Source: a virus
Strand: one strand, 5' to 3'
DNA length: 64,000 nt
Virus record (IMG/VR): IMGVR_UViG_3300045988_173726
Location: 1 to 64,000 of that record
Shown: positions 1 to 64,000 of the stretch, one piece after another
Position numbering within the stretch: the first letter of the stretch is position 1
How the letters are laid out: the number at the start of each line of letters is the position of its first letter
Notes under the pieces: generated by a model
Told to the model about the DNA's origin: nothing
Seen by the model: the letters and a program-made list of their open reading frames with translations, nothing else
Databases searched by the model: none
Translations under genes and position numbers: made by a program

Positions 1-1
1 G

Positions 2-1060
2 TTAGAGCGAAAGATTAAATATCTTGAGAGTACAGTTATTCCTAAGTTAGTTGAGAAAAGGAATCAGAATTCAACTAAGCTTCAAGACGGAGTATACGTT
101 TCGTTGGTTCAACAAAGGAATCTAAGGTTAAGAGTAGTTGCAAAGAGGGCAAAACTAAACAGGCTAAAGCAGAGGCTTAGTAGCCTAAAGTACCAATTAA
201 AGACTGGAAAACTAAAACTGTGTTTTGGTACTAAGAGGTTGCTCAAGCAAGACTATAAGAAGTTTATTGAGCAACGAGATAGTCAAATGACTTTCATAGG
301 GGCTAGAGAGGAGACAGCATGTAATCAAGTTTTACAGTTGACTTACAATCGAAGAAGCAATCAGTTTTCGATTCGACTGCGTAAGGATTTTGGAGGATAC
401 AAGTCGGCTAAAGGTGACGATAGGTATGCTTATGGTAAAGTTTATTTCAATCATCACAAGGCACAAATCGTTTCAATTTTGAGATATAAGACTAGTCCTT
501 TATCTTATAGAATAATCAAAAGGAATGGGAGGTATTATCTCTACTGTACTTTTGAGTTTCAAGTGGAAAATGGTGATATAGTTACTCGTTCTTCTTATGG
601 GACGATAGGACTAGATTTTAACAAAGGTTTTGTGACCTTATCAGAGACGAATCAGTACGGTAATTTAGTAAAAACAAGGTTAATACCATATCGTTTTAAG
701 TCTGGATGTAAGACAAAAACAGACTTACAGGAGGTAGCAAATTATGCAGTTGGGTTAGCATTGAGGAGAGGTAAGGATGTTTGTATTGAGAATCTTGATT
801 TTAGAGCTACAAAAGCAAAAACAGAAACAAGGCTAGGAAGGAAATACAACGAGATGCTTCATTCATTAGCCTATCGGGAGTTTAGTAGTGCGCTGGAGAG
901 TGTAGCGTATAGAAACAGGGTTTGTTTAATCAAAGTCAAGCCAGCGTGGACATCTTGGTTAGCAGAGAAGATTTACTGTAAACCTATGAAGTTAAATATT
1001 CATGTAGGAGCTTCATATGTGATAGCAAGGCGTGGACAAGGGTATAAAGAAGTCGTGTAA
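2..1060 (+). CDS. TnpB-like (IS200/IS605 OrfB-type) protein, copy 1, 5' end cut by the window edge
   Basis: The frame is open from nt 2; LERKIKYLESTVIPKLVEKR aligns to about residue 92 onward of the 443-aa copy. Motifs in order: GLDFNKGFVTLSE (RuvC-I-like), CIENLDFR (RuvC-II-like), KPAWTSW (TnpB xPxYTSQ-like). There is no Asp after ENLDF and no CxxC pairs. Confidence 0.8.
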   Translation, partial: LERKIKYLESTVIPKLVEKRNQNSTKLQDGVYVSLVQQRNLRLRVVAKRAKLNRLKQRLSSLKYQLKTGKLKLCFGTKRLLKQDYKKFIEQRDSQMTFIGAREETACNQVLQLTYNRRSNQFSIRLRKDFGGYKSAKGDDRYAYGKVYFNHHKAQIVSILRYKTSPLSYRIIKRNGRYYLYCTFEFQVENGDIVTRSSYGTIGLDFNKGFVTLSETNQYGNLVKTRLIPYRFKSGCKTKTDLQEVANYAVGLALRRGKDVCIENLDFRATKAKTETRLGRKYNEMLHSLAYREFSSALESVAYRNRVCLIKVKPAWTSWLAEKIYCKPMKLNIHVGASYVIARRGQGYKEVV

Positions 1061-1287
1061 AGTCTTTAATAACAGTCCTATATAGATGTATTCAACGCAA
1101 GACAGTTGAGCATCTCCCTGTAGGACGGAGTTTACTAGAAATTCTGACAATAATTTTCATTGTGTGGCTACGGTTGAAATGAGATGAGTTAGGATGGAAT
1201 AGGTTAACCGTAAGACCTTGAGTTGAAAAACTCTAAAATTGAGCTAGAGATGCGAATTTCTTAAAGTTCGCATTTTCTAGTTACGGT
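1061..1287 (+). ncRNA. omega-RNA-like conserved 3' tail of element copy 1
   Basis: About 230 nt are conserved in all three copies. Shared hairpins are GATGTATTCAAC-GCAAGACA-GTTGAGCATC and GAGTT-loop-AACTC, plus a terminal hairpin ATGCGAA/TTCGCAT (1250-1273) followed by TTTTC. Conservation ends at 1287. The RNA start is unknown and may overlap the CDS. Confidence 0.55.
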
Positions 1288-1472
1288 TAACGATTGATTT
1301 AACTGCGGTAAGGCGTGTAAGCGAGGTAGTTATTGAAGATGGGATTTATTTTGGGGGCGGGAAGTTTCCGAAGTTAACGAGGGTTAGGATTCTTGGAGTT
1401 ACGGATAAGCAACTTCGTGGGATTACGTTTCCGAGCGGTTGTGAGATAGGAGGGGGCAGTGAAGGTAGATAA
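1281..1472 (+). pseudogene. C-terminal remnant of an array LRR paralog severed by element copy 1
   Basis: The frame after the element reads LTIDLTAVRRVSEVVIEDGIYFGGGKFPKLTRVRILGVTDKQLRGITFPSGCEIGGGSEGR*. This matches paralog C-termini (LTIDARY...FPNLVELTLIG...KVPKGCKV). The stop at 1470-1472 overlaps the next gene's GTG start, as elsewhere in the array. Confidence 0.7.
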
Positions 1473-2949
1473 GAGTATTCCTTGGGTGAGGTTTTTGTTT
1501 ACAGGCTACAGAGAACATAGTAACGGAGCTATAAGCCATTATTGTTTTACGACTGTGACTTATAATCCAGCTAGTAAGGCTAAGATTTCCGATGGGAATA
1601 ACATAGTAGTGCCTCGTGAGAAGCTAAGTGCGTTTCTTTCAGTGAATAGCGGTGCAATTCTAGGTAATCCAGATTTTGATGACGGGAAGGTTAGGCGATT
1701 TAGTTGTCAGAGACAGGATGTCTTAGGCAATAATTACAATAGGAAGGGATTAGAGCTAGTATTTTATTTTGAAGAGGACAGTAATAATCTCTGGTATGTG
1801 ACTAGCAAAGGAGAAGTATTTGTTACATTGGGTTTTGAGGAAGTCTACGAAAAGTATCAAGGTATACTAAGCGGAGAGGTAGTCTTGCTTGAGAGTGATT
1901 TATTTTCTCCAAATTTTAAGACAGTAATTGAAGCCACAGAGGGGATGATTGAGCGTCTTAAATTGATAGAGGGGAGAAGCCGAATTACTGGGCAAGACTT
2001 AGCTAAGCTTAGGGTGTCTGGGTATGACTCTTCGGAAGGTGAAGTGCTTGTAGAGGCTGACGGGCTAATTGGGGAGAGTAAGACTGGGGTAAATGTTTAT
2101 CCAGAGGTTGTGAGTGAGGTAACAGTTTCGGAAGAGGATATGATAACCTCTCTGGTAAAGGTTTTTGATTTGTCTAGGTGTAGCTCGTTAAGGAATTTTG
2201 AGATAGGGAATACAAGGTATGCCCGTGTCGCTTTTAACGAGTCTATATCGCTTATATTTTCTGGGTCAGCACAGCGTATGGCATACGGTAGTTTCTATCC
2301 AAAAGCCAAGGAAGTTCGGGTAGTCGGGACGAGAGATGTATTATTTAAGGAGTTTATCTCGGTAGACGGGCATGTAACGCTTGACGGAGATATTTATGCA
2401 GAGCGGCTAACACTTAAAGAGTGTACAGGTTTATCTACGCTTAAAGTCTATGCTTGTCATGGAGAGGATGGTTATTACTGCCATAGAGAAGATGTCGGCT
2501 ATACTAAGAGTAAGATAGAGTTAGCACGCTTAGATACCGAGCATCTTGAGGTTCATAATTTGCAACTTAGTCTTGAGGATGAGTTAGAGATTTCGGGATG
2601 CAAGGACTTAAAGTATCTCACACTATCGTTTATTGAGCTTCCAGAGGAAGCTGTTCCGTTTAATCTTACTGATTTCTTGTCTGGATACGGTAGCATAAGA
2701 GGATTTGGTTTAGAGGGTCTTGAGCGCCTTACGATAGACGCAAGGTACTCTGGCTATTGTCTTTCGGATGGTGTAATAACGCATTTTGATACTGAATTTC
2801 CGAATCTGGTTGAGCTTACGCTTATCGGCATATTAACGAATAAGCTGAATAAGCGGTTAGAGTTTGATTGTAAACTAAAAGTCCCGAAAGGTTGTAAGGT
2901 AAATTGTGGAGATGAGGAGTTAGCGAGAGAGTTTATTTTTCATGATTGA
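1459..2949 (+). CDS. Array paralog 1: N-module + LTGxD core + cysteine-containing LRR protein, function unknown
   Basis: 496-aa ORF. Motifs: RITGQDL, GVNVYPEVVSEVTV, VKVFDLSRCSSLRNFEI, LEISGCKDLKYLTL, and C-terminal FPNLVELTLIG...KVPKGCKV. Confidence 0.85.
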   Translation: MKVDKSIPWVRFLFTGYREHSNGAISHYCFTTVTYNPASKAKISDGNNIVVPREKLSAFLSVNSGAILGNPDFDDGKVRRFSCQRQDVLGNNYNRKGLELVFYFEEDSNNLWYVTSKGEVFVTLGFEEVYEKYQGILSGEVVLLESDLFSPNFKTVIEATEGMIERLKLIEGRSRITGQDLAKLRVSGYDSSEGEVLVEADGLIGESKTGVNVYPEVVSEVTVSEEDMITSLVKVFDLSRCSSLRNFEIGNTRYARVAFNESISLIFSGSAQRMAYGSFYPKAKEVRVVGTRDVLFKEFISVDGHVTLDGDIYAERLTLKECTGLSTLKVYACHGEDGYYCHREDVGYTKSKIELARLDTEHLEVHNLQLSLEDELEISGCKDLKYLTLSFIELPEEAVPFNLTDFLSGYGSIRGFGLEGLERLTIDARYSGYCLSDGVITHFDTEFPNLVELTLIGILTNKLNKRLEFDCKLKVPKGCKVNCGDEELAREFIFHD

Positions 2950-2957
2950 GGTAAAGT

Positions 2958-4212
2958 ATGAATATAGAGATGCCAGCGGTACGGCTTTTGTTTAGCGGTC
3001 GGGACGCTGCGGGTAAGTATATTTTTACAGTTCTCTCGTATCGTCCAGACACATACGGACTGTTTATAGGGGATAACGCTCTTAGTGTAACAGCGGATAT
3101 GTTAGAGGGGTTTTTATCAGAAAATAAGGGGATAATTATTGGGGATATAGGGCTTAACTTAAAGGAAGGAGACGCGGTTGCTTTTGCTTATATAGAGGAT
3201 GTTTTGTTCTACTTAGAGAACGGTACCATATCAAGGGCATTCGAGAGTAGGTTAACGAATCTTCTCAAGCGTATTTGCCGAGGTGAGGCATATCTTTTTG
3301 ACAGTGGGTGGGTTACCAAGGAGATTTATCAGAAATTAGCTGTTATTAAGGGAGCAGAGGAAACACTTTTTAAGGCAACTGCGAGGAATAGCCTAACTAG
3401 GGCAGATTTATCACATGTAGACATAGATGAAGTTGTAGACGGAGAAGTTAGCTTTTCAGCTACAGGCTTGAGGGGGACAAATAGCGGAGTTACGATTTAT
3501 TCGGATATAGTTAGTAAGGTTACAGTTAAAACAGCAGACATTGAGAATTCTGGCGTGAGTGTGCTTGACATGTCGAATTGTAATAGACTTAGAGAGTTTG
3601 TAATTGGTGATAGCATACGATTTGCCAAGGGTTCCTCGAAGTCTGTTGCTGTTATTTTTCCGAGTGTAACCGAGATAAACCCTTATGGGAAGTTAGTATT
3701 TCCTGCGAGAGAGATAAAGCTTTTCGGTAGATGGAGCGCTTAGTGTTGAATCTTGTAATATTGTGGATTGCTCGTGTGGAGCAGAGCTTTGTTTACGGGT
3801 GATTGATAGTGGGCGCAGTGGTTATGATAATATCAAAGTTGGAGTGTCTGATATAGAGAAGCTTTCCATTAGAGCTGATAGGTATGATGACTGGAGAAGA
3901 AAGTGTTTTTTTCTCGGAGAGTGTGCTGGTCTGCGTGAGATTTGTATAGATGTTTCGGTAGGTGGAAAGGCAGTTTGGTTCGGGGAGTTTATCGACTACA
4001 TATTTGCATCTGGTTTAACGAAATCTTTTGTCTGTGTTTCTGAGATTACGGTTAAGCTTTCTGGCGGTGTATACATGATTGGGGACAAAGAGTATCTAAT
4101 GAAAGACATCTTTCCGAACCTTAAGAGGCTAACGATTTGCGGTAGAAAGACAGCGGGAGACGATAGAAACTTGATTGTACCTGAAGGTTGCAAGATAGTT
4201 TATAAGGAGTGA
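2958..4212 (+). pseudogene. Array paralog 2, split by a frameshift into ORFs 2958-3743 and 3763-4212
   Basis: The first ORF holds the N-module and core (LTRADLS, GVTIYSDIVSKVTV, VSVLDMSNCNRLREFVI). The second holds the LRR tail (FPNLKRLTICG...IVPEGCKIVY). The second frame is already open from 3718. Removing one T from TTTT at 3721-3724 fuses them as ...EIKLSVDGALSVESCNIVDC..., which matches sibling ...FISVDGHVTLDG.... Confidence 0.65.
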
Positions 4213-4216
4213 GTTT

Positions 4217-5656
4217 ATGGGCGGGGTATTCAAGTTACGGATTGTGCTTTCTGGGCGGTTGGATTCAGAGGAGACAGTCTATAGGTTTTCTGTTTTGCAG
4301 GGGATGGGTGGGTTAGATGGCGAAATTTCGGCAGTTTATGTAAAGGAAGAAGAGCTTGAGGCATTCCTACTTGAAAATAAGAGTCGGGTGCTTGCTCTGG
4401 AAGGTATGAAAGAGAGGGCAAAGTATTTGCCTGTATTTCCAGAGAAGGTGAAGTCAAAGACGGATAGTAGCTGTGTAAAGAGCGGTAAGTCGCAGTTAGT
4501 ATCCTGTGCAAAAGAAGATGGTGTGTATCGGGTAGGGTTTTTTAATAGGCGCGGTGAGTTTCTATCGGAATACGGGGATGGTGTGTTAAGTCGTCTGTTG
4601 GGCGATGTATTTTGTGGGAAAGCGATTCTGCTCAAGAGTGAGTTGATTGATAGTTCAGTGTATGAGCTGTTGTCTGGGATGTCCGACAAGATGAGCGAGG
4701 TACTTAACGACTTATCGCGTGGTAAACTAACAGGTGGCGACCTGTCGGAGTCCTCGATTAACGGTATTTTCGGGGCTAGTCCTACTGTTAAGTCCGAAGG
4801 TCTTAAGGGGGTCGGAAACGGAGTAAATATCTACTCAAAGTATGCTTCCAGTGTTTCGGTGGAAGCAAGTGAGATTCAAGCTACAGGAACAGTGATATTA
4901 GATATGTCAAAGTGTAGTTTGCTTTCAGAGTTTAGCTTATATGATGAATGTGACGATGATGACCTTCCAGAAACTTGCCTAGATAAGCTAACTTTGATTT
5001 TTCCGAGTGGGGTAGGGAATTTAAGAGGAGACTCGTTTACGGTTAGAGCAGAGGAGCTTTGTATCCAGAATTTAGAGGTTCTGGGGTCTTTTAACGAGGT
5101 TGCGCTTTATGACGCAGAGCTTTCGGGTGTAAACGAGATAACGGCAGAGTACATTGTTATTGACGGCTGTAGTGGGATTGATAAATTAACTATTTCAGCT
5201 CCGTGGTACAGCAAAAATCTTGGAGATATAACATTGTGCGATTTGCCTACGCTTTCGGAGCTTACGGTGAACAGATTTCAAGTTGCGGTTAATGCTAAGA
5301 CAGTGTTAATTATTGAGGACTGCCAGAAACTACGCAAGGTTTATTTGAATTGTGTTGCAACGAATCTTTCTTGTGCGCTTGATTTAGCGAGGTTTGGCGG
5401 GGATACGGAAGAGGGAGGCAGATTGTTTTCTCAAGCGGACACAAGTATTAGGGAGTTAAGTGTCGAGTGTAGCTGGTTTTCCTGTAGTGAGCGCATGGTT
5501 GACATTACACGGGAGTTTCCAGATTTAGAGAAGCTGTGTTTAACAGGGAACCTAGAGATAAATCAATCAGATTTTATATTAGTTGTTCCGAGAGGCTGTA
5601 CGGTAGATTGTAGTGACCGTAGGCTTCGGTCTAAGGTAGTGTCGCGACAGGAATAA
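4217..5656 (+). CDS. Array paralog 3 (N-module + LTGxD core + LRR)
   Basis: 479-aa ORF. Motifs: KLTGGDLS, GVNIYSKYASSVSV, VILDMSKCSLLSEFSL, FPDLEKLCLTG...VVPRGCTVDC. Confidence 0.85.
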   Translation: MGGVFKLRIVLSGRLDSEETVYRFSVLQGMGGLDGEISAVYVKEEELEAFLLENKSRVLALEGMKERAKYLPVFPEKVKSKTDSSCVKSGKSQLVSCAKEDGVYRVGFFNRRGEFLSEYGDGVLSRLLGDVFCGKAILLKSELIDSSVYELLSGMSDKMSEVLNDLSRGKLTGGDLSESSINGIFGASPTVKSEGLKGVGNGVNIYSKYASSVSVEASEIQATGTVILDMSKCSLLSEFSLYDECDDDDLPETCLDKLTLIFPSGVGNLRGDSFTVRAEELCIQNLEVLGSFNEVALYDAELSGVNEITAEYIVIDGCSGIDKLTISAPWYSKNLGDITLCDLPTLSELTVNRFQVAVNAKTVLIIEDCQKLRKVYLNCVATNLSCALDLARFGGDTEEGGRLFSQADTSIRELSVECSWFSCSERMVDITREFPDLEKLCLTGNLEINQSDFILVVPRGCTVDCSDRRLRSKVVSRQE

Positions 5657-5679
5657 GTTTATTTTATGAGGGGGCAGAG

Positions 5680-7146
5680 ATGAAGCATAAGTTTGACACA
5701 TTGTCAGAGGCTTGGTATGCGGTAGCTTTAACTGGGTATTACTGCGAGAGCGGGGATATAGCTTCTCACTATGTATTTACAGTTCTTAAGGTATATGGGA
5801 GTTTTTCAGAGCTTGATAAGGTAGATGTAGAGGGTTTTAGCGTTTTAGAGCGGATTTTCGTCAAGAAAGATAGGCTTAAAAGGTTTTTAACAAGCGGGCA
5901 TGGGGCGATTTTAGGTGCAGTTAAGGAGCATAGTACTCCTGTAAGTGTAGAAGGTATCAACTATGTAGACAAGCTAGCAGAGTATAGCAAAGACGGAACT
6001 GTTATCAAGAGCGGTGTCATGATTCAAGTTCTTACGATTAAGAAGTCTGGGGCTATCGTTTATCTAAACGAGTTAGGCGAGGTAGCGGAGACTGGAGATA
6101 AGGAGTATTTGGTAGATTGTCTCTTAAACAGTAGGGTAGTCTCACTTTATTGTCGTTCTGGTCGCCCTTTGGAATTTGAAAGGAGAGTTGCATCTGTTTT
6201 TGACCGTATCTTATCTAGCTATTCTGACTATGTTCTAAGGAATGCTCGTGATAGTTTTCTTCGTTCAGATTGTTCAAAGACAGATGTTCGTATCGGGAGT
6301 GATTTAGTGCTGGAAGTAACGGCTTCTGGTCTTAGCGGTAACGGTTGCGGGGTGAACAAGTACGGAGACTGGGTAAGTACTGTGATTGTAAGCACGGATG
6401 ATTTGCATGCTACTAATAATTCCGTTTTAGATATGGAAGATTGTGTGCATTTATCTAGGTTTGAATTAGACTGTGGAAGTGCAAATGCTTTTCCGCATTT
6501 ATCAATTATATTTCCAAAGGGCATATCAAAGTTAAGTGTAGATAGATTTTGGATTAACACAGGGAAGCTACACCTATTAAATCTTCCGAAGAATATTTCT
6601 TATGGGGATGTTTCTATAACTGGTGCAAGGATAGAGGGTCATACTGGTGAGTTTATTACGAATAGGCTTAGTTTGCGTGGGATAAGCGGGTTAAGCGCTG
6701 TGTCTTTGCATCAGCTAAGAAGAGACAGGGATGCAGAGACAGAGATTAGCGGTTGCAGTGATTTAAGGCGGATTAGTCTGTATTTTGATTTGGACGAAAG
6801 GGGTTATAGATATTTTTCTCTTAAGATAGCTGGGTGTGTGGAGTTAGAGGAGCTTCTTATAGAGATAAACAAACAAGAGCCATTGGAACTAGCTGTATTC
6901 TGTGGCGCTCATTTACTTAGTATGGCTGGAACTCCGAAGTTAAGTAGCCTAACGATACGGTGCGACGCAGGATTTATCTTTAGTCCGATAGAGGGTTGGG
7001 AGTTCTTAGACTTTTCAAGGTGTTTTCCGAGTCTTAGAGAGTTTTGTTTAATCGGGGAGTTTAGTGGTGAAAGTGCTGGCGGTAAGATTATAGTGCCAAG
7101 AGGCTGTAAGGTAAGCGGATGGGGGTTAGAGATAGAGGAGGCATAA
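5680..7146 (+). CDS. Array paralog 4
   Basis: 488-aa ORF. Motifs: LRSDCS, GVNKYGDWVSTVIV, SVLDMEDCVHLSRFEL, EISGCSDLRRISL, FPSLREFCLIG...IVPRGCKVSG. Confidence 0.85.
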   Translation: MKHKFDTLSEAWYAVALTGYYCESGDIASHYVFTVLKVYGSFSELDKVDVEGFSVLERIFVKKDRLKRFLTSGHGAILGAVKEHSTPVSVEGINYVDKLAEYSKDGTVIKSGVMIQVLTIKKSGAIVYLNELGEVAETGDKEYLVDCLLNSRVVSLYCRSGRPLEFERRVASVFDRILSSYSDYVLRNARDSFLRSDCSKTDVRIGSDLVLEVTASGLSGNGCGVNKYGDWVSTVIVSTDDLHATNNSVLDMEDCVHLSRFELDCGSANAFPHLSIIFPKGISKLSVDRFWINTGKLHLLNLPKNISYGDVSITGARIEGHTGEFITNRLSLRGISGLSAVSLHQLRRDRDAETEISGCSDLRRISLYFDLDERGYRYFSLKIAGCVELEELLIEINKQEPLELAVFCGAHLLSMAGTPKLSSLTIRCDAGFIFSPIEGWEFLDFSRCFPSLREFCLIGEFSGESAGGKIIVPRGCKVSGWGLEIEEA

Positions 7147-8559
7147 GTGGATAGGTGCTATGTTCTGTCTGGTATTCTTTTAGACGATAACGGGGAAGAG
7201 GTAGGAATTCGGTATCAAGAGCTTGATTCTTCTATAACGGTGATATGTAAGAAAGATGAGGTCAATGACTTTCTTTTAAGTCATGAGGTCTACGGCGGCG
7301 GGGATTTTTGTGTAGCGCGGGTGGATGCCACGACAGGAGAGGTAATAAAGAAGGGTCATATTAAGTTAATTAGCATTGTTTGGTTTCGTGATACTGCTAA
7401 AGGTGTGAATCTAAGGTTTCGACTTCGTTACCTAGACAGTAGTGGAGAGTATAAAGACAAAATTTTATCGCTTGATGAATGCTTAGATACCCTGCATCGC
7501 CTAGAGGGGGAAGGGGCTACAGTGGTAGACGAATACCCGAAAAGTGATAGCCTTAAGCCTTATCTATTGTTTATGTGCGGGATTCTTTATAGCGAGGCAT
7601 ATCAACTTGAGCGGAGCAGGGCGCGGCTTACGAGAGAGGATTGCTCTAAGGTTTCCGTTTATTATGACGAAGATACAAGGCGCTTAGGGTTACAAGCTAT
7701 CGGTATGGTGGGACAGTCAAACGGAGTAAATAGATATTCTGCGTTTGTAAATCGGATAGAGGTGAGTAGTGATGATTTAGCGCGGGCTTTGGTAAAGGTG
7801 GTAGATTTAAGTCGTTGCGATAGGCTTAGAGAACTTAGCTATAGTGCTTCGTTGAATCATGTAAGTTCCGATAATTCGATGGTTATGGTATTTCCGAAGT
7901 GGGCAAGTAAGGTGATGGACGAGCGGAGTCTTGTTATCGAGAAATTAACGATTGGCAAAGGTCGGTTTGAGTTTCGTAATTTCCCCTCTGGAGCGGTATT
8001 TAAGAAGCTTACAGTAGTCAGCGGAGCAGAGTTAGCGGGAGACATTGGTTGCTTTAGGGCAGAGACAGCGGTTTTAGGGGCTGTTTCAAAATACGGCACG
8101 CTAAGAGGTCTTAAACACTTGTTTATCCGAGTTCCGTTATCTAATGATACAAACATTTTTGTATGTGACACAGATTCAGAGGAGATAAGTATAGAGTATG
8201 AAGCTGGGTTTTATAAAAACACTCTTTCGATTTTGAACTGTAAAGTGCTTAAAAAGGTAACGATAGTGAATCATGAGGTTATCGACTTAGTTAGGGTGTT
8301 GAAAGGTATAAAGAACTGTGAGGCGCTTACAGAGCTTACAATCGTGGCAGAATATTACAAGTCGCGCGTTGAAATGGGAGCAGGAAAGCTATTGCATGTT
8401 CTTGGATGTGACGGATACAAGAACCTAAAGGTGTTACGAATAATAAAGAAAGGGAATAAGGAAGATGAGATGCAACCAAACGCCATGTTTCAAGTACCGA
8501 AAGGTTGCGTTGTTATGTGTAACAGTAGTGAAGTGGGACGCTTCATCGCATACAGGTAA
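7147..8559 (+). CDS. Array paralog 5
   Basis: 470-aa ORF whose GTG start abuts the upstream stop. Motifs: RLTREDCS, GVNRYSAFVNRIEV, VKVVDLSRCDRLRELSY, ILNCKVLKKVTI, QVPKGCVVMC. Confidence 0.85.
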   Translation: MDRCYVLSGILLDDNGEEVGIRYQELDSSITVICKKDEVNDFLLSHEVYGGGDFCVARVDATTGEVIKKGHIKLISIVWFRDTAKGVNLRFRLRYLDSSGEYKDKILSLDECLDTLHRLEGEGATVVDEYPKSDSLKPYLLFMCGILYSEAYQLERSRARLTREDCSKVSVYYDEDTRRLGLQAIGMVGQSNGVNRYSAFVNRIEVSSDDLARALVKVVDLSRCDRLRELSYSASLNHVSSDNSMVMVFPKWASKVMDERSLVIEKLTIGKGRFEFRNFPSGAVFKKLTVVSGAELAGDIGCFRAETAVLGAVSKYGTLRGLKHLFIRVPLSNDTNIFVCDTDSEEISIEYEAGFYKNTLSILNCKVLKKVTIVNHEVIDLVRVLKGIKNCEALTELTIVAEYYKSRVEMGAGKLLHVLGCDGYKNLKVLRIIKKGNKEDEMQPNAMFQVPKGCVVMCNSSEVGRFIAYR

Positions 8560-8570
8560 GAGGAGTTTAT

Positions 8571-10061
8571 ATGGATTATAATAGAGACCCTATGGATTTT
8601 AGCCGTCATGAAGATAAAGCCTATTTTATGATAGGGAATCTTGTATCTATTGGAGAGGTTGTAGGCAAGAGGTTTATAGGGTTGCCGTGATTTGCAGAAA
8701 AGATTTGTCTTGGTGGAGTTTTGCCAGAGACAGTGGATGTGAAGATGGAAGATATGGACGATTTCTGTAATCAGCACATCACTTACGGGGTGTTCGGGAA
8801 TAAGGAGCTAAATGAAGTTTCCTTTGAGAGTAGGGAGGTAATAGATGAGGTCAGTAATCGTCTCTTGCAGTTAGACTTGCACGAGTATCCGCATAAGCTT
8901 GAGAGTGAGAGGATTGTTTACGAGATTCACTATATTGATGCGGTAGGCTTGTATCGGTCAAGGATGTTAAATAGCTTAGAGGCAGTTTTAGATACACTAC
9001 AGGGGCTAAACGCGGTAATGTTTGAGAGTTTTCCACAGAGCAAGAAGTTTCTCCCGTATTTAGAGTTTAATCGAAGGGGGCATCTACAGGAGATTAAGAA
9101 TGGAAGGGCTGTAAGCGGGGATTGTTCGGGGGTAAGTCCTTATATGGACAAGAAGGCAGGGAAGATTAAGCTTTTCGCTTATGGGTTTCTGGGTAATTCT
9201 ACAAATGGTGTCTGTCGGTTTTCAAAGTTTATCAGTAAGGCTAGGGTAGAGGATGATGGCGCACGGGTAAGTGATGTTCGTGTTTTAGATTTTAGTCAGT
9301 GTAGTCGTCTTTCTAGCATAGTTTACAATCACCTAATAGACGAGCAGAAGTATTATTCAGAGAATATGTCGATAGTGTTTCCGAAGTTTGTAGTTAAGAG
9401 TGATAGGTGTTTGTGCGCAGAAGAGTTTAATATAAGCGCCAGAAAGTTTCAGTTTGTAAATTTTTCAGAGAATGTAATATTTGAGCGACTTAGAATATTG
9501 GGTGGTGTAGAGATTGTAGGCGCAGATGACTTTTTCACGGTAGCGCATGGGTTTATCGGGGACGGGAAGGAGACTGTTACAGGGCTTAAAGAGTTAAAGG
9601 TAGGCAATGCGCTAGATAGGACTGTTGGTAGAGACTCGTCTTTGCATATTATAGACACAGATTCCGAGGAGATAACACTTGTATTATACCGTGTCGCTTT
9701 TCCAGAAGAGGATAGGAAGTATTTTGAGATAAAGAACTGTAAGGAGCTTAGAAAGCTTACCGTAATTTGCCCCTTTGGGCTTGATTTAGGCGTGATATTG
9801 CGTGGAATAGAGGGTTGTGACGCACTTACGGAGATTGTAATTAGTGCAAATGTTTTTCGTGGAGCATCCGTAAGTACGGCGAACAGAAAACGGTTCGGGT
9901 TTGCGGAGGAAATCGGATATAAAAACTTAAAACGGCTTGAGCTTAAAGGTCTAGGCTGGGAAGAGTTGGATAGGCAGTTTAATGTATCTGTACCTAATGG
10001 TTGCGAAGTGGTATGTAACAATAAGAAGTTAGCGAGTCGAATTATAAAAGAAAAGGAGTAA
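8571..10061 (+). pseudogene. Array paralog 6 with a single in-frame TGA at 8688-8690
   Basis: ATG 8571 (RBS AGAGGAG) opens MDYNRDPMDFSRHEDKAYFMIGNLVSIGEVVGKRFIGLP*. The same frame then continues FAEKICLGGVLPETVDVKMEDMDDF... into the 8721-10061 ORF. The interrupted part aligns to the N-module of paralog 5. Downstream motifs: SGDCS, GVCRFSKF, VRVLDFSQCSRLSSI, IKNCKELRKLTV, SVPNGCEVVC. Confidence 0.6.
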
Positions 10062-10066
10062 GGGAT

Positions 10067-11761
10067 ATGTCTGACGCAAAGCGGGTTTATATGGTAGTCG
10101 GAGAGCTGGTAGGAGAGGACGATAAGCACTTAGGGGTGTGCGTTGACGAGATGATTTTAACGCAGAGGAAGCTTGAGTTTTCAGAGAGGAAAGACCTGTC
10201 AGACGAAGAGTTTCGGAAGTTCTTGATAGAGCATGGAAGTGATACGCTTGATTTTTCGGATGGTGCGCTTCGGGTGCGGCTTTCGGAGCTTCCGAAGGTG
10301 ATGCTTGACTCTAGGGGCTATTATCGTTGCAGGAAGCGCGGTGTTCAGCAGTTTATATGGGATTCTGCGGGGATTTTATACTACATAAATGACTCGGGTG
10401 ACTTCTGCACTGTCTCAATTAAGGTCGGGGAGTCGATGCGCAAGGTGTTAAACGCGCCCTGTCGGTTTGTAGAGGGCTTTCCGCGTGTAGGCAAGTTTAT
10501 TAAGACTTTACGGGAAAGCAAGAAGCAGTCAAATGCGAAAGTGGGGGAGAGAAGTCGCAGTAAGTTAACGGGAAGCGATTGTTCGTTAAAAGAGCAGAGA
10601 GTAGTAGACGGAAAATTAGAGTTAGTTGTTAGCGGGTTTAGTGAGTCCCGTAATGGTGTTTGCAAGGTAGATAGTGCTGTTACGATGGTCGATGTTCATT
10701 GGGGAGACATCGTGTACGGTAATGTGCGGGTGCTTGATTTAAGCGCCTGCGCGTGGCTCCATGAGGTAAAGGTGCAGGCTAACGTAACGGGTAGAGACAG
10801 TAAGGTAACGGAGTCGTTTGCTTTGGTTTTGCCGAAAGTAGAGACAGAGGTTTCTGTTTCTTTAGCCGCGAATACGAAGCGTGCTGACTTTAGGCTAGCC
10901 GAGTCTGCGAGGTTTAAGTCCTTGGAGTTATCGAAATGCGAGGTACTAGGGCTTGACGGGGAGAGAAGCATATGGTATGGAAGCTTTTTACACTGCACAG
11001 GTCTTAAGAGTCTTAGATTAGGCAGTGTTACGGGGGGTAATGGAATTTATCTAAATGACTGTGACACAGAAGAGGTAACGCTTAAGGGTTGGAGTGGAGT
11101 AAAGGAGATACGAAACTGCACGAAGCTAAAGAGAGCAGTAATCATGTGCGAGTCGATAGATGTCTCTGATTTGCTTAATCTTGTAAAGGATTGCAGGAGT
11201 TTAGAGCGAGTATACTTGCACATTGGGTATTTAATAGGAGAGGGAGAGTTTTATAATAGGTATAAGGACGCCTTGGCTATTCTAAACTTTGGTTCTTCCA
11301 AGTTAAAGAGTGTTCGGATAGACATTAGAGACGGAATTAGGCTTAAGGATTCACTTTGTGTGATGTATGACAGCAAGGTAGAGTTTAGTAGTAACAGTAA
11401 AGAGTTGGAATCTCATTTTAAGGCAGTGAATTTAAGCACTGAAATGAGAGATTTCGCTACACTCTTAGCGTATTTTCCGCTTAGAGTTATAGATGATAAG
11501 CTAAATTGTTGTATAGAGGTACAGCGCGGGGATTGGATAAGGCTACAAGAGGCAGAAGGTAACAGCGTTTATAGTAGGGAGACTCTTATATTACCAGACA
11601 AAATCGAGCGGGTAGTAGGGTTGTCAGAGTTTTACGGAAGTAAGGATAGCGGTGTAGCCTTAAAGAAGCTTGTGGTTAGGCATCCTGTTGAGATAAGCAA
11701 GACAGTGTATGAGAGTATCGGAGAAATCGAGGGGAAAGAGAATTTAAGAATCGTGGGATAA
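10067..11761 (+). CDS. Array paralog 7 with an extra C-terminal extension
   Basis: 564-aa ORF. Motifs: KLTGSDCS, GVCKVDSAVTMVDV, VRVLDLSACAWLHEVKV, IRNCTKLKRAVI. The last ~120 aa (LILPDKIERVVGLSEFYGSKDSG...) are absent from the siblings. Confidence 0.85.
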   Translation: MSDAKRVYMVVGELVGEDDKHLGVCVDEMILTQRKLEFSERKDLSDEEFRKFLIEHGSDTLDFSDGALRVRLSELPKVMLDSRGYYRCRKRGVQQFIWDSAGILYYINDSGDFCTVSIKVGESMRKVLNAPCRFVEGFPRVGKFIKTLRESKKQSNAKVGERSRSKLTGSDCSLKEQRVVDGKLELVVSGFSESRNGVCKVDSAVTMVDVHWGDIVYGNVRVLDLSACAWLHEVKVQANVTGRDSKVTESFALVLPKVETEVSVSLAANTKRADFRLAESARFKSLELSKCEVLGLDGERSIWYGSFLHCTGLKSLRLGSVTGGNGIYLNDCDTEEVTLKGWSGVKEIRNCTKLKRAVIMCESIDVSDLLNLVKDCRSLERVYLHIGYLIGEGEFYNRYKDALAILNFGSSKLKSVRIDIRDGIRLKDSLCVMYDSKVEFSSNSKELESHFKAVNLSTEMRDFATLLAYFPLRVIDDKLNCCIEVQRGDWIRLQEAEGNSVYSRETLILPDKIERVVGLSEFYGSKDSGVALKKLVVRHPVEISKTVYESIGEIEGKENLRIVG

Positions 11762-11812
11762 GGCTGTTTCTTTAGCAAAGATATAGACAGTGAGTAGAGC
11801 AATGTGTTAAAA

Positions 11813-11865
11813 TAGAGCCGATGTGGAGAGGTAGCAAGTTTCCTGTCGGCTCTAGTCGTTTATTT
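11813..11865 (+). terminator. Hairpin plus T-rich tract ending the first array operon
   Basis: TAGAGCCGA (11813-11821) pairs with TCGGCTCTA (11846-11854) around a 24-nt loop, followed by GTCGTTTATTT. Confidence 0.45.
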
Positions 11866-12034
11866 GGGGGTCGTGGAGACAGGGGCAGTCGGGCTTCTCA
11901 AAAAGCGCAGAAAAATTTCGGTGAAAATTAGGGTTAATACCAGTTGGTAAAAACTAGTAAGACCTATAGCAAAATTTTTAAGCACCTAGTGGTAGCTTTT
12001 GTACTTTAGAAACAAAAATTAGGCTCGTGAAGGG
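11855..12034 (+). repeat. Conserved intergenic module, member A
   Basis: GTCGTTTATTTGGGGGTCGTGG, then GCGCAGAAAAATTTCGG, AAAATTAGGG, an A/T-rich middle, and TTGTAC-N17-GGCTCGTG. It shares the exact 13-mer TTTGGGGGTCGTG (11863-11875) with 28628-28640 and further blocks with members B, C and D. Confidence 0.6.
11999..12029 (+). promoter_or_regulatory. TTGTAC-N17-GGCTCGTG box (twin of 52463-52493)
   Basis: TTGTAC (11999-12004), a 17-nt A-rich spacer, then GGCTCGTG (12022-12029). 26 of 31 positions are identical to the box at 52463-52493, with identical spacing. It ends 5 nt before the 12035 ORF. Confidence 0.4.
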
Positions 12035-13021
12035 TTGGTAGGTCGGAGGCTATTAAATAGTGCTAGAATAAGAATCGGGTTGGGCAGGGGGGAAGAAGTG
12101 ATAGAGGACAAGTCTTTTAAGCAGAGTGTCGAGTATGCCCGAGGTAAGTTTACGGGGATGGATTGCGGAGTTTACGATGAGAGGGGAACGAGCCTTTCTG
12201 TAATCGGTCTTGAGCGGTCGGTAACAGGAGTTTATGTGCTTCCGAGTGCCGTGACGGGAGTTTTTCTTAACAGGGAGGCTATAGCGAAGAGTGGTATTAA
12301 GGTGCTGTCGCTTGAGAATTGTAGTAATCTTCGTAAGTTTGAGATACAAAACCCAACAAATCCTATGGTAGAGAGTCCGCTTTGGGAGCTGACGCTTGTT
12401 TTACCAAAGGAAGCGCCATGTCTAAGTAAGGTGGCAGTTAACTTAATATGTCATAAGTTCCGTTTAATTGGGGAATGCAATGGGATTGATTTGTCGCTCT
12501 ATTTGTGCAGTGAGTTAGAAATAAACAAGTCTGTTATGGACAATGCAAAGTCTCTATACTTCTCAAGTTGTAGCGGCATCGCGCGTATTTGTTTACCTGA
12601 AACTAACATAGCTGATTCGGTTTATCTGGTAAACACTGCTACTGAGCATCTTTCCTGTCATTTACGCAGTAATGGGCTAGGGATTACAAACTGTTGTAAG
12701 CTAAAGGTTATGTCAGTGTGGTTTGAGCGACTTGACGCACACTTGTTTTCGGGCTATACGCGCCGTAGAATTATTAGCTTAGAGGAGATTCATATAAAGG
12801 TTTCGAGGTTGTTCTTTTCAGAGATATGCCTTAGTCATGAGCGAGTAATAGATTTCTCATATGTTTCAAGAGTTCTTAAAACGATTAGTTTTACGACAGC
12901 GGATGGGTTTCGGGCAAGCAACTTCGATTCTGATAAGAGGTATAAGCTAATCGTGCCTAGTAAAGCGGAGTTTACAATGAGCAATGAGCTAGAGCCTTAT
13001 TTTGAGGTGGTTAGAAAGTAG
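12035..13021 (+). CDS. Array paralog 8, naturally lacking the N-terminal module (start codon uncertain)
   Basis: 328-aa ORF. KFTGMDC is already at about residue 38, followed by GVYVLPSAVTGVFL, IKVLSLENCSNLRKFEI and C-terminal LIVPSKAEFTMSNELEPYFEVVRK. The TTG start is taken from the track and there is no clear RBS. Confidence 0.7.
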   Translation: MVGRRLLNSARIRIGLGRGEEVIEDKSFKQSVEYARGKFTGMDCGVYDERGTSLSVIGLERSVTGVYVLPSAVTGVFLNREAIAKSGIKVLSLENCSNLRKFEIQNPTNPMVESPLWELTLVLPKEAPCLSKVAVNLICHKFRLIGECNGIDLSLYLCSELEINKSVMDNAKSLYFSSCSGIARICLPETNIADSVYLVNTATEHLSCHLRSNGLGITNCCKLKVMSVWFERLDAHLFSGYTRRRIISLEEIHIKVSRLFFSEICLSHERVIDFSYVSRVLKTISFTTADGFRASNFDSDKRYKLIVPSKAEFTMSNELEPYFEVVRK

Positions 13022-13023
13022 GG
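12986..13023 (+). repeat. 38-nt near-identical direct repeat at paralog 3' ends (partner 14455-14492)
   Basis: GAGCTAGAGCCTTATTTTGAGGTGGTTAGAAAGTAGGG versus GAGCTAGAGCGGTATTTTGAGGTGGTTAGAAAGTAGGG is 36/38 identical, while the gene bodies are strongly diverged. Confidence 0.8.
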
Positions 13024-13026
13024 GAC

Positions 13027-14490
13027 ATGAAGGCACATGAGTTTATCGCGTGTCCGCGTGAGCGGTATAAGCAAGGAGATACTGACAGAGACGGCTTTAG
13101 TTATATAAATGGTGTAGTCAGTAACGAGCAGGGGGAGACTCGGTATTGGGTTACTGAGTGCTATCGTGGCGGGCTACAAAGCGGGAGTGTAGCGCCTATC
13201 TCGTACATGTTTAGTGTAGATGAGCTTTCAGCGTATGTTATAGAGGTTGGTTCGCGGATGGTTGACTATAGTTTTCGCGCGAATTTCGAGCCTTCTAAGG
13301 ACGGTTATTACCTTCGTGATTATACTGATATTAAAGGCAGGATTCCTGTTTATGAGGAGCGCGGTGGTGAGCTTATACTAAAGAAAGAGGGTAGCCCTCG
13401 TAGAGTAACGTATGGTGATAGAAAGACATTTCTTTGCATTGACTCATTAGGTGAGATTAAGGAAGTGCCGAAAGTGGAGTTGAACAAGATTGGTGGCGAG
13501 TTTAACTCTTGTAAATTGAAATCAGCTAGTCAATATGACATACTGTGGGAGTTAGATTTACTTGCCTTTCGTGACAGCGATGAGTTTAAGCTTGCAGAGG
13601 CTAGAAACAAACTAACTGGGGCAGACTGCGCAGAGTATTACGATGAGCAATCTGATATTGCTGGTGGTCTTTCTGTGGTTGGCTTTGGCAGGAGTGCCAC
13701 AGGAGTTTGCCGTGTATCTGGGGCTACAACTAGAGTTAATTGTAGCGATGAGAGTTTTAGCAAGAGTGGCGTTGAGGTATTGTCACTGGAGGATTGCAAG
13801 TATATTAAATCTTTTGCTATTAAGCATAAGGATGGGGTTAGATTGAAACGGCTTTCAGTGATATTTCCAAATAATCCAATCAAATTTCCTTATTTTTTAA
13901 TAATTAGATTTAATTATATCGAGGAAGTGAAGTTAATTGGTGAGTTACCTAACCTTAGCTTAGATATGTCAAATAATAGGCTTAACATCAGTGACTATAT
14001 TATGCAGAATGCGCACAGTTTAAGATTTAACGGTTGCAGTGGGATTCCAAAGGTAACCTGTAGTCCGTTTGTTCTCAAGCTTTGCGACACAGATACCGAG
14101 TATGTATCTTGTTCTTTACGACATACTAAAGGAAGCCCGTTTAGTTATGCTTATATTAAGGGTTGTAATTCGTTAAGGTATGTAAGAATTGACTACAGCA
14201 GGTTTTCCATTAGAGAATTTAATGCCTCTATCCAAGATTGTCCTTGTTTAGAGGAGTTATGTGTCACAATGAAAGAGATTTATCTGCACTATCATGAAAC
14301 AGATAGTCGCGTGATTGACTTGCTTGCTTCATTTCCGAAGCTTAAGAAGATAATTTTTTCAGCGCCTTGGCTCTTTAATGTGATAGATGAGCGTTACGCA
14401 CTGGGTACGTGGAAGTTAATTGTGCCAACCGAGGCAGAGGTTATGCTTAGTGGGGAGCTAGAGCGGTATTTTGAGGTGGTTAGAAAGTAG
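13027..14490 (+). CDS. Array paralog 9
   Basis: 487-aa ORF. Motifs: KLTGADC, GVCRVSGATTRVNC, VEVLSLEDCKYIKSFAI, IKGCNSLRYVRI, LIVPTEAEVMLSGELERYFEVVRK. Confidence 0.85.
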   Translation: MKAHEFIACPRERYKQGDTDRDGFSYINGVVSNEQGETRYWVTECYRGGLQSGSVAPISYMFSVDELSAYVIEVGSRMVDYSFRANFEPSKDGYYLRDYTDIKGRIPVYEERGGELILKKEGSPRRVTYGDRKTFLCIDSLGEIKEVPKVELNKIGGEFNSCKLKSASQYDILWELDLLAFRDSDEFKLAEARNKLTGADCAEYYDEQSDIAGGLSVVGFGRSATGVCRVSGATTRVNCSDESFSKSGVEVLSLEDCKYIKSFAIKHKDGVRLKRLSVIFPNNPIKFPYFLIIRFNYIEEVKLIGELPNLSLDMSNNRLNISDYIMQNAHSLRFNGCSGIPKVTCSPFVLKLCDTDTEYVSCSLRHTKGSPFSYAYIKGCNSLRYVRIDYSRFSIREFNASIQDCPCLEELCVTMKEIYLHYHETDSRVIDLLASFPKLKKIIFSAPWLFNVIDERYALGTWKLIVPTEAEVMLSGELERYFEVVRK

Positions 14491-14492
14491 GG
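14455..14492 (+). repeat. Partner of the 38-nt repeat at 12986-13023
   Basis: See 12986-13023. Confidence 0.8.
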
Positions 14493-14498
14493 AACGGT

Positions 14499-15950
14499 AT
14501 GCCAAAGTTTATCGAGGGGAAAGCGCCGCTAGTGATTAGGAAAAAGCGGGTTGGAAGAGAGGCGGCTGGAGTTTACTTTGTCATAAAGGGTATCGTCGTA
14601 GACTGTGCAGGGGAGATAGTAGAATATCTTGTGACTCGGTTTCGGATAGACAATACTAATAGGTTAGCCGAGACAGAGAGTAGGACTGACGAATACAGTG
14701 AAGAAGAGTTTATAACGCTGGTTTCAGAGTTCGGGCATTTGTTTGCGGATTACAGGCTTGATGGAAATGAATATAAGCTTCGGTATACAGAGTTTCCAGT
14801 TTATCAGATGTTTGATGGTGCAGTAAGAGAATTGAAGTTGTTCAAATATAGTAAAGAGAGATTCTTAGCTTGTCTTGCAGATGACGAAATACTATTTGTA
14901 GATAGCATGGGTGAACTTATGCGCGGAAGTGTGTCGACTCTTTTAAGTGTCAGCATTTCACCTTCGGAAATGTTGGTTGGTAGCCTTGGAAAAAGGGTTG
15001 ACCGTAGGTATTTTACATTTGTTCGCGATTATAGGAAAAGCGATGCTTATATAAAGGAGTCAGCTAGGCGTAGGATGGTTGGTGATAGCTGTTGTTGTCT
15101 CATTCCGAGCAGTGAGCAGTTTTCGTTGTCGTATGTTGCAAGGCTAAAGGGAGTTAGTCATACAGGGGTATGCAGTGTTCCGTCTCTTGCGACCGTGTTC
15201 TACTGTTTTGGCAATGATTTAGATGAGAGCGGGGTTAAAGTAATTTCGTTTGAGAAATGCCTAGGGCTACGGAATATTAATATGAAATGCGGCAATGATT
15301 TTAGGGATAGAATAGCCGTAGTTTTGCCAAGCAGGAGTTTGTTTGGCGCTCCAAAAGTTTATATTGGGGCGTGTTGCAAAGAGTTTAGACTGGATGGATA
15401 TTGTAAACGGATTGAGCTATCTCTAACTAGGGTAGAGCATTTTGAGATAGACCCGAAGAGTTTATCTAACGCAAAGCAAGTGTATTTTGCGGTATGCAGG
15501 GGATTAAAGTCTTTGACCTTTAATAGAATAAGTGGCGTAATGCTGTACGATACAGACACAGAAGAAATTTTCTGTCGTGTTCCACTCGGAGTAAACGGGT
15601 TTCATAGAGGGATTAGGATAGAGAAATGTCTAGCGTTAAAACTCGTGAGGTTAAGTTCGGATAAGTTTAATCCAAGTGTGGTTGGAGGAATTTTTAAGGA
15701 GTGTGATAACTTGGAGGAGCTTTCTATCGAGGCTGACAGTTTGGTTCGTGACAGTTTGGTTATAGACCTTTGTAGCATCTCAAAGAAGTTGAAGCGATTT
15801 AGCCTAACACTTACTTCTAGGTTTAGCCGCGATAAAGCTATTTTAGGTGGCGCAGAGGGATGCGAGATTATTGCGCCTAGGGGAGCGGAGGTTAAGTTAG
15901 AGGGGAACGGAGTAGATTTAAGTAAGTATTTTACGGTGACATATAAGTGA
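14499..15950 (+). CDS. Array paralog 10
   Basis: 483-aa ORF. Motifs: MVGDSCCC, GVCSVPSLATVFYC, VKVISFEKCLGLRNINM, IEKCLALKLVRL, IIAPRGAEVKLEGNGVDLSKYFTVTYK. Confidence 0.85.
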   Translation: MPKFIEGKAPLVIRKKRVGREAAGVYFVIKGIVVDCAGEIVEYLVTRFRIDNTNRLAETESRTDEYSEEEFITLVSEFGHLFADYRLDGNEYKLRYTEFPVYQMFDGAVRELKLFKYSKERFLACLADDEILFVDSMGELMRGSVSTLLSVSISPSEMLVGSLGKRVDRRYFTFVRDYRKSDAYIKESARRRMVGDSCCCLIPSSEQFSLSYVARLKGVSHTGVCSVPSLATVFYCFGNDLDESGVKVISFEKCLGLRNINMKCGNDFRDRIAVVLPSRSLFGAPKVYIGACCKEFRLDGYCKRIELSLTRVEHFEIDPKSLSNAKQVYFAVCRGLKSLTFNRISGVMLYDTDTEEIFCRVPLGVNGFHRGIRIEKCLALKLVRLSSDKFNPSVVGGIFKECDNLEELSIEADSLVRDSLVIDLCSISKKLKRFSLTLTSRFSRDKAILGGAEGCEIIAPRGAEVKLEGNGVDLSKYFTVTYK

Positions 15951-15994
15951 AGTATACCCAGTTAGGCTAGTAAAATTATGACAGGAGGGGAAGT

Positions 15995-16795
15995 ATGTAT
16001 AACATCGAGGTTCGGCACAGGTTTCGTGTTTATGACAGATTACTTGATAGTTATTCTCCGTATTTTAGTACACGGGTGGAAGCGCTAAACTTTGCCGCAA
16101 CGCTAATACGGCTAGACCCTCGGTATCGTCATCGGGTAAATCCCGCAGATTTAATCTTTGGCGGTTCTGGCGTGTCAAAGTATCGGTTTAAGCGGTATGA
16201 GATTACGAGTAAAGGTTTATCGCTTGAGGAGCATTGTTACGAAAAGCGTTGTCATATCGAGCGTGACGGTGTTATAATGTCTGTAGAGTCGATACTGAAA
16301 GGTTTCCGTTACGACTGGTATCGACAGGCGTTTATTCCGTACAAGGAGAGACGGCGTAGCCTTCCCTATGGGGCGGCAGTCCCGAAGTTAAGGAAGCGGG
16401 GCGGTCATTACGGTAGGCGCATACGCTATAAGGGAACTCTGGTAGCTCTTGATTGTGACGTATGCCGTGAGTATGTGGTAAAAACGCGGGTACGGACTCG
16501 GCGGGATGCATGGGATTTAGAGTCGGTCGCGGATATGTCACGGAGCTGGAAAGATAACGTGCGTTGTAAAAAGAGTTATCTAAAGCATAAGGGTCATAAA
16601 GACGGCATAGCGGTCGGAAAGCACGGCAAGGTAGTGACTATACGGCGTTACGGAGCGTATAACATGGCGTTTACAGATATTTGGGAAGCCTATGTCGTGT
16701 TTGACGAAAGCCCCATGAGGAATCAATATATGAGGCGGTTTCGCAGGAAAGAGAAGCAGAGGCAGAAGTTACGGAGACAGATGAGGGAAGAGTAA
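15995..16795 (+). CDS. Hypothetical Arg/Lys-rich protein
   Basis: 266-aa ORF with RBS GGAGGGG upstream. It has a basic C-terminal tail RRFRRKEKQRQKLRRQMREE. I recognise no family. Confidence 0.6.
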   Translation: MYNIEVRHRFRVYDRLLDSYSPYFSTRVEALNFAATLIRLDPRYRHRVNPADLIFGGSGVSKYRFKRYEITSKGLSLEEHCYEKRCHIERDGVIMSVESILKGFRYDWYRQAFIPYKERRRSLPYGAAVPKLRKRGGHYGRRIRYKGTLVALDCDVCREYVVKTRVRTRRDAWDLESVADMSRSWKDNVRCKKSYLKHKGHKDGIAVGKHGKVVTIRRYGAYNMAFTDIWEAYVVFDESPMRNQYMRRFRRKEKQRQKLRRQMREE

Positions 16796-17370
16796 TGTCG
16801 GGAAAATTGTTTATTTTAACGGGAAAGTCATCTACGGGAAAAGATACGCTGTTAAATCAGCTTGTGACGAGCGGTAATAATATCGCTCGTCTTGTTCCGT
16901 ATACGACCCGTCCGAAGCGGGACGGTGAGGAAGAGGGCAGGGAATATCATTTTGTGAAGAGCATAAAGGGCATTCACGGGGCGATAGACGTGAGGACTTA
17001 TCACACAATCGAGGGGGATTGGAGCTACGCAGTGGCGGTGAGTGCGGTTGACTTAGAGGACGGTCATAAGATAGTGATAGGGACGCTTGAGACAGTGGTT
17101 CGTGCGAGAGAGGTTTTAGGGAATGCACGGGTCGTTCCGATTTATCTGGAGGTATCGGATAGAGTTCGCTTAGTCCGTGCTATTTCTAGGGAAGAGCTGT
17201 TGAGTAAACCAAATTACTACGAGGTTTGCAGGAGGTTTCTTGACGAGAAGGACGCATACTCGGATGACAAGCTGATTATGAGTGGAATCATGCGAAAGCA
17301 TAGGTTCTATAACGATAATCTTGCAAGCACGCTACACGAGGTAGAGAGGTTTATCAAAGAAAATGGGTAA
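16795..17370 (+). CDS. Guanylate kinase-like (nucleoside monophosphate kinase) protein
   Basis: P-loop GKSSTGKDTL and the guanylate-kinase signature PYTTRPKRDGEEEGREYHFV. The start overlaps the upstream stop (TAATG). Confidence 0.7.
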   Translation: MSGKLFILTGKSSTGKDTLLNQLVTSGNNIARLVPYTTRPKRDGEEEGREYHFVKSIKGIHGAIDVRTYHTIEGDWSYAVAVSAVDLEDGHKIVIGTLETVVRAREVLGNARVVPIYLEVSDRVRLVRAISREELLSKPNYYEVCRRFLDEKDAYSDDKLIMSGIMRKHRFYNDNLASTLHEVERFIKENG

Positions 17371-18724
17371 GGCAGTAGAGTTAGAGGATTTTGTAGCGCT
17401 TACAAACGACCAAGCTAGCTGTTTAAGTGCGTTAAAGAGTGGGACAAACGCACTTGTAACGGGAAGTGCGGGGACGGGTAAGAGCTTTGTAATCAGTGAG
17501 TTTATACGGTGGTGTGGTAGCACGGGAAAGAATGTGATGGTGACAGCGCCGACAGGAATTGCGGCGTTAAATATCGGTGGAACAACTTTGCACCGTGCAT
17601 TTCGCGTGCCGCTTGAGGTGCTGAATCTTGATTATCCGACTCTTAGTGCTGTCTTTAACGGGTGTGATGAGATAGTGCGAAGCCTTCCGAGGAATGGAGG
17701 GGAGCGGGAGGAGAGTGCGCTTCTTCATACAGACGTGCTTATCATTGATGAGATAAGTATGTGCCGTATCGACCTGTTTGATTATATTGCGGTTCGGGTG
17801 CTTGCGCTTAATTTTTATCGGCAGAGAGTTGGGAAGCAGGCGATACAAGTCGTTTTGGTAGGGGATTTCTTGCAGTTGCCACCTGTAGTTCTGCCGAGGG
17901 ACAAAGAGGTGCTAAATCATATTTACGGTGGAGATTGCGGGAAAGGTTATGCGTTTCAGTCACGGTTTTACGGGGAGTTTGGGTTTAAGTGCTTAACGCT
18001 TCGAGAGGTTGTGCGGCAAAAGGACGCAGAGTTTAGCAGGAAGTTGCGGGATGCTCGGGTCGGGTTTACCGCTTCTTTGCAGTATTTTGCGGATAAGCAG
18101 TCAAGTGATGTTATAAAGGGCGGTATTACGCTTACGGGAAAGAATAATACAGCGTTTGAGTATAACAGTCGCGAGCTTGCAAAGATAAAGGGTAAAGAGG
18201 TCGTGTATACGGCGCGTGAGACGGGGACAGTGAAGCAGAGTGACAAGGCAAATACGGACACAGTTTCGCTAAAGGTCGGGGCGCGTGTTATGTCGCTTGT
18301 GAATGGGGATAAGTATAGTAACGGTTCGCTCGGGACGGTAATCGGAATCAAAGATAATACGAATCGGACAGTCGTTGTAGAGTTTGACAGCGGGGAGAGT
18401 GCAGAAATCGAGCCGTATGACTGGGAAGTTTATTCGTATGAGTACGACAAAGAAGAGAAAGCATTTAAGAAAATCGTGGTCGGAACATTTACGCAGATAC
18501 CGCTAAAGTTAGGCTACGCGATTACGATTCATAAGAGCCAAGGTCAGACATATGACAGTGTAAACATTGACCCTGTGTGCTGGGAGTATGGACAGCTATA
18601 TACAGCACTTTCTCGGTGTAAGAGCGTGGATAAGATGCACTTTTTATCTCCGCTAAAGTATTATTACTTAAAAGCCGCTCCAGAGGTAGTGAAGTATTAT
18701 CTAAGCTTTCGTGAAAAGGGGTAA
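17363..18724 (+). CDS. Pif1/RecD-family (SF1B) DNA helicase
   Basis: Motifs: GSAGTGKSF (Walker A), APTGIAALNIGGTTLHRAF, LIIDEISM (Walker B), VGDFLQLPPV, YAITIHKSQGQTYD. Confidence 0.85.
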   Translation: MGKAVELEDFVALTNDQASCLSALKSGTNALVTGSAGTGKSFVISEFIRWCGSTGKNVMVTAPTGIAALNIGGTTLHRAFRVPLEVLNLDYPTLSAVFNGCDEIVRSLPRNGGEREESALLHTDVLIIDEISMCRIDLFDYIAVRVLALNFYRQRVGKQAIQVVLVGDFLQLPPVVLPRDKEVLNHIYGGDCGKGYAFQSRFYGEFGFKCLTLREVVRQKDAEFSRKLRDARVGFTASLQYFADKQSSDVIKGGITLTGKNNTAFEYNSRELAKIKGKEVVYTARETGTVKQSDKANTDTVSLKVGARVMSLVNGDKYSNGSLGTVIGIKDNTNRTVVVEFDSGESAEIEPYDWEVYSYEYDKEEKAFKKIVVGTFTQIPLKLGYAITIHKSQGQTYDSVNIDPVCWEYGQLYTALSRCKSVDKMHFLSPLKYYYLKAAPEVVKYYLSFREKG

Positions 18725-18727
18725 GTA

Positions 18728-19231
18728 ATGTGGATTATTGCGGTAATACTTGTGATAGCCCTGCTTGTCGGTGGTTCAGCTTACGCCTATAAAGCCTACA
18801 TAGATAAGAGTGATAGAGAGCTTTTGGAGGAGAGTAGAGAGGGACACTGGCTTTGGTACGGACGAGAGGTCGGGATGCTTGGGCTAATGCCGCATTGTCG
18901 AGTGTTTATCCTAACGGGAGACCGTTTGCTTTTGCAGGAGGCGAGTCCGATTAGGACGAGTGAGACAGAGTATCGGTTGTTTAACGCGAGAGAGGTATCG
19001 GTTTCGATAGGGTTTATGCAATCGGTGATGTCGGTCGGGACGATACGGATTCGGTTTAGTCAGCAGGGGACGGTAAGTATGACGGTTTGCGGAGGAAGTA
19101 AGTCGCTTCTTCGCGTGAAGAATCTTATATCAGAGCAAGTTTCAAGGAATATCGAGAGATACCGTAGCGGAATAGGAGTAGTTTTTAATGATTCCGACTG
19201 TAGCAATCAGACAACTAGGGAGAACAGATAA
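18728..19231 (+). CDS. Small membrane-anchored protein, possibly with a bacterial PH-like domain
   Basis: N-terminal TM helix WIIAVILVIALLVGGSAYAY. The remainder (VFILTGDRLLLQE...) is only weakly suggestive of YdbT-type PH domains. Confidence 0.5.
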   Translation: MWIIAVILVIALLVGGSAYAYKAYIDKSDRELLEESREGHWLWYGREVGMLGLMPHCRVFILTGDRLLLQEASPIRTSETEYRLFNAREVSVSIGFMQSVMSVGTIRIRFSQQGTVSMTVCGGSKSLLRVKNLISEQVSRNIERYRSGIGVVFNDSDCSNQTTRENR

Positions 19232-19233
19232 TA

Positions 19234-19638
19234 ATGCTAAAGATATACGGGATTAGTGGAGATAATAGAGAAGATTACGCGCTTGCTTTGTCGGACGGCA
19301 CAAGTTTATTAGAGTCAAAGCTTTATGCGGCGCTGTCTAATGGGAGTGCAGAGGACTCGGACGGAACAGTGGGTCTTTTGTCGTATACGAAAGAGCTTTC
19401 TCTTAACGGGAGAAGTCCCGCGTTGTTTCGGGATTTAATATTAGATAGAGTGAGTGAGTATGTAGATTCTGAAAAGATGCCAGAGTTTTCGGTTAGTTTT
19501 CCGATAGACAGGGCTTTGTTTATGAGCGAGAGTAAGAATAAAGGAGTAATTGTCTTTACGGCGTATAGCTCTCGTCTTAGCGAGGTCGAGTTTATGGAGC
19601 TAATGGAGTCTGTGCTTAAGGGAGCGTTAGAGCAGTAA
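19234..19638 (+). CDS. Hypothetical protein
   Basis: 134-aa ORF, tightly packed after the previous gene. No recognisable motif. Confidence 0.55.
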   Translation: MLKIYGISGDNREDYALALSDGTSLLESKLYAALSNGSAEDSDGTVGLLSYTKELSLNGRSPALFRDLILDRVSEYVDSEKMPEFSVSFPIDRALFMSESKNKGVIVFTAYSSRLSEVEFMELMESVLKGALEQ

Positions 19639-19707
19639 ATTGCAAGATACCAGCCCATGAACCCTAGGCTGTTTGGTGCATAAATAAATTTACGGAGGAA
19701 TCTCACT

Positions 19708-20550
19708 ATGATGTATGTGGTTGCAGTAGTTAAGAATGATGCTGATGAGGCGGTCGCGTATCGTGTTCTTGACATTGAGAAGCGTGCTTGTAAGGCGGTG
19801 TCTAAGGAGGCGGTGATTCGTGCTTCGATGCAGAATCCGAAGGCGTTTATGAATGTGGCGGCAGAGGGCAAAGAGCTTGTCGGCACAAACGGTTCGCTTT
19901 CACGGTATGCTGTAGTGTCGATGAAGAACGAGCTTGTCAGTAAGAGTGCGCCTGTTGTGGTGCTTGCGCGTTTAGGTAACGAGGGCTTTGTGCTTTCGGA
20001 TTACGCGGGTAACATGACGAAGATTAAGAGTGACGAGGCAGTAGGTTACGCGACAAAGTTCGGCATTGCGAACGGTAAGATTGTGGAGCGTGACGGTAAG
20101 AAGCTGATTTCGGCAATTAGCGGCGAGTATCCGTTAATCGAGAAGAAGAAGGTCGAGACAGCGGCGAAGGCTAAGTTTATTGCGGTGAACGATGATGACT
20201 CGGTAGCAACGCTGGTGCAGAAGGTAAATGACTATATTGCGCATCCAGACGAGAAGCTTATCGGTAAGCTTGGAGACGAGAAGAGTGATTTGCTGTTTGC
20301 AAAGCTGATTGTGGATTTAGGCATACCTGCGGCGGCGAATGAGCCAGCAAAGGCGCTTCCGCTCTTAAAGGAGTTTTCAACGAAGTATTTTGAGCCGTTA
20401 AAGATGATTTGCAGTAAGGATAAGATTATCTATCACTCTAAGGGCTTAAAGGAGCTTTATAAGGACTTAAAGGGCGGTGCAACTGACTTGCTTGATAGAG
20501 CGATAAGGGAGCTTGCAGAGGAGCGAGTGGACATCAGAGAGACGCTTTGA
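19708..20550 (+). CDS. Protein made of two tandem copies of the recurrent N-module plus a helical tail
   Basis: RBS GGAGGAA. Module 1: MYVVAVVKNDADEAVAYRVLDIEKRACKAVSKEAVIRASMQNPKAFMNVAAEGKELVGTNGSLSRYAVV. Module 2: VVVLARLGNEGFVLSDYAGNMTKIKSDEAVGYATKFGIANGKIVERDGKKLISAISGEYPLI. It is followed by the strongest terminator in the window. Confidence 0.8.
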   Translation: MMYVVAVVKNDADEAVAYRVLDIEKRACKAVSKEAVIRASMQNPKAFMNVAAEGKELVGTNGSLSRYAVVSMKNELVSKSAPVVVLARLGNEGFVLSDYAGNMTKIKSDEAVGYATKFGIANGKIVERDGKKLISAISGEYPLIEKKKVETAAKAKFIAVNDDDSVATLVQKVNDYIAHPDEKLIGKLGDEKSDLLFAKLIVDLGIPAAANEPAKALPLLKEFSTKYFEPLKMICSKDKIIYHSKGLKELYKDLKGGATDLLDRAIRELAEERVDIRETL

Positions 20551-20566
20551 GGTTTGGGAGCGAAAA

Positions 20567-20593
20567 AGCGGGGGCAAAAGCCCCTGCTTTTTT
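20567..20593 (+). terminator. Rho-independent terminator
   Basis: AGCGGGGG(C) pairs with (G)CCCCTGCT around an AAAA loop, followed by a T-run to 20593. Confidence 0.85.
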
Positions 20594-20655
20594 CTAGTCA
20601 ATCTATAGGTTTATAGGGGGTGCTATAAAAGTAGCGGCGAGCAGTCAAGATAATA

Positions 20656-20684
20656 TAGTCAAATGGTTTTGGCTGTGTTATAAT
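20656..20684 (+). promoter_or_regulatory. Sigma-70-type promoter with extended -10
   Basis: TAGTCA (20656-20661), a 17-nt spacer, then TGtTATAAT (20676-20684), upstream of the 20782 operon. Confidence 0.45.
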
Positions 20685-20781
20685 AAATCCCAAAGGATTT
20701 CGGTAGTAAAAGATACCTGTTCTAAGGTATGAGTACACAGCGCTTCGGTTAAGTAGTTTATCATAAAGGAGTTTTCTGTTT

Positions 20782-21003
20782 ATGCGAAAGTTATTTGATG
20801 TTTACGGGCTTTATATAGCTGTGGGTTTAATTTGCGGAGTGCTTTCTGGGGCAATCATAGGAGCTTCTGTCAGTGAGCGGATTCGAGTAAAGGATAGTTC
20901 CTGTGTGGTAACAGAGAGCGGCGGTTGTGGATGCGGCTGTGGGGGCGGGAATGCTTGTCACTGCGGGAATGCAGAGAGCTGTGCAGTAAGTTCGGAGAAG
21001 TAA
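20782..21003 (+). CDS. Small membrane peptide with a Cys/Gly-rich tail
   Basis: 73 aa with RBS AAGGAG. TM helix LYIAVGLICGVLSGAIIGASV, then SSCVVTESGGCGCGCGGGNACHCGNAESC. Confidence 0.55.
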   Translation: MRKLFDVYGLYIAVGLICGVLSGAIIGASVSERIRVKDSSCVVTESGGCGCGCGGGNACHCGNAESCAVSSEK

Positions 21004-21015
21004 GGAGAATTATAG

Positions 21016-22074
21016 ATGGGAAATGAAGAGGTTACGCTGTCTCGGCAGTCGGTAAAGGGTATATACAGCGCAATGTCCGAGTCACTAAAGACTCTTGACA
21101 CGGTAGGTGTTACGGTAAGGACAGATAACGGAGAGTACACGGATAAAGATGTTTATGTCGAGGGAAGTGAGCGGTATACGCTTGCGGACTTTAGTAAAGA
21201 CTGCTTTGGAGTAACTTTTGAGCGTCTTGACATCAATATGGACAACGCGCATCAGTTTATTTTAGTAGGGGTCCCGGGAACAGGTAAGACTACCGTAGCG
21301 TTAGCGTATGTTAGAGCAAAGACTGGGTTTGTGCGGTCGAAGTATTACGAGCTTATCACATTCGGTAAAGACTGGGGTCGTTCGGACTTTACAGGCGGTA
21401 CGATAAATGTAGACGGAATCTGGCGTAAACAGCGTGGAATACTCATGAAGATGTGCGACAGAGCGTTAAGTGACAAGGAGCATAACTACTATCTAATCAT
21501 AGACGAGATAAACCGAGGCGACACAGCGGCGATTATGGCAGATGCGTTTACGGGTTTATCGCAGAGAGGTGTAGAGTATAGGACGCAGTTAGGGGATTAT
21601 ATACAACTTCCAGAGAACCTCTACATTATCGGCACGATGAATGCGTTTGATAAGAGTATTGCAGACCTAGACATGGCTATGAAGAACAGATTTCCGATTA
21701 TAGAGTTACAGCCAGTGTGGAATGACAAAGCTTTTGTAAGGTCTTTGCCGCGTATTATCGGGGCAGAGGAGTTTGGATGGTCGGATAATTGGCTAAGTAA
21801 GATACTAGATAGGATGTCTGGGGCGGTAGCGGAGTTAAATGAGGTGATAGTGTCGCAGGGAGACATAGGAAACGCCTCGGTAGTCGGAGTTCGTTCGATT
21901 TGCAAGAAGTTTAAGAGCCTAGCGCATTTCAGAGAGGCGTATAATAACGAGTTGTTGTATACGATTCGGGATAATGTCGAGTTTATCAAGGATGTGCCAG
22001 AGGTAGCGGAGCAGTTAGAGGAGTTTTCTAGGATTCTGACCGACATAGACAGGCGAATTGAGCGGGAGAGCTAA
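21016..22074 (+). CDS. mcrB: McrB-like AAA+ (AAA_5) GTPase subunit of a type IV restriction system
   Basis: Motifs: FILVGVPGTGKTT (Walker A), YYLIIDEINRGD (Walker B of the McrB/MoxR type), LYIIGTMNAFDKSIADLDMAMKNRFPIIEL. It has a short N-terminal region and sits next to a McrC-sized gene. Confidence 0.75.
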   Translation: MGNEEVTLSRQSVKGIYSAMSESLKTLDTVGVTVRTDNGEYTDKDVYVEGSERYTLADFSKDCFGVTFERLDINMDNAHQFILVGVPGTGKTTVALAYVRAKTGFVRSKYYELITFGKDWGRSDFTGGTINVDGIWRKQRGILMKMCDRALSDKEHNYYLIIDEINRGDTAAIMADAFTGLSQRGVEYRTQLGDYIQLPENLYIIGTMNAFDKSIADLDMAMKNRFPIIELQPVWNDKAFVRSLPRIIGAEEFGWSDNWLSKILDRMSGAVAELNEVIVSQGDIGNASVVGVRSICKKFKSLAHFREAYNNELLYTIRDNVEFIKDVPEVAEQLEEFSRILTDIDRRIERES

Positions 22075-22086
22075 AGGGGGTAGGTA

Positions 22087-23142
22087 GTGCCTAGAGGAAT
22101 AGACTTAAACAGCTATGTTTATCGGCTTATCTCGGTAGTCAACCGAATAGACCTGCCATATAGCAAGATAAATGACGGGGATATACATAATCTAACCGAC
22201 ATTTTAGCCTCGCTTTTGCTTATTGGGATGCAGGATGTGACGAAGTACGGGTTAAAGCGGGCATATGACATTGAGACAGTGACGGTGAATAAGGTTCGTG
22301 GGAAGATTTTGTTTGGGAAGTCGGTAAGCACGGGTGCTTTAGCGCGGGGGCAGTTAGTTTGCGAGGTAAATCAGCTTAGAGACGATAATGTGTTTAATCA
22401 GACGCTAAAGTATGCGATAACGCTTTTGCTTAGACCGAGTAAGCGGGACAGGGAGAGTTGTAGGCTTTCTAGCGTAAAGGCAGGAAAGCTATCGTATTAT
22501 CGGCAGAGCTTGCACGAGGTACGGGATAGCTCAAGGGTAAGCGGCAGAGAGTTTATTCTTCGGAAAGCGCCGTTTTACTATCAGTTTGCGCTTCGGGTAG
22601 CGTTTTTGATTATAGACCTGTATACGGGGTTTTCAAAAGACGGGAGAGCAAGGCTTTCGTCACTCGGAGAGTATGAGCGTTGTACGGTGGTGTTTGAGAA
22701 GTATATTAGATATATGCTAGGGTTACCTACAGGTGCAAAGCGGGCGCATTTAAGCTATGAGGACGAGGACGGGATAGAGTGCTTTTATCCCGACATGGTA
22801 TTGTATCGGCACGAAGAGAACAAGGCGATAGCGTTAGATGTGAGTTGGGTAGACAAGAGCCGCAGGGTAAACATACGGAGAGGGCATCAGTATAATACGC
22901 TACATTATGAGGAGCTTGTGAATCGGGAGTATCCAGACTACAAGGTAGCGAGAGCGATAGTGTTTGCGGACTTGTTTGGAGAGAGCGAGTATAGTGAGTA
23001 TAGCTCCGACCATAAGTATAACAGCCTAACGGGGACGCACGAGTTCTATCTGTACTTAAACAATCGTGACGAGACGATACAGAAAACGCTTGCTAGGATG
23101 ATAGACGGGCTATTCGATGACATGAATCGGCGCGGTTATTAA
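22087..23142 (+). CDS. McrC-like nuclease subunit
   Basis: 351 aa, immediately downstream of the McrB-like gene. It has a PD-(D/E)xK-like pattern FYPDMVLYRHEENKAIALDVSWVDK near the C-terminal third. Confidence 0.55.
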   Translation: MPRGIDLNSYVYRLISVVNRIDLPYSKINDGDIHNLTDILASLLLIGMQDVTKYGLKRAYDIETVTVNKVRGKILFGKSVSTGALARGQLVCEVNQLRDDNVFNQTLKYAITLLLRPSKRDRESCRLSSVKAGKLSYYRQSLHEVRDSSRVSGREFILRKAPFYYQFALRVAFLIIDLYTGFSKDGRARLSSLGEYERCTVVFEKYIRYMLGLPTGAKRAHLSYEDEDGIECFYPDMVLYRHEENKAIALDVSWVDKSRRVNIRRGHQYNTLHYEELVNREYPDYKVARAIVFADLFGESEYSEYSSDHKYNSLTGTHEFYLYLNNRDETIQKTLARMIDGLFDDMNRRGY

Positions 23143-23158
23143 GTATTAAGGGGGTTTT

Positions 23159-23683
23159 ATGGGCTTACTGGACGAGCATTTTTTAGGGATAGTCGGGCAG
23201 TATAGGGCAAGGCTTGAGAAGCTGATTGAGGAGTGTTTATCAAAGAGTAAAACAACGGCAGAGGCGTATGAGCGGATGACGAAAGGTTTAGAGGCTTCTG
23301 GCTTTCGTTATGAAGAGACGACAGGCGGTAGGATGGCACGGGATAAGCGGAAGTTCTTTAACGGGGAAATCTCATTTATGGTTTCGCTTGTCTCAATGAG
23401 CAAGAATTCCGAATACATCTCCTTAGACAAGCATATCAGTCTAAATCTAAGGGTAACGCAGGAGATGAAAGAGATGCGGAAAGCGATAGAGAAGTTTCCG
23501 TATCGGTTTGAGTTTATACGGCGCAATGATAACGGGGATTTAGTCTACTGGATGCCGATGTTTGACTGGTCTAAGGTACTGTCTGGGAATGTAGTATCAA
23601 AAGACGGTGTAAAGGGTCGAGACGGAAAGAAAGTAGATACATATACAAATCCCTCAATGAGACGGCGAGTAGAGAAGCATTAA
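23159..23683 (+). CDS. Hypothetical protein
   Basis: 174-aa ORF with RBS AAGGGGG. No recognisable motif. Confidence 0.55.
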   Translation: MGLLDEHFLGIVGQYRARLEKLIEECLSKSKTTAEAYERMTKGLEASGFRYEETTGGRMARDKRKFFNGEISFMVSLVSMSKNSEYISLDKHISLNLRVTQEMKEMRKAIEKFPYRFEFIRRNDNGDLVYWMPMFDWSKVLSGNVVSKDGVKGRDGKKVDTYTNPSMRRRVEKH

Positions 23684-23708
23684 TAGCTTAAGCTTATAGG
23701 GGGAGCAT

Positions 23709-24578
23709 ATGGGTAGAAACCTCATAGACATAATGTCTAAAGAGGACAGGGAGCGGTATGGCGATTTAATCATGCCCGTAGACACGGACATAAGCATAGA
23801 TAAAGTCATATTAAGTGACGAGAATAAGGCAAAGTTAGACGAGTTTCTTAAAGAGTATAAGTTTCGAGAGAAGCTAATGAAGTACAATCTGCGCCCGATG
23901 AACAGGCTTTTGTTTTACGGGGCTTCTGGAACAGGAAAGACTTTTCTAACGAAGGCTCTAAGCAACTATATGGGCATGTATATGCTTTATGTAGACATTG
24001 CGAAGAGTTTGTCGGAGGATACGGTAGCGGATAACATATCGAACATCTTTGCGGTAGCGGATAAGTATAAGAACTGCATTATTTTCTTTGACGAGTGCGA
24101 TAGTATTGCATGGAACAGAGACAGTAAGGACAATGAGAGCGGAACGAGGCGGCGAGCAACGAATAGTATCTTTCAGCAGTTAGACCAGATGAGTTTCGAC
24201 AATATTTTCGTTTCTTGCACTAATATGATACGGCGATTAGACCCTGCTTTTGAGCGGCGCTTTGATATGAAGTTTGAGTTTAGGAGACCAGACAAAGATA
24301 TAAAGGAAATCATTTATAAGTTTCTGTTTGACGACTTTCTATTAGATGAGGATGTTAGCGAGCGGGATTATCAAGCGGTGCAGAAGCGGTCTACGCTGTC
24401 ATATTACGAGTATCAGATAATCGTAGAGAGGAATATGAAGAAAGCTGTAATGGATGATAACTTTGCGATAAAGCTATCAGACATATTAAATGACATATCT
24501 ATCACGATAGGCAGTAAGCGGAGATTTGGTACGGATGTAGATGATGAGGCTACATTCAAGTCGGGAGGGGAGTTATGA
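23709..24578 (+). CDS. Classical-clade AAA+ ATPase
   Basis: Motifs: LLFYGASGTGKTFL (Walker A), CIIFFDECDS (Walker B), VSCTN (sensor 1), DPAFERRFD (Arg finger region). Confidence 0.8.
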   Translation: MGRNLIDIMSKEDRERYGDLIMPVDTDISIDKVILSDENKAKLDEFLKEYKFREKLMKYNLRPMNRLLFYGASGTGKTFLTKALSNYMGMYMLYVDIAKSLSEDTVADNISNIFAVADKYKNCIIFFDECDSIAWNRDSKDNESGTRRRATNSIFQQLDQMSFDNIFVSCTNMIRRLDPAFERRFDMKFEFRRPDKDIKEIIYKFLFDDFLLDEDVSERDYQAVQKRSTLSYYEYQIIVERNMKKAVMDDNFAIKLSDILNDISITIGSKRRFGTDVDDEATFKSGGEL

Positions 24579-25108
24579 TTACGATAGAGCAGTTTATTGA
24601 CACGCCGAGTAACTGGGCTAGGGCTAAGAGAAAGCCGTGTGTGGTAAAATTTTATATACCAACGCTAGGAACGGTAGTTTATAACAAGTTTGACGAGGCA
24701 TATTACAAGACTTCGGAGGATAAGGTCGGGATTTTGCTTGACTCTATGGGTGGCGAGCGGACGATAAGTGTGAAAGAGGTCTGTAAGGATTATCGGTTTA
24801 TTGACGGGTGCGTAATTTCTGCACCAGAGCTTTCGAGGATGACGGTAAACGGGAAGTTGTCACCGATAAACATTGTCCCAAAGGGAGAGATGGAGTTGTT
24901 TGGAGCGATTCGGATTCCCGTTCGTGAGTTTCGGGACATGCACTATGACGCGATAACAGGGGAGCGGTATTCGATAAATCATAGCGGGATTGAGCATGGC
25001 ATGGGGGATGTTGTGATGTGTAGGCTTAATCTTCGAGGTATGCCAGATTTAAGTGACCTGTGGGTTGTGAACGGGATGGTTTTTGACGCAGAGTATGCGC
25101 TTGTATAA
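24575..25108 (+). CDS. Hypothetical protein, translationally coupled to the AAA+ gene
   Basis: 177-aa ORF whose start overlaps the AAA+ stop (ATGA). No recognisable motif. Confidence 0.55.
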   Translation: MITIEQFIDTPSNWARAKRKPCVVKFYIPTLGTVVYNKFDEAYYKTSEDKVGILLDSMGGERTISVKEVCKDYRFIDGCVISAPELSRMTVNGKLSPINIVPKGEMELFGAIRIPVREFRDMHYDAITGERYSINHSGIEHGMGDVVMCRLNLRGMPDLSDLWVVNGMVFDAEYALV

Positions 25109-25147
25109 AGGGTAGAGAGATAGCGAAGAGCTAAGACAGGGGACAAG

Positions 25148-27988
25148 ATGAGAGTATTACTGGCTGTTAGGCGGGCAGTAGGCAAGGTAATGAAATTTAT
25201 TTTCGGGTTTATACGGGGAGTATTAACTCTGCTAACGATTGTGCTGATTCTTTGCGGGGTCGTGGGTTACGGAGCATATCTAAAGTTCGGAGGGCAGTTA
25301 AAGGACGCGAGAGAGGCAGTCTACGACAAGATGTCAAAGATGGACGAAAACACTTTCTCGATGCTTTCCGACACAGAGGTTTACGACAAGGATGGAAACA
25401 AGATAGGCACGATAAACGCGGGTCACTACGAGTATACGCCGATAACGGAGATAAGTTCGTATATCCAGAACGGGTATATTGCGGTAGAGGATAAGCGGTT
25501 TAAGAGTCACTTTGGAGTAGACATAAAGGGAACTGTGCGGGCGGCGGTATCGTTGGTTAAGCATCGGGGAGCGATTCATCAAGGCGGGTCAACGATAGCG
25601 CAACAGGTCGTAAAGAATACGATGCTCGGGCAGAAGCGGACATTCAGTAGAAAAATAGAGGAGATGCTGATTGCGCCGTATGTGGATGCTAGGTACGGTA
25701 AGGACAAGGTAATGGAGTTCTACTGTAACACGAATTTCTACGGGCATCGGTGTTACGGAGTCGGGTCAGCGAGTAAGTATTATTTTGGGAAATCGGCAAA
25801 GGATTTAAGTTTGTCGGAGGCGGCATTGCTTGTCCGAATCAGTAACAGTCCAAGTAAGTATGACCCTGTTAAGAATCCAGACAAGGCATTAGCGGGTAGG
25901 AATTTCGTTTTGCATGAGATGCTTGCGTCTGGGTTTATCACAGATGAGGAGTGTAATGCGGCGATAGCCGAGCCGTTAGCGGTAATACAGAACACAACGG
26001 AGTCAACGAACGAGAATTATCAGACTTCTTACGCGATACACTGTGCGGCGCTTGAGCTTATGAAGATGGATGGCTTTAAGTTTAAGTATACCTTTAATGA
26101 CAAGGCAGATTATGACAGCTATATGTCAGAATATACGAGCGTTTATTCCGACAAGTCCGAATCAATACGCGCGGGCGGGTATGTAATAAGCACTAGCCTA
26201 GACAGTGCAATGCAGGGTATCGTGCAGAATAGGCTAGACAGTAATCTTGCAAAGTTTAAGGATATAGACCAAGAGACAGGGAAGTATGAGTTGCAGGGAG
26301 CGGCGGTTGTAGTAAACAACGAGACAAATTATGTGGTAGCTATCGTAGGCGGCAGAGGAACAGACGACCAGTTTAACAGAGGCTATTTATCCTACAGACA
26401 GCCAGGTTCTACTATAAAGCCGTTGCTAGATTACGCGCCAGCGTTTGATACCGGAGAGTTCAGCCCGTCTACTTATGTAGACGACCACAAGTTTGAGGGT
26501 TCGCCCGATAATTCGGGTGGTCGGTATTACGGCAGGATAACGATTCGGGAGGCGTTAAATCGCTCATTAAACACAGTCGCATGGCAGTTGTTGCAGGCGG
26601 TCGGAGTCAATAAGGGATTGTCGTATCTCGGTAACATGCGGTTTATGGGAATCTCGTATATAGATAACGGGGTAATGGCGACTAGCATTGGCGGTTTTAC
26701 GAATGGACTACGGGTAGTAGACATGGCGAAAGGCTATTCAACGCTTGCAAACGGCGGTATTTACAGCGATAAGACCTGTATCACGGGGATTAAGTTTAAG
26801 GGAGAGGACATCTTCACGGATAACAGTAAGAGTGTACGGGTCTATCAAGCGGATTCAGCGTATATGGTGACGGATGTGCTAAAGGGGACATTGGATACGC
26901 CGTATGGCACAGGCTATGGACTGGGAATTGAGGGTCAGATAGCGGCAGGCAAGACGGGAACAACGAACAGCTCAAAAGATGCTTGGTTTTGTGGGTATAC
27001 AAAGTATTACACGACAGCGGTGTTTATGGGGTATGACAATCCAAAGCCGATGGAGGGTGTATATGGCGCAACTTATTCGGGCAAGATATGGCACGACATT
27101 ATGACAGACATTCATAACGGGCTTCCGATGGCAGATTTCGACCGTCCAGATACGATATACGAGGCAAGCTATGACGGAAACGGCAGAGAGGTAGCGGGAG
27201 ACACGGGGAATCGCGACTTGTTTAGTGCTACAGCGAAGGAGAGAGCGGCGGTAGCGCGTGACGAGGCAATAAGCCGTAAGCGTTATGAGGCGGTAAAGAC
27301 AGAGGTAGACGCATATGAGAGTTGGTTTATCAACAGTGCCGAGGATGCAGAGAGCGTAGAGAATCGGTATCGAGAGATTCTAGGTAAGATAAGCAGAATT
27401 TCTGACGAAGAGCTTAGAAATGAGCTACTTACCAGAGCGGCGAGACATAACGATGCACTAGTAGAGAAGTTACCAGAGTGGGCAGACACGGTAGCAGAGT
27501 ATGAAAAGACTAAAGCAGAGGAGCAGGAGAAAGCTAAGATAGCAGAGAGCGAAAAGGCAGAGGAGAGTCGGAAGAGTGCCGAGAAAGCGAGAGATATACG
27601 GGAGTTTAATCGGGCATTGGCGGTCTTAACGGGGATGCAGTATAAGGATGACAGCGCATACGGGAAGGCGGTCGCAGATATAGACAGCGGTCTTAAGCGT
27701 TTAACAGAGTATCCAGAGTATAACGACTTTGCAAAGCAGTATAGCGCGGCGATAGAGGCTTACGGGAAGCTCCCGACATATGCAGAGTGGCAGGAGGCAG
27801 AGAGAAAGAAAGCCGAGGCGAGCAGTATTGCAGAGAGTGAGCGTGAGAGCGTTGCAGAGAGCTTGTCAGCGAAAGCGAGAGAGGCTACGCGGGCTACAGT
27901 ATCTCCAAGTGAGACCTTAGCGCCGAGTAGTACGGACATAAGCAATGCGGCGGTTCACAGTAACAGTGGGCGGATTATCGTGAGATGA
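25148..27988 (+). CDS. Class A penicillin-binding protein (GT51 glycosyltransferase + transpeptidase) with a long charged C-terminal tail
   Basis: N-terminal TM anchor. GT51 motifs: AVEDKRF, GGSTIAQQVVKN, RKIEE. Transpeptidase motifs: PGSTIKP (SxxK), SLN (SxN), GKTGTT (KTG). The last ~280 aa are E/A/K-rich and look coiled-coil. Confidence 0.9.
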   Translation: MRVLLAVRRAVGKVMKFIFGFIRGVLTLLTIVLILCGVVGYGAYLKFGGQLKDAREAVYDKMSKMDENTFSMLSDTEVYDKDGNKIGTINAGHYEYTPITEISSYIQNGYIAVEDKRFKSHFGVDIKGTVRAAVSLVKHRGAIHQGGSTIAQQVVKNTMLGQKRTFSRKIEEMLIAPYVDARYGKDKVMEFYCNTNFYGHRCYGVGSASKYYFGKSAKDLSLSEAALLVRISNSPSKYDPVKNPDKALAGRNFVLHEMLASGFITDEECNAAIAEPLAVIQNTTESTNENYQTSYAIHCAALELMKMDGFKFKYTFNDKADYDSYMSEYTSVYSDKSESIRAGGYVISTSLDSAMQGIVQNRLDSNLAKFKDIDQETGKYELQGAAVVVNNETNYVVAIVGGRGTDDQFNRGYLSYRQPGSTIKPLLDYAPAFDTGEFSPSTYVDDHKFEGSPDNSGGRYYGRITIREALNRSLNTVAWQLLQAVGVNKGLSYLGNMRFMGISYIDNGVMATSIGGFTNGLRVVDMAKGYSTLANGGIYSDKTCITGIKFKGEDIFTDNSKSVRVYQADSAYMVTDVLKGTLDTPYGTGYGLGIEGQIAAGKTGTTNSSKDAWFCGYTKYYTTAVFMGYDNPKPMEGVYGATYSGKIWHDIMTDIHNGLPMADFDRPDTIYEASYDGNGREVAGDTGNRDLFSATAKERAAVARDEAISRKRYEAVKTEVDAYESWFINSAEDAESVENRYREILGKISRISDEELRNELLTRAARHNDALVEKLPEWADTVAEYEKTKAEEQEKAKIAESEKAEESRKSAEKARDIREFNRALAVLTGMQYKDDSAYGKAVADIDSGLKRLTEYPEYNDFAKQYSAAIEAYGKLPTYAEWQEAERKKAEASSIAESERESVAESLSAKAREATRATVSPSETLAPSSTDISNAAVHSNSGRIIVR

Positions 27989-28001
27989 GAAAGGAGCGGG
28001 C

Positions 28002-28565
28002 TTGAGAAAGATAGCGGGGTTTCTTTTAGGGTTTGGGCTATCGGTGATAGCGGGGGCGTTAAGTAGCGCTCCCGCCTACGGAAAGACGCTGAATGTCGAT
28101 AGCATAGCGTTTATACGGGATAGCGGGGAAGTGATAGCAGATGAGAGCCGCTACGCGGGAACGAACACATTTTACGGGACAGCGATAAAGGCTTGCGGAT
28201 TAGAGGCAGAGTATAAGCGGAATAAGACGGGGTTATATCATTCACCGAGGCTTGTGCATGTAGACGGTGAGATAAAGCTGATTTCGGAGTTTAGCAACGA
28301 GTATCTGACAAAGACATGGTTTATGGACACGGATGGTCGGTGGTATGCGTTTGACAGGCAGGGGAATATGTTGCACGGGCTAATCGTAGACAGCACGCGA
28401 AATAATACGACATATATCCTAAGTCCAGAGCGAGCGGATTACGGGGCGCTTTGTCACACGAACGGGGTTTATAAGCTAAATGGGAAGCTTGTGTATCTGA
28501 TGTTCAATAACGTGCATGACGGTAGCTTTGGGGCGGTAATAACGGATTTGCGGGATAAGCTTTGA
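28002..28565 (+). CDS. Secreted protein with a cell-wall-binding-type repeat
   Basis: Signal peptide MRKIAGFLLGFGLSVIAGALSSAPAYG. WFMDTDGRWYAFDRQGNMLHGL resembles clostridial/choline-binding wall repeats. Confidence 0.55.
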   Translation: MRKIAGFLLGFGLSVIAGALSSAPAYGKTLNVDSIAFIRDSGEVIADESRYAGTNTFYGTAIKACGLEAEYKRNKTGLYHSPRLVHVDGEIKLISEFSNEYLTKTWFMDTDGRWYAFDRQGNMLHGLIVDSTRNNTTYILSPERADYGALCHTNGVYKLNGKLVYLMFNNVHDGSFGAVITDLRDKL

Positions 28566-28606
28566 GGTAGGGGCTTTAGGGGCGAGCGAGGGAATTTTGA
28601 TTTGAA

Positions 28607-28740
28607 GGGTGGGTCTGGGGGTCGGTTTTTGGGGGTCGTGCAAAGCACACGCGCAAAAATTTTTGCGGATTTTCAAAATTACTTGTAAAAATTTCAGCAT
28701 AACCATAGGAGTTTTTCGACAGTACTTTGACACCGAAAAA
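28607..28740 (+). repeat. Conserved intergenic module, member B
   Basis: GGGTGGGTCTGGGGGTCGGTTTTTGGGGGTCGTGC, then GCGCAAAAATTTTTGCGG, AAAATTAC, GTAAAAA and AGTACTTTGACAC. It is collinear with member A (11855-12010). The ORFs drawn through it lack an RBS. Confidence 0.6.
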
Positions 28741-28852
28741 TCGCCCATGAAGAGGTGTAGGCGGGGCTTGGCTAAATTTTTTACTCTTAGAAAATCGGGT
28801 ATAAGCAAGCCTTTGTCGGAGAGATAGACTAAGATTTCGGAGGATAACATTT

Positions 28853-29659
28853 ATGAAGAAGAAAGCATTTGTTTTAGCAGTTTCGGCGTGTGCGGTTCTT
28901 AGCCTTTCGGCGTGTGGCAGTAGGGCACGCGGGAAAGCGGAGACTACAAAGGCTACGGCGGGGGTTACAGTGAGTAGCGCGGCTTCAAGCGAAGTAGAGC
29001 AGGGAGAGAGCAGTTTATCGGAGAGCGAGAGTGTAAGTAGCGATACTACTGCGGTAGAGCAGGAAACGGTAGCAGAGACACAGGGAGCAATCACGAACAT
29101 GAGCGCCTTAGAGATGGCGGTTGGGTTTTCGGTAAACGATATAGAGTTTGACGACTTGAGTCGTAGGTATTTTAAGACGGAGAACGGCAATCTTGCGGAG
29201 ATATATCGCACAGGAGAGGGTCTTGCGGACGGAGAGGGCGTTTATATCCGAAAAGCGAAGGTTTCTGGTGCAGACATATCGGGTGATAGAGAAGAGTATT
29301 CGTTTTCCTCGGAGGATAAGTTTGGTAAGAGCGGGGTGACTGTGCGAGAGTATGGAGATGCCGAGGACCAGTATAACAAAGTGATTTGGCATATCGGGGG
29401 TTACAGCTATTCGATTACGCTAAAGGGTTTGTCGTTTAGTAATAGCCTGTTGCATTCGTATCTGGACAGCTATATTGACCGAGAGGTAGAGGCGGTAAAG
29501 ACAGATACGGAGCGGGATGAAGAGAAGAGAGCGGCAGGGGAGTCGAGCAGTGAAGAGGCGGCGCGTGGAGAAGAGGGAGTTAGTGGTTTATCCGAGAATC
29601 CGCTCATCACTACGATAGGCGGTGAGATTTCCGAGGAGACTTCGGGAGCAGAAAATTAA
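28853..29659 (+). CDS. Lipoprotein
   Basis: MKKKAFVLAVSACAVLSLSACGS carries a signal peptide with lipobox LSAC. It has S/E-rich linkers. RBS GGAGGA. Confidence 0.75.
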   Translation: MKKKAFVLAVSACAVLSLSACGSRARGKAETTKATAGVTVSSAASSEVEQGESSLSESESVSSDTTAVEQETVAETQGAITNMSALEMAVGFSVNDIEFDDLSRRYFKTENGNLAEIYRTGEGLADGEGVYIRKAKVSGADISGDREEYSFSSEDKFGKSGVTVREYGDAEDQYNKVIWHIGGYSYSITLKGLSFSNSLLHSYLDSYIDREVEAVKTDTERDEEKRAAGESSSEEAARGEEGVSGLSENPLITTIGGEISEETSGAEN

Positions 29660-29699
29660 AGGTTGAGTTTTGGGGCGCTTGCTAACAGTAAAATATCTG

Positions 29700-29728
29700 T
29701 TGACAGGCGCTCTATTAAATGCTAATAT
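29700..29728 (+). promoter_or_regulatory. Sigma-70-type promoter TTGACA-17-TAATAT
   Basis: TTGACA (29700-29705), a 17-nt spacer, then TAATAT (29723-29728). Confidence 0.7.
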
Positions 29729-29776
29729 TTAGATAGTTCGTTGGGTATTCTAGTAATAATAAGAGGAGATTTGGAG

Positions 29777-30277
29777 ATGAAGGGGACTAAGATGTATACG
29801 AAGCGGGAGAGACTGGAGTTTTCGGAGTTTCTTAAGACGCCGAGCGTTATGATTTCAAAGCGAGTTGAGAAGTACGCGGCGAGTGTCAAAGAGGCAGAGA
29901 GCTTTGTTGCGTTTGGAAGAGGTGTTTATAACGAGCTTTACGAGAAGTACGGTATGTTTGTTAGCTGTGACGTAAAGGAGTTAGTGACTCGTAGTTTTTC
30001 GGTTGTTCCGCAGGACATTGCGCTGGATATTGGGGCTTTGCGGTTTGTTTCGGGTGCGGTTGGGGAGCTTGGCTATCTGTGCTATGACCGTTCGATTGCG
30101 TGCCGTAAGGCAAAGGATGTGGAAGGGATGAAGGCTTACGCTGTGGTGAGTGCAAAGGCGACCGAGCTTGCGTATGACTTGCGTTCGCTTCTTTCGGATG
30201 TGAGAGAACTCTATGCCCGTGTAAAGCGTCTGTATGTGTTAAAGGCAGGACTTAACTTGAGCGAATTAGAGGTCTAA
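29777..30277 (+). CDS. Hypothetical protein (start moved to ATG 29777)
   Basis: ATG 29777 is in frame with the track ORF 29741-30277 and is preceded by AAGAGGAG (29761-29768). The promoter -10 ends at 29728, so the TTG at 29741 is unlikely. Confidence 0.6.
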   Translation: MKGTKMYTKRERLEFSEFLKTPSVMISKRVEKYAASVKEAESFVAFGRGVYNELYEKYGMFVSCDVKELVTRSFSVVPQDIALDIGALRFVSGAVGELGYLCYDRSIACRKAKDVEGMKAYAVVSAKATELAYDLRSLLSDVRELYARVKRLYVLKAGLNLSELEV

Positions 30278-30294
30278 GGTTATGGGGGTCGTTT

Positions 30295-30648
30295 ATGAGT
30301 GAGCAGGACATAAAACTTATTAAGCAGTTTTTACTGTATCGGGAGTATTTGTCACAGGTTAGTCGTAAGGAAGCAGAGCAGATTCTTCGGCGTAGCGGTA
30401 ACTTAATGGGGATTATAGCTAACGCCTATCTTCAAGTGGAAGCCTATAATAAGATGGGTCGTCCCGTGCAGATGGGGGTTGTTCTGACTGCGCTAAAGGA
30501 GTGTAAGCGGGTGATACACCGTGACAGGGTGATAGCGTATCGTAACGAGTTAATAAGGACAGAGTATATGCGCGGGGCAAGTAAGCAGAGCCTTGCGGCT
30601 AAGTACGGTATCACTTCGATGACGGTTAAAACAGCGCTCGGGGGCTAA
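30295..30648 (+). CDS. Small HTH protein resembling sigma-70 region 4
   Basis: C-terminal RNELIRTEYMRGASKQSLAAKYGITSMTVKTALGG has the layout of a region-4 / LuxR-type helix-turn-helix. Confidence 0.45.
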   Translation: MSEQDIKLIKQFLLYREYLSQVSRKEAEQILRRSGNLMGIIANAYLQVEAYNKMGRPVQMGVVLTALKECKRVIHRDRVIAYRNELIRTEYMRGASKQSLAAKYGITSMTVKTALGG

Positions 30649-30652
30649 GTTT

Positions 30653-31267
30653 ATGGGTCGCTTTGACGAGAGGCGGGAGCGGGTAAGGAGTATTCCGATT
30701 CCAGATTATGTGGAGAAGGTAATAGTTCCCGAGATGCCGTGGTATTTTTCGGATTATACGGTGGACTTTGAGGTGCGTCCTGTCATTAAATGCCCGCTTC
30801 ACGGAGAGGATACGCCGTCATTTCGGTGGTATTCCGACACGAACACTTTTTACTGCTTCGGTTGCGGTAAAGGTGGGGACATAGTAAGCCTAGATATAGA
30901 GTTTCGCGGTCAGTCTGGTGATAAGATAACGCTTTCTGATTCGCTGGATTTCTTAGAGTCGGTCTTTTCGATAGACGGAGCAGTAGCTACGAGTCCAGTT
31001 AAGAATACGACAAAGATAGCGAGTAAGGGTAAGGTAGCCAGACTAAACGAGCAAAGCAATATAGAGCTTCTAAAGTTTAGCCGAGTCTATGGGGAGATAG
31101 ACAAGGCGGTAATAAAGAGTGACTTGCCGTTTACGGTTAGAGCGACTTTATATAAGTGTCTGGATGACGCAGGGAGACTCGTAAAGGATAATTTGGTAAG
31201 TGCTACGGACGCATTAGAGTATATCCGAGAGGTTTATCGGGAGTTAAGTGATGGCAGAGGTGAGTAG
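30653..31267 (+). CDS. Stand-alone primase CHC2 zinc-finger protein
   Basis: CPLHGEDTPSFRWYSDTNTFYCFGCGKGGDIVSL matches the DnaG-type zf-CHC2 signature. No Toprim or RNA-polymerase domain follows within its 204 aa. Confidence 0.75.
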   Translation: MGRFDERRERVRSIPIPDYVEKVIVPEMPWYFSDYTVDFEVRPVIKCPLHGEDTPSFRWYSDTNTFYCFGCGKGGDIVSLDIEFRGQSGDKITLSDSLDFLESVFSIDGAVATSPVKNTTKIASKGKVARLNEQSNIELLKFSRVYGEIDKAVIKSDLPFTVRATLYKCLDDAGRLVKDNLVSATDALEYIREVYRELSDGRGE

Positions 31268-32180
31268 TTGCATACGGTATGCAGGGAGTAAGAGCAGGGT
31301 TGCGGATTTAATCATGGACAGGCTTCCAGACGGGATAGAGGATTGGAGAGAGCCGTTTTTTGGGAGTGGTGCTGTTACGATTCGGTTTTTGCAGGATGCA
31401 AGAAAGTCGGCAAAGTGTAAGAGAATCGTGGTAAACGACCTGTATTACGAAGTATATGCGCTCTGGAAGTGTGTACAGGAGAATCCGAGTAAGCTTGTAG
31501 AGACAGTAGTCGGGTTTATGGAGAAGTTTTGTCCGAAACAGCGGGAGCTTACGGAGAGACTGCTTTCGGGCGCGGAAGAGGAAGCCGCTATCGAGGACGG
31601 TCGGACACTCTGGGCATGGGCTAGAGAGCGGGAGACGATAGAGAGTCTTTCTTTTTATGAGAGAGCGGCAAGGTTTTATATCGTGAATCACATCTCGTTT
31701 AGCGCTCTGGGCGACAGTGCTTCATTTAGTGCGCCGATGCTAAAGAAATTTAATTTAGGCTTGACACAACAGATATTTGATGTGAGCAAAATATTACAGA
31801 GAGCCGAGATATATAACGAGAGTTTTGAAAGTGTCCTAAAGGATACGAACGATAATAGCTTTACTTTCCTTGACCCGCCTTATTTTTCGCAGGAAACGGT
31901 AGCTCCTATGTACGGTTTTCGCGGTAGTATGCACGCAGGGTTTCGGCATGAGGATTTTCTTCGTGTGTGCAAAGAGATTAAAGGTAAGTTTCTAATCACA
32001 TATGACGATAGTTTACAGGTTAGGCGGTTGTTTAAGGAATCTGGATTTTATATTGAGCCTTATAGTATGACTTATACGATTGCGGTTAAGAGCGTAGAGA
32101 CAGCGCTTGCGGGGGAGGAATTGTTTATTTCAAACTACAAAGCGAAGTCTACGGTTCTTTTGGATGACGATATTCTTTGA
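31248..32180 (+). CDS. dam: Dam-type (D12 class) N6-adenine DNA methyltransferase
   Basis: Motifs: RYAGSKSR, EPFFGSGAV (SAM-binding FxGxG), FLDPPYF (DPPY catalytic motif). Confidence 0.8.
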   Translation: MMAEVSSCIRYAGSKSRVADLIMDRLPDGIEDWREPFFGSGAVTIRFLQDARKSAKCKRIVVNDLYYEVYALWKCVQENPSKLVETVVGFMEKFCPKQRELTERLLSGAEEEAAIEDGRTLWAWARERETIESLSFYERAARFYIVNHISFSALGDSASFSAPMLKKFNLGLTQQIFDVSKILQRAEIYNESFESVLKDTNDNSFTFLDPPYFSQETVAPMYGFRGSMHAGFRHEDFLRVCKEIKGKFLITYDDSLQVRRLFKESGFYIEPYSMTYTIAVKSVETALAGEELFISNYKAKSTVLLDDDIL

Positions 32181-32196
32181 AGGAGAAGAGAAGAAA

Positions 32197-33810
32197 ATGC
32201 TTGCTATTAGAGAAGTAATTTTAGACGAGAAGTTAAATGAGGTTGCCTATGTAGTAAGTGGCACGATGCAGGAGTTTGGGGATGGAGAGTCTTGTAAAGA
32301 GACGCGGCGCGTCCTTAATGTCGATGATTTGGTTAAGAATCACAAAGATGTGACCCCGTTTGTTTCTTATGCGTCTGGAAAGCTTGAGTTTCCGATTGTT
32401 AGGGGTTCTCATTATAGGAGAGTGGTCGAGCATGTTTATGTGACGAGTCACGATGGTATTAAAGAGATAAAGGCAGAGATTAAGATTATCGGGCGGTTAA
32501 AGAAGAGGACAGGCACATTTAGTAATCCGCGACTGTCTAATCCCATAGGCTATAGGATTGAAGTTGAGGGAAAGGTAACTGATGTTGCAGGCGCAGACCT
32601 TTTTCGACTTAGCCGTTGGATGCCGATTGCGGGTGGTTTGCAAGTGATATGCGTGCAGAAAATCGGGGGATTTTATTATTCCGTGAATGGCGCGGTAGAT
32701 AATATTATCGTAGGGGACGGCGATGTGGCTTATGATAGTAACATAGTCGTAGAAGATACGGGCAGTATCGGGGAGTTCATTAAGTTTATCGCGTCACAGA
32801 ACGGAACGATTGCGGTAAAGCGTCCGTTTGATACGGGGTCGTTATCAGATAGTCTTGTTGTAGAGGGCATTTCGGAGTATGAAATCGCAGAGCCGAAGCT
32901 TGTTTGCGCTCTGGACAGAATGACTTTATCGTTAAAGACAAAGCGTTCTATTAATGTACGGTTTTCGGATGGTTGTAAAGTTTACCCGTTAAATATTAGC
33001 GGTGAGTTTACACTGGTTAAGGATGGAGAGCTTGTAGTTAGGAATATGCTTGTTATTTTCCCGAAGAAAGACGCAATCCGTGCGATTACAGAGAAGTACG
33101 GAAAGTATCTGCTGATTCAGCCTGTCAAGGGAAGTAAGCTGGTAGGCGGTGAGGTTTATAGTATTGGTATTTTCGGCATTGCGGTAACAAACGGCTTGGC
33201 TAGTTACAGTAAGATTAGACCTGTTACGGTTGCGAAGTATTGTGCGGAGAAGCATAAGGTATCCACGCAGATGACTGCTGTTAAGCTGGAGATTTGCGAG
33301 GCAAGCCCTGTTAGAAGTGCTGTGATTCCGTATGACGGTGGAAATGATGCAGAGTTGTCGCGCCTTAGAGGTGTGGGTGTCGATACGATGTCTGGAAATC
33401 TTAAAGTGACGGGCGAGGCAGAGAAGAGTGGTGTCGGAGTTCGGTTTGAGTATGAGGCAGAGAATGTATCTGTTCCCGAAGCGGTAAAGAGTGGCAGTCT
33501 TAAAGAGCTTGAGGCTCGGTATGAAGAGCTTTCAAAGCAGTATGCAGAGCTTGAGCTTACGCTTTGGCTGATTGCGCACAGTCGTTTTGCGTCTGGTAGT
33601 GCGGGTAAGTATGCCAGCTTTTATGCGCCGTCATGGGGCTTAAAGTATGTCGGGGAAGAGCGTAGTATGCACGCCTATGAGACGAACGAGGAAGGCTTTA
33701 GACTATTAATTAACGGGGAGGTTGTGACGGAGGATAGAGCAGTTTTAGCGGCTCGTAAGGGTAAAGGCAGAAAGCGTGGTAGACCGAGAAAGGACGCGGT
33801 ATTAGCTTAA
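32197..33810 (+). CDS. N-module protein, paralog of 34123-35778, with a C-terminal AT-hook (start moved to ATG 32197)
   Basis: RBS AAGGAGAAGAG directly after the dam stop. The N-terminus MLAIREVILDEKLNEVAYVVSG... is module-like. Shared blocks with the paralog include MLVIFPKKDAIRAITEKYGKYLLIQPVK versus FSVAFPKESGAKFAEYYKGVLTLTPVK. The tail is GRKRGRPRK (33766-33792). Confidence 0.75.
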   Translation: MLAIREVILDEKLNEVAYVVSGTMQEFGDGESCKETRRVLNVDDLVKNHKDVTPFVSYASGKLEFPIVRGSHYRRVVEHVYVTSHDGIKEIKAEIKIIGRLKKRTGTFSNPRLSNPIGYRIEVEGKVTDVAGADLFRLSRWMPIAGGLQVICVQKIGGFYYSVNGAVDNIIVGDGDVAYDSNIVVEDTGSIGEFIKFIASQNGTIAVKRPFDTGSLSDSLVVEGISEYEIAEPKLVCALDRMTLSLKTKRSINVRFSDGCKVYPLNISGEFTLVKDGELVVRNMLVIFPKKDAIRAITEKYGKYLLIQPVKGSKLVGGEVYSIGIFGIAVTNGLASYSKIRPVTVAKYCAEKHKVSTQMTAVKLEICEASPVRSAVIPYDGGNDAELSRLRGVGVDTMSGNLKVTGEAEKSGVGVRFEYEAENVSVPEAVKSGSLKELEARYEELSKQYAELELTLWLIAHSRFASGSAGKYASFYAPSWGLKYVGEERSMHAYETNEEGFRLLINGEVVTEDRAVLAARKGKGRKRGRPRKDAVLA

Positions 33811-33962
33811 GGAATAGCTGTGAGTGATTTCGTGAAAAGTCTAGCAGAGAAGAAGTAAGACGATGGGGCAAGTGTATTTGCCCCTCAAATCGCCCGTTTA
33901 AGACGCATTAGGCTGTAGGATGGTATCTTGTAGCCTAGTCGCCTTTCAGTTCGTTTCTGGGC

Positions 33963-34086
33963 GGTCTGGTGGCTCACAGGGCATCTCTAGGGACGCGAGG
34001 TTCAGGTCGGTTTTAGCGGGGTCAGCGGTCTAAAGTTTCCCGAGGCAGACGCTTTTTTGTACCAAATCCTGTTTATCGGGTATAAA
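33963..34086 (+). repeat. Conserved intergenic module, member D (includes a promoter)
   Basis: GGTCTGGTGG (33963-33972) and GGTCGGTTTTAGCGGGGTCAGCGG (34005-34028) resemble GGTCTGGGGGTCGGTTTTTGGGGGTCGTGC of member B. The module ends in TTGTAC-18-TATAAA. Confidence 0.5.
34057..34086 (+). promoter_or_regulatory. Promoter with a GTAC-type -35: TTGTAC-18-TATAAA
   Basis: TTGTAC (34057-34062), an 18-nt spacer, then TATAAA (34081-34086). The gene start at 34123 is preceded by GGAGGT. Confidence 0.55.
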
Positions 34087-34122
34087 TTTTGGCACAGGTT
34101 TAGAAGTACGGAGGTATTGGAG

Positions 34123-35778
34123 ATGTCAGATAAAGTTAGGCTGTCGGCAACTGGGGTTGTTGTCAATGGGACAGGAAATCTTCTCGGGTTTATGGTGACG
34201 GATGGGAAGGCTACGCAGGCTGTACCGCTTGATTCGCTTAGAAGAAATGGAGTCGTTTTAGCGGGTCAGATAGACTTTAGAGGCGGTAAGTTTAGGCTTA
34301 TGACAGGGTTTAGCCTAAAGGATTTGCCTATGCTTCGGCTTGGAAAAGACGGCACGACACAGTTTGTGGATAATACGATGCGTGTTGTGGCTCGTATTAC
34401 GGAGAACGGAGAGTTAAAGGGGTATCGTGTATCGTATCTGGATGTAACGCTTAATTTAGCTATGTCGGATTTGCGGAGGCTTGCGAGTTGGTTTAGACTT
34501 GATGGGTATGCGGTTCGTAAGGGCGATGAGGGGTATCATCTGGTAGGTTTAAGTGGAAACTCGGTGCTTAAGCTTAGAGAGATAGCGCTTAATGCAAAGA
34601 AAGACGCGCGGGAGAACGCTCCTGTAAAGGGTAGCGCGGTAAGTATCGTAGAAATTATCCGAAAGGTAAATGATTTTGGCGGTAAGGTCGTGTTGTTTAA
34701 CAGTGACGAGAAACCGACTATTGGAGAGATACGGGCTACTACGGCGAGCGGGTTTACTTCGTTAAAGCTTGGCGAGGTAGGTTCTTCTTCCTTGCAGTAT
34801 TCGGAGCATAAGTTAAATGCTTCTATCCTGTTTCGGGAGTATGGCATTGTAACGGTAGAGATTAAGGAAGAGGGCAGGGTGTTGCAAGTACCTGCATATA
34901 AGCTTAGAAGCAGGGTCATCTTAAAGGACGGCAAGATAAACATACCCAAGTTTTCCGTGGCGTTTCCGAAAGAGAGCGGAGCAAAGTTTGCGGAGTATTA
35001 TAAGGGAGTGCTTACGCTAACGCCAGTCAAGTCAACGCCTATGGAGAGTGCGTTAGGTAGCGAGTTTAGCTGTATGTATCAGATAGATACAGGGGAGCTT
35101 ACGCTTGTCACGCAGGAGAAGATTAAGCGGGAAATTCTAAGTGTGTCGGATGTAGCAAACATGGCGAAGGCTTTGATTTGCACAAAGGCGGCGATTTCGT
35201 ATCTGAACGCAAGGGTTTATGAGGTAGCAGGCGAGCAGGAAGAGGGGCTTTACGCGCCGTATCGGAAGTATTCCGAGGTAGAGAGGAACTATATCGGAGC
35301 GGCTGGGGTGAATTTAAGCACAGGCGCATATACGGCAACGGAGGCTTTAACTACGGTAATTCCCGCGAAGGAGAGCATTTTTGTGGAGTATTCGGTAGCG
35401 GGGTTTAAGAGTGCGCCGAGCGCGTCACAGATAGCGAGCGGTAAAGCGGAGAAGTTTATTACGCCAGAGTTTAGGGAAGTGATAAACGAGTATGAGCGCC
35501 TAAAGGGGAATCCTTTTGAAGAGCCTAGACCGGAGGTATTAGAGTATCTAAAGAAGAAGCTAGCTTTCTTTAAGAAGAGAAAAGAGGGATATATCAAGTA
35601 TCTTTGGGAGCATAACACAGCAATGTTTGCAAACGGAGACTATAAACTGCTACGCGGTGACGGTTTTTCTGGCTTAAAGGCGGTAAAGACTGGGGAGACG
35701 AAAGCGGGAAAGTATACCGAGTATAGCGATAGCGAGACAGGTTTAAGCGTAAAGGTATTTAATACAGTCCTAGGCTAA
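34123..35778 (+). CDS. Protein with two tandem N-modules, paralog of 32197-33810 (start moved to ATG 34123)
   Basis: Module 1: LSATGVVVNGTGNLLGFMVTDGKATQAVPLDSLRRNGVVLAGQIDFRGGKFRLMTGFSLKDLPML. Module 2: VVARITENGELKGYRVSYLDVTLNLAMSDLRRLASWFRLDGYAV. Confidence 0.75.
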   Translation: MSDKVRLSATGVVVNGTGNLLGFMVTDGKATQAVPLDSLRRNGVVLAGQIDFRGGKFRLMTGFSLKDLPMLRLGKDGTTQFVDNTMRVVARITENGELKGYRVSYLDVTLNLAMSDLRRLASWFRLDGYAVRKGDEGYHLVGLSGNSVLKLREIALNAKKDARENAPVKGSAVSIVEIIRKVNDFGGKVVLFNSDEKPTIGEIRATTASGFTSLKLGEVGSSSLQYSEHKLNASILFREYGIVTVEIKEEGRVLQVPAYKLRSRVILKDGKINIPKFSVAFPKESGAKFAEYYKGVLTLTPVKSTPMESALGSEFSCMYQIDTGELTLVTQEKIKREILSVSDVANMAKALICTKAAISYLNARVYEVAGEQEEGLYAPYRKYSEVERNYIGAAGVNLSTGAYTATEALTTVIPAKESIFVEYSVAGFKSAPSASQIASGKAEKFITPEFREVINEYERLKGNPFEEPRPEVLEYLKKKLAFFKKRKEGYIKYLWEHNTAMFANGDYKLLRGDGFSGLKAVKTGETKAGKYTEYSDSETGLSVKVFNTVLG

Positions 35779-35842
35779 GAGGAGCAACGAACAAAGGCAT
35801 AACAAACATATGTGCAATAAACATAGGCGTGACAAACGGGTG

Positions 35843-35876
35843 GCTGTCTGGCTTTAATTGAGCCAGACAGCTATTT
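35843..35876 (+). terminator. Hairpin terminator candidate
   Basis: GCTGTCTGGCT pairs with AGCCAGACAGC around a 7-nt loop, followed by TATTTAAG (a weak T tract). Confidence 0.5.
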
Positions 35877-35894
35877 AAGACGGAGTAGACGAAG

Positions 35895-37094
35895 ATGGTC
35901 TATAGATTTAGCGAGATGCTTGGCGATGAGGTTTATAAGAATCGGGTGATATTCCTGTTAGGGGAGCATTCGTTCTTTAATAACATAGTCATTGACAGAG
36001 TTAGGGACATTGCGATTCCGAGGGAAGAGGTAAATGCAGAGCAAGTTCTGGATTTAATGTCGGAGTTCGGTGTAACTTCGGATAAAGAGGTTTCTCGCGG
36101 AAACAGTGTAGGGTTTGATGAGTTTCTGGACAGTACGAGTAGCTATCCGATGCGAGGTTTCTGGTATTGTAGCGTAGAGTATTCAGAGCTAACGGATAAA
36201 CAGAGGGAGCGGCTTGGTGTTTATATGAAGTCACCGCAGGAGACTGGGTATCTGGTTATAACGGTCAAGGACTTTCGGAAGCATAGGGAAATTCTTCGTA
36301 ATAATCTGGTAGCTAGGGGTTCGAGCGTTTGTGCGGTGCGACTTAGCTTTCCAGATAGAGCGTCATTAACAGAGATAGTCAAGGGGAAGCTAAGTGACGG
36401 CGGGGTTAAAGTAGACGAGAGAGGCATACAGCTATTTATTTTGCGCTTAAGTAACGCTTATAACGAGTATAGTGACTGCCTATCATCTATTATCACAATG
36501 TATTCTGGGAAGAGCATCGGGTATGGAGAGGTGCTTGATGCGTTACAGGGGACAGAGAATTACGCGGTAGATGATTTTGTTTATGCTTTGTTAAATCCGA
36601 TGGGAAGCGGAAAGGTTATAAAGCGCAGGAAGATATATCGGATTTACGGGAGCTTGATACAGAGTATGAGCGCGGAGAGGCTTCTTAATACGCTGTTAAA
36701 TAAGATTGACATTTTTATTTCGTTTCGTAGGCTTATCAACAACGGAGATTTGCCCGTGTCTGTAGCGTATAGCGCAACAGAAGTGCAGGATAAGCTTCCA
36801 GAGGATAGCCGTCTAAAGACATATAGTGCCTATGTGTTTAAGCGTATGGCACGGATAGCGTCTATGGCATCTCTTGGGGACTGGCTCAATATGCGGCTAA
36901 TGCTTAGTGAGGCAAAGAGGTCGGGGAAGATAGGGCTTGAGGATAGGTGTGAGAAGGCGCTGTTTTCCATGATGCATCGTAGCGTGCTTGGGGACGAGCG
37001 GTTTTTTAATGATTCGGGGTTTATAAGCACTGTGGGGGATGGTGAGCTTTATAGCCTAAATACGGTATTCTTTCGAGTAACTAGCAGTTTCTAA
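35895..37094 (+). CDS. Possible DNA polymerase III delta (HolA)-like clamp-loader subunit; 3' end supplied by the IS left end
   Basis: The N-terminus NRVIFLLGEHSFFNNIVIDRVRDI resembles the HolA N-terminal pattern, and the 399-aa size fits. The family call is weak. The stop at 37092-37094 lies inside element copy 2. Confidence 0.3.
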   Translation: MVYRFSEMLGDEVYKNRVIFLLGEHSFFNNIVIDRVRDIAIPREEVNAEQVLDLMSEFGVTSDKEVSRGNSVGFDEFLDSTSSYPMRGFWYCSVEYSELTDKQRERLGVYMKSPQETGYLVITVKDFRKHREILRNNLVARGSSVCAVRLSFPDRASLTEIVKGKLSDGGVKVDERGIQLFILRLSNAYNEYSDCLSSIITMYSGKSIGYGEVLDALQGTENYAVDDFVYALLNPMGSGKVIKRRKIYRIYGSLIQSMSAERLLNTLLNKIDIFISFRRLINNGDLPVSVAYSATEVQDKLPEDSRLKTYSAYVFKRMARIASMASLGDWLNMRLMLSEAKRSGKIGLEDRCEKALFSMMHRSVLGDERFFNDSGFISTVGDGELYSLNTVFFRVTSSF

Positions 37095-37173
37095 CAATGT
37101 AGAAGAAGCAGGAATTATTTTTCGATTTTCTATGTGTTAGTTAAGGTTTTCATTAGGAGCGTGGTGAGTTGTA

Positions 37174-38505
37174 ATGCAGAAACTAAAGTTGACTATAGTA
37201 GCACAGCTACACGAGTGGAGTAACCGATGTTTAATTGAATATATGGAAGCTTCTCGTAGAGATTACGGTAAAGCATTGCGAGAAGCTTTCTACGCAATAA
37301 AACGAGGAGGAATAGATAAGTCAAAGTACAACACATACCTCCAGTATAAATACGGAATTTCTAATCGAACTGCAAATTCTATCATTCTTGACGCTCAAGG
37401 ACGATTTAACGCCCTAAAGGAGTTAAAGGAGTATGAAAGGAAGCAGTTAGAAAGAAAAATTAAGTATCTTGAAAACACAGTCATTCCTAAGTTAGTTGAG
37501 AAAAGGAAGCAGAACTCAATTAAGCTTCAAGACGGAGTATCTGTTTCGTTGGTTCAACAACGGAATCTACGGTTAAGAGTAGTTTCAAAGAAGGCTAAAC
37601 TAAACAGGTTGAAGCAGAAGCTTGCGGTGTTAAAGTATCAATTAGAAACAGGAAGGTTAAAGCTTTGTTTTGGAACGACAAGGTTGCTCAAGCAAGACCA
37701 TGATAAGTTTATTGAACATCGAGATAGTCAAATGACTTTCATAGGAGATAAAGAGAAAACAGCATGTAATCAAGTTTTACAGTTGACCTACAATCGAAGA
37801 AGCAATCAGTTTTTGATTCGACTGCGAAAAGATTTCGGAGGATACAAGTCTGCTAAAGGTGACAATAGATATGCTTACGGTAGAGCTTATTTCAATCATC
37901 ATAAGGCACAGCTTGTTTCAATTTTAAGGTTTAAGACCAGTCCTCTATCTTATAGGATAATCAAGAGGAATGGCAGATATTACCTATATTGTGTATTTGA
38001 GTTTCAAGTAAGGGATGGCGATGTAGTTACTCGTTCTTCTTATGGAACTATTGGATTAGATTTTAACAAAGGTTTTGTGACCTTATCAGAGACGAATCAG
38101 TACGGACATTTAGTAAAGACACAGTGTATGCCGTATCGTTTTAAGTCTGGAAACAAGACAAAGACTGACCTACAAGGAGTAGCAAATCATGTAGTTAAGC
38201 TAGCATTGCAGACAGGTAAAGATGTTTGCATAGAAAATTTAGATTTTAGAGTAACGAAATCTAAAACAGAAGCAAAAATGGGAAAGAAGTACAACGATAT
38301 GCTTCATTCTCTAGCATATCGTGAGTTTAGTGACACGATGGAGCGTGTAACTTATAGACACAGAGTAGGATTAAACAAAGTCAACCCTGCATGGACATCA
38401 TGGCTGGCAGAGAAGATTTATTGCAAGCCTATGAAGTTGAATATACATACAGGAGCTTCATATGTAATAGCAAGGTGCGGGCAAGGATATAAGGACGCTG
38501 TGTAA
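37174..38505 (+). CDS. TnpB-like protein, copy 2 (443 aa), lacking RuvC-III Asp and zinc finger
   Basis: Motifs in order: ISNRTANSIILDAQGRFNALKE, YRIIKRNGRYYLYCVFEFQ, GLDFNKGFVTLSE, CIENLDFR, KYNDMLHSLAYREF, VNPAWTSW, then WLAEKIYCKPMKLNIHTGASYVIARCGQGYKDAV. Confidence 0.85.
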   Translation: MQKLKLTIVAQLHEWSNRCLIEYMEASRRDYGKALREAFYAIKRGGIDKSKYNTYLQYKYGISNRTANSIILDAQGRFNALKELKEYERKQLERKIKYLENTVIPKLVEKRKQNSIKLQDGVSVSLVQQRNLRLRVVSKKAKLNRLKQKLAVLKYQLETGRLKLCFGTTRLLKQDHDKFIEHRDSQMTFIGDKEKTACNQVLQLTYNRRSNQFLIRLRKDFGGYKSAKGDNRYAYGRAYFNHHKAQLVSILRFKTSPLSYRIIKRNGRYYLYCVFEFQVRDGDVVTRSSYGTIGLDFNKGFVTLSETNQYGHLVKTQCMPYRFKSGNKTKTDLQGVANHVVKLALQTGKDVCIENLDFRVTKSKTEAKMGKKYNDMLHSLAYREFSDTMERVTYRHRVGLNKVNPAWTSWLAEKIYCKPMKLNIHTGASYVIARCGQGYKDAV

Positions 38506-38743
38506 AGAGTGTTTCAAAGATAGCCTTATCCTATATAGATGTATCAACGCAAGACAGTTGAGCATCTCCCTGTAGGATGAAGTTTAATAGAAGCTCTGAC
38601 AACAATTCTTATTGTGTGGCTACGGTCGAAATGAGATGAGTTAGGGTGGAATAGGTTAACCGTAAGACCTTGAGTTGTAAAACTCTAAAATTGAGCTAGA
38701 GATGTGAATTTCCTAATTTATTTTCTCATTTTCTAGTTACGGT
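38506..38743 (+). ncRNA. omega-RNA-like conserved 3' tail of element copy 2
   Basis: Hairpins at 38538-38566, 38672-38685 and 38702-38729. AACCGTAA (38658-38665) is complementary to both CTACGGT (38620-38626) and the terminal TTACGGTT (38737-38744). Confidence 0.55.
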
Positions 38744-38826
38744 TTGAGCTAGCAGAGCTTCCGAAAGATGTAGTTGTTTATCGGGATGGAGTTCGTGTGG
38801 ACGATAAAGTGCTTACGTTTCAGTAA
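38737..38826 (+). pseudogene. Displaced 3' end of the HolA-like gene (candidate)
   Basis: An open frame runs from just after the element's TAG to TAA at 38824-38826. Deleting 37087-38743 joins the 35895 ORF in frame to IELAELPKDVVVYRDGVRVDDKVLTFQ*. It ends 11 nt before the next ATG. Confidence 0.4.
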
Positions 38827-38837
38827 GGGGAGGAAAG

Positions 38838-39647
38838 ATGACGCGGGTAGTTGCGAATTTAGTTTTGACTGGGATTTTCACGGTAGATACGAAGAAGAAG
38901 AAGGTGGTTGTTGGGGGGTATGAGGTCTTTCTTACAGACATTCCGTTTATAAGGTATCGTTTTAAGCGGTTTGACGAGGGGTGTGACGAGTATATTCTTT
39001 CGATGTGCGAGAAGTTTAAGACAGCGACTCCATTAGCCGAGGTAACGCTATATGAGAAGTGCCAAGAAGATATAGCGAGGCTAAGTAGCAAGATACCAAA
39101 CCTTGCGGTAATGCTTTATATTCCGATAGACGATTCGGATGTAGAGAAATCCGACATAAGCGAAGAGAGTAAGGCGTTATTACAGGAAGTCGTAAATAGC
39201 GGTGTAGCATATGACAGGATTATGATAAAGGACAACAGCAATACGCTGTTTACAGTCTCGTTTAACAGTATGCGAGCGAGTATTCAGCGTATTACTGGGT
39301 GCGAAGTTGGGAAAGTAGGAGTTTGCAAGAGTCCTTTGTCGGCATATAACAATAATGCTTGCATTCCCGCAATCGTAGCGCGGGAGATTTTAGTAAATCA
39401 CGACAGTAAGAGTAATACGACTCCGACTGCAAGGATGGAGTGCAGGAACGGTGGAAAGTGTTGTTGTATTCGGAATATCGTGATAGATAGGGACATTTTG
39501 CTTAGTCGTCCTTATGTAGAGAAAGCTTCGGGTGAGAGTTTATTTACTGGGATGCCGAAGCCAAGCCCTGTAAAGCGAGAGCGGAGAGAGAGAAAAGTAA
39601 AACAGCACTTGATAGGGAACATGGTAGACGGGAAACTCAAGTGGTGA
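38838..39647 (+). CDS. Hypothetical protein
   Basis: 269-aa ORF with RBS AAGGGGAGGAAAG. It has a Cys-rich patch ECRNGGKCCCIRN and a basic tail KRERRERKVKQH. Confidence 0.6.
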   Translation: MTRVVANLVLTGIFTVDTKKKKVVVGGYEVFLTDIPFIRYRFKRFDEGCDEYILSMCEKFKTATPLAEVTLYEKCQEDIARLSSKIPNLAVMLYIPIDDSDVEKSDISEESKALLQEVVNSGVAYDRIMIKDNSNTLFTVSFNSMRASIQRITGCEVGKVGVCKSPLSAYNNNACIPAIVAREILVNHDSKSNTTPTARMECRNGGKCCCIRNIVIDRDILLSRPYVEKASGESLFTGMPKPSPVKRERRERKVKQHLIGNMVDGKLKW

Positions 39648-39759
39648 AGTATAGCGGGAGAGCTTCAATACTTTTAAGAAAAATCAAATCTTAAGAAAAG
39701 GTTGACTAAAAGGTATTTATTCTAAGTCTATTCTTATGCAATTATCCTAGGATAGTAGG

Positions 39760-39788
39760 TTGACAAAGGGAGCAGAAACAGCTAATAT
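39760..39788 (+). promoter_or_regulatory. Sigma-70-type promoter TTGACA-17-TAATAT
   Basis: TTGACA (39760-39765), a 17-nt spacer, then TAATAT (39783-39788). Confidence 0.7.
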
Positions 39789-39871
39789 ATCTAAAGAAAA
39801 TATTACGAAGTCCTAAAGGTTTCAGTTGGGATGGCTGTTTGTCTGCTTCTACAGCAGTGGAGGAAATCGGG

Positions 39872-40573
39872 ATGGCGACTTTTCGCAGATGGTGTATGTC
39901 GGCAAAGCTGTTTGAGCCAGAGAGTACGCACGAGGCGAGTGCGTATATCGCGAAGAATTACAATAAGCTGGTAAGCTACGCGAGGGGTCAAGGTATAGAC
40001 CCTGCGAAGGCAGAGGATTTGATTGTGGATGTAACGATTTCGGTGTGCCGTGCGGAGTGGCTGGGCGAGTGGGTAACTGCGGTAGAGTGCGGGTATATGC
40101 AGATAGAGCAGTATATCTACGGGAAAATCAAGAAGTACGCGATGTTTCCAGCCTATAGGCGGGCAAGCACGGGGGCGTGGGTTCGTAAGAAAGCAGACGG
40201 CAAAGAGGTTTATATGCAAGTCGAGATACCTTCCTGTGGGGCAGAGGATGCCGAGGAAGGTAGTATGCCAGACTATCAGCTAGCATATATGAATCTATCG
40301 ACATACGATAATCTGGAGACAGTCGAGGCAGAGGAGTCGTTTGAAGAGGAGCTAGCATATGTTTTAAGCTTTGACGAGATGAGTAACGGCTTAATCAGCA
40401 GGATTTTACGGAATCTGGACTACTACAAAGCGAACGCGAGTTTTCTGGTGAGTAGCGGGGTTTCGGAGATGTTTAACAGTTTCGGGGAAGCGTTTGCGGA
40501 AGCGTTTGAGGATATAGTTAAAACGACCGCTAGGGATGACAGCAAATTGATAAGAGCGCTTAGAAAGGCGTAG
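39872..40573 (+). CDS. Sigma-factor-like protein (region-2-like N-terminus); start moved to ATG 39872
   Basis: RBS GGAGGA 8 nt upstream. YIAKNYNKLVSYARGQGIDPAKAEDLIVDVTISVCRAEW resembles sigma-70/ECF region 2 (..AEDLvQdv..). The rest is not clearly assignable. Confidence 0.35.
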   Translation: MATFRRWCMSAKLFEPESTHEASAYIAKNYNKLVSYARGQGIDPAKAEDLIVDVTISVCRAEWLGEWVTAVECGYMQIEQYIYGKIKKYAMFPAYRRASTGAWVRKKADGKEVYMQVEIPSCGAEDAEEGSMPDYQLAYMNLSTYDNLETVEAEESFEEELAYVLSFDEMSNGLISRILRNLDYYKANASFLVSSGVSEMFNSFGEAFAEAFEDIVKTTARDDSKLIRALRKA

Positions 40574-40634
40574 GGGGAGCTTATTATAAGGGGATAATAC
40601 GGGGCAGGGCTTTACTTTCGGAGGTATCGTATAT

Positions 40635-41513
40635 ATGGGAAGGTTGCTTGACAGTAAGCTTGACGAGTTAGATGCAGAAATATCAGCGATAGAGCAAAAG
40701 AAGCGTGGGTATTTGTACGATTGTAGACTCTATGACGAAGATAACATCCTTTGCGGAAGTAGCCACTTTGACTTTTGGAAAGCCGCCGTACAAGAGTTTA
40801 TAGGAGAGGAAAAGCGAGCGCAAGAGAAAGCGCTTGAGCAATCAGACCGTATAGTAGGTGCTTGTGGGGAGTATGGTCGGTATCTCTGTAGTCATCTTAG
40901 GATTCATCCAGAGAGTCCAGAGTATGAAGAAGTTTATAGCGAGGCAGTAGATTATTTTGCGAAAGCGCGTGATATAAGCGAGTATCCCGTATGTAATCTT
41001 GAGAATCCGTTAAAGTCCTTTGTTTATAAAGGCTTAAAGAATGTGATTCGGCGGCACGCAACGAAGAAGAAGCGGGAAGCGGAGCGGTTTGTTTCATCCG
41101 AGTTAATAAATGATTCTGGGGAGACAACAGACATTTTTGACTTGATTCCCGACAGTCGGTCAGAGCAGGCATTAAGCCTAGTAGAAGATAACGAGCTGGT
41201 TTCTGCGGTAGAGATGCTTGCGTCTGATAGATATAGTGAGAGCGGGGTAGATTTGCTTTGTTTTTGCTATGTAGCGGTAAAGACGGGGTATCAGATAAAT
41301 GACGCACAGTTTACGGTCGAGTGTAGTTTGCTTGGGATAGATAGTCCGAAGGAGCTTGAAGAAGAGCTTAGGAGTAAGCCCGAGGCGCTAGAGGTGCTTC
41401 GTAACATTTCGATTTGCGGAGAAAGTTATCAAGACGCGAGCGAGTGTATTGCAGATGTTTTGCGAAGGTACCTGTATTGCGGCGAGGAGATAGACAAGAT
41501 GCTCTGCAAGTGA
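40635..41513 (+). CDS. Sigma-factor-like protein
   Basis: NPLKSFVYKGLKNVIRRHATKKKREAERFVSSELINDSGETTDIFDLIPD resembles the region 2.4/3 layout of sigma-70-family proteins. The call is weak. Confidence 0.3.
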   Translation: MGRLLDSKLDELDAEISAIEQKKRGYLYDCRLYDEDNILCGSSHFDFWKAAVQEFIGEEKRAQEKALEQSDRIVGACGEYGRYLCSHLRIHPESPEYEEVYSEAVDYFAKARDISEYPVCNLENPLKSFVYKGLKNVIRRHATKKKREAERFVSSELINDSGETTDIFDLIPDSRSEQALSLVEDNELVSAVEMLASDRYSESGVDLLCFCYVAVKTGYQINDAQFTVECSLLGIDSPKELEEELRSKPEALEVLRNISICGESYQDASECIADVLRRYLYCGEEIDKMLCK

Positions 41514-41530
41514 TTAAGTTTATGAGGTAG

Positions 41531-41558
41531 AGCGCACCTGCGGGTGCGCTTTTATTTT
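41531..41558 (+). terminator. Rho-independent terminator
   Basis: AGCGCACC-TGCG-GGTGCGCT followed by TTTTATTTT. Confidence 0.85.
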
Positions 41559-41591
41559 AGGGAATAATAGGCACATAGTTAGAAAACGAGC

Positions 41592-41620
41592 TGGTACACA
41601 AGACTTCCGTGTTGTATAAT
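41592..41620 (+). promoter_or_regulatory. Promoter with a GTAC-type -35: TGGTAC-17-TATAAT
   Basis: TGGTAC (41592-41597), a 17-nt spacer, then TATAAT (41615-41620), upstream of 41653. Confidence 0.55.
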
Positions 41621-41652
41621 TTTCTTATAGAAATTTTCTGCGGAGGGTCGGC

Positions 41653-42543
41653 ATGATAGAGATAAAGCATACGCGGGGCGAGGTCACGGATAGGCTTGTG
41701 ACTAGGCTAAAGCAACGGAAGTTTGAGACGCGGGTAGACAGTGACGCGATAGATAGCGAGGTAGTTCGGATAACGGAGAAGCCGTCAAGGGTAGCGGGGG
41801 AGGCGGCAGAGAGACTGCACGAGCAGAACGCGAAGGCGCTTTGTGATTATCTTTATGAGATAGAGGCAGTGTTTAATAAGTTAAAGAATAAGCAGGGTTT
41901 AATCCGTATCGAGTATAACGCGGTGGATTCTCTGGTAGTATCTCGTCCGATAAGTCTACGAAAAGTAGATATGTTTAGCTTTGAGACAACGGATGTGCTT
42001 GATATGTCGGGGTATAAGATGATACGGGTCGATTATACGCATCTCGTAAAGTGTATGCTGTTTAGCCTAGCGCATAAGGATTTAGGCTATTCGCATGACT
42101 TTATGGAGGAGTTTCTTTGCGGGAAGTCGAGCATGGCGTATAGCACGGACATATCGCTACTGGATAGGGTTTTAGAAGAGGTGTCGTTTAATAAAATCCG
42201 AAAGACAGCGATAGGGGACAGTTTGTATCATAGAGTGCATGGCGGGGTCATTGTCGGGTATTACGGGGATAAGATAGCGGCAAAGACTTATGACGAAGTG
42301 GCGGTGCATGATGGTAATAAGACGATGCAGAGGATATTGAACGAGGTTCTGGAAAGGTTTATAGACAGACGCAAGGACTTATCGCTTGCGGGGCTTTATA
42401 ACAGGGGATTTACATTGATTTGCAAAGAGGAAGCGACAAAGAAAGAAGTGTTAGAGGTTTTGTCGGAGGGTGTATGTGTAGAGCTGTTTGGCAGGAAGTT
42501 TGAGGCGCATCCGTTAATCACTTGTATAGACGCGAAAGGTTAA
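41653..42543 (+). CDS. Hypothetical protein
   Basis: 296-aa ORF with RBS GGAGGG. No recognisable motif. Confidence 0.6.
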   Translation: MIEIKHTRGEVTDRLVTRLKQRKFETRVDSDAIDSEVVRITEKPSRVAGEAAERLHEQNAKALCDYLYEIEAVFNKLKNKQGLIRIEYNAVDSLVVSRPISLRKVDMFSFETTDVLDMSGYKMIRVDYTHLVKCMLFSLAHKDLGYSHDFMEEFLCGKSSMAYSTDISLLDRVLEEVSFNKIRKTAIGDSLYHRVHGGVIVGYYGDKIAAKTYDEVAVHDGNKTMQRILNEVLERFIDRRKDLSLAGLYNRGFTLICKEEATKKEVLEVLSEGVCVELFGRKFEAHPLITCIDAKG

Positions 42544-42556
42544 GAGGGGAGGAAGT

Positions 42557-43159
42557 ATGGAGGGCAACAAAGTAGTTTATTGTCACTTTTCTTTTAGGCG
42601 ACCGAGGGGCGAGGGATACGGAATCTTCTCGTGTGCCTTGTATAACGATTATGACGGGACAGAGCCAGTAATCAAGCGGGTATGTATGGAGGAGTTATGG
42701 AAAGACCATCAGCATATCACGGCGATTCAAGCCTACAGGTTTGCGTTAGACAGTATATATAAGTGGCAGGCGCATTTACTTAGGTTTGGGGTAGTTGCGG
42801 TATTACTGGTTACGGACAATCAGAATTTAGCGGGATGGATATTAAATCCGAAGAAGGGCAGTTTTCGGGAGTATATGCGGAAAGCGTATCGTCCGTATCA
42901 GATAGGAACTAAGCGGCTCACAATCACGGTAGGGCTGTGTATTCCGAGGGATTACGAGAAGTCGCACAAGTTCTGCAAGTTAGAGTTTGTGGAGAACTAT
43001 GACGAGTTTATGCAGAAGGGAAAGCAGACTAAGTTAGAGCTTGGCGGTATGCGGTTAATGTCGGATGTGATAGCGGAGGATATACCCGAGGGTGTTTCGG
43101 AGTTCAAGCCAATAAGTTCAGAAGAGGCTTTGCGGAGTAATGACGAAGAGGAGCAGTAA
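42557..43159 (+). CDS. Hypothetical protein (only a weak RNase H-like pattern)
   Basis: 200-aa ORF with RBS GGGGAGGAAG. TAIQAYRFALDSI and LLVTDNQNLAGWI recall RNase HI blocks, but the first acidic residue is not evident. Confidence 0.55.
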   Translation: MEGNKVVYCHFSFRRPRGEGYGIFSCALYNDYDGTEPVIKRVCMEELWKDHQHITAIQAYRFALDSIYKWQAHLLRFGVVAVLLVTDNQNLAGWILNPKKGSFREYMRKAYRPYQIGTKRLTITVGLCIPRDYEKSHKFCKLEFVENYDEFMQKGKQTKLELGGMRLMSDVIAEDIPEGVSEFKPISSEEALRSNDEEEQ

Positions 43160-43211
43160 GCGACACGGCTGGTAAAAGAAACAAGGCTTAATCTAAGCCT
43201 AGAGGGAAGAT

Positions 43212-46200
43212 ATGCTTTGGACAACGGGGACATACACGGATAATCAGACTTATAGCGTGATAGCTTGCATAGATAAGCAGTATTCCGAGGTTATAATCGG
43301 GTTTAGCGGGAAGGTAATATCCGCGTATAAGCTGGAAGGTCTTAGGGACGAGTATTTAGCGGGAAGTCCGATGGCGAAAGAGGTTTATAAGACTTTGAAG
43401 CGCGGGATAGGCGGTTGTAAGTCAAGTAACGGAGTCCCTGTGCCGTTTCAGCTAGGGGCGTGTGTAGAGCATAGTTTTCAGAGGGCTGGGGTAGATTTTT
43501 CGATACGGCGGTTTAACAGTGGTTTATGCGGGGCGTATATAGCGTCCCGCAACTTTACGCTTGACTTAAGTTTAGCGAGTTCTGCGCCGAGTGGTCTTAA
43601 TTTGCCGTATGTGAAGTTAGCGAAAGAGGCGAGTGACGCAAGCTTTGACGCAAGTAGCACATATGTCCGTCCGCTTGAGGAGATAGGTTTATTTAAGGAC
43701 ATAAGTTGGCTAAAGGATAAGCGGTATAAGGTTGTAACGGACGAGCGGGAAGCGGAGGAGTTGTTTAGCCGCATTGAGGAGAAGATACGGACAAACCCGA
43801 ACACGCCGATAGCGTTTGATACGGAGACAACGGGCTTAAAGATAAATATGTTCGGGAAGATAGGCTCGGAGCAGGCAGAGGAGCTTAAGCGGTATAACGA
43901 GAGTGTAGGGAAGTCGAAGCAGAAAGGGGTAGATAAGCTAGTCGGGTTTATTTACTGCCTAGAGCCGAATGTGAGTTATTATTTCCCCGCAGGGAATAGG
44001 AAGTTTCATAACTTGTATTCTGACATAAACGCCCCTTTAACGAAACAGACAGCGGATAGGATAAAGGTAGATTATACGGTAGGAAGGTTTCGTAGTCGGG
44101 ATGACGACATGGCGAGGTATATCCGAAGGACTAGGGTAGAGGATTTCGGGTGTGATGTCATTTTGATGGAGCGAAACAGGGATATACTGGAGAAAGGGTA
44201 TTTAGTCGGACATAACGGCACATTCGATGCGAAGGTAGCCTATTTATACAGCATAGACATAAACTTCCGCGAAGATAGCATGATATTGCATCAGCTTGTT
44301 TACAAGTTCCGTTCTACGACAAGCAACCGAGGTGAGAGTTCTGCATTAAAGTACTTGGTAAAGCGGGAGTTTGGAGTAGACCAGCTTGAGCTTACAGACT
44401 TTTTCGACCCGAATGCGTATAGTACGACAAAGACAAAGAAGAAGGAGTTAGGGATTGACTTCTCGTATATGGATTTAGCGGGGTCAACAGCGTATGCGCC
44501 AGCAGACGGAGATTTTACGCTACAGTTGTTTATCAGATATAAGAGTGCGCTTCTTAGTAAGTTCAAATCACTTGAGTATATTTACTATGTGGAGGTGCTT
44601 GTAAGTCTCGCGATAGCGTATATGGAGTTTTACGGCTATCGTATAAACGAAGAGAAGATAGATGCGACTCGTGACAAGTATTTAGTGCAGAAAGCGGAGC
44701 TTGAGCATAAGATACGACAGATGGTAGGATATTCGACCGAGAAAGAGGAAGCGGTGTTTGCGTCTTTAGCGGGGGCGGCAGACAGAGAGGCGAAGATGGG
44801 GGTATTGCCAGAGGCTATAGCGGTTATGGCAGATAGTGAGAACGCCTTAAATTTGACTTCGCCTATAAAGGTAGCAGAGCTGTTTTATGATGTGCTTAAA
44901 ATGCCGATGGGGGAAAAGAAGTCAGTCAGTAAGACAGCGCTTGCGGGGCTAAGTAAGCAAGCGGGTAAGAACGGGGAGATAGTTCGGGTTTATCAAGAGT
45001 GGAAAGGCGTGGATACGCTCCTCACTAAGTTTTTCGGTAGGTTACAGGAGTTTATGTACCCGAACGGGTTTATTTTCTCGCATTTCGGTCAGATAAGTAC
45101 GGCGACAGGTCGAATGAGTTGCAGTAGCCCGAACGCACAGCAGTTTCCGAAGTCGATTACGGCGATAATCGAGCCGAGGAAAGATTGTGTAATGTTTGAC
45201 GCAGACTTTTCGCAGATAGAGTATCGGACGCTGGTTGCTCTTGCGGGTGAGGAATCGTTAAAGGAGAAGTTTAGAGACCCCGACATGGATTATCACACGA
45301 CTATGGCGAGTTTAATGTATGGGGTAGATTACGCTTCTGTTACACCGAAGCAGAGAGGCGAGGCGAAAGGCTTTAACTTTGGTATACCCTACGGCATGGG
45401 AATCACTTCTCTAACGATAAGGTTATTTGGAACAGCTACGAAGGAGAATATTGAGGCGGCGAAAGAGAAGTACGAGTTATATTTCAGAGACCAGCCGAAT
45501 GTCAGAAAGTTTTTTGCGAATGTCAAGGAGTCGGCGGAGGTTTACGGGTATACGGAGACGAAGTGGCACAGGAGGCGGTATTATTCGTTTAGGGATAAGG
45601 ACGGGAATTTAAGCAGTAAGGCAAAGGCTTCTGCGCTAAGGCAGGCAGGAAACGCGGTAATACAGGGAACGGCGGCAGATATATTCAAGATTTCGGTCGC
45701 TCGGAATTTCAGCTATATCCGTAGGAACGGGCTAATGGGGAAGCTGTTTATCGTGAATATGATACACGATGAGCAGTTAATGGAATGTAATGTAAAAGAG
45801 TTAAATCCGAAGCGTGTATTAGCGGATGTAGTGCAGAATATGGAGTTGAAGCTAGACGGATTCCCGCCGTTGTATGTAGGAGCGGGAGTAGGGTTATCTT
45901 GGAAAGACGCGAAGGGAAAGATGGCAGAGATACATCCCGACCTAGCGAACGAGTATATCGAAGAATCAAAGGGTACATCGATATTTAGAGGCGAGGATAG
46001 TGTATCGGAGAGTCCAGAAGATGTATTAAGCTACTTTAACGAGCGTGTAGTAGACTTTAGAGTACGGAAGATAACGAAGTATGTCTTAGACAAGGGGAAT
46101 TGGGGAAAGCCGATACATCCTGTCATCGGAAATTTGTTATCTTTGCAGTTTGACTACGGAGTAAACGAAGAGGTAGCGGCGAAGTATACAGAGGCAAACG

Positions 46201-46718
46201 GGTATACGAAAGACGAGATAGCGGAAGCGAAGAAGAACATCCCGACCGAGCAGTTAAAGCGGTTTATGGTAGATAAGGGGATAGCGGTAAATCCAGATAA
46301 CTTTAGGTCGGCAGAGGTAGAGCATGAGGTAGAGTCGGATAAAGTTTACGAGGACGAGAGCGAAGAAGAGGGCTTAGAGGAAGCCGAGGCAGAGGAGTAT
46401 AACGAGTTTAAGCTAATAGATGAGAGCAAGGCAGTGTTTGGGGTGGGTATTACGGAGTTGGTGAGTCGGTTCAAGGTCTTTGTTTCCGAGAGCCGAGGGA
46501 TATGCGGGATAGACAGTGAGTTTCTGCGAGGTCTTAAAGACAGAGAGGGTTTAATCGCCTATTTGAATGAGCATCTTTGCGAAAAGGGTGTGGACGGGAG
46601 CATGGAGCTTATGATGTTGGTAGGTGGGGGAGCTTTAACGCATTCTGGACAGTATATAAGAGGGGTAACGCGGGATGAGATGCTAAGAGTGGCGAGAGGG
46701 ACTGTGCGTACCGCTTAA
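43212..46718 (+). CDS. Family A DNA polymerase with 3'-5' exonuclease domain and long terminal extensions
   Basis: Exo motifs: AFDTETTGL, GHNGTFDAKV, YAPADGDFTLQL. Pol motifs: DADFSQIEYRTLVALAG (A), RGEAKGFNFGIPYGMG (B), VNMIHDEQL (C). About 190 aa precede the exo domain. About 280 aa follow the palm, including an acidic stretch ESDKVYEDESEEEGLEEAEAEEY. Confidence 0.9.
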   Translation: MLWTTGTYTDNQTYSVIACIDKQYSEVIIGFSGKVISAYKLEGLRDEYLAGSPMAKEVYKTLKRGIGGCKSSNGVPVPFQLGACVEHSFQRAGVDFSIRRFNSGLCGAYIASRNFTLDLSLASSAPSGLNLPYVKLAKEASDASFDASSTYVRPLEEIGLFKDISWLKDKRYKVVTDEREAEELFSRIEEKIRTNPNTPIAFDTETTGLKINMFGKIGSEQAEELKRYNESVGKSKQKGVDKLVGFIYCLEPNVSYYFPAGNRKFHNLYSDINAPLTKQTADRIKVDYTVGRFRSRDDDMARYIRRTRVEDFGCDVILMERNRDILEKGYLVGHNGTFDAKVAYLYSIDINFREDSMILHQLVYKFRSTTSNRGESSALKYLVKREFGVDQLELTDFFDPNAYSTTKTKKKELGIDFSYMDLAGSTAYAPADGDFTLQLFIRYKSALLSKFKSLEYIYYVEVLVSLAIAYMEFYGYRINEEKIDATRDKYLVQKAELEHKIRQMVGYSTEKEEAVFASLAGAADREAKMGVLPEAIAVMADSENALNLTSPIKVAELFYDVLKMPMGEKKSVSKTALAGLSKQAGKNGEIVRVYQEWKGVDTLLTKFFGRLQEFMYPNGFIFSHFGQISTATGRMSCSSPNAQQFPKSITAIIEPRKDCVMFDADFSQIEYRTLVALAGEESLKEKFRDPDMDYHTTMASLMYGVDYASVTPKQRGEAKGFNFGIPYGMGITSLTIRLFGTATKENIEAAKEKYELYFRDQPNVRKFFANVKESAEVYGYTETKWHRRRYYSFRDKDGNLSSKAKASALRQAGNAVIQGTAADIFKISVARNFSYIRRNGLMGKLFIVNMIHDEQLMECNVKELNPKRVLADVVQNMELKLDGFPPLYVGAGVGLSWKDAKGKMAEIHPDLANEYIEESKGTSIFRGEDSVSESPEDVLSYFNERVVDFRVRKITKYVLDKGNWGKPIHPVIGNLLSLQFDYGVNEEVAAKYTEANGYTKDEIAEAKKNIPTEQLKRFMVDKGIAVNPDNFRSAEVEHEVESDKVYEDESEEEGLEEAEAEEYNEFKLIDESKAVFGVGITELVSRFKVFVSESRGICGIDSEFLRGLKDREGLIAYLNEHLCEKGVDGSMELMMLVGGGALTHSGQYIRGVTRDEMLRVARGTVRTA

Positions 46719-46751
46719 GGTATAAAATAAACTTCTAGGAGGTAGTGGGAA

Positions 46752-48413
46752 ATGTCATCTGTGCGAGAGTTTTCATTTGACGAGAGTAGGCTTGGGGAGA
46801 GTAAGGGGTATGTATTAGCGGGGATTACAACAGACGCTAATAATAAGCTAAGTAGTGTGCTGTTGTATGACAGGGCTTCTACGGGAAGTCGATTGTTACA
46901 GCTTTCAGTGAATAACGGAGTGAAAGGGTATGAATTACCGTTACGCCATATAAAGTGGTTTGTGGATAATACAGACGGGCTTAAGATGAGCGAGAGCGAC
47001 GAGGTAGAGGTAGATGGCGATATATCTCGCTATCCGATTCTTGGGCGTTTACGGGAAGGCTGGAGCGAAGAGGGTGTTGTAATTTCTGGTGGAAACGCGA
47101 ACCTAGTAATTACAGAGAAGAGAGGTCATGAGTATAAGGGAGTTATTCTCGTTAATAAGGCTCCTACAAGTTATATTGCGGGAGTATCATTTAAGGATAA
47201 TGATTTAAGCAGTATAGGTGAGACATTTAAGCCTAAGAGTCCGTTTAGCAGTGCGCCGCCGTCCATTCCGAATAGCGTGCTTTGCGATATGTATGACCGA
47301 ATACAAGACATAGAGCATATTTTGGGATATAAGAGTTATGACGAGAATTTCTACTTAGATTTGTCTTACCAAGCAAAGCTGTTTGGTGTGAACTTTGAAG
47401 GTATCTATCCTATCGATTCATCTGTCAACAAGTTCGCAGAGTTTTCGTTTGCTGGGTTTTCTAAAAAGAGGGCTGTTAAGTTCAACTGGGATAAAATTAG
47501 TATCCTTGAGTGGGTGTCGCAGATAAATAGGGACTACGGTGCAGATTTGGGATTTGATAGCGAGCTTGGAGTATTATACCGTAACAACTTATCAAGTAGT
47601 AGGAAACCAAAAGTTCCGAGTATCACGACTTTAGAAATTCCAGAGGGAGTTCGAGCAATCGGTGGAGAGGCATTTAGTGGGTTTACCGAAATAGCTGGAG
47701 TTTATTTTCCAGATAGCTTGGTAGAGATAGGCGAGGATGCTTTTAGAGGCTGTGGTTTAACGGAGGCAAACTTTGGGTGTTCACTGATAACGATACGGAG
47801 CGGTGCATTTGCGGACAATAATCTTAGCAGAGTTATTCTTCCTCCGAGCCTAGTGAATGTAGGTAAGGGCGCGTTTAGTGGTAACAGTGAGATTAAACAG
47901 GCTATTATCTATAGGACAGGTCTTAGCGTTGCAACAGTCGGGGATGTGCAGAGGTTAATCCAGCTTAGAGGTGATAAAGAGGCAGTAAAGAGTTTAGCTG
48001 TTGCGGATGAGCTAGAGGGAGTGTATGTACAAAGTCCTTCGCACTTAATTGCGCTAGAGTCAGCATATAGAGACACAGTTCTTAAGAAAGTTCCAGAGCA
48101 GTATAGGGACGAGGCTATAAGGTATTTATCTGAGATAGCAAGTATGGAGTTGTGCGAGGAGTTAGGAATAAAGAAGTATAATCTAACGACTGCACAGGTC
48201 TTAGCAAGTGAAAGTGAAAAGGAACAGCGGGCTTGGAGTAAGTATACTGGAGCAAGTAAGCTGGGGGCTAAGAAATCAGAATCCTCGGGGGATAAGAAGA
48301 TGGAAGAGGTCTTGCAGGACTTAGAGGAGAAGTTTGGAACAAAGGGTTCAGCGGAGACTATAGCCTATCTAAAGAGTTTACTGGCAACGCTTACAGGAGA
48401 GAATCGCTACTAA
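46752..48413 (+). CDS. N-module + BspA-type leucine-rich-repeat protein
   Basis: N-terminus GYVLAGITTDANNKLSSVLLYD... is module-like. LEIPEGVRAIGGEAFSGFTEIAGVYFPDSLVEIGEDAFRGCGLTEANFGCSLITIRSGAFADNNLSRVILPPSLVNVGKGAFSGN matches BspA/LRR_5-type repeats. Confidence 0.75.
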   Translation: MSSVREFSFDESRLGESKGYVLAGITTDANNKLSSVLLYDRASTGSRLLQLSVNNGVKGYELPLRHIKWFVDNTDGLKMSESDEVEVDGDISRYPILGRLREGWSEEGVVISGGNANLVITEKRGHEYKGVILVNKAPTSYIAGVSFKDNDLSSIGETFKPKSPFSSAPPSIPNSVLCDMYDRIQDIEHILGYKSYDENFYLDLSYQAKLFGVNFEGIYPIDSSVNKFAEFSFAGFSKKRAVKFNWDKISILEWVSQINRDYGADLGFDSELGVLYRNNLSSSRKPKVPSITTLEIPEGVRAIGGEAFSGFTEIAGVYFPDSLVEIGEDAFRGCGLTEANFGCSLITIRSGAFADNNLSRVILPPSLVNVGKGAFSGNSEIKQAIIYRTGLSVATVGDVQRLIQLRGDKEAVKSLAVADELEGVYVQSPSHLIALESAYRDTVLKKVPEQYRDEAIRYLSEIASMELCEELGIKKYNLTTAQVLASESEKEQRAWSKYTGASKLGAKKSESSGDKKMEEVLQDLEEKFGTKGSAETIAYLKSLLATLTGENRY

Positions 48414-48472
48414 AGCGAGAGATGGCAAAGATATGGAGCTTTCTTAAAGGGAGCAAAAGAGAGGAGAATTAA

Positions 48473-48910
48473 ATGTCAGACATTTTAAGCCTCACATCGG
48501 AAATAGACATCGCGGAAGAGGTATCGAAGGAGCGGGTCGGGACAGCGGTCGTGCAGACAGCGGACGGTATCGTTTATCCGTGCCTAGTGATACGGGCAGA
48601 TAAGCCGAGTATGCGGGTAACGGAGGTAGCGATAGAGGGCTTGCTTGATTTAATTCATTCGTGTTGGTATACGGACGAGGATAAGGAGAACGGTCTTAAG
48701 GACGATAGCCTGAATGTTTATATAGCGACTCCGAGTGGAGCAGGGAAGCTCGGGCGCGGGTCGTTTGCGAAGTTGTATCGGTATTTGAACAGTTTTACGC
48801 ATAACTTAATCAGTGAGGCGGCGAGTGTTTATTATTTTGAGGCAGAGGGTAAGAAGGAGCGGATAGATAAGTTAAACGCGAAGTGTCCGAGAGTATGGTT
48901 GGATTTGTGA
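48473..48910 (+). CDS. Hypothetical protein
   Basis: 145-aa ORF with RBS AGAGGAGAA. No recognisable motif. Confidence 0.6.
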   Translation: MSDILSLTSEIDIAEEVSKERVGTAVVQTADGIVYPCLVIRADKPSMRVTEVAIEGLLDLIHSCWYTDEDKENGLKDDSLNVYIATPSGAGKLGRGSFAKLYRYLNSFTHNLISEAASVYYFEAEGKKERIDKLNAKCPRVWLDL

Positions 48911-48925
48911 GACAGGATTACAGGG

Positions 48926-48958
48926 ACGGGGTACGGCGAATGCCGCGCCCCGTTTTTA
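48926..48958 (+). terminator. Rho-independent terminator
   Basis: ACGGGG...CCCCGT is the outer stem with an inner GGC-GAAT-GCC, followed by TTTTT. Confidence 0.8.
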
Positions 48959-48981
48959 GTTTGCTTTTAGGTTGATTTAGC

Positions 48982-49010
48982 TTGACTAGTTGGTAACAGT
49001 AGGCTAAGAT
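48982..49010 (+). promoter_or_regulatory. Sigma-70-type promoter TTGACT-17-TAAGAT
   Basis: TTGACT (48982-48987), a 17-nt spacer, then TAAGAT (49005-49010). Confidence 0.65.
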
Positions 49011-49042
49011 GTAGTTAAAAGTATCTTTATAAGGAGGCAGGG

Positions 49043-49930
49043 ATGGGGAGAAAGTTAGACGAGAGGACAAGAGAGGTAACAGGACTGATTGCGGGGATTT
49101 CGTCCTGTGAGAAAGCGTTAGAGGATGCGGTAGCGCGGAGAGCGCCGTCTAATGAGGTGATACGGTGGTATAACGGTGCTATGACAGCTCCTAGAGCTAG
49201 GAAAGAGTATCTTCCTCGGGCTAGGAAGCAGTTGTCTTTGAGTGCAGTCGAGTTTATGGGTGCGCTTGTAGGAGATATTTCCGAGAAAGTAGACTTAAGC
49301 AAAGTTTTTACAGAATATGAGGCAGCAAAGATTATGGGAAACGCCTTGGGAGCTGTTTGCGGGACGATGACAGCGTTTATTAAGCAAAATCGCAAATATT
49401 ACTTAGGTATTTTAGGGGCTTTTGCTTTGATGCTGTTATACGGAGTATCAAGCAAGAGCTTTCTACTGCCACTGTCTGTCACCTATCTGGTAAGTCTTTT
49501 GATTATCGCACATTTTGTCTTAAATACGCTTTTTCGGTATACGAAAGAGAAAAGTCGTGTAGATAAGACTTTGTACTTGCAGGATAGAGTCGGGAGTGCG
49601 GTGTTTAATAGCTTAAGTGAGGAGCAGATAGGCATAGTAAGGTATCTGTATTCCGAGCGGGTTTTAGCAGAGCAGAATCTAACCGAAAGTATAATTGCAG
49701 TAACTAGACTTGAGGAATACGGGTATAGAAACGGAGACAGTATAGGCGGTTTTTCCGAGGAGTTAGACAGGGAGATTGAGGAAGCATTAGAAGAGCTTGC
49801 TGGCAAGTTTATCTGGAACACGGTTTTAAGCGTGTCTACAGGACGGTCAGCGGATTATCTTGATTGTATAAGAATCAAGAGGTGGTTTATAAAGGAGAGT
49901 GGTGAGAGTGGAGAAAGTGCTAACGCTTGA
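49043..49930 (+). CDS. Membrane protein 1 of 4 (soluble helical N-terminus + 2 TM)
   Basis: RBS AAGGAGG. TM segments YYLGILGAFALMLLYGV and LLPLSVTYLVSLLIIAHFVL. Confidence 0.7.
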   Translation: MGRKLDERTREVTGLIAGISSCEKALEDAVARRAPSNEVIRWYNGAMTAPRARKEYLPRARKQLSLSAVEFMGALVGDISEKVDLSKVFTEYEAAKIMGNALGAVCGTMTAFIKQNRKYYLGILGAFALMLLYGVSSKSFLLPLSVTYLVSLLIIAHFVLNTLFRYTKEKSRVDKTLYLQDRVGSAVFNSLSEEQIGIVRYLYSERVLAEQNLTESIIAVTRLEEYGYRNGDSIGGFSEELDREIEEALEELAGKFIWNTVLSVSTGRSADYLDCIRIKRWFIKESGESGESANA

Positions 49931-50909
49931 TAAAGACAATACAGCTGGGGTTTTCAGCGAATTATATGAGAAAAGAGAGGAAAAGGGAGAGAGCGCTAAA
50001 GAGGTTATAACAGAGCCTACGCTAGAAAGCCGAGCCGTAGCTTGTAAAGAGGCTCTAGCAGAGTATTTAACTCTTTCTAGAGGTCTTAACTCGGTATTTG
50101 TGCTGGATAGAGAGAAGTTCATAAAGTCAAGGCTTCGTCCCGCAGGGAAGGCGCTTTACGAGAGGGAGAAGGAGTTTCAGAGAGCGCTTCTTAACGATGC
50201 AGAAATAGGTATGAGTTTATTTAGCGAGACAGCGAGTGTTCCAAGTTACGAAGAAGTGGCGAGAGAGATGTGTGCGAAGTCGGTATCTCCGCTCCCGCAG
50301 ATAGTGCTAACGCTTGCGGTTTTAGTTGTAGCCTTTGTTGAGAGTTTTGTTAGCTTTAATACAGTAGACGCATCTGTGTTGAGTAGTTGTGTAGCTGGTG
50401 TTATTGCTTTTTCAACTTTCTTATTCTTAATCGGGTTGTTTGGTTCTAGGAGTGCATTAGATAGTATAGAGTCTACGCGAGTGTGTGAGGACGATGTTAG
50501 CAAGAGATATAACACAAAGTACAACTTAGCCAGAGGCACTGGAATCACGGAGAGCCTAAATAACTGTATTTCAGCAGAGGTGCGAGATACGATAAAGCGT
50601 TTAGTTGACGCAAATGAGTTTAAGTCATTAAGTTCGTTAGACGATTCCATATCTTACGAGGCGTTGGCAAGTTATGTGAAAGATAGAGCGCTGTGCGTGC
50701 GTTTATCTATGGAGGGCGGCAGTGGTTTAATTAAGAGGATTGAGAGTTATGCTCCCTATAAGCTTATATCAGCTCGGGAGCGGCTTACGGTATTGCAGAA
50801 TTACAGCAAAGGAAATTGTGATTACAGTCGTATAGGAAGTGGCGAAAGCTTATTTTCGCATATAGACCTCGTATCTGATGTAGTAGCGGTAAGAGAGGGG
50901 AGTAGATGA
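49899..50909 (+). CDS. Membrane protein 2 of 4
   Basis: Overlaps the upstream gene by 32 nt. TM segments IVLTLAVLVVAFVESFV and VAGVIAFSTFLFLIGLFG. Confidence 0.65.
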   Translation: MVRVEKVLTLDKDNTAGVFSELYEKREEKGESAKEVITEPTLESRAVACKEALAEYLTLSRGLNSVFVLDREKFIKSRLRPAGKALYEREKEFQRALLNDAEIGMSLFSETASVPSYEEVAREMCAKSVSPLPQIVLTLAVLVVAFVESFVSFNTVDASVLSSCVAGVIAFSTFLFLIGLFGSRSALDSIESTRVCEDDVSKRYNTKYNLARGTGITESLNNCISAEVRDTIKRLVDANEFKSLSSLDDSISYEALASYVKDRALCVRLSMEGGSGLIKRIESYAPYKLISARERLTVLQNYSKGNCDYSRIGSGESLFSHIDLVSDVVAVREGSR

Positions 50910-51850
50910 GTGTAATGGAGCTTACGAAGAACGCTCCGAAAGATGAAGAGAGTTCGGAGCGGGTAGGTCTTTTCAGCAGTTTATTTTCTGGAGATAACAG
51001 GGAAGAGTCACAGTATGGGTTAGCATTCTTAGAGAGTGAGCGGGAGCGGATAGATAGGCTAGCGAAGGTAGCAGAGGGCGAGTTAGACAGGCAGGGAAGC
51101 AGTATTGTGGAGCGGCATAAAGCGGCGAGTGCGCTCCTTAGTGATGTAATGGGGAGTAATGCGTTTAACTGGGGTTTAGTTAGTGCAGTAAAGGAGCTGT
51201 TAGCAGGAAATAACGAGAAAATAGCGCGGGATAAGAGCAAGATAGCGACTAGCATTAAAAATGATTATGTTAATATTGCCTTACTTGTAGTGGCAATGTT
51301 TTTAGTTGGTCTTGAACTTCTGGGTACGCCAGTTGGATTTGTTGTAGCAATAGTTTTGATTTATATTGCTTTGCTAAATAACTCAAAGAAGATTACTATA
51401 TCAAGAGTTCTGGGGTATCTAGTGATTTCAGTCACGCACGGTAGCGTTATTGTACCGATTTTAGCAAGTATTTTAGAAAGCAGTTGGAATATCACCGAAA
51501 TAGGTGTTCTTATATTGGTGCTTCTTTCTGCTATGTTTTGGCTCGGGTTGGTTTTGCCTTTAAGTGGAGTCATAGAAGATTCAGTACCGGTGGTAACCAA
51601 GCGAGAGCCGAGGCAGTGTTTAATAAACAAGGGAGTATCTGAATACGCTTTGTCTGTGATAAAGAGGTGTTTTGACGCTGGAGTGATTTCGGATAGTAGT
51701 TTTAGTGCAGAAGCCGAAGATACAGCGAGCGGTGACGATGTTTATAAAAGAGTTCCCGAGAGAGTTCGAGTAAGCGCGTTAATTGCAGTTTTGCATGGTG
51801 ATACAGGGAGTCTTTCGTTAAGAGCGCTTGAGCGAGGGGTCGGGGTATGA
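50906..51850 (+). CDS. Membrane protein 3 of 4 (about 4 TM)
   Basis: The start overlaps the upstream stop (ATGA). TM segments IALLVVAMFLVGLELL, FVVAIVLIYIALL, LVISVTHGSVIVPILASIL, GVLILVLLSAMFWLGLVL. Confidence 0.7.
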   Translation: MSVMELTKNAPKDEESSERVGLFSSLFSGDNREESQYGLAFLESERERIDRLAKVAEGELDRQGSSIVERHKAASALLSDVMGSNAFNWGLVSAVKELLAGNNEKIARDKSKIATSIKNDYVNIALLVVAMFLVGLELLGTPVGFVVAIVLIYIALLNNSKKITISRVLGYLVISVTHGSVIVPILASILESSWNITEIGVLILVLLSAMFWLGLVLPLSGVIEDSVPVVTKREPRQCLINKGVSEYALSVIKRCFDAGVISDSSFSAEAEDTASGDDVYKRVPERVRVSALIAVLHGDTGSLSLRALERGVGV

Positions 51851-51865
51851 AGCCGACCCCTTTTT
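51836..51865 (+). terminator. Rho-independent terminator overlapping the stop codon
   Basis: GGGGTCGG (51836-51843) pairs with CCGACCCC (51853-51860). The loop contains the TGA stop, and TTTTT follows. Confidence 0.8.
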
Positions 51866-51913
51866 GTATCGTCTAGCGGGGGACAGGGCGCGTTCTGTCC
51901 TGTATAATTTATG

Positions 51914-51942
51914 TTGACTGACTTTTAATTAGGTGGTAAGAT
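51914..51942 (+). promoter_or_regulatory. Sigma-70-type promoter TTGACT-17-TAAGAT
   Basis: TTGACT (51914-51919), a 17-nt spacer, then TAAGAT (51937-51942). These are the same hexamers as the promoter at 48982. Confidence 0.65.
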
Positions 51943-51962
51943 AGAGACAAGTTAGGTAGAGC

Positions 51963-52385
51963 ATGGGGCTTTTCCGAAAAGGGGGTACGGTCATGGCAGG
52001 AAAGCGGAGTGTAAGTTTATCGGAATCTGTTAAGAGAAGCGTAGCGGAGCAGAGATACCTTACAGTAAAAGGGGCGTTGTTCGAGATAGTTCGAGTGATA
52101 GAAGAAGGAAGTGCTACTGCTTTACGGGTTGCAGAGCTTATCGTGTCAGTGTTCCTATCGCTTGCGGTTTGTAATGTGGTGGGTGAGTTGAATCCCGATA
52201 AAAGCATATGGGTATATAACTGTATGTTTGGCTGTGCGTGGGTTTTAGCGGCGACGGCGGTGATGCCTTATGCGGTAATGGTGGTAGGGAATCTGTTTCG
52301 GGTTATAGGCGCTGTTTTGCGTGGTGTAGCTGTTTATGTTAGGCGTTTATTTGTCGCAGAGCGTAGAGAGTTTGACCGATATTAA
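51963..52385 (+). CDS. Membrane protein 4 of 4 (alternative start ATG 51993)
   Basis: TM segments AELIVSVFLSLAVCNVVG and FGCAWVLAATAVMPYAVMVVGNLF. The in-frame ATG at 51993 has the better RBS (AAGGGGG). Confidence 0.65.
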   Translation: MGLFRKGGTVMAGKRSVSLSESVKRSVAEQRYLTVKGALFEIVRVIEEGSATALRVAELIVSVFLSLAVCNVVGELNPDKSIWVYNCMFGCAWVLAATAVMPYAVMVVGNLFRVIGAVLRGVAVYVRRLFVAERREFDRY

Positions 52386-52410
52386 GGATATACCAGACAG
52401 ATTTCGAGGC

Positions 52411-52442
52411 GGGGCGGGAGCAAAAGACCCGTCCCGATTTTT
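52411..52442 (+). terminator. Rho-independent terminator
   Basis: GGGGCGGG pairs with CCCGTCCC (one G-T pair) around a 9-nt loop, followed by GATTTTT. Confidence 0.7.
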
Positions 52443-52444
52443 GT

Positions 52445-52730
52445 TTGTACTTTGAGCATGGTTTGTACTTCTGAAAAAGAAATTTGGCTCGTGTGAGAGA
52501 GTAGGTGAGGCTTTTCTATTTTATAGACTCTCTAAAATCACGGAAATACCATAGTGGATTTTATGGGTAGACCTATGGGTAAAAATGGCTATACCAGCCA
52601 CTAAAAATTTTGAGCTTGAAAAGCACAGGTTTTTTCGAGGGCGTCTTCTCGAACAGCCGTTTGGGTAGGGGGCTTGGGGCAGGGTTTTGCAAAAGGATTG
52701 CAAGTTCATAAAATTAGAGGGAGTTGAACA
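52445..52730 (+). repeat. Conserved intergenic module, member C (blocks in permuted order)
   Basis: It starts with two TTGTAC boxes and GGCTCGTG, which is the 3' block of member A. The middle shares words with A (GACCTAT, GGTAAAAA, ATACCAG, AAAATTTT, AGCAC). It ends with TTTGGGTAGGGGGCTTGGGGCAGGG...AAAATTAGAGGG, which is the 5' block of A. Confidence 0.5.
52463..52493 (+). promoter_or_regulatory. TTGTAC-N17-GGCTCGTG box (twin of 11999-12029)
   Basis: TTGTAC (52463-52468), a 17-nt spacer, then GGCTCGTG (52486-52493). See 11999-12029. Confidence 0.4.
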
Positions 52731-52802
52731 AAGCCTTCCAGACTGGGAAGAGCCTGTTTACCCGTCCGTGTTTATGGGAATAAAGTTTTTAGGAGGTGTG
52801 AA

Positions 52803-53720
52803 ATGATTTGGGCATTGGCGCGTTGCATTGAGAGAGGGAAGTTAGTCGGGTATTTGGTGTTTGATGACACAACTTCCGAGGCTCGTACAGCTTCTCTAGC
52901 GAGTGTAGAGGCAAATCTAGGTCTTATAGAAAACTTTGCCTATGGTATTCCGAATACAGACAAGTATCCTATCGTAACAGGCGGTAAGTTTATCGAGAGT
53001 GCGGTGGTAGCGAAGCGGAATCGGTATAATCTTGGCAGAGAGCGGGTAGCGATGTTTTGCACTGGGGTAGTAGACGAGACATATCGTATTGTGTTTATGC
53101 CTTACGGTGGTAGTTTAGATGATTTGAGTTACAAGGTGATAAGCCAGATAAATCTAAATAGGTGCATAAAGGAGTACGGGGAGCAGGCAATCTTTAACGC
53201 AGAGCGTGGCGAGGACGGAAGCTTGGTGTTTAAGAGCGCGATATGTGAATCGGTTAAAGCGCCGAGTAAGGTAAACGGTGCGAGGGCAGTATTTTTAGCG
53301 CGAGCGAGAGCCTTGGTCGGGGTAAGTCTTGGGGATGACGGTACGCTTAATCGTATACCTGCACATGAGACTCGTTCGTTTGAAGTTCCGCTCGGGACAT
53401 ATCATATCGGAGAGCGTTGTTTTGTAGGGGCGAGGGGAGCTATCATTGCTTTTCCGTCTACGGTTAGGAGTGTCGGGGAGTATGCATTTAGCGGGTGTGG
53501 CTTGGTAGAAGTAAGGCTAAATGACGGGCTTCGAGAGATAAAGCGGTGTGCTTTTGAGGATAACAGCTTTGAGGAAGTAACGCTTCCAGAGAGTGTAGAC
53601 ATAGTGCGCGGGCAAGCGTTTAGGGGTTGTTCAAAGTTAAAGCGGGTAAAGCTGTTTAGGCGGACGAAGGTCGAGAATATGGCATTTCCGAGGGCTGTAA
53701 AGTTTGTTTATCTGGGATAA
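52803..53720 (+). CDS. N-module + BspA-type leucine-rich-repeat protein
   Basis: RBS AGGAGG. N-terminus WALARCIERGKLVGYLVFDDTTSEARTASLASVEANLGLIENFAYG is module-like. VPLGTYHIGERCFVGARGAIIAFPSTVRSVGEYAFSGCGLVEVRLNDGLREIKRCAFEDNSFEEVTLPESVDIVRGQAFRGCSKLKRV matches BspA-type repeats. Confidence 0.75.
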   Translation: MIWALARCIERGKLVGYLVFDDTTSEARTASLASVEANLGLIENFAYGIPNTDKYPIVTGGKFIESAVVAKRNRYNLGRERVAMFCTGVVDETYRIVFMPYGGSLDDLSYKVISQINLNRCIKEYGEQAIFNAERGEDGSLVFKSAICESVKAPSKVNGARAVFLARARALVGVSLGDDGTLNRIPAHETRSFEVPLGTYHIGERCFVGARGAIIAFPSTVRSVGEYAFSGCGLVEVRLNDGLREIKRCAFEDNSFEEVTLPESVDIVRGQAFRGCSKLKRVKLFRRTKVENMAFPRAVKFVYLG

Positions 53721-53747
53721 GTAAAGGTTAAAGTCGTTCATTTTAGG

Positions 53748-53781
53748 GGCGAGGTAGCTATAATAGGCTACCTCGCCTTTT
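53748..53781 (+). terminator. Rho-independent terminator
   Basis: GGCGAGGTAGC-TATAATAG-GCTACCTCGCC followed by TTTT. Confidence 0.85.
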
Positions 53782-53881
53782 GAATTTGTCTCATGTGGTA
53801 TACTTATCTATAAACCCCTACTTGTTTTGCAAGTAGTTTTTAACGGAAATCGTTTGCCGAGAGGCAGAGAGGGGAATAGAG

Positions 53882-56866
53882 ATGGCAGATATAGTGATTA
53901 AGCGGACAGTGCCGCCAGAGGTGTATGCAATCGCTTTGGTAGTGGAGGGTAAGAAGGTAGTAGGGGTTCGGATGGTAGACGTGAGCCTAAAGCTCGGCTC
54001 GAAGGGGAGCTTGTTTGAATTTCCGCTTGGGGTTGTAGAGAAAGCTGTTCGGACGGACGCGAATCTGATACGGAATCTTGCATTTAACGGCAGTTTAAGG
54101 CTTATAAACGGAGACATACGGAAGTTTCCAGCGGTAGACAAGGCAGGAAAGCTACTTACGCCAGAGCGAGTTCATGTGTTAAATACGATTACGCAGGACG
54201 GACGGATAGTGGGGTATCGTATAGTAAATTATAAGGGCAAGACAGTTAGAGAGCGAGCGGATAAGGTAATTGCGGCGGTCGAGAAGTTTGGTTTATTAAA
54301 CGGAATCATACAGGAGAACAGCTACACGAAGGTCATCTCGGGGATAGAGCGTCCGATAGCGAATGTAGAGCTTTCAAAAGCGGCAGTGGCAGAGACAAAG
54401 AGCGGCAGTCGGAGGATAAGGGCGGCATCTTCGTTAGCTGAAAACGGGGTAGCTAGGAGAGAGGCTATTGATTTAGAGAATATTCTTGAGAAGAATGACG
54501 CATTTAAGTCATTAAACCACAGCCAAAAGACGGCTTTGCAGAAGTATTATATGTGGTATACGGTTGAGAAGTTTAACGGTTTGGCACAAGGAACAGTACT
54601 TGAAGCAAATCCTGTGAAGCTTGCAAAGCTTGCAGAGCTACGGGGTTATGACAAGTGGGTTTACGGTGGCTACATGGACTGTAGAGAAGTCGGAAAGGTT
54701 CATTGTGAGCTTGGTCATCCGTTGCGTCATGTGCATTATGCAAACGCGGTGGATAAGAGCGGGAAGGTCTTACGGACAATATGCTTTGGAGAGGATTGCT
54801 CGGCAGATTTTTTCAGTATTCCGAGGGAGAACATGGCAAAGCTTGCGAAAGTAAGACAGCAAGTATCTTCCGAGATAGACGAATTACTTGAAATCATGAA
54901 TAACCGAGACACAGCGAGCGAGGAAGATTTGCACCCCGTGCCTTTGTTTGAGAAGCTTGTATTTAGTCAGAAGGAAGCGGAGATAGTAAAGTTCTTCGGG
55001 CAGAAGTTAGGGACTAGTTTAATGGACTATAAAGCGACAGGGCTTCCGTTTCCGCAGAGTATGGTAGAGTTAGCTTGTCAGAAGATACAGGAAGAGGGTA
55101 GAGAGGGACTAAACTATCTCGGTAATGTAGCAAAGGAGTATCGAGACACGATAGAGCGGGTTTATGAGTCGCCGTACTATTACGGGATAATGACTGCCTT
55201 TAAGGATTATCTGAAATTCACGATGCAGAATACGATTGAAGGTAAATACCGCTACAATCCCTCTAAGAAGAACGACTACAACAAAGGCAAGGGCAGTTTT
55301 AGTAAGAAAGCCGTTTATGAGAGGCGGGTATTGCTGTATCGCTTTAGGGAGAGTTTAGGGGCTACGGCATTTACCTTTAAGGAGCTTGGTGAGTTACTGG
55401 GTATCTTTAAGACAAATCTCACACGGTCTGATGAAATCTGGGACGATTTTACGAAGGTTTGCGATAACATTTTACGCGAGAAGCCGTCTGACGAGGTTAA
55501 GAAGAAGTTAGTGCCTATTGTGCTTGCTTCAAGGCTTACAAGTAAGGTGTATAGAGCAAGGCTTTGTTCTTTGAAGCTTGACGGAGCTAGTCGGTATAGT
55601 TTCGGGATAACTGATTTTAAGAGTGTCTTTGATATAACTTCGATAGAGAATGTTGAGAGGTATGCAAAGTATTTAGCCGAGTCAACAGTGGCGTATCGAG
55701 AGGGTTTAGCAGAGTATAAGCGTTTATCTGGGGAGAAGCCCGTAGAGAAGCCTAGAGAGAGCCTAGGCGTTGCAGAGGCGAAGCGGCAGGGTCTTGAGAT
55801 AGTGAGCGGTTTAACGCGGATTTTGCCAGACTTAGATAAGCATATCGGGGCGGTGGTTTTTGATAGTCCAGAGGGTATTAAGCTTCAAGGAATAGACTAT
55901 GCAGGGGCAGAGAAAGAGGGCATGACGATTACGACAGAGAAGTTAGCTCTAGCCTATGCAATGACACCGAAGGGGAATAAGCTATACTTAAATTTAATCG
56001 CGAAGCTTAAGTTTATCACGGAGAACGAGAGCGAGTCAGCCTATGCAGTGAGTGAGGCGATGGTGCGTGTGAATCCAAAGAGCGGTGAGGCAGAGCCGCT
56101 TGAATTGAAGAGTTTAGGGGCAATTATCCTAGAGATAAATGAGGCTTGCGGGGTGTCGGAGCGTGCAAGAGAGCTTTTTAGCGCAGAGTATGCTACAGGG
56201 GAATACCTTGGAGCATTAAAGTGGCTCTTAGATAATCTTATCAACAGGAATCGACTCGGAAACGCAAGCACAGAGAGTGTAAAGGCTTTCTATAGCGCAT
56301 ATACAAAGGATTCTCTTACGGATAAGCACTACGAGGCGCTGTTTAGCGGTGATTCTTCTTCTTCTGGGGAAGCGGGAGCAGGAAGTAAGAAGTCTGACGA
56401 GGAGGTTCTTAAGGAGTATTCAAAGTCTCTTATCAAGGCGCTTCATGTGAAGAAAGGTAAGACGCAGGGATACAGTGTTTATCTGGTAAAGGGAAATCCG
56501 ATGATTGTAGCTTATAATCTGGATAATGATAATCGTTTAAGCGTCTTTACGGCGTTTTATAACCGTAAAAGATGGACTAGTAACATTTGGGACAGGGCAA
56601 AGCGTTGCGGGGACGCAGATTTAATATTCGGAGCGATGCTAAGTAGCGCTGTAAATGGAAAGGGCTTTGAGGATGCGCTAAAGCTGTTAAACGGAAAGAG
56701 GGCAGAAACGCTTAAACCTGTAGTGCTTGGTATGGTAACTGGCATCGAGGCTTTGAACGGTGGAATAGAGCCTATTAAGAGCAAGTATATGAGCGCAGAG
56801 GGAGATGAGATATTCAGTAAGGACGGAAATATCGACAACAAGGTTTACAAGGCGCTGTTAGAGTGA
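53882..56866 (+). CDS. Large (994 aa) protein with two N-modules and a Cys/His cluster, function unknown
   Basis: Module 1: VYAIALVVEGKKVVGVRMVDV...LIRNLAFNGSLRLINGDIRKFPAV. Module 2: VLNTITQDGRIVGYRIVNYKGKTVRERADKVIAAVEKFGLLNGII. Cys/His cluster: HCELGHPLRHVHYANAVDKSGKVLRTICFGEDC. Confidence 0.75.
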   Translation: MADIVIKRTVPPEVYAIALVVEGKKVVGVRMVDVSLKLGSKGSLFEFPLGVVEKAVRTDANLIRNLAFNGSLRLINGDIRKFPAVDKAGKLLTPERVHVLNTITQDGRIVGYRIVNYKGKTVRERADKVIAAVEKFGLLNGIIQENSYTKVISGIERPIANVELSKAAVAETKSGSRRIRAASSLAENGVARREAIDLENILEKNDAFKSLNHSQKTALQKYYMWYTVEKFNGLAQGTVLEANPVKLAKLAELRGYDKWVYGGYMDCREVGKVHCELGHPLRHVHYANAVDKSGKVLRTICFGEDCSADFFSIPRENMAKLAKVRQQVSSEIDELLEIMNNRDTASEEDLHPVPLFEKLVFSQKEAEIVKFFGQKLGTSLMDYKATGLPFPQSMVELACQKIQEEGREGLNYLGNVAKEYRDTIERVYESPYYYGIMTAFKDYLKFTMQNTIEGKYRYNPSKKNDYNKGKGSFSKKAVYERRVLLYRFRESLGATAFTFKELGELLGIFKTNLTRSDEIWDDFTKVCDNILREKPSDEVKKKLVPIVLASRLTSKVYRARLCSLKLDGASRYSFGITDFKSVFDITSIENVERYAKYLAESTVAYREGLAEYKRLSGEKPVEKPRESLGVAEAKRQGLEIVSGLTRILPDLDKHIGAVVFDSPEGIKLQGIDYAGAEKEGMTITTEKLALAYAMTPKGNKLYLNLIAKLKFITENESESAYAVSEAMVRVNPKSGEAEPLELKSLGAIILEINEACGVSERARELFSAEYATGEYLGALKWLLDNLINRNRLGNASTESVKAFYSAYTKDSLTDKHYEALFSGDSSSSGEAGAGSKKSDEEVLKEYSKSLIKALHVKKGKTQGYSVYLVKGNPMIVAYNLDNDNRLSVFTAFYNRKRWTSNIWDRAKRCGDADLIFGAMLSSAVNGKGFEDALKLLNGKRAETLKPVVLGMVTGIEALNGGIEPIKSKYMSAEGDEIFSKDGNIDNKVYKALLE

Positions 56867-56887
56867 TTTTAAGTAGCGTGGTGGTCT

Positions 56888-56918
56888 ACGGGGAGAGAAT
56901 GAATCTCTCCCCGTCTTT
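56888..56918 (+). terminator. Hairpin terminator candidate
   Basis: ACGGGGAGAG-AATGAAT-CTCTCCCCGT followed by CTTTAG (a weak T tract). Confidence 0.5.
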
Positions 56919-56939
56919 AGAGATAGAGAGGGGTAGCTT

Positions 56940-58904
56940 ATGGATAGCAAGCTAATTGCAAAGTATTTATCAAAAGGTGGGTTTAAGGAAACTAGCATTG
57001 TACTGGCTTCTGGCAGGGCGGAAAAGAACAGTGCTGTATCTGGGGTTAGGCGTAGTAAAGGTAGCCCTGTGCAGACTAGTAACGCTGTGGAGTCTGTTCG
57101 GACAGATGTAGCCGAAAATGGTAACGCTACAACAGCTACAGCTATGCCGTCTGACATTAAGAGCGCGAGTAAGGGGAGCGCAAAGGAATCTGGGGCAACT
57201 GTGGGAGAAATAATCAAGTTTTCTCCTACGGATGACTTTTCTTCGCTGTACAACAAGGTAAAGCTAGGTGGTAACGAGACTTCCCTTTCGGAGATTGGGA
57301 AGCGTATCTTTCAGAATGCGATTCAGTGCTTAGTTTCGGTCTTTCGGATTAGGAGTGTGCAGGGTGGAACAGTACATTGCGGGCTTCTAGGAGAGGATAT
57401 TGCGCTGGTTTATCATGTGCATCCAGACGGGGCATTTGTTGCGGAGAGAGTTTCATTTATAGAGGGTTCTCGTGCGGGGCATATGCTTTTATTTAAGGGT
57501 TTAGAGGGCGACAAGTTAATTACGAGCGGTATTTCCGAGTATCTTATGAACGGAAGTGTTGAGGAAACAGCGAAGAAGGTAAGTGAGGAAACTGCAAAGA
57601 ATGTGTTTGGAAAGGCGAAGGCGGTATTTGAGGATTATGCTGGGATTTCCACGGTTTTAAGCAGGATAGACGCAAATCTTATGCAGGAGTATCTAAGTGG
57701 GAAGTTGTCAGACGAGAAGCAGTTGATAACAAAGAGCGATGTGGTGCATAAGCGGTTTGACGGAATAAAGACGCATAGTCTAAATAGTAAATCAAGAGAT
57801 TTGGCGCTTGACTACGAGGATGCGGCGGTATTGCTTGTGCGTTTAGCTGGGGCTAGTTTAGACGGCTTAAAGTTTGAGGACGATTTGTTTGTAAGCCGAG
57901 CGACTTACGAGATTGATAACGGAATTGAGATGAGTAAGCGGTTTGGGCAGAGGGTTACGGTAGAGTTAGAGATAGATAAGAGAAGTTATCTATCGGATTT
58001 TAGGCTAAAGTTTGAGCCTAGCGGTAAAACGGTCAGCCTGTTTACTGCGCCGAGTGAAATCGGGAGTGTGAGTGGGGCAGGTGGCTGGGTTTTGAATGTC
58101 AAGGAGGGGTTAAGCGAGGCAGTAAGAAAAGTGCTTGGAGTTGCGGTATTTGAGCATCTTACGGGAGTTAGAGATTCGGAGCGAGTGATACAAGAGATAG
58201 CGGAAGTTCGTGGAGACGCGCTAAATAGTCATATGGCGGTATCGAAGGTACATGAGATGTGTTCAGTTTTGTTTGCAATATTGGGGACACAAGTTCCGAA
58301 GGCAGTTGAAAAGACTAGCATTACCGCGCTGAAAGCATGGGAAGCTTGGGCAGATGACGAGAAGAACAGAGAGTTTGTAAAAGAGTATTGCCAGAGAGCG
58401 ATTAAGTTTAGGGAGCGGCTATTAAGGTTTGCGGACAGGAACTTGGATAGTTCCGTTGCACTGTTTACGATGGATGAAGAGCATATGGACGATGACGGAG
58501 TTGCCTTTGCTATCGTTTATGATTTTCGGAAGTATTCCGCGACAAACGGGCTTTATTTAATCGTAGATAAGGACGGAGACGGGGATGTAGTAGAGGATTT
58601 GTATGATTATAGAGCTGGTGGAAGCGGAAGCGACCATGAGTTGCTAAATATAATCGCGCATTTTGACGAGACAGCGCCAGACGCATTGGTTCGGTATCTA
58701 ATGCGAGAGGGTAGGGATACGGCATCGTTGGCTTTTGACGCATTAGGGAAAGATATATACGGGACAACAAAGTTTATCGGGCAGATAGAGAGTAAGTTAG
58801 AGACGACAGACGGTATGCAAGACGCGGTAAGGGATTATTTGTACTGTAAGAAAGAAGGTATCGCAGTTCCAAAGAGGGTTCTTCGCGAGTTAGTGAGAGC
58901 ATAA
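56940..58904 (+). CDS. Hypothetical 654-aa protein
   Basis: Long uninterrupted ORF. No recognisable motif. Confidence 0.65.
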   Translation: MDSKLIAKYLSKGGFKETSIVLASGRAEKNSAVSGVRRSKGSPVQTSNAVESVRTDVAENGNATTATAMPSDIKSASKGSAKESGATVGEIIKFSPTDDFSSLYNKVKLGGNETSLSEIGKRIFQNAIQCLVSVFRIRSVQGGTVHCGLLGEDIALVYHVHPDGAFVAERVSFIEGSRAGHMLLFKGLEGDKLITSGISEYLMNGSVEETAKKVSEETAKNVFGKAKAVFEDYAGISTVLSRIDANLMQEYLSGKLSDEKQLITKSDVVHKRFDGIKTHSLNSKSRDLALDYEDAAVLLVRLAGASLDGLKFEDDLFVSRATYEIDNGIEMSKRFGQRVTVELEIDKRSYLSDFRLKFEPSGKTVSLFTAPSEIGSVSGAGGWVLNVKEGLSEAVRKVLGVAVFEHLTGVRDSERVIQEIAEVRGDALNSHMAVSKVHEMCSVLFAILGTQVPKAVEKTSITALKAWEAWADDEKNREFVKEYCQRAIKFRERLLRFADRNLDSSVALFTMDEEHMDDDGVAFAIVYDFRKYSATNGLYLIVDKDGDGDVVEDLYDYRAGGSGSDHELLNIIAHFDETAPDALVRYLMREGRDTASLAFDALGKDIYGTTKFIGQIESKLETTDGMQDAVRDYLYCKKEGIAVPKRVLRELVRA

Positions 58905-58928
58905 TAGGGGCTAAAGGATAAAAGTTAG

Positions 58929-58966
58929 CGGGTAGTAAGGAATTCCTACCCGTACTTTTAATTTTT
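58929..58966 (+). terminator. Rho-independent terminator candidate
   Basis: CGGGTAG pairs with CTACCCG around a 10-nt loop, followed by TACTTTTAATTTTT. Confidence 0.55.
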
Positions 58967-58987
58967 GAAGTACTATGAAAACACTGG

Positions 58988-59016
58988 CAGTACACAGGGG
59001 CTATGTGCAGTATGAT
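58988..59016 (+). promoter_or_regulatory. Promoter with a GTAC-type -35: CAGTAC-17-TATGAT
   Basis: CAGTAC (58988-58993), a 17-nt spacer, then TATGAT (59011-59016). Confidence 0.45.
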
Positions 59017-59060
59017 TTTTAAGTAAAATTTTGGGCAGTTACGGAAAAGGAGAGGAATGG

Positions 59061-60296
59061 ATGCTCCGAAACGGTAGAGGACAACAGGGGTTGGGCTATA
59101 TTCTGATATTGCTTTCGGCTTTGCTTTTGGGTAGTTACGGTGTTAGGCTTCGGGTAGCTGATAAAGTTTCGCATATCGAGTCGCAGGAAGCGGAGAGAGC
59201 GAGAGTTTATGATAGCGTAAAGGCGAGAGGCAAGGCATTGGAGACAAGCGCGGGCGAGACAGCAGAGGCGAGTGAAGCCGAGGACAGTGCATTTAGCGGG
59301 GTAGCGTTTACGAGCCTAATCGCGTATAATTCGAGCGTAACGCCAGAGGCGGATGTAAAGGGGAAGCGTAACGCGGGGGTTACCTATCGCGAGGGGGAGA
59401 ACGGAGAGGTCGTAGCCGAGGGAGAGACAGGCGCGACTGAGGAGAGCGTAGGTAGCGAGCGAGAGGATAACACATATATCGGGGTATATGTATCAGGCTA
59501 CTTAGATAATGACTTGTTGTCGGGGTTAGCCTATGAGGTCTACTATGACGGTGCTTCTATCGGGACAACGAACACGAATCTCCGTTTAACAGCCCTAAAG
59601 GGAGATAGTAAGTACGACCATAACAGGGTAGATTTAATCGAGATTAAGGGGACATATGACCCGACAAGGCTAAGTTATAAGGCGTATACGGATAAGAACG
59701 AGACAGAGGTCTTAGGGATTGCTTATAACGAGGTAAACGACACAAAGGACTACGCAATACGGAGTGTAGGCGGGGAGCGAGTCTTGGTAGTAAAAGAGCC
59801 GTCCATCAAGTATGCGGATAGGATAGAGGCGGTAAACGGGGGCGCGGCAGTCGAGAGTAGCGCAGAGCCAGAGAGCAGTGAGGCGGCAGAAAGTGTATCA
59901 GAGAGTAGCACAGATACAAGCGCGGAAAGCGGTACGATAGCCGAGCCTGTGGACGAGCTGTACATATTAAACTATCAGTACAGCTTCTTTGGGAGTGATA
60001 CAGCACTAAGCGCGTTGCAGGGTGGCGCGTTTACGGTGCGGGACAAGACAAGTAACGCCGAGTTTAACGGTATTTCCGACTTACAGACAAAGTTTAGTCG
60101 GTATAGTGACGGGTCGATAGATGTGCTGGGGGTAGCACTGAATGTGAAGGTGCTTAGAAGCGCGTTAAACAGCTTTACAGCAGATAACGGGCGAGAGGCG
60201 GTATCGACAAACAGCATTATGAGTATCAAAGCAGGGTTTAACGGTTTATTTTCGCTTCATTATGCGGGAGCGGCGGGCGAGTTCGACCTAGACTAA
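59061..60296 (+). CDS. Membrane-anchored or secreted protein (start moved to ATG 59061)
   Basis: RBS AAAGGAGAGG. N-terminal hydrophobic helix GLGYILILLSALLLGSYGV. It has acidic S/E-rich stretches. Confidence 0.65.
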   Translation: MLRNGRGQQGLGYILILLSALLLGSYGVRLRVADKVSHIESQEAERARVYDSVKARGKALETSAGETAEASEAEDSAFSGVAFTSLIAYNSSVTPEADVKGKRNAGVTYREGENGEVVAEGETGATEESVGSEREDNTYIGVYVSGYLDNDLLSGLAYEVYYDGASIGTTNTNLRLTALKGDSKYDHNRVDLIEIKGTYDPTRLSYKAYTDKNETEVLGIAYNEVNDTKDYAIRSVGGERVLVVKEPSIKYADRIEAVNGGAAVESSAEPESSEAAESVSESSTDTSAESGTIAEPVDELYILNYQYSFFGSDTALSALQGGAFTVRDKTSNAEFNGISDLQTKFSRYSDGSIDVLGVALNVKVLRSALNSFTADNGREAVSTNSIMSIKAGFNGLFSLHYAGAAGEFDLD

Positions 60297-60412
60297 TTGG
60301 TAAGTCAGTGGTTTCAAACAATATAGAAGAAAGTTGAAATAATTCTCGATTTACATGTTTTTCATTAAGGATGGTTTTGTTAGGATATGTCGTATTGTGG
60401 AGAGGAATTGAA

Positions 60413-61744
60413 ATGTGTAGTAGAAAGTTTACAGTAGTGACTCAACTACATGAGAGGAATAACAGGGGTGTAATTGAATACATTGAATCTTCCCGTAGAG
60501 ATTACGGGAAAGCAATGCGAGAGACTTTCTATGCAATCAAGCGTGGTGGTTTCAATAAGTCACGGTATAAGACCTATCTTCAAAATAAATACAAAATTGT
60601 TAGTCGGACTGCTAATTCTATTGTTTTTGACGCACAAGGGCGCTTTAATGCTCTAAAGGAGTTGAAAGAGTATGAGAGGAAGCAGCTGGAACAGAAGATT
60701 AAACACCTTGAAGATATAGTCATTCCTAAGTTAGTGGAGAAAAGGAATCAGAATTCAATTAAACTTCAAGACGGATTATCTGTCTCGTTGATTCAACAAA
60801 GGAATCTAAGATTAAAGGTGGTATCAAAGAAAGCAAAGTTAAACAGGTTGAAGCAGAAACTAGCCACACTAGAGTACCAATTAAAATCTGGAAAATTAAA
60901 CATTTGTTTTGGTACGAAAAGACTGCTCAAGCGAAGTTACAAGAAGTTTAGCGAGCAAAGAGATAGTCAAATGAGTTTTGTAGGAGCTAGGGCGGAGACA
61001 GCATGTAACCAAGTTTTACAGTTGACTTACAATCGAAGGAGTAATCAGTTTTTGATTCGGTTGCGTAAAGATTTTGGAGGGTACAAGTCTGCTAAAGGTG
61101 ATGCTAGATACGCTTACGGAAAAGTTTATTTCAATTATCATAAAGCACAAATTGTCTCAATTTTGAGGTCTAAGGCTAGTCCTTTAAGCTACAGAATAAT
61201 CAAAAAGAATTCCAGATATTATCTCTGTTGTGCTTTCGAGTTTCAAGTAGATAACGGTGAAGTTGTTACTCGCTCTAGCTACGGAACTGTTGGATTAGAT
61301 TTTAACAAAGGTTTTGTGACCTTATCAGAGACTAATCAGTACGGACATTTAGTGCAAACACAGTTTATGCCTTATCGTTTCAAGTCTGGAAACAAGACTA
61401 AGACAGATTTACAGGTGGTATCAAATTATGTGATTAAATTAGCATTGAGAAAAGGTAAAGACGTTTGTATTGAGAATCTTGACTTTAGAGCAAAGAAGTC
61501 TAAGATAGAGGCAAAGGTAGGGAAGAAATACAATGAGATGCTTCATTCATTAGCTTATCAAGAGTTTATTGAGGTGATTGAGAGCGTAGCCTATAGAAAC
61601 AGAGTTGGCTTAAACAAAGTCAATCCTGCGTGGACATCATGGTTAGCAGAGAGGATTTACTGTAATCCCATGAAGCTAAATATACATACAGGGGCTTCAT
61701 ATGTAATAGCAAGGCGTGGACAGGGGTATAAAGACGCGGCGTAA
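60413..61744 (+). CDS. TnpB-like protein, copy 3 (start moved to ATG 60413 to match copy 2)
   Basis: MCSRKFTVVTQLHERNNRGVIEY... aligns with MQKLKLTIVAQLHEWSNRCLIEY... of copy 2. It has the same GLDFNKG, CIENLDFR and NPAWTSW motifs and the C-terminus NIHTGASYVIARRGQGYKDAA. Confidence 0.85.
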   Translation: MCSRKFTVVTQLHERNNRGVIEYIESSRRDYGKAMRETFYAIKRGGFNKSRYKTYLQNKYKIVSRTANSIVFDAQGRFNALKELKEYERKQLEQKIKHLEDIVIPKLVEKRNQNSIKLQDGLSVSLIQQRNLRLKVVSKKAKLNRLKQKLATLEYQLKSGKLNICFGTKRLLKRSYKKFSEQRDSQMSFVGARAETACNQVLQLTYNRRSNQFLIRLRKDFGGYKSAKGDARYAYGKVYFNYHKAQIVSILRSKASPLSYRIIKKNSRYYLCCAFEFQVDNGEVVTRSSYGTVGLDFNKGFVTLSETNQYGHLVQTQFMPYRFKSGNKTKTDLQVVSNYVIKLALRKGKDVCIENLDFRAKKSKIEAKVGKKYNEMLHSLAYQEFIEVIESVAYRNRVGLNKVNPAWTSWLAERIYCNPMKLNIHTGASYVIARRGQGYKDAA

Positions 61745-61971
61745 AGTTTTTAACAGTCCTATACAGATGTATTCAACGCAAGACAGTTGAGCATCTCCCT
61801 TTAGGGCTAAGTTTATTATCAGAAGTTTTGACAACAATTCTCATTGTGTGGCTACGGTCGAAATGAGATGAGTCAGAGTGGAGTAGGTTAACCGTAAGAC
61901 CTTGAGTTGAAAAACTCTAAAATTGAGCTAGAGATGTGGATTTCTTAATTTTCGTGTTTTCTAGTTACGGT
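61745..61971 (+). ncRNA. omega-RNA-like conserved 3' tail of element copy 3
   Basis: It has the same conserved blocks as copies 1 and 2. The terminal hairpin is ATGTGGA/TTCGTGT (61934-61957, several G-U pairs). Confidence 0.5.
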
Positions 61972-62052
61972 CGAGGGAAGTAGTGTCGGCGGCGAGCGTA
62001 CCGGTGGGTTTAACAGCACTGTAGATAGATAAGAGAGGGAAGCGAGGTAGAG

Positions 62053-62433
62053 ATGAGCAATCTTGACAGGATATTAAAGAGTAAACTAAGCAGTTCGCCA
62101 AGTAAGATGCATGTGCTGTTTCGGAAGGTAGTTCGGACAGCAGATTATGAGACAGAGACGGTGGAGTTGTCGAGTGATATAGAGCTTGACAGCGAGGTAA
62201 GTGAGATAGAGAGAGCGGTTATATTCAATCTGCTTACGGCTTCTACGGAGTATACGCTGTTGTCGCACTTGTATGTTAAGGGGACGCTTAGTAAAGAGGA
62301 CTTTGTGTCTGGGAGAGACGGGTTAGAGAAGTCGTCCGAGGCGATACTTCGTAAGTACGAGTCGGTAACAGGTGAGAGCAGGGATAAAATTCTAGGAAGG
62401 CTGTCAGATGGAGGCGAAGAAGCTAGCGAGTGA
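62053..62433 (+). CDS. Hypothetical protein
   Basis: 126-aa ORF with RBS GAGGTAGAG. No recognisable motif. Confidence 0.55.
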   Translation: MSNLDRILKSKLSSSPSKMHVLFRKVVRTADYETETVELSSDIELDSEVSEIERAVIFNLLTASTEYTLLSHLYVKGTLSKEDFVSGRDGLEKSSEAILRKYESVTGESRDKILGRLSDGGEEASE

Positions 62434-62680
62434 TTGCATTAAGATATACGGAGACTGGATGTTTGACTATGTAGCGGGTATTGGTTACGAGGTATCGGGG
62501 AATAATAGCGAGTTACAGTTTATTCCGAGGTTCTGGGTATCAAAGCACGAGAGCGGAGATAGACTTCCAGATGGCTGTATCGAGATACCGAGTGACGAGT
62601 ACGGGTATAGTTGTAAAGGTAGCGTGCCGTTTGGTGTGATACGGAAGAGTATCGAGGTAATGCAAGCGAAAGGTAGATAG
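62408..62680 (+). CDS. Hypothetical protein
   Basis: 90-aa ORF overlapping the upstream gene by 26 nt. No recognisable motif. Confidence 0.5.
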   Translation: MEAKKLASDCIKIYGDWMFDYVAGIGYEVSGNNSELQFIPRFWVSKHESGDRLPDGCIEIPSDEYGYSCKGSVPFGVIRKSIEVMQAKGR

Positions 62681-62683
62681 TTT

Positions 62684-63499
62684 ATGAGCGGTGAGGCGTT
62701 AAGTGGTAGGGTAAAAGTCGAGAGTGTGCTAAGAGAGAGGCGTATTTTTCGACAGAGACTTACAGCTTATGTGCAGGAACTCATAAAGAACAGCGATACC
62801 TCTAAAATCGAAGAGTTTGCGAAACTTCGGAAGATGTACACAGGGGCTATCTACAGTGCAAATATTTTTTATATCAAGGATTATGTAGATTTGCTTTTGC
62901 CCGACTATCTGGATGATTTAGAGTCATTCGGGGTCATCTCGGCAAACGGGAAGCCAATCTATCATGAGCGTTGGATAATCCCGATATATGACAGTGAGGG
63001 GCTTGTGCAGGGGCTTGTAGGGTATAGTCCCGTATCGAACGAGCGCTATGTTTACGCGGTAACGGAGTATTATCTGCGCGGGGACACGCTTTGGGGCTTA
63101 GAGCGGTTAAATCGGGCATATGAACTCGGGTATGCAATCCTAACGGAGGGTATAACGGATGCCTTGCACATACGGTCATTGGGTTACGAGCCAGTATTTG
63201 CGATGTGTGGGACTCGGAAGAGTGCCATAAGTATGTTTGAGTTAAATAGGTGTAGATACGGGATAGTACGGATTCCCGACAGGGACATAGCGGGGATGAA
63301 AGCCGTTAGGTCTTGGGAGACGAATCGGTATGTAACGCTGACAACGCCTATTAACTATAAAGATGCAGATGAGACTTTGCGGGAAAGTGAGGACAACGGG
63401 GAATGCTTTAGAGGGTATTTAGACTTGTGTATCGGTTGGTTGATGGAAAAAGAGCATAAAGGAGAGAAGAGCGAGAAAGAGAAGATTTGTATGATTTGA
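62684..63499 (+). CDS. Stand-alone DnaG-type primase catalytic core (RNA-polymerase + Toprim domains, no zinc finger)
   Basis: Motifs: WIIPIYDSEGLVQGLVGYSP (DnaG RNA-polymerase-domain pattern), AILTEGITDALH (Toprim ExxxD), IPDRDIAGMKA (DxD). Confidence 0.7.
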   Translation: MSGEALSGRVKVESVLRERRIFRQRLTAYVQELIKNSDTSKIEEFAKLRKMYTGAIYSANIFYIKDYVDLLLPDYLDDLESFGVISANGKPIYHERWIIPIYDSEGLVQGLVGYSPVSNERYVYAVTEYYLRGDTLWGLERLNRAYELGYAILTEGITDALHIRSLGYEPVFAMCGTRKSAISMFELNRCRYGIVRIPDRDIAGMKAVRSWETNRYVTLTTPINYKDADETLRESEDNGECFRGYLDLCIGWLMEKEHKGEKSEKEKICMI

Positions 63500-63574
63500 G
63501 AGAGTAGAGAAGATTAAGTAGAGAGACTAAGAGTTTAACAGAGAGATTGATTTAGATTAAAGGAGAATAAGACC

Positions 63575-64000
63575 ATGAAGAACCCATTTCTTAAAGTAGC
63601 ATCCATGAGTAGCAACCTTCGTTCGTTCATTGACGACAATACCTACAACTCGCTCAAGTATTCTGGCGAGTCGGGTCTTGTAAATACGATTTATTTCCCG
63701 TATCACGAGGTACCTGACGCGGAGACAGGCGAGCTTAAGAAGGAGCTGATTGCTCTTTCTGCCAAGACGCATTCTTGGGAGAGCTATGACGCGACAGGTA
63801 AGAAGTCCTTCGGCTCAACGGTTTGTACGGAGGGCGCACCGATTATCACGGATGCAGAAGGTCATATCATGTCGGATGGTATTTGTCCGATTTGTGCTAG
63901 AGAGCGTGATAGCAGGGCTATCTTTGACTATCGCCGTGCGCTTCTGGACGGACAGTATGGCGGTGTTCCTGCGGAGGGTACAAAAGAGCGAAAGGATTAT
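63575..64000 (+). CDS. gp32-like single-stranded DNA-binding protein, 3' end beyond the window (not in the supplied ORF track)
   Basis: ATG 63575 is preceded by AAGGAG, and the frame stays open to nt 64000 (142 codons). The pattern H-x17-C-x20-C-x2-C (THSWESYDATGKKSFGSTVCTEG...DGICPIC) and VNTIYFPY recall the T4 gp32 zinc site and N-terminal strand. Confidence 0.45.
   Translation, partial: MKNPFLKVASMSSNLRSFIDDNTYNSLKYSGESGLVNTIYFPYHEVPDAETGELKKELIALSAKTHSWESYDATGKKSFGSTVCTEGAPIITDAEGHIMSDGICPICARERDSRAIFDYRRALLDGQYGGVPAEGTKERKDY

Follow-up and report, generated by a model that had tools for sequence, protein, structure and literature searches.

A histidine-type TnpB-like gene and an RF03065 structured RNA in non-autonomous IS607-family elements of a jumbo phage

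The window analysed here, a stretch of 64,000 nt of viral DNA, harbours three co-oriented copies of a ~1.67-kb element, whose tnpB-like open reading frames (ORFs) end at positions 1060, 38505 and 61744. Taken as a whole, the model that we consider probable is that each repeat is a non-autonomous insertion sequence of the IS607 family, arranged as left end (LE), tnpB, omega-RNA and right end (RE), which spreads and is retained through guide RNA and homing. An omega-RNA layout, with the scaffold at the RE and the guide read from the flank, had been proposed in the initial annotation of this DNA, and it is now supported by five results: full-length matches to the RNA family RF03065, strong strand-specific covariation, a TnpB/Cas12 fold predicted for the protein, ~100 unrelated right flanks past a sharp boundary, and the recurrence of flank sequences behind a G-rich motif in related phages.

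The RNA family and the protein clade are already catalogued, as is the transposon family, and current knowledge is unchanged by the finding. RF03065, which carries the name of IS605, is now tied to IS607-type elements with the Asp-to-His TnpB clade, whose protein is compact (443 aa). The ~100 natural examples of scaffold, guide and target, together with the G-R-G TAM that we infer from them, are enough for designing an activity test of this clade. In addition, the insertions are often accompanied by the loss of neighbouring phage genes.

The three copies in the window

The copies and their parts, in window coordinates, are the following.

Copy 1: 1..1287, + strand; 5' part cut off by the window start; partial tnpB-like ORF at 2-1060
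Copy 1, putative omega-RNA scaffold: 1075-1286, + strand; Rfam 196.7 bits; ends at the RE
Copy 1, presumed guide (TTAACGATTGATTTAACTGC): 1287..1306, + strand; recurs in related phages (L025-L027)
Copy 2, whole ~1.67-kb element: 37077..38743, + strand; GT/GG core, LE, tnpB-like gene, putative omega-RNA scaffold, RE
Copy 2, LE (GTAACTAGCAGTTTCTAACAATGTAGAAGAAG...) and 5' leader to the ATG: 37077..37173, + strand; LE consensus from 27 copies
Copy 2, tnpB-like ORF of 443 aa: 37174..38505, + strand; D296 (GLDFN), E354 (CIENLDF), H425 (NIHTGASYVIARCG)
Copy 2, putative omega-RNA scaffold: 38528..38742, + strand; Rfam RF03065, 197 bits, model positions 1-214
Copy 2, presumed guide (TTTGAGCTAGCAGAGCTTCC): 38743..38762, + strand; its first T perhaps belongs to the scaffold or the core
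Copy 3, whole element: 60300..61971, + strand; ORF 60371/60413-61744; scaffold 61756-61970
Copy 3, presumed guide (TCGAGGGAAGTAGTGTCGGC): 61971..61990, + strand; recurs in related phages (L012, L020, L022, L024, L086, L021)

The limits of copy 2 were set by comparison with five element-free related phages, on the left, homology to them is lost at ...TTCTTTCG(A/G)GT, and on the right it begins again at TTTGAG... (38743); each end is good to +/-1-2 nt, since GGT is present at both junctions. The LE and leader of this copy (37077..37173) are too short for a tnpA gene. Its scaffold starts 22 nt past the stop codon and ends with the RE, ...GTTACGG, and its guide region lies inside the 3' remnant of a small ORF. 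In copy 3, the ATG at 60413 is the start used in relatives. Among related loci, L029 carries an identical copy 2, and L020 has an element at a left junction identical to that of copy 3.

The tails were said in the initial annotation to be at least as conserved as the coding sequence and to be followed by unrelated flanks, and both statements hold. Pairwise identity among the copies is 80.3-83.2% over the last 1056 nt of the coding sequence and 87.7-89.8% from the Rfam start to the RE, falling to the chance level of 33-42% over 200 nt of right flank. The differences between the ORFs of copies 2 and 3 fall mostly on third codon positions (121, against 51 and 36 at the other two), so that the tnpB-like genes are under purifying selection.

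Transposon family and target sites

No transposase gene was seen in the three window copies, in which ~95 nt separate the LE from the ATG. The family to which they belong was revealed by eight related elements among the metagenome loci (L055, L057, L073, L082, L097, L124, L128 and L145) that have the identical type of histidine tnpB and RNA, and that carry a further ORF directly upstream of, or overlapping, tnpB. This ORF combines a MerR-type helix-turn-helix with a resolvase domain (Pfam) and matches NCBIfam NF033518 (transpos_IS607) with 183 and 125 bits, the cut-off being 110. The LE was compared in two of the eight, the 3.0-kb autonomous L057 and L124, and is that of the window copies: ...GGGT..AGCA^GTTTCATTTAATATAGAAGAAG... 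(here and below, ^ marks the junction). The window copies are thus tnpA-less, non-autonomous members of the IS607 family and not of IS200/IS605, given that relatives with the same LE, RE and RNA encode a serine transposase of the IS607 type. IS200/IS605 elements use a Y1 HUH transposase and single-strand hairpin ends and insert 3' of a short, usually T-rich motif, whereas IS607 elements move as double-stranded DNA. The autonomous relatives carry a serine transposase instead of a Y1 enzyme, and the target motif is G-rich.

At the left junction the sequence is ...(A)GGGT^AATCAGCA..., or alternatively ...GG(G)T^AAT..., and at the right junction ...ACGG(T)^. A short G-containing core is common to both junctions and to the target, with no longer target duplication; the crossover dinucleotide is either GG or GT, GGT being common to both junctions. 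The 2.2-kb L041, considered as an autonomous element, proved to be a decayed copy without transposase. The idea that the first ~12 nt of the LE are copied from the right flank, suggested by 7-mer matches in copy 2, L006 and L007, was dropped because 27 left ends show this to be a conserved, indel-prone part of the LE (GGGT-AAT-CAGCA).

Related contigs that lack the element at the corresponding place were found for 30 insertion sites. At these unoccupied sites the right-flank sequence is present, with no mismatch in 12 and one mismatch in 9 over positions 2-17. Directly 5' of it, G stands at -3 in 26 of the 30, at -2 in 17 (A in 7 more) and at -1 in 22, against a background of 22% G, and 21 of the sites have T at +1. 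The motif is thus G-R-G^T. The element's own RE reads C-G-G and so differs at -3, the best-conserved position. In CboIStron, the IS607 transposase TnpA_S requires a GG core at each end and favours TGGG, which is also the TAM of the CboIStron TnpB (bioRxiv 10.1101/2023.11.20.567912). The junctions and targets seen here follow this pattern, which has been shown experimentally for IS607. The putative G-R-G TAM comes from diverged comparator genomes and is inseparable from the target preference of the transposase itself.

Right boundary, guides and proposed mechanism

Past ...TTTCTAGTTACGG, whose last base lies at 1286, 38742 and 61970, the window copies are no longer homologous. All three then have a T, as do 78 of 89 distinct copies, and the base after this T is random; a boundary after ...TTACGGT, as first described, was consequently right to within one base. 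This T, which follows CGG, can pair with the A that precedes ACCGUA. Among ~100 distinct copies, an invariant ...GTTACGG is followed by unrelated right flanks.

The length of the presumed guides, ~16-20 nt, is taken from other TnpBs. A search of the flanks, advised in the initial annotation, had a divided outcome. Elsewhere in the window no second good match was found for any of the three guides, the best reaching 15 of 20 bases. In related phages, the guides do recur at homologous unoccupied loci, with 2-3 mismatches in 20. The guide of copy 1 is found with 2 mismatches in L025-L027, behind ...TATAGAGGAG; that of copy 2 at the unoccupied locus of L005 and L015-L019, where it follows ...AAGGC(G/A) and has 2-3 mismatches; and that of copy 3 with 2-3 mismatches in L012, L020, L022, L024 and L086 and with 5 in L021, behind ...(A/C)G(A/T/C)G.

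The steps of the guide-RNA and homing model are borrowed from characterised TnpB systems (ISDra2, Geobacillus IS605 and the IS607 element CboIStron). Transcription would read through the RE, so that the scaffold would be joined to ~16-20 nt of flank as a copy-specific guide. The TnpB-RNA complex would then recognise the same sequence in element-free genomes beside a GRG-type TAM, and the donor copy would be spared, its own RE giving CGG, with C at -3 where G stands in 26 of 30 targets. Once cut, the empty site would receive the element by recombination with an occupied genome, for instance that of a co-infecting phage, and the same sequence of cleavage and recombination could keep the element in place after excision by the transposase (homing and retention). 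New sites would be reached through a serine transposase acting in trans, by which the element would be moved via its GG/GT core to G-R-G^T sites.

The TnpB-like protein

The protein is recognised poorly by existing models. No Pfam TnpB model reached threshold for the ORF, PHROGs likewise gave no recognition, and the NCBIfam model guided_TnpB matched residues 327-409 in part, with 36 bits vs a cut-off of 100. Against the sequences of the PDB, phmmer returned coiled-coil noise only, and the family profile only weak matches to Cas12m and Cas12f; a profile comparison with an approximate ISDra2 TnpB sequence aligned 41 columns only, too few to locate H425. By tblastn, the PLSDB plasmids gave only distant matches of 22-27% identity, some of which are annotated as 'TnpB-related protein'. 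The family itself is large: clustering at 90% leaves 4156 hits, and at 50% there are 1329 representative clusters.

With 46 aligned representatives as input, AlphaFold2 gave a confident model, which reached a pLDDT of 92.8 and a pTM of 0.82, and a Foldseek search of the PDB with this model retrieved Cas12k, AsCas12f, Cas12m2, CasX, CasLambda and Fanzor2 with probability 1.00 and E-values down to 1e-8 (TM to AsCas12f 0.46-0.50). The model thereby shows a TnpB/Cas12 fold. The gene had initially been described as TnpB-like: the predicted fold bears this out, and the product is an Asp-to-His variant that lacks the zinc finger, not a canonical TnpB.

Residue conservation was read from the same 46 representatives, which share 23-79% identity. 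D296 (in GxDxN) is nearly invariant, E354 (in IExLxF) is invariant, and H425, within KLNxHxAAAYVIARRGQG, is again nearly invariant. Canonical TnpBs have DxNAAxNI where this family has the H425 motif. The canonical RuvC triad Asp-Glu-Asp is accordingly absent, its counterpart in the family being D296, E354 and H425. The CxxC...CxxC zinc finger between RuvC-II and RuvC-III is missing in all 46 representatives, in which just ~15 residues, without cysteine pairs, lie between NPAWTS/NPAYTS and H425. In the DSSP string of the model, H425 stands at the start of the last helix, the place of the third RuvC residue; judging by motif alignment and by the published description of the clade, it probably is the third catalytic position.

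That description was given by Altae-Tran and others, who reported a TnpB clade, RIIIr-4, in which the RuvC-III Asp is 'mutated to histidine' and the C4 zinc finger is lacking, which is 'specifically represented in viruses', and whose members they judged to be probably active since the change is conserved (Altae-Tran et al. 2023, PNAS; PMC10691335). The window protein is assigned to this clade by its match to the published features rather than by placement in a tree: it shares with RIIIr-4 the RuvC-III His, the missing C4 zinc finger, the viral setting, and the retained RuvC-I Asp and RuvC-II Glu. An RHH/MazE-like partner is described for some members of the clade (PMC10691335), whereas the window elements are without one. 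In the literature, an enzyme assay for any RIIIr-4 member was not found, and the nuclease activity of the histidine-type, zinc-finger-less protein is presumed from conservation. The catalytic competence of an Asp-Glu-His site without a zinc finger is thus the weakest link of the model.

It is on this link that the main rival explanation bears, although we judge it unlikely. According to it, the RNA-protein complex would bind DNA without cutting, like TldR, Cas12m or Cas12k, and might act on matching sites of competing phages by blocking or regulating them, or else bring in other factors. The substitution of His for the RuvC-III Asp and the family-wide loss of the zinc finger (46 representatives) fit such a role, as do the nuclease-poor relatives Cas12k and Cas12m2 among the best fold matches and the documented recruitment of inactivated TnpB lineages for regulation (PMC10691335). 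However, the invariance or near-invariance of D296, E354 and H425 at deep divergence fits an altered but working site, and the describers of RIIIr-4 also infer a working site (PMC10691335). Furthermore, the elements are multi-copy and mobile, their guides are whatever flank lies at the landing site, and a transposase is kept in autonomous relatives. Domesticated TnpB regulators, by contrast, have a fixed, conserved guide. The TldR type, with its immobile single copy, its fixed guide to a host promoter and its decayed RuvC, does not describe these elements.

The structured RNA downstream of the gene

The evidence that the tail of each copy is a structured RNA is strong. A scan of the window with Rfam 15 at gathering thresholds returned exactly three matches, all to RF03065 (IS605-orfB-I RNA), at 1075-1290 (196.7 bits), 38528-38746 (197.0 bits) and 61756-61974 (192.3 bits). 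Every match covers model positions 1-214, that is the full length, at twice the gathering score of 94.2 bits and with E-values of ~1e-46. RF03065 is a conserved RNA 3' of IS605/IS607 orfB genes and is nowadays regarded as a TnpB omega-RNA scaffold. The RNA was present in all related loci tested, with 140-198 bits.

Further copies were gathered from IMG/VR viral contigs, from genomes and from metagenomes scanned for the invariant core GGTTAACCGTANGACCTT, and the Rfam structure, which was not derived from these sequences, was projected onto 89 distinct copies aligned with MAFFT. Standard pairs were found in 95.0% of cells, against 33-42% in controls in which the 3' partners were slid by 1-3 columns; both partners have changed in 43 of the 60 pairs; the covariation score reaches 0.442, compared with 0.06-0.10 in the slid controls; and none of 500 shuffles attained any of the observed values. 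The E-values and the slid-partner controls together rule out chance. In the initial annotation, substitutions that break pairing in a larger alignment had been named as the sign of conservation as DNA hairpins only; over the 89 copies, the substitutions preserve pairing.

The strand on which this constraint acts could also be determined. The folding energy of the + strand is -57.9 kcal/mol (z -2.71) and that of the - strand -36.5 kcal/mol (z -0.31), so that better folding than in shuffled sequence is seen on the + strand only, and several base pairs in the 89-copy alignment are mostly G-U. The G-U pairs and the strand-specific z-scores place the constraint on a + strand RNA, in the same sense as the gene. 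The ~215-nt tail is, in short, an RF03065 structured RNA on the gene's own strand that ends exactly at the RE of the transposon.

The structural details noted initially fared well, with one exception. The hairpins at 38538-38566 and at 38672-38685 (GAGTT/AACTC) are helices of the RF03065 consensus, and the terminal hairpin, whose arms had been seen to change between copies with pairing mostly kept, is an Rfam helix as well (helix 10), in which all 10 pairs change on both sides among the 89 copies. Two alternative pairings had been proposed for AACCGTAA. The one with the element terminus, between AACCGTA(A) and the terminal (T)TACGGT(T), is the outer helix of the Rfam structure. Since 5 of its 6 pairs never vary, covariation speaks neither for nor against it, and its support comes from conservation. 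The other, with CTACGGT (38620-38626), is not family-wide: TACGG stands in that loop in 24 of 89 copies, and the corresponding alternative fold or pseudoknot is thus not conserved.

That the tail could be conserved solely as double-stranded DNA, as an RE binding site for the serine transposase with a functionless RNA, is very unlikely. The last ~13 nt (TTTCTAGTTACGG) and the AACCGTA box are invariant and for that reason lack a covariation signal (helix 7), and ~60 bp of RE are enough for the excision of CboIStron, so that part of the tail does act as DNA (bioRxiv 10.1101/2023.11.20.567912). Against this stand the compensatory changes in 28 of the 37 pairs of helices 1-6, which lie far from the end, at 100-215 nt, and are paired in 92-99% of cells, as well as the folding energy and the G-U pairs, which are specific to one strand. 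RF03065 is, moreover, curated by Rfam as a structured RNA with R-scape support, its structure having been revised with R-scape and 14 covarying base pairs added (Rfam 15 paper, PMC11701678). DNA hairpins would not be expected to be under selection in IS607 elements, which move as double-stranded DNA, and the initial alternative of 'DNA hairpins used for transposition' is inapplicable to such a family.

A third explanation, that each copy is an IStron, a group I intron combined with an IS that splices itself from the host mRNA and of which the tail would be the 3' part, has next to no probability: IS607-family IStrons with an omega-RNA overlapping the 3' splice site do exist (bioRxiv 10.1101/2023.11.20.567912) and copy 2 lies within the remnant of a small gene, but it is excluded by the absence of any group I intron match across the window at Rfam gathering thresholds and by the mere ~95 nt from LE to ATG, and the sequences on either side of copies 2 and 3 do not form contiguous exons, as 180-505 bp of the genes there has been lost.

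A 16-base genome scan gave mostly chance matches, with the RNA present in 6 of the 19 loci tested, and the proposal that GGTAATCAGCAG is a repeated phage regulatory site was rejected, 36 matches being found where 47.6 were expected.

DNA missing beside the insertions

One set of observations is not predicted by the canonical model. At 12 insertion sites a comparison on both sides was possible, and 4 of them are simple insertions (L002, L093, L096 and L106). Two others lack 10-16 bp, and in the remaining 6, the phage DNA missing between the two junctions amounts to 88-1600 bp. The losses include 180-190 bp at the site of copy 2, namely the 5' part of the small ORF, and 486-505 bp at the site of copy 3, namely a whole small gene. 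Insertions that have a left junction in common and differ at the right were also seen (copy 3 vs L020/L012; L096 vs L066), and both junctions at those sites still resemble target sites.

Recombination between two co-oriented copies is a possible cause of these losses. The transposase may also have acted between the RE and a downstream site, and homing with co-conversion is likewise possible. A bolder reading, in which an active Asp-Glu-His TnpB nuclease or nickase without zinc finger drives gene replacement among co-infecting jumbo phages, the 88-1600-bp losses being caused by the element's own machinery, seems unlikely to us. Under it, the losses on the RE side, with fixed left and variable right junctions, would arise from transposase acting at the RE and at a downstream G-R-G^T, or alternatively from co-conversion triggered by the nuclease. 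If it were true, each event would provide a new guide, and guides would turn over without transposition.

Relation to known systems

The RNA of the window copies shows no structural difference from RF03065, with which it shares the helices, the invariant GGUUAACCGUA...UUACGG box and a location downstream of the gene; the difference lies in the name, which says IS605, whereas the window copies and their relatives go with an IS607 serine transposase.

Among transposons, several features agree with CboIStron: the serine transposase (here in relatives), GG-type junctions without duplication beyond the core, an omega-RNA that ends at the RE, and a G-rich motif 5' of the target (TGGG in CboIStron). 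In contrast to it, the window elements have neither a group I intron nor tnpA, reside in a jumbo phage, and show many insertions coupled to the loss of adjacent DNA. Their TnpB has the histidine-type site and no zinc finger, whereas CboTnpB needs its RuvC nuclease, the D189A variant being inactive (bioRxiv 10.1101/2023.11.20.567912).

The window elements are assumed to work in the same general way as ISDra2 and the IS200-IS605 group (Karvelis 2021; Meers 2023), with a scaffold from the RE, a guide taken from flanking DNA, cleavage of empty sites that depends on a TAM, and homing or retention. Unlike the window elements, ISDra2 and its group have a Y1 transposase, ends that form hairpins in single-stranded DNA and a T-rich TAM, and their omega-RNA overlaps the 3' end of tnpB, whereas the window scaffold lies wholly downstream of the stop codon. 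The free-standing homing endonuclease genes of T4-like phages, with their intronless homing, would be comparable as selfish nuclease cassettes that cut the element-free allele of co-infecting relatives and are copied in along with adjoining sequence (co-conversion); they recognise the target by protein, where the window elements would use RNA, and the resemblance is one of analogy.

Phage context

The host replicon is a phage genome of ~265 kb, the window protein being found on a metagenomic scaffold of 264.6 kb. A phage-type DNA polymerase is encoded in the window, the long ORFs are all on the + strand, and the GC skew lies between +0.26 and +0.38 in every 2-kb bin. Viral contigs that carry the protein family measure 140-275 kb, and the closest family members are on contigs of 255-275 kb, of which one bears the name Caudoviricetes. 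Among the INPHARED phages, no match was found by megablast with the element and 25 kb of the window or by tblastn with the protein.

Outside the phages, the RF03065 RNA was also seen in Erysipelotrichaceae MAGs and in Enterococcus; one of those copies is without an adjacent tnpB, and another has a broken tnpB. Within human-associated jumbo phages the elements multiply, with three copies in the 64-kb window and at least six in a related contig of 272 kb (BNJU01000154.1).

Coding sequences of copies 2 and 3

The tnpB-like ORF of copy 3 has an upstream in-frame ATG (window 60371-60412), which would add 14 residues to the predicted protein. The start in all relatives falls at the position of the copy 3 ATG at 60413 and, because of this agreement, the longer ORF call from 60371 is probably wrong. 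Residues 79-147 of the protein from copy 2 (window 37408-37650) give a weak Pfam match to DUF7307 (Pam3 gp33-like) that stays below threshold. This region overlaps the long coiled-coil helices that span residues 64-159 of the AlphaFold2 model, and the match is probably a coiled-coil artefact.

Related loci

The two 3.0-kb autonomous relatives, which carry an IS607 serine transposase, contain an extra ORF of 168 aa (MKIISAYPCLGKTT...) with a possible P-loop motif. Two bacterial genomes hold the RF03065 RNA, the omega-RNA scaffold of these elements, in a setting lacking an intact tnpB.

L057:1833-2339 and L124:9935-10441, 168-aa ORF between the IS607 transposase and tnpB
L158:608-839, RF03065 RNA (104 bits) adjoining thrS in Enterococcus cecorum DSM 20682
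L168:5310-6911, element copy in an Erysipelotrichaceae MAG

Beside the Enterococcus cecorum RNA the tnpB-like ORF is absent; this RNA may be free-standing, or it may represent a solo remnant of the right end and omega-RNA. In the Erysipelotrichaceae copy, tnpB is split into two pieces (128 and 126 aa), despite which the RNA still scores 168 bits. Among the phage loci, L002 has a partial duplication of the left-end start about 24 nt upstream of the left end (GGGTAATCAGCAGTTTCTAACAGT, then GTTTCTAACAATG...). A 2.3-kb stretch holding 11 tRNA genes lies close to one element in a related phage contig (L007:5669-7975).

Phage DNA at the insertion sites

At many insertions, the left and right flanks are non-adjacent in element-free related phages, with 10-1600 bp of phage DNA missing, and right junctions differ among some phages that have a common left junction. 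Non-adjacent flanks were recorded at:

Window 37077/38743, copy 2, where a small ORF has lost its 5' portion
Window 60300/61971, copy 3, where a whole small gene is removed
L005, L011, L042, L053, L062, L066 and L086, related loci

Simple insertions accounted for only 4 of the 12 sites at which element-bearing loci could be compared with element-free related phages.

Base composition

Across window 1-64000, the + strand carries all long ORFs, and each 2-kb bin has a strongly positive GC skew (+0.26 to +0.38). The G+C fraction is 0.38-0.41 in the three elements, compared with 0.44-0.49 around them.
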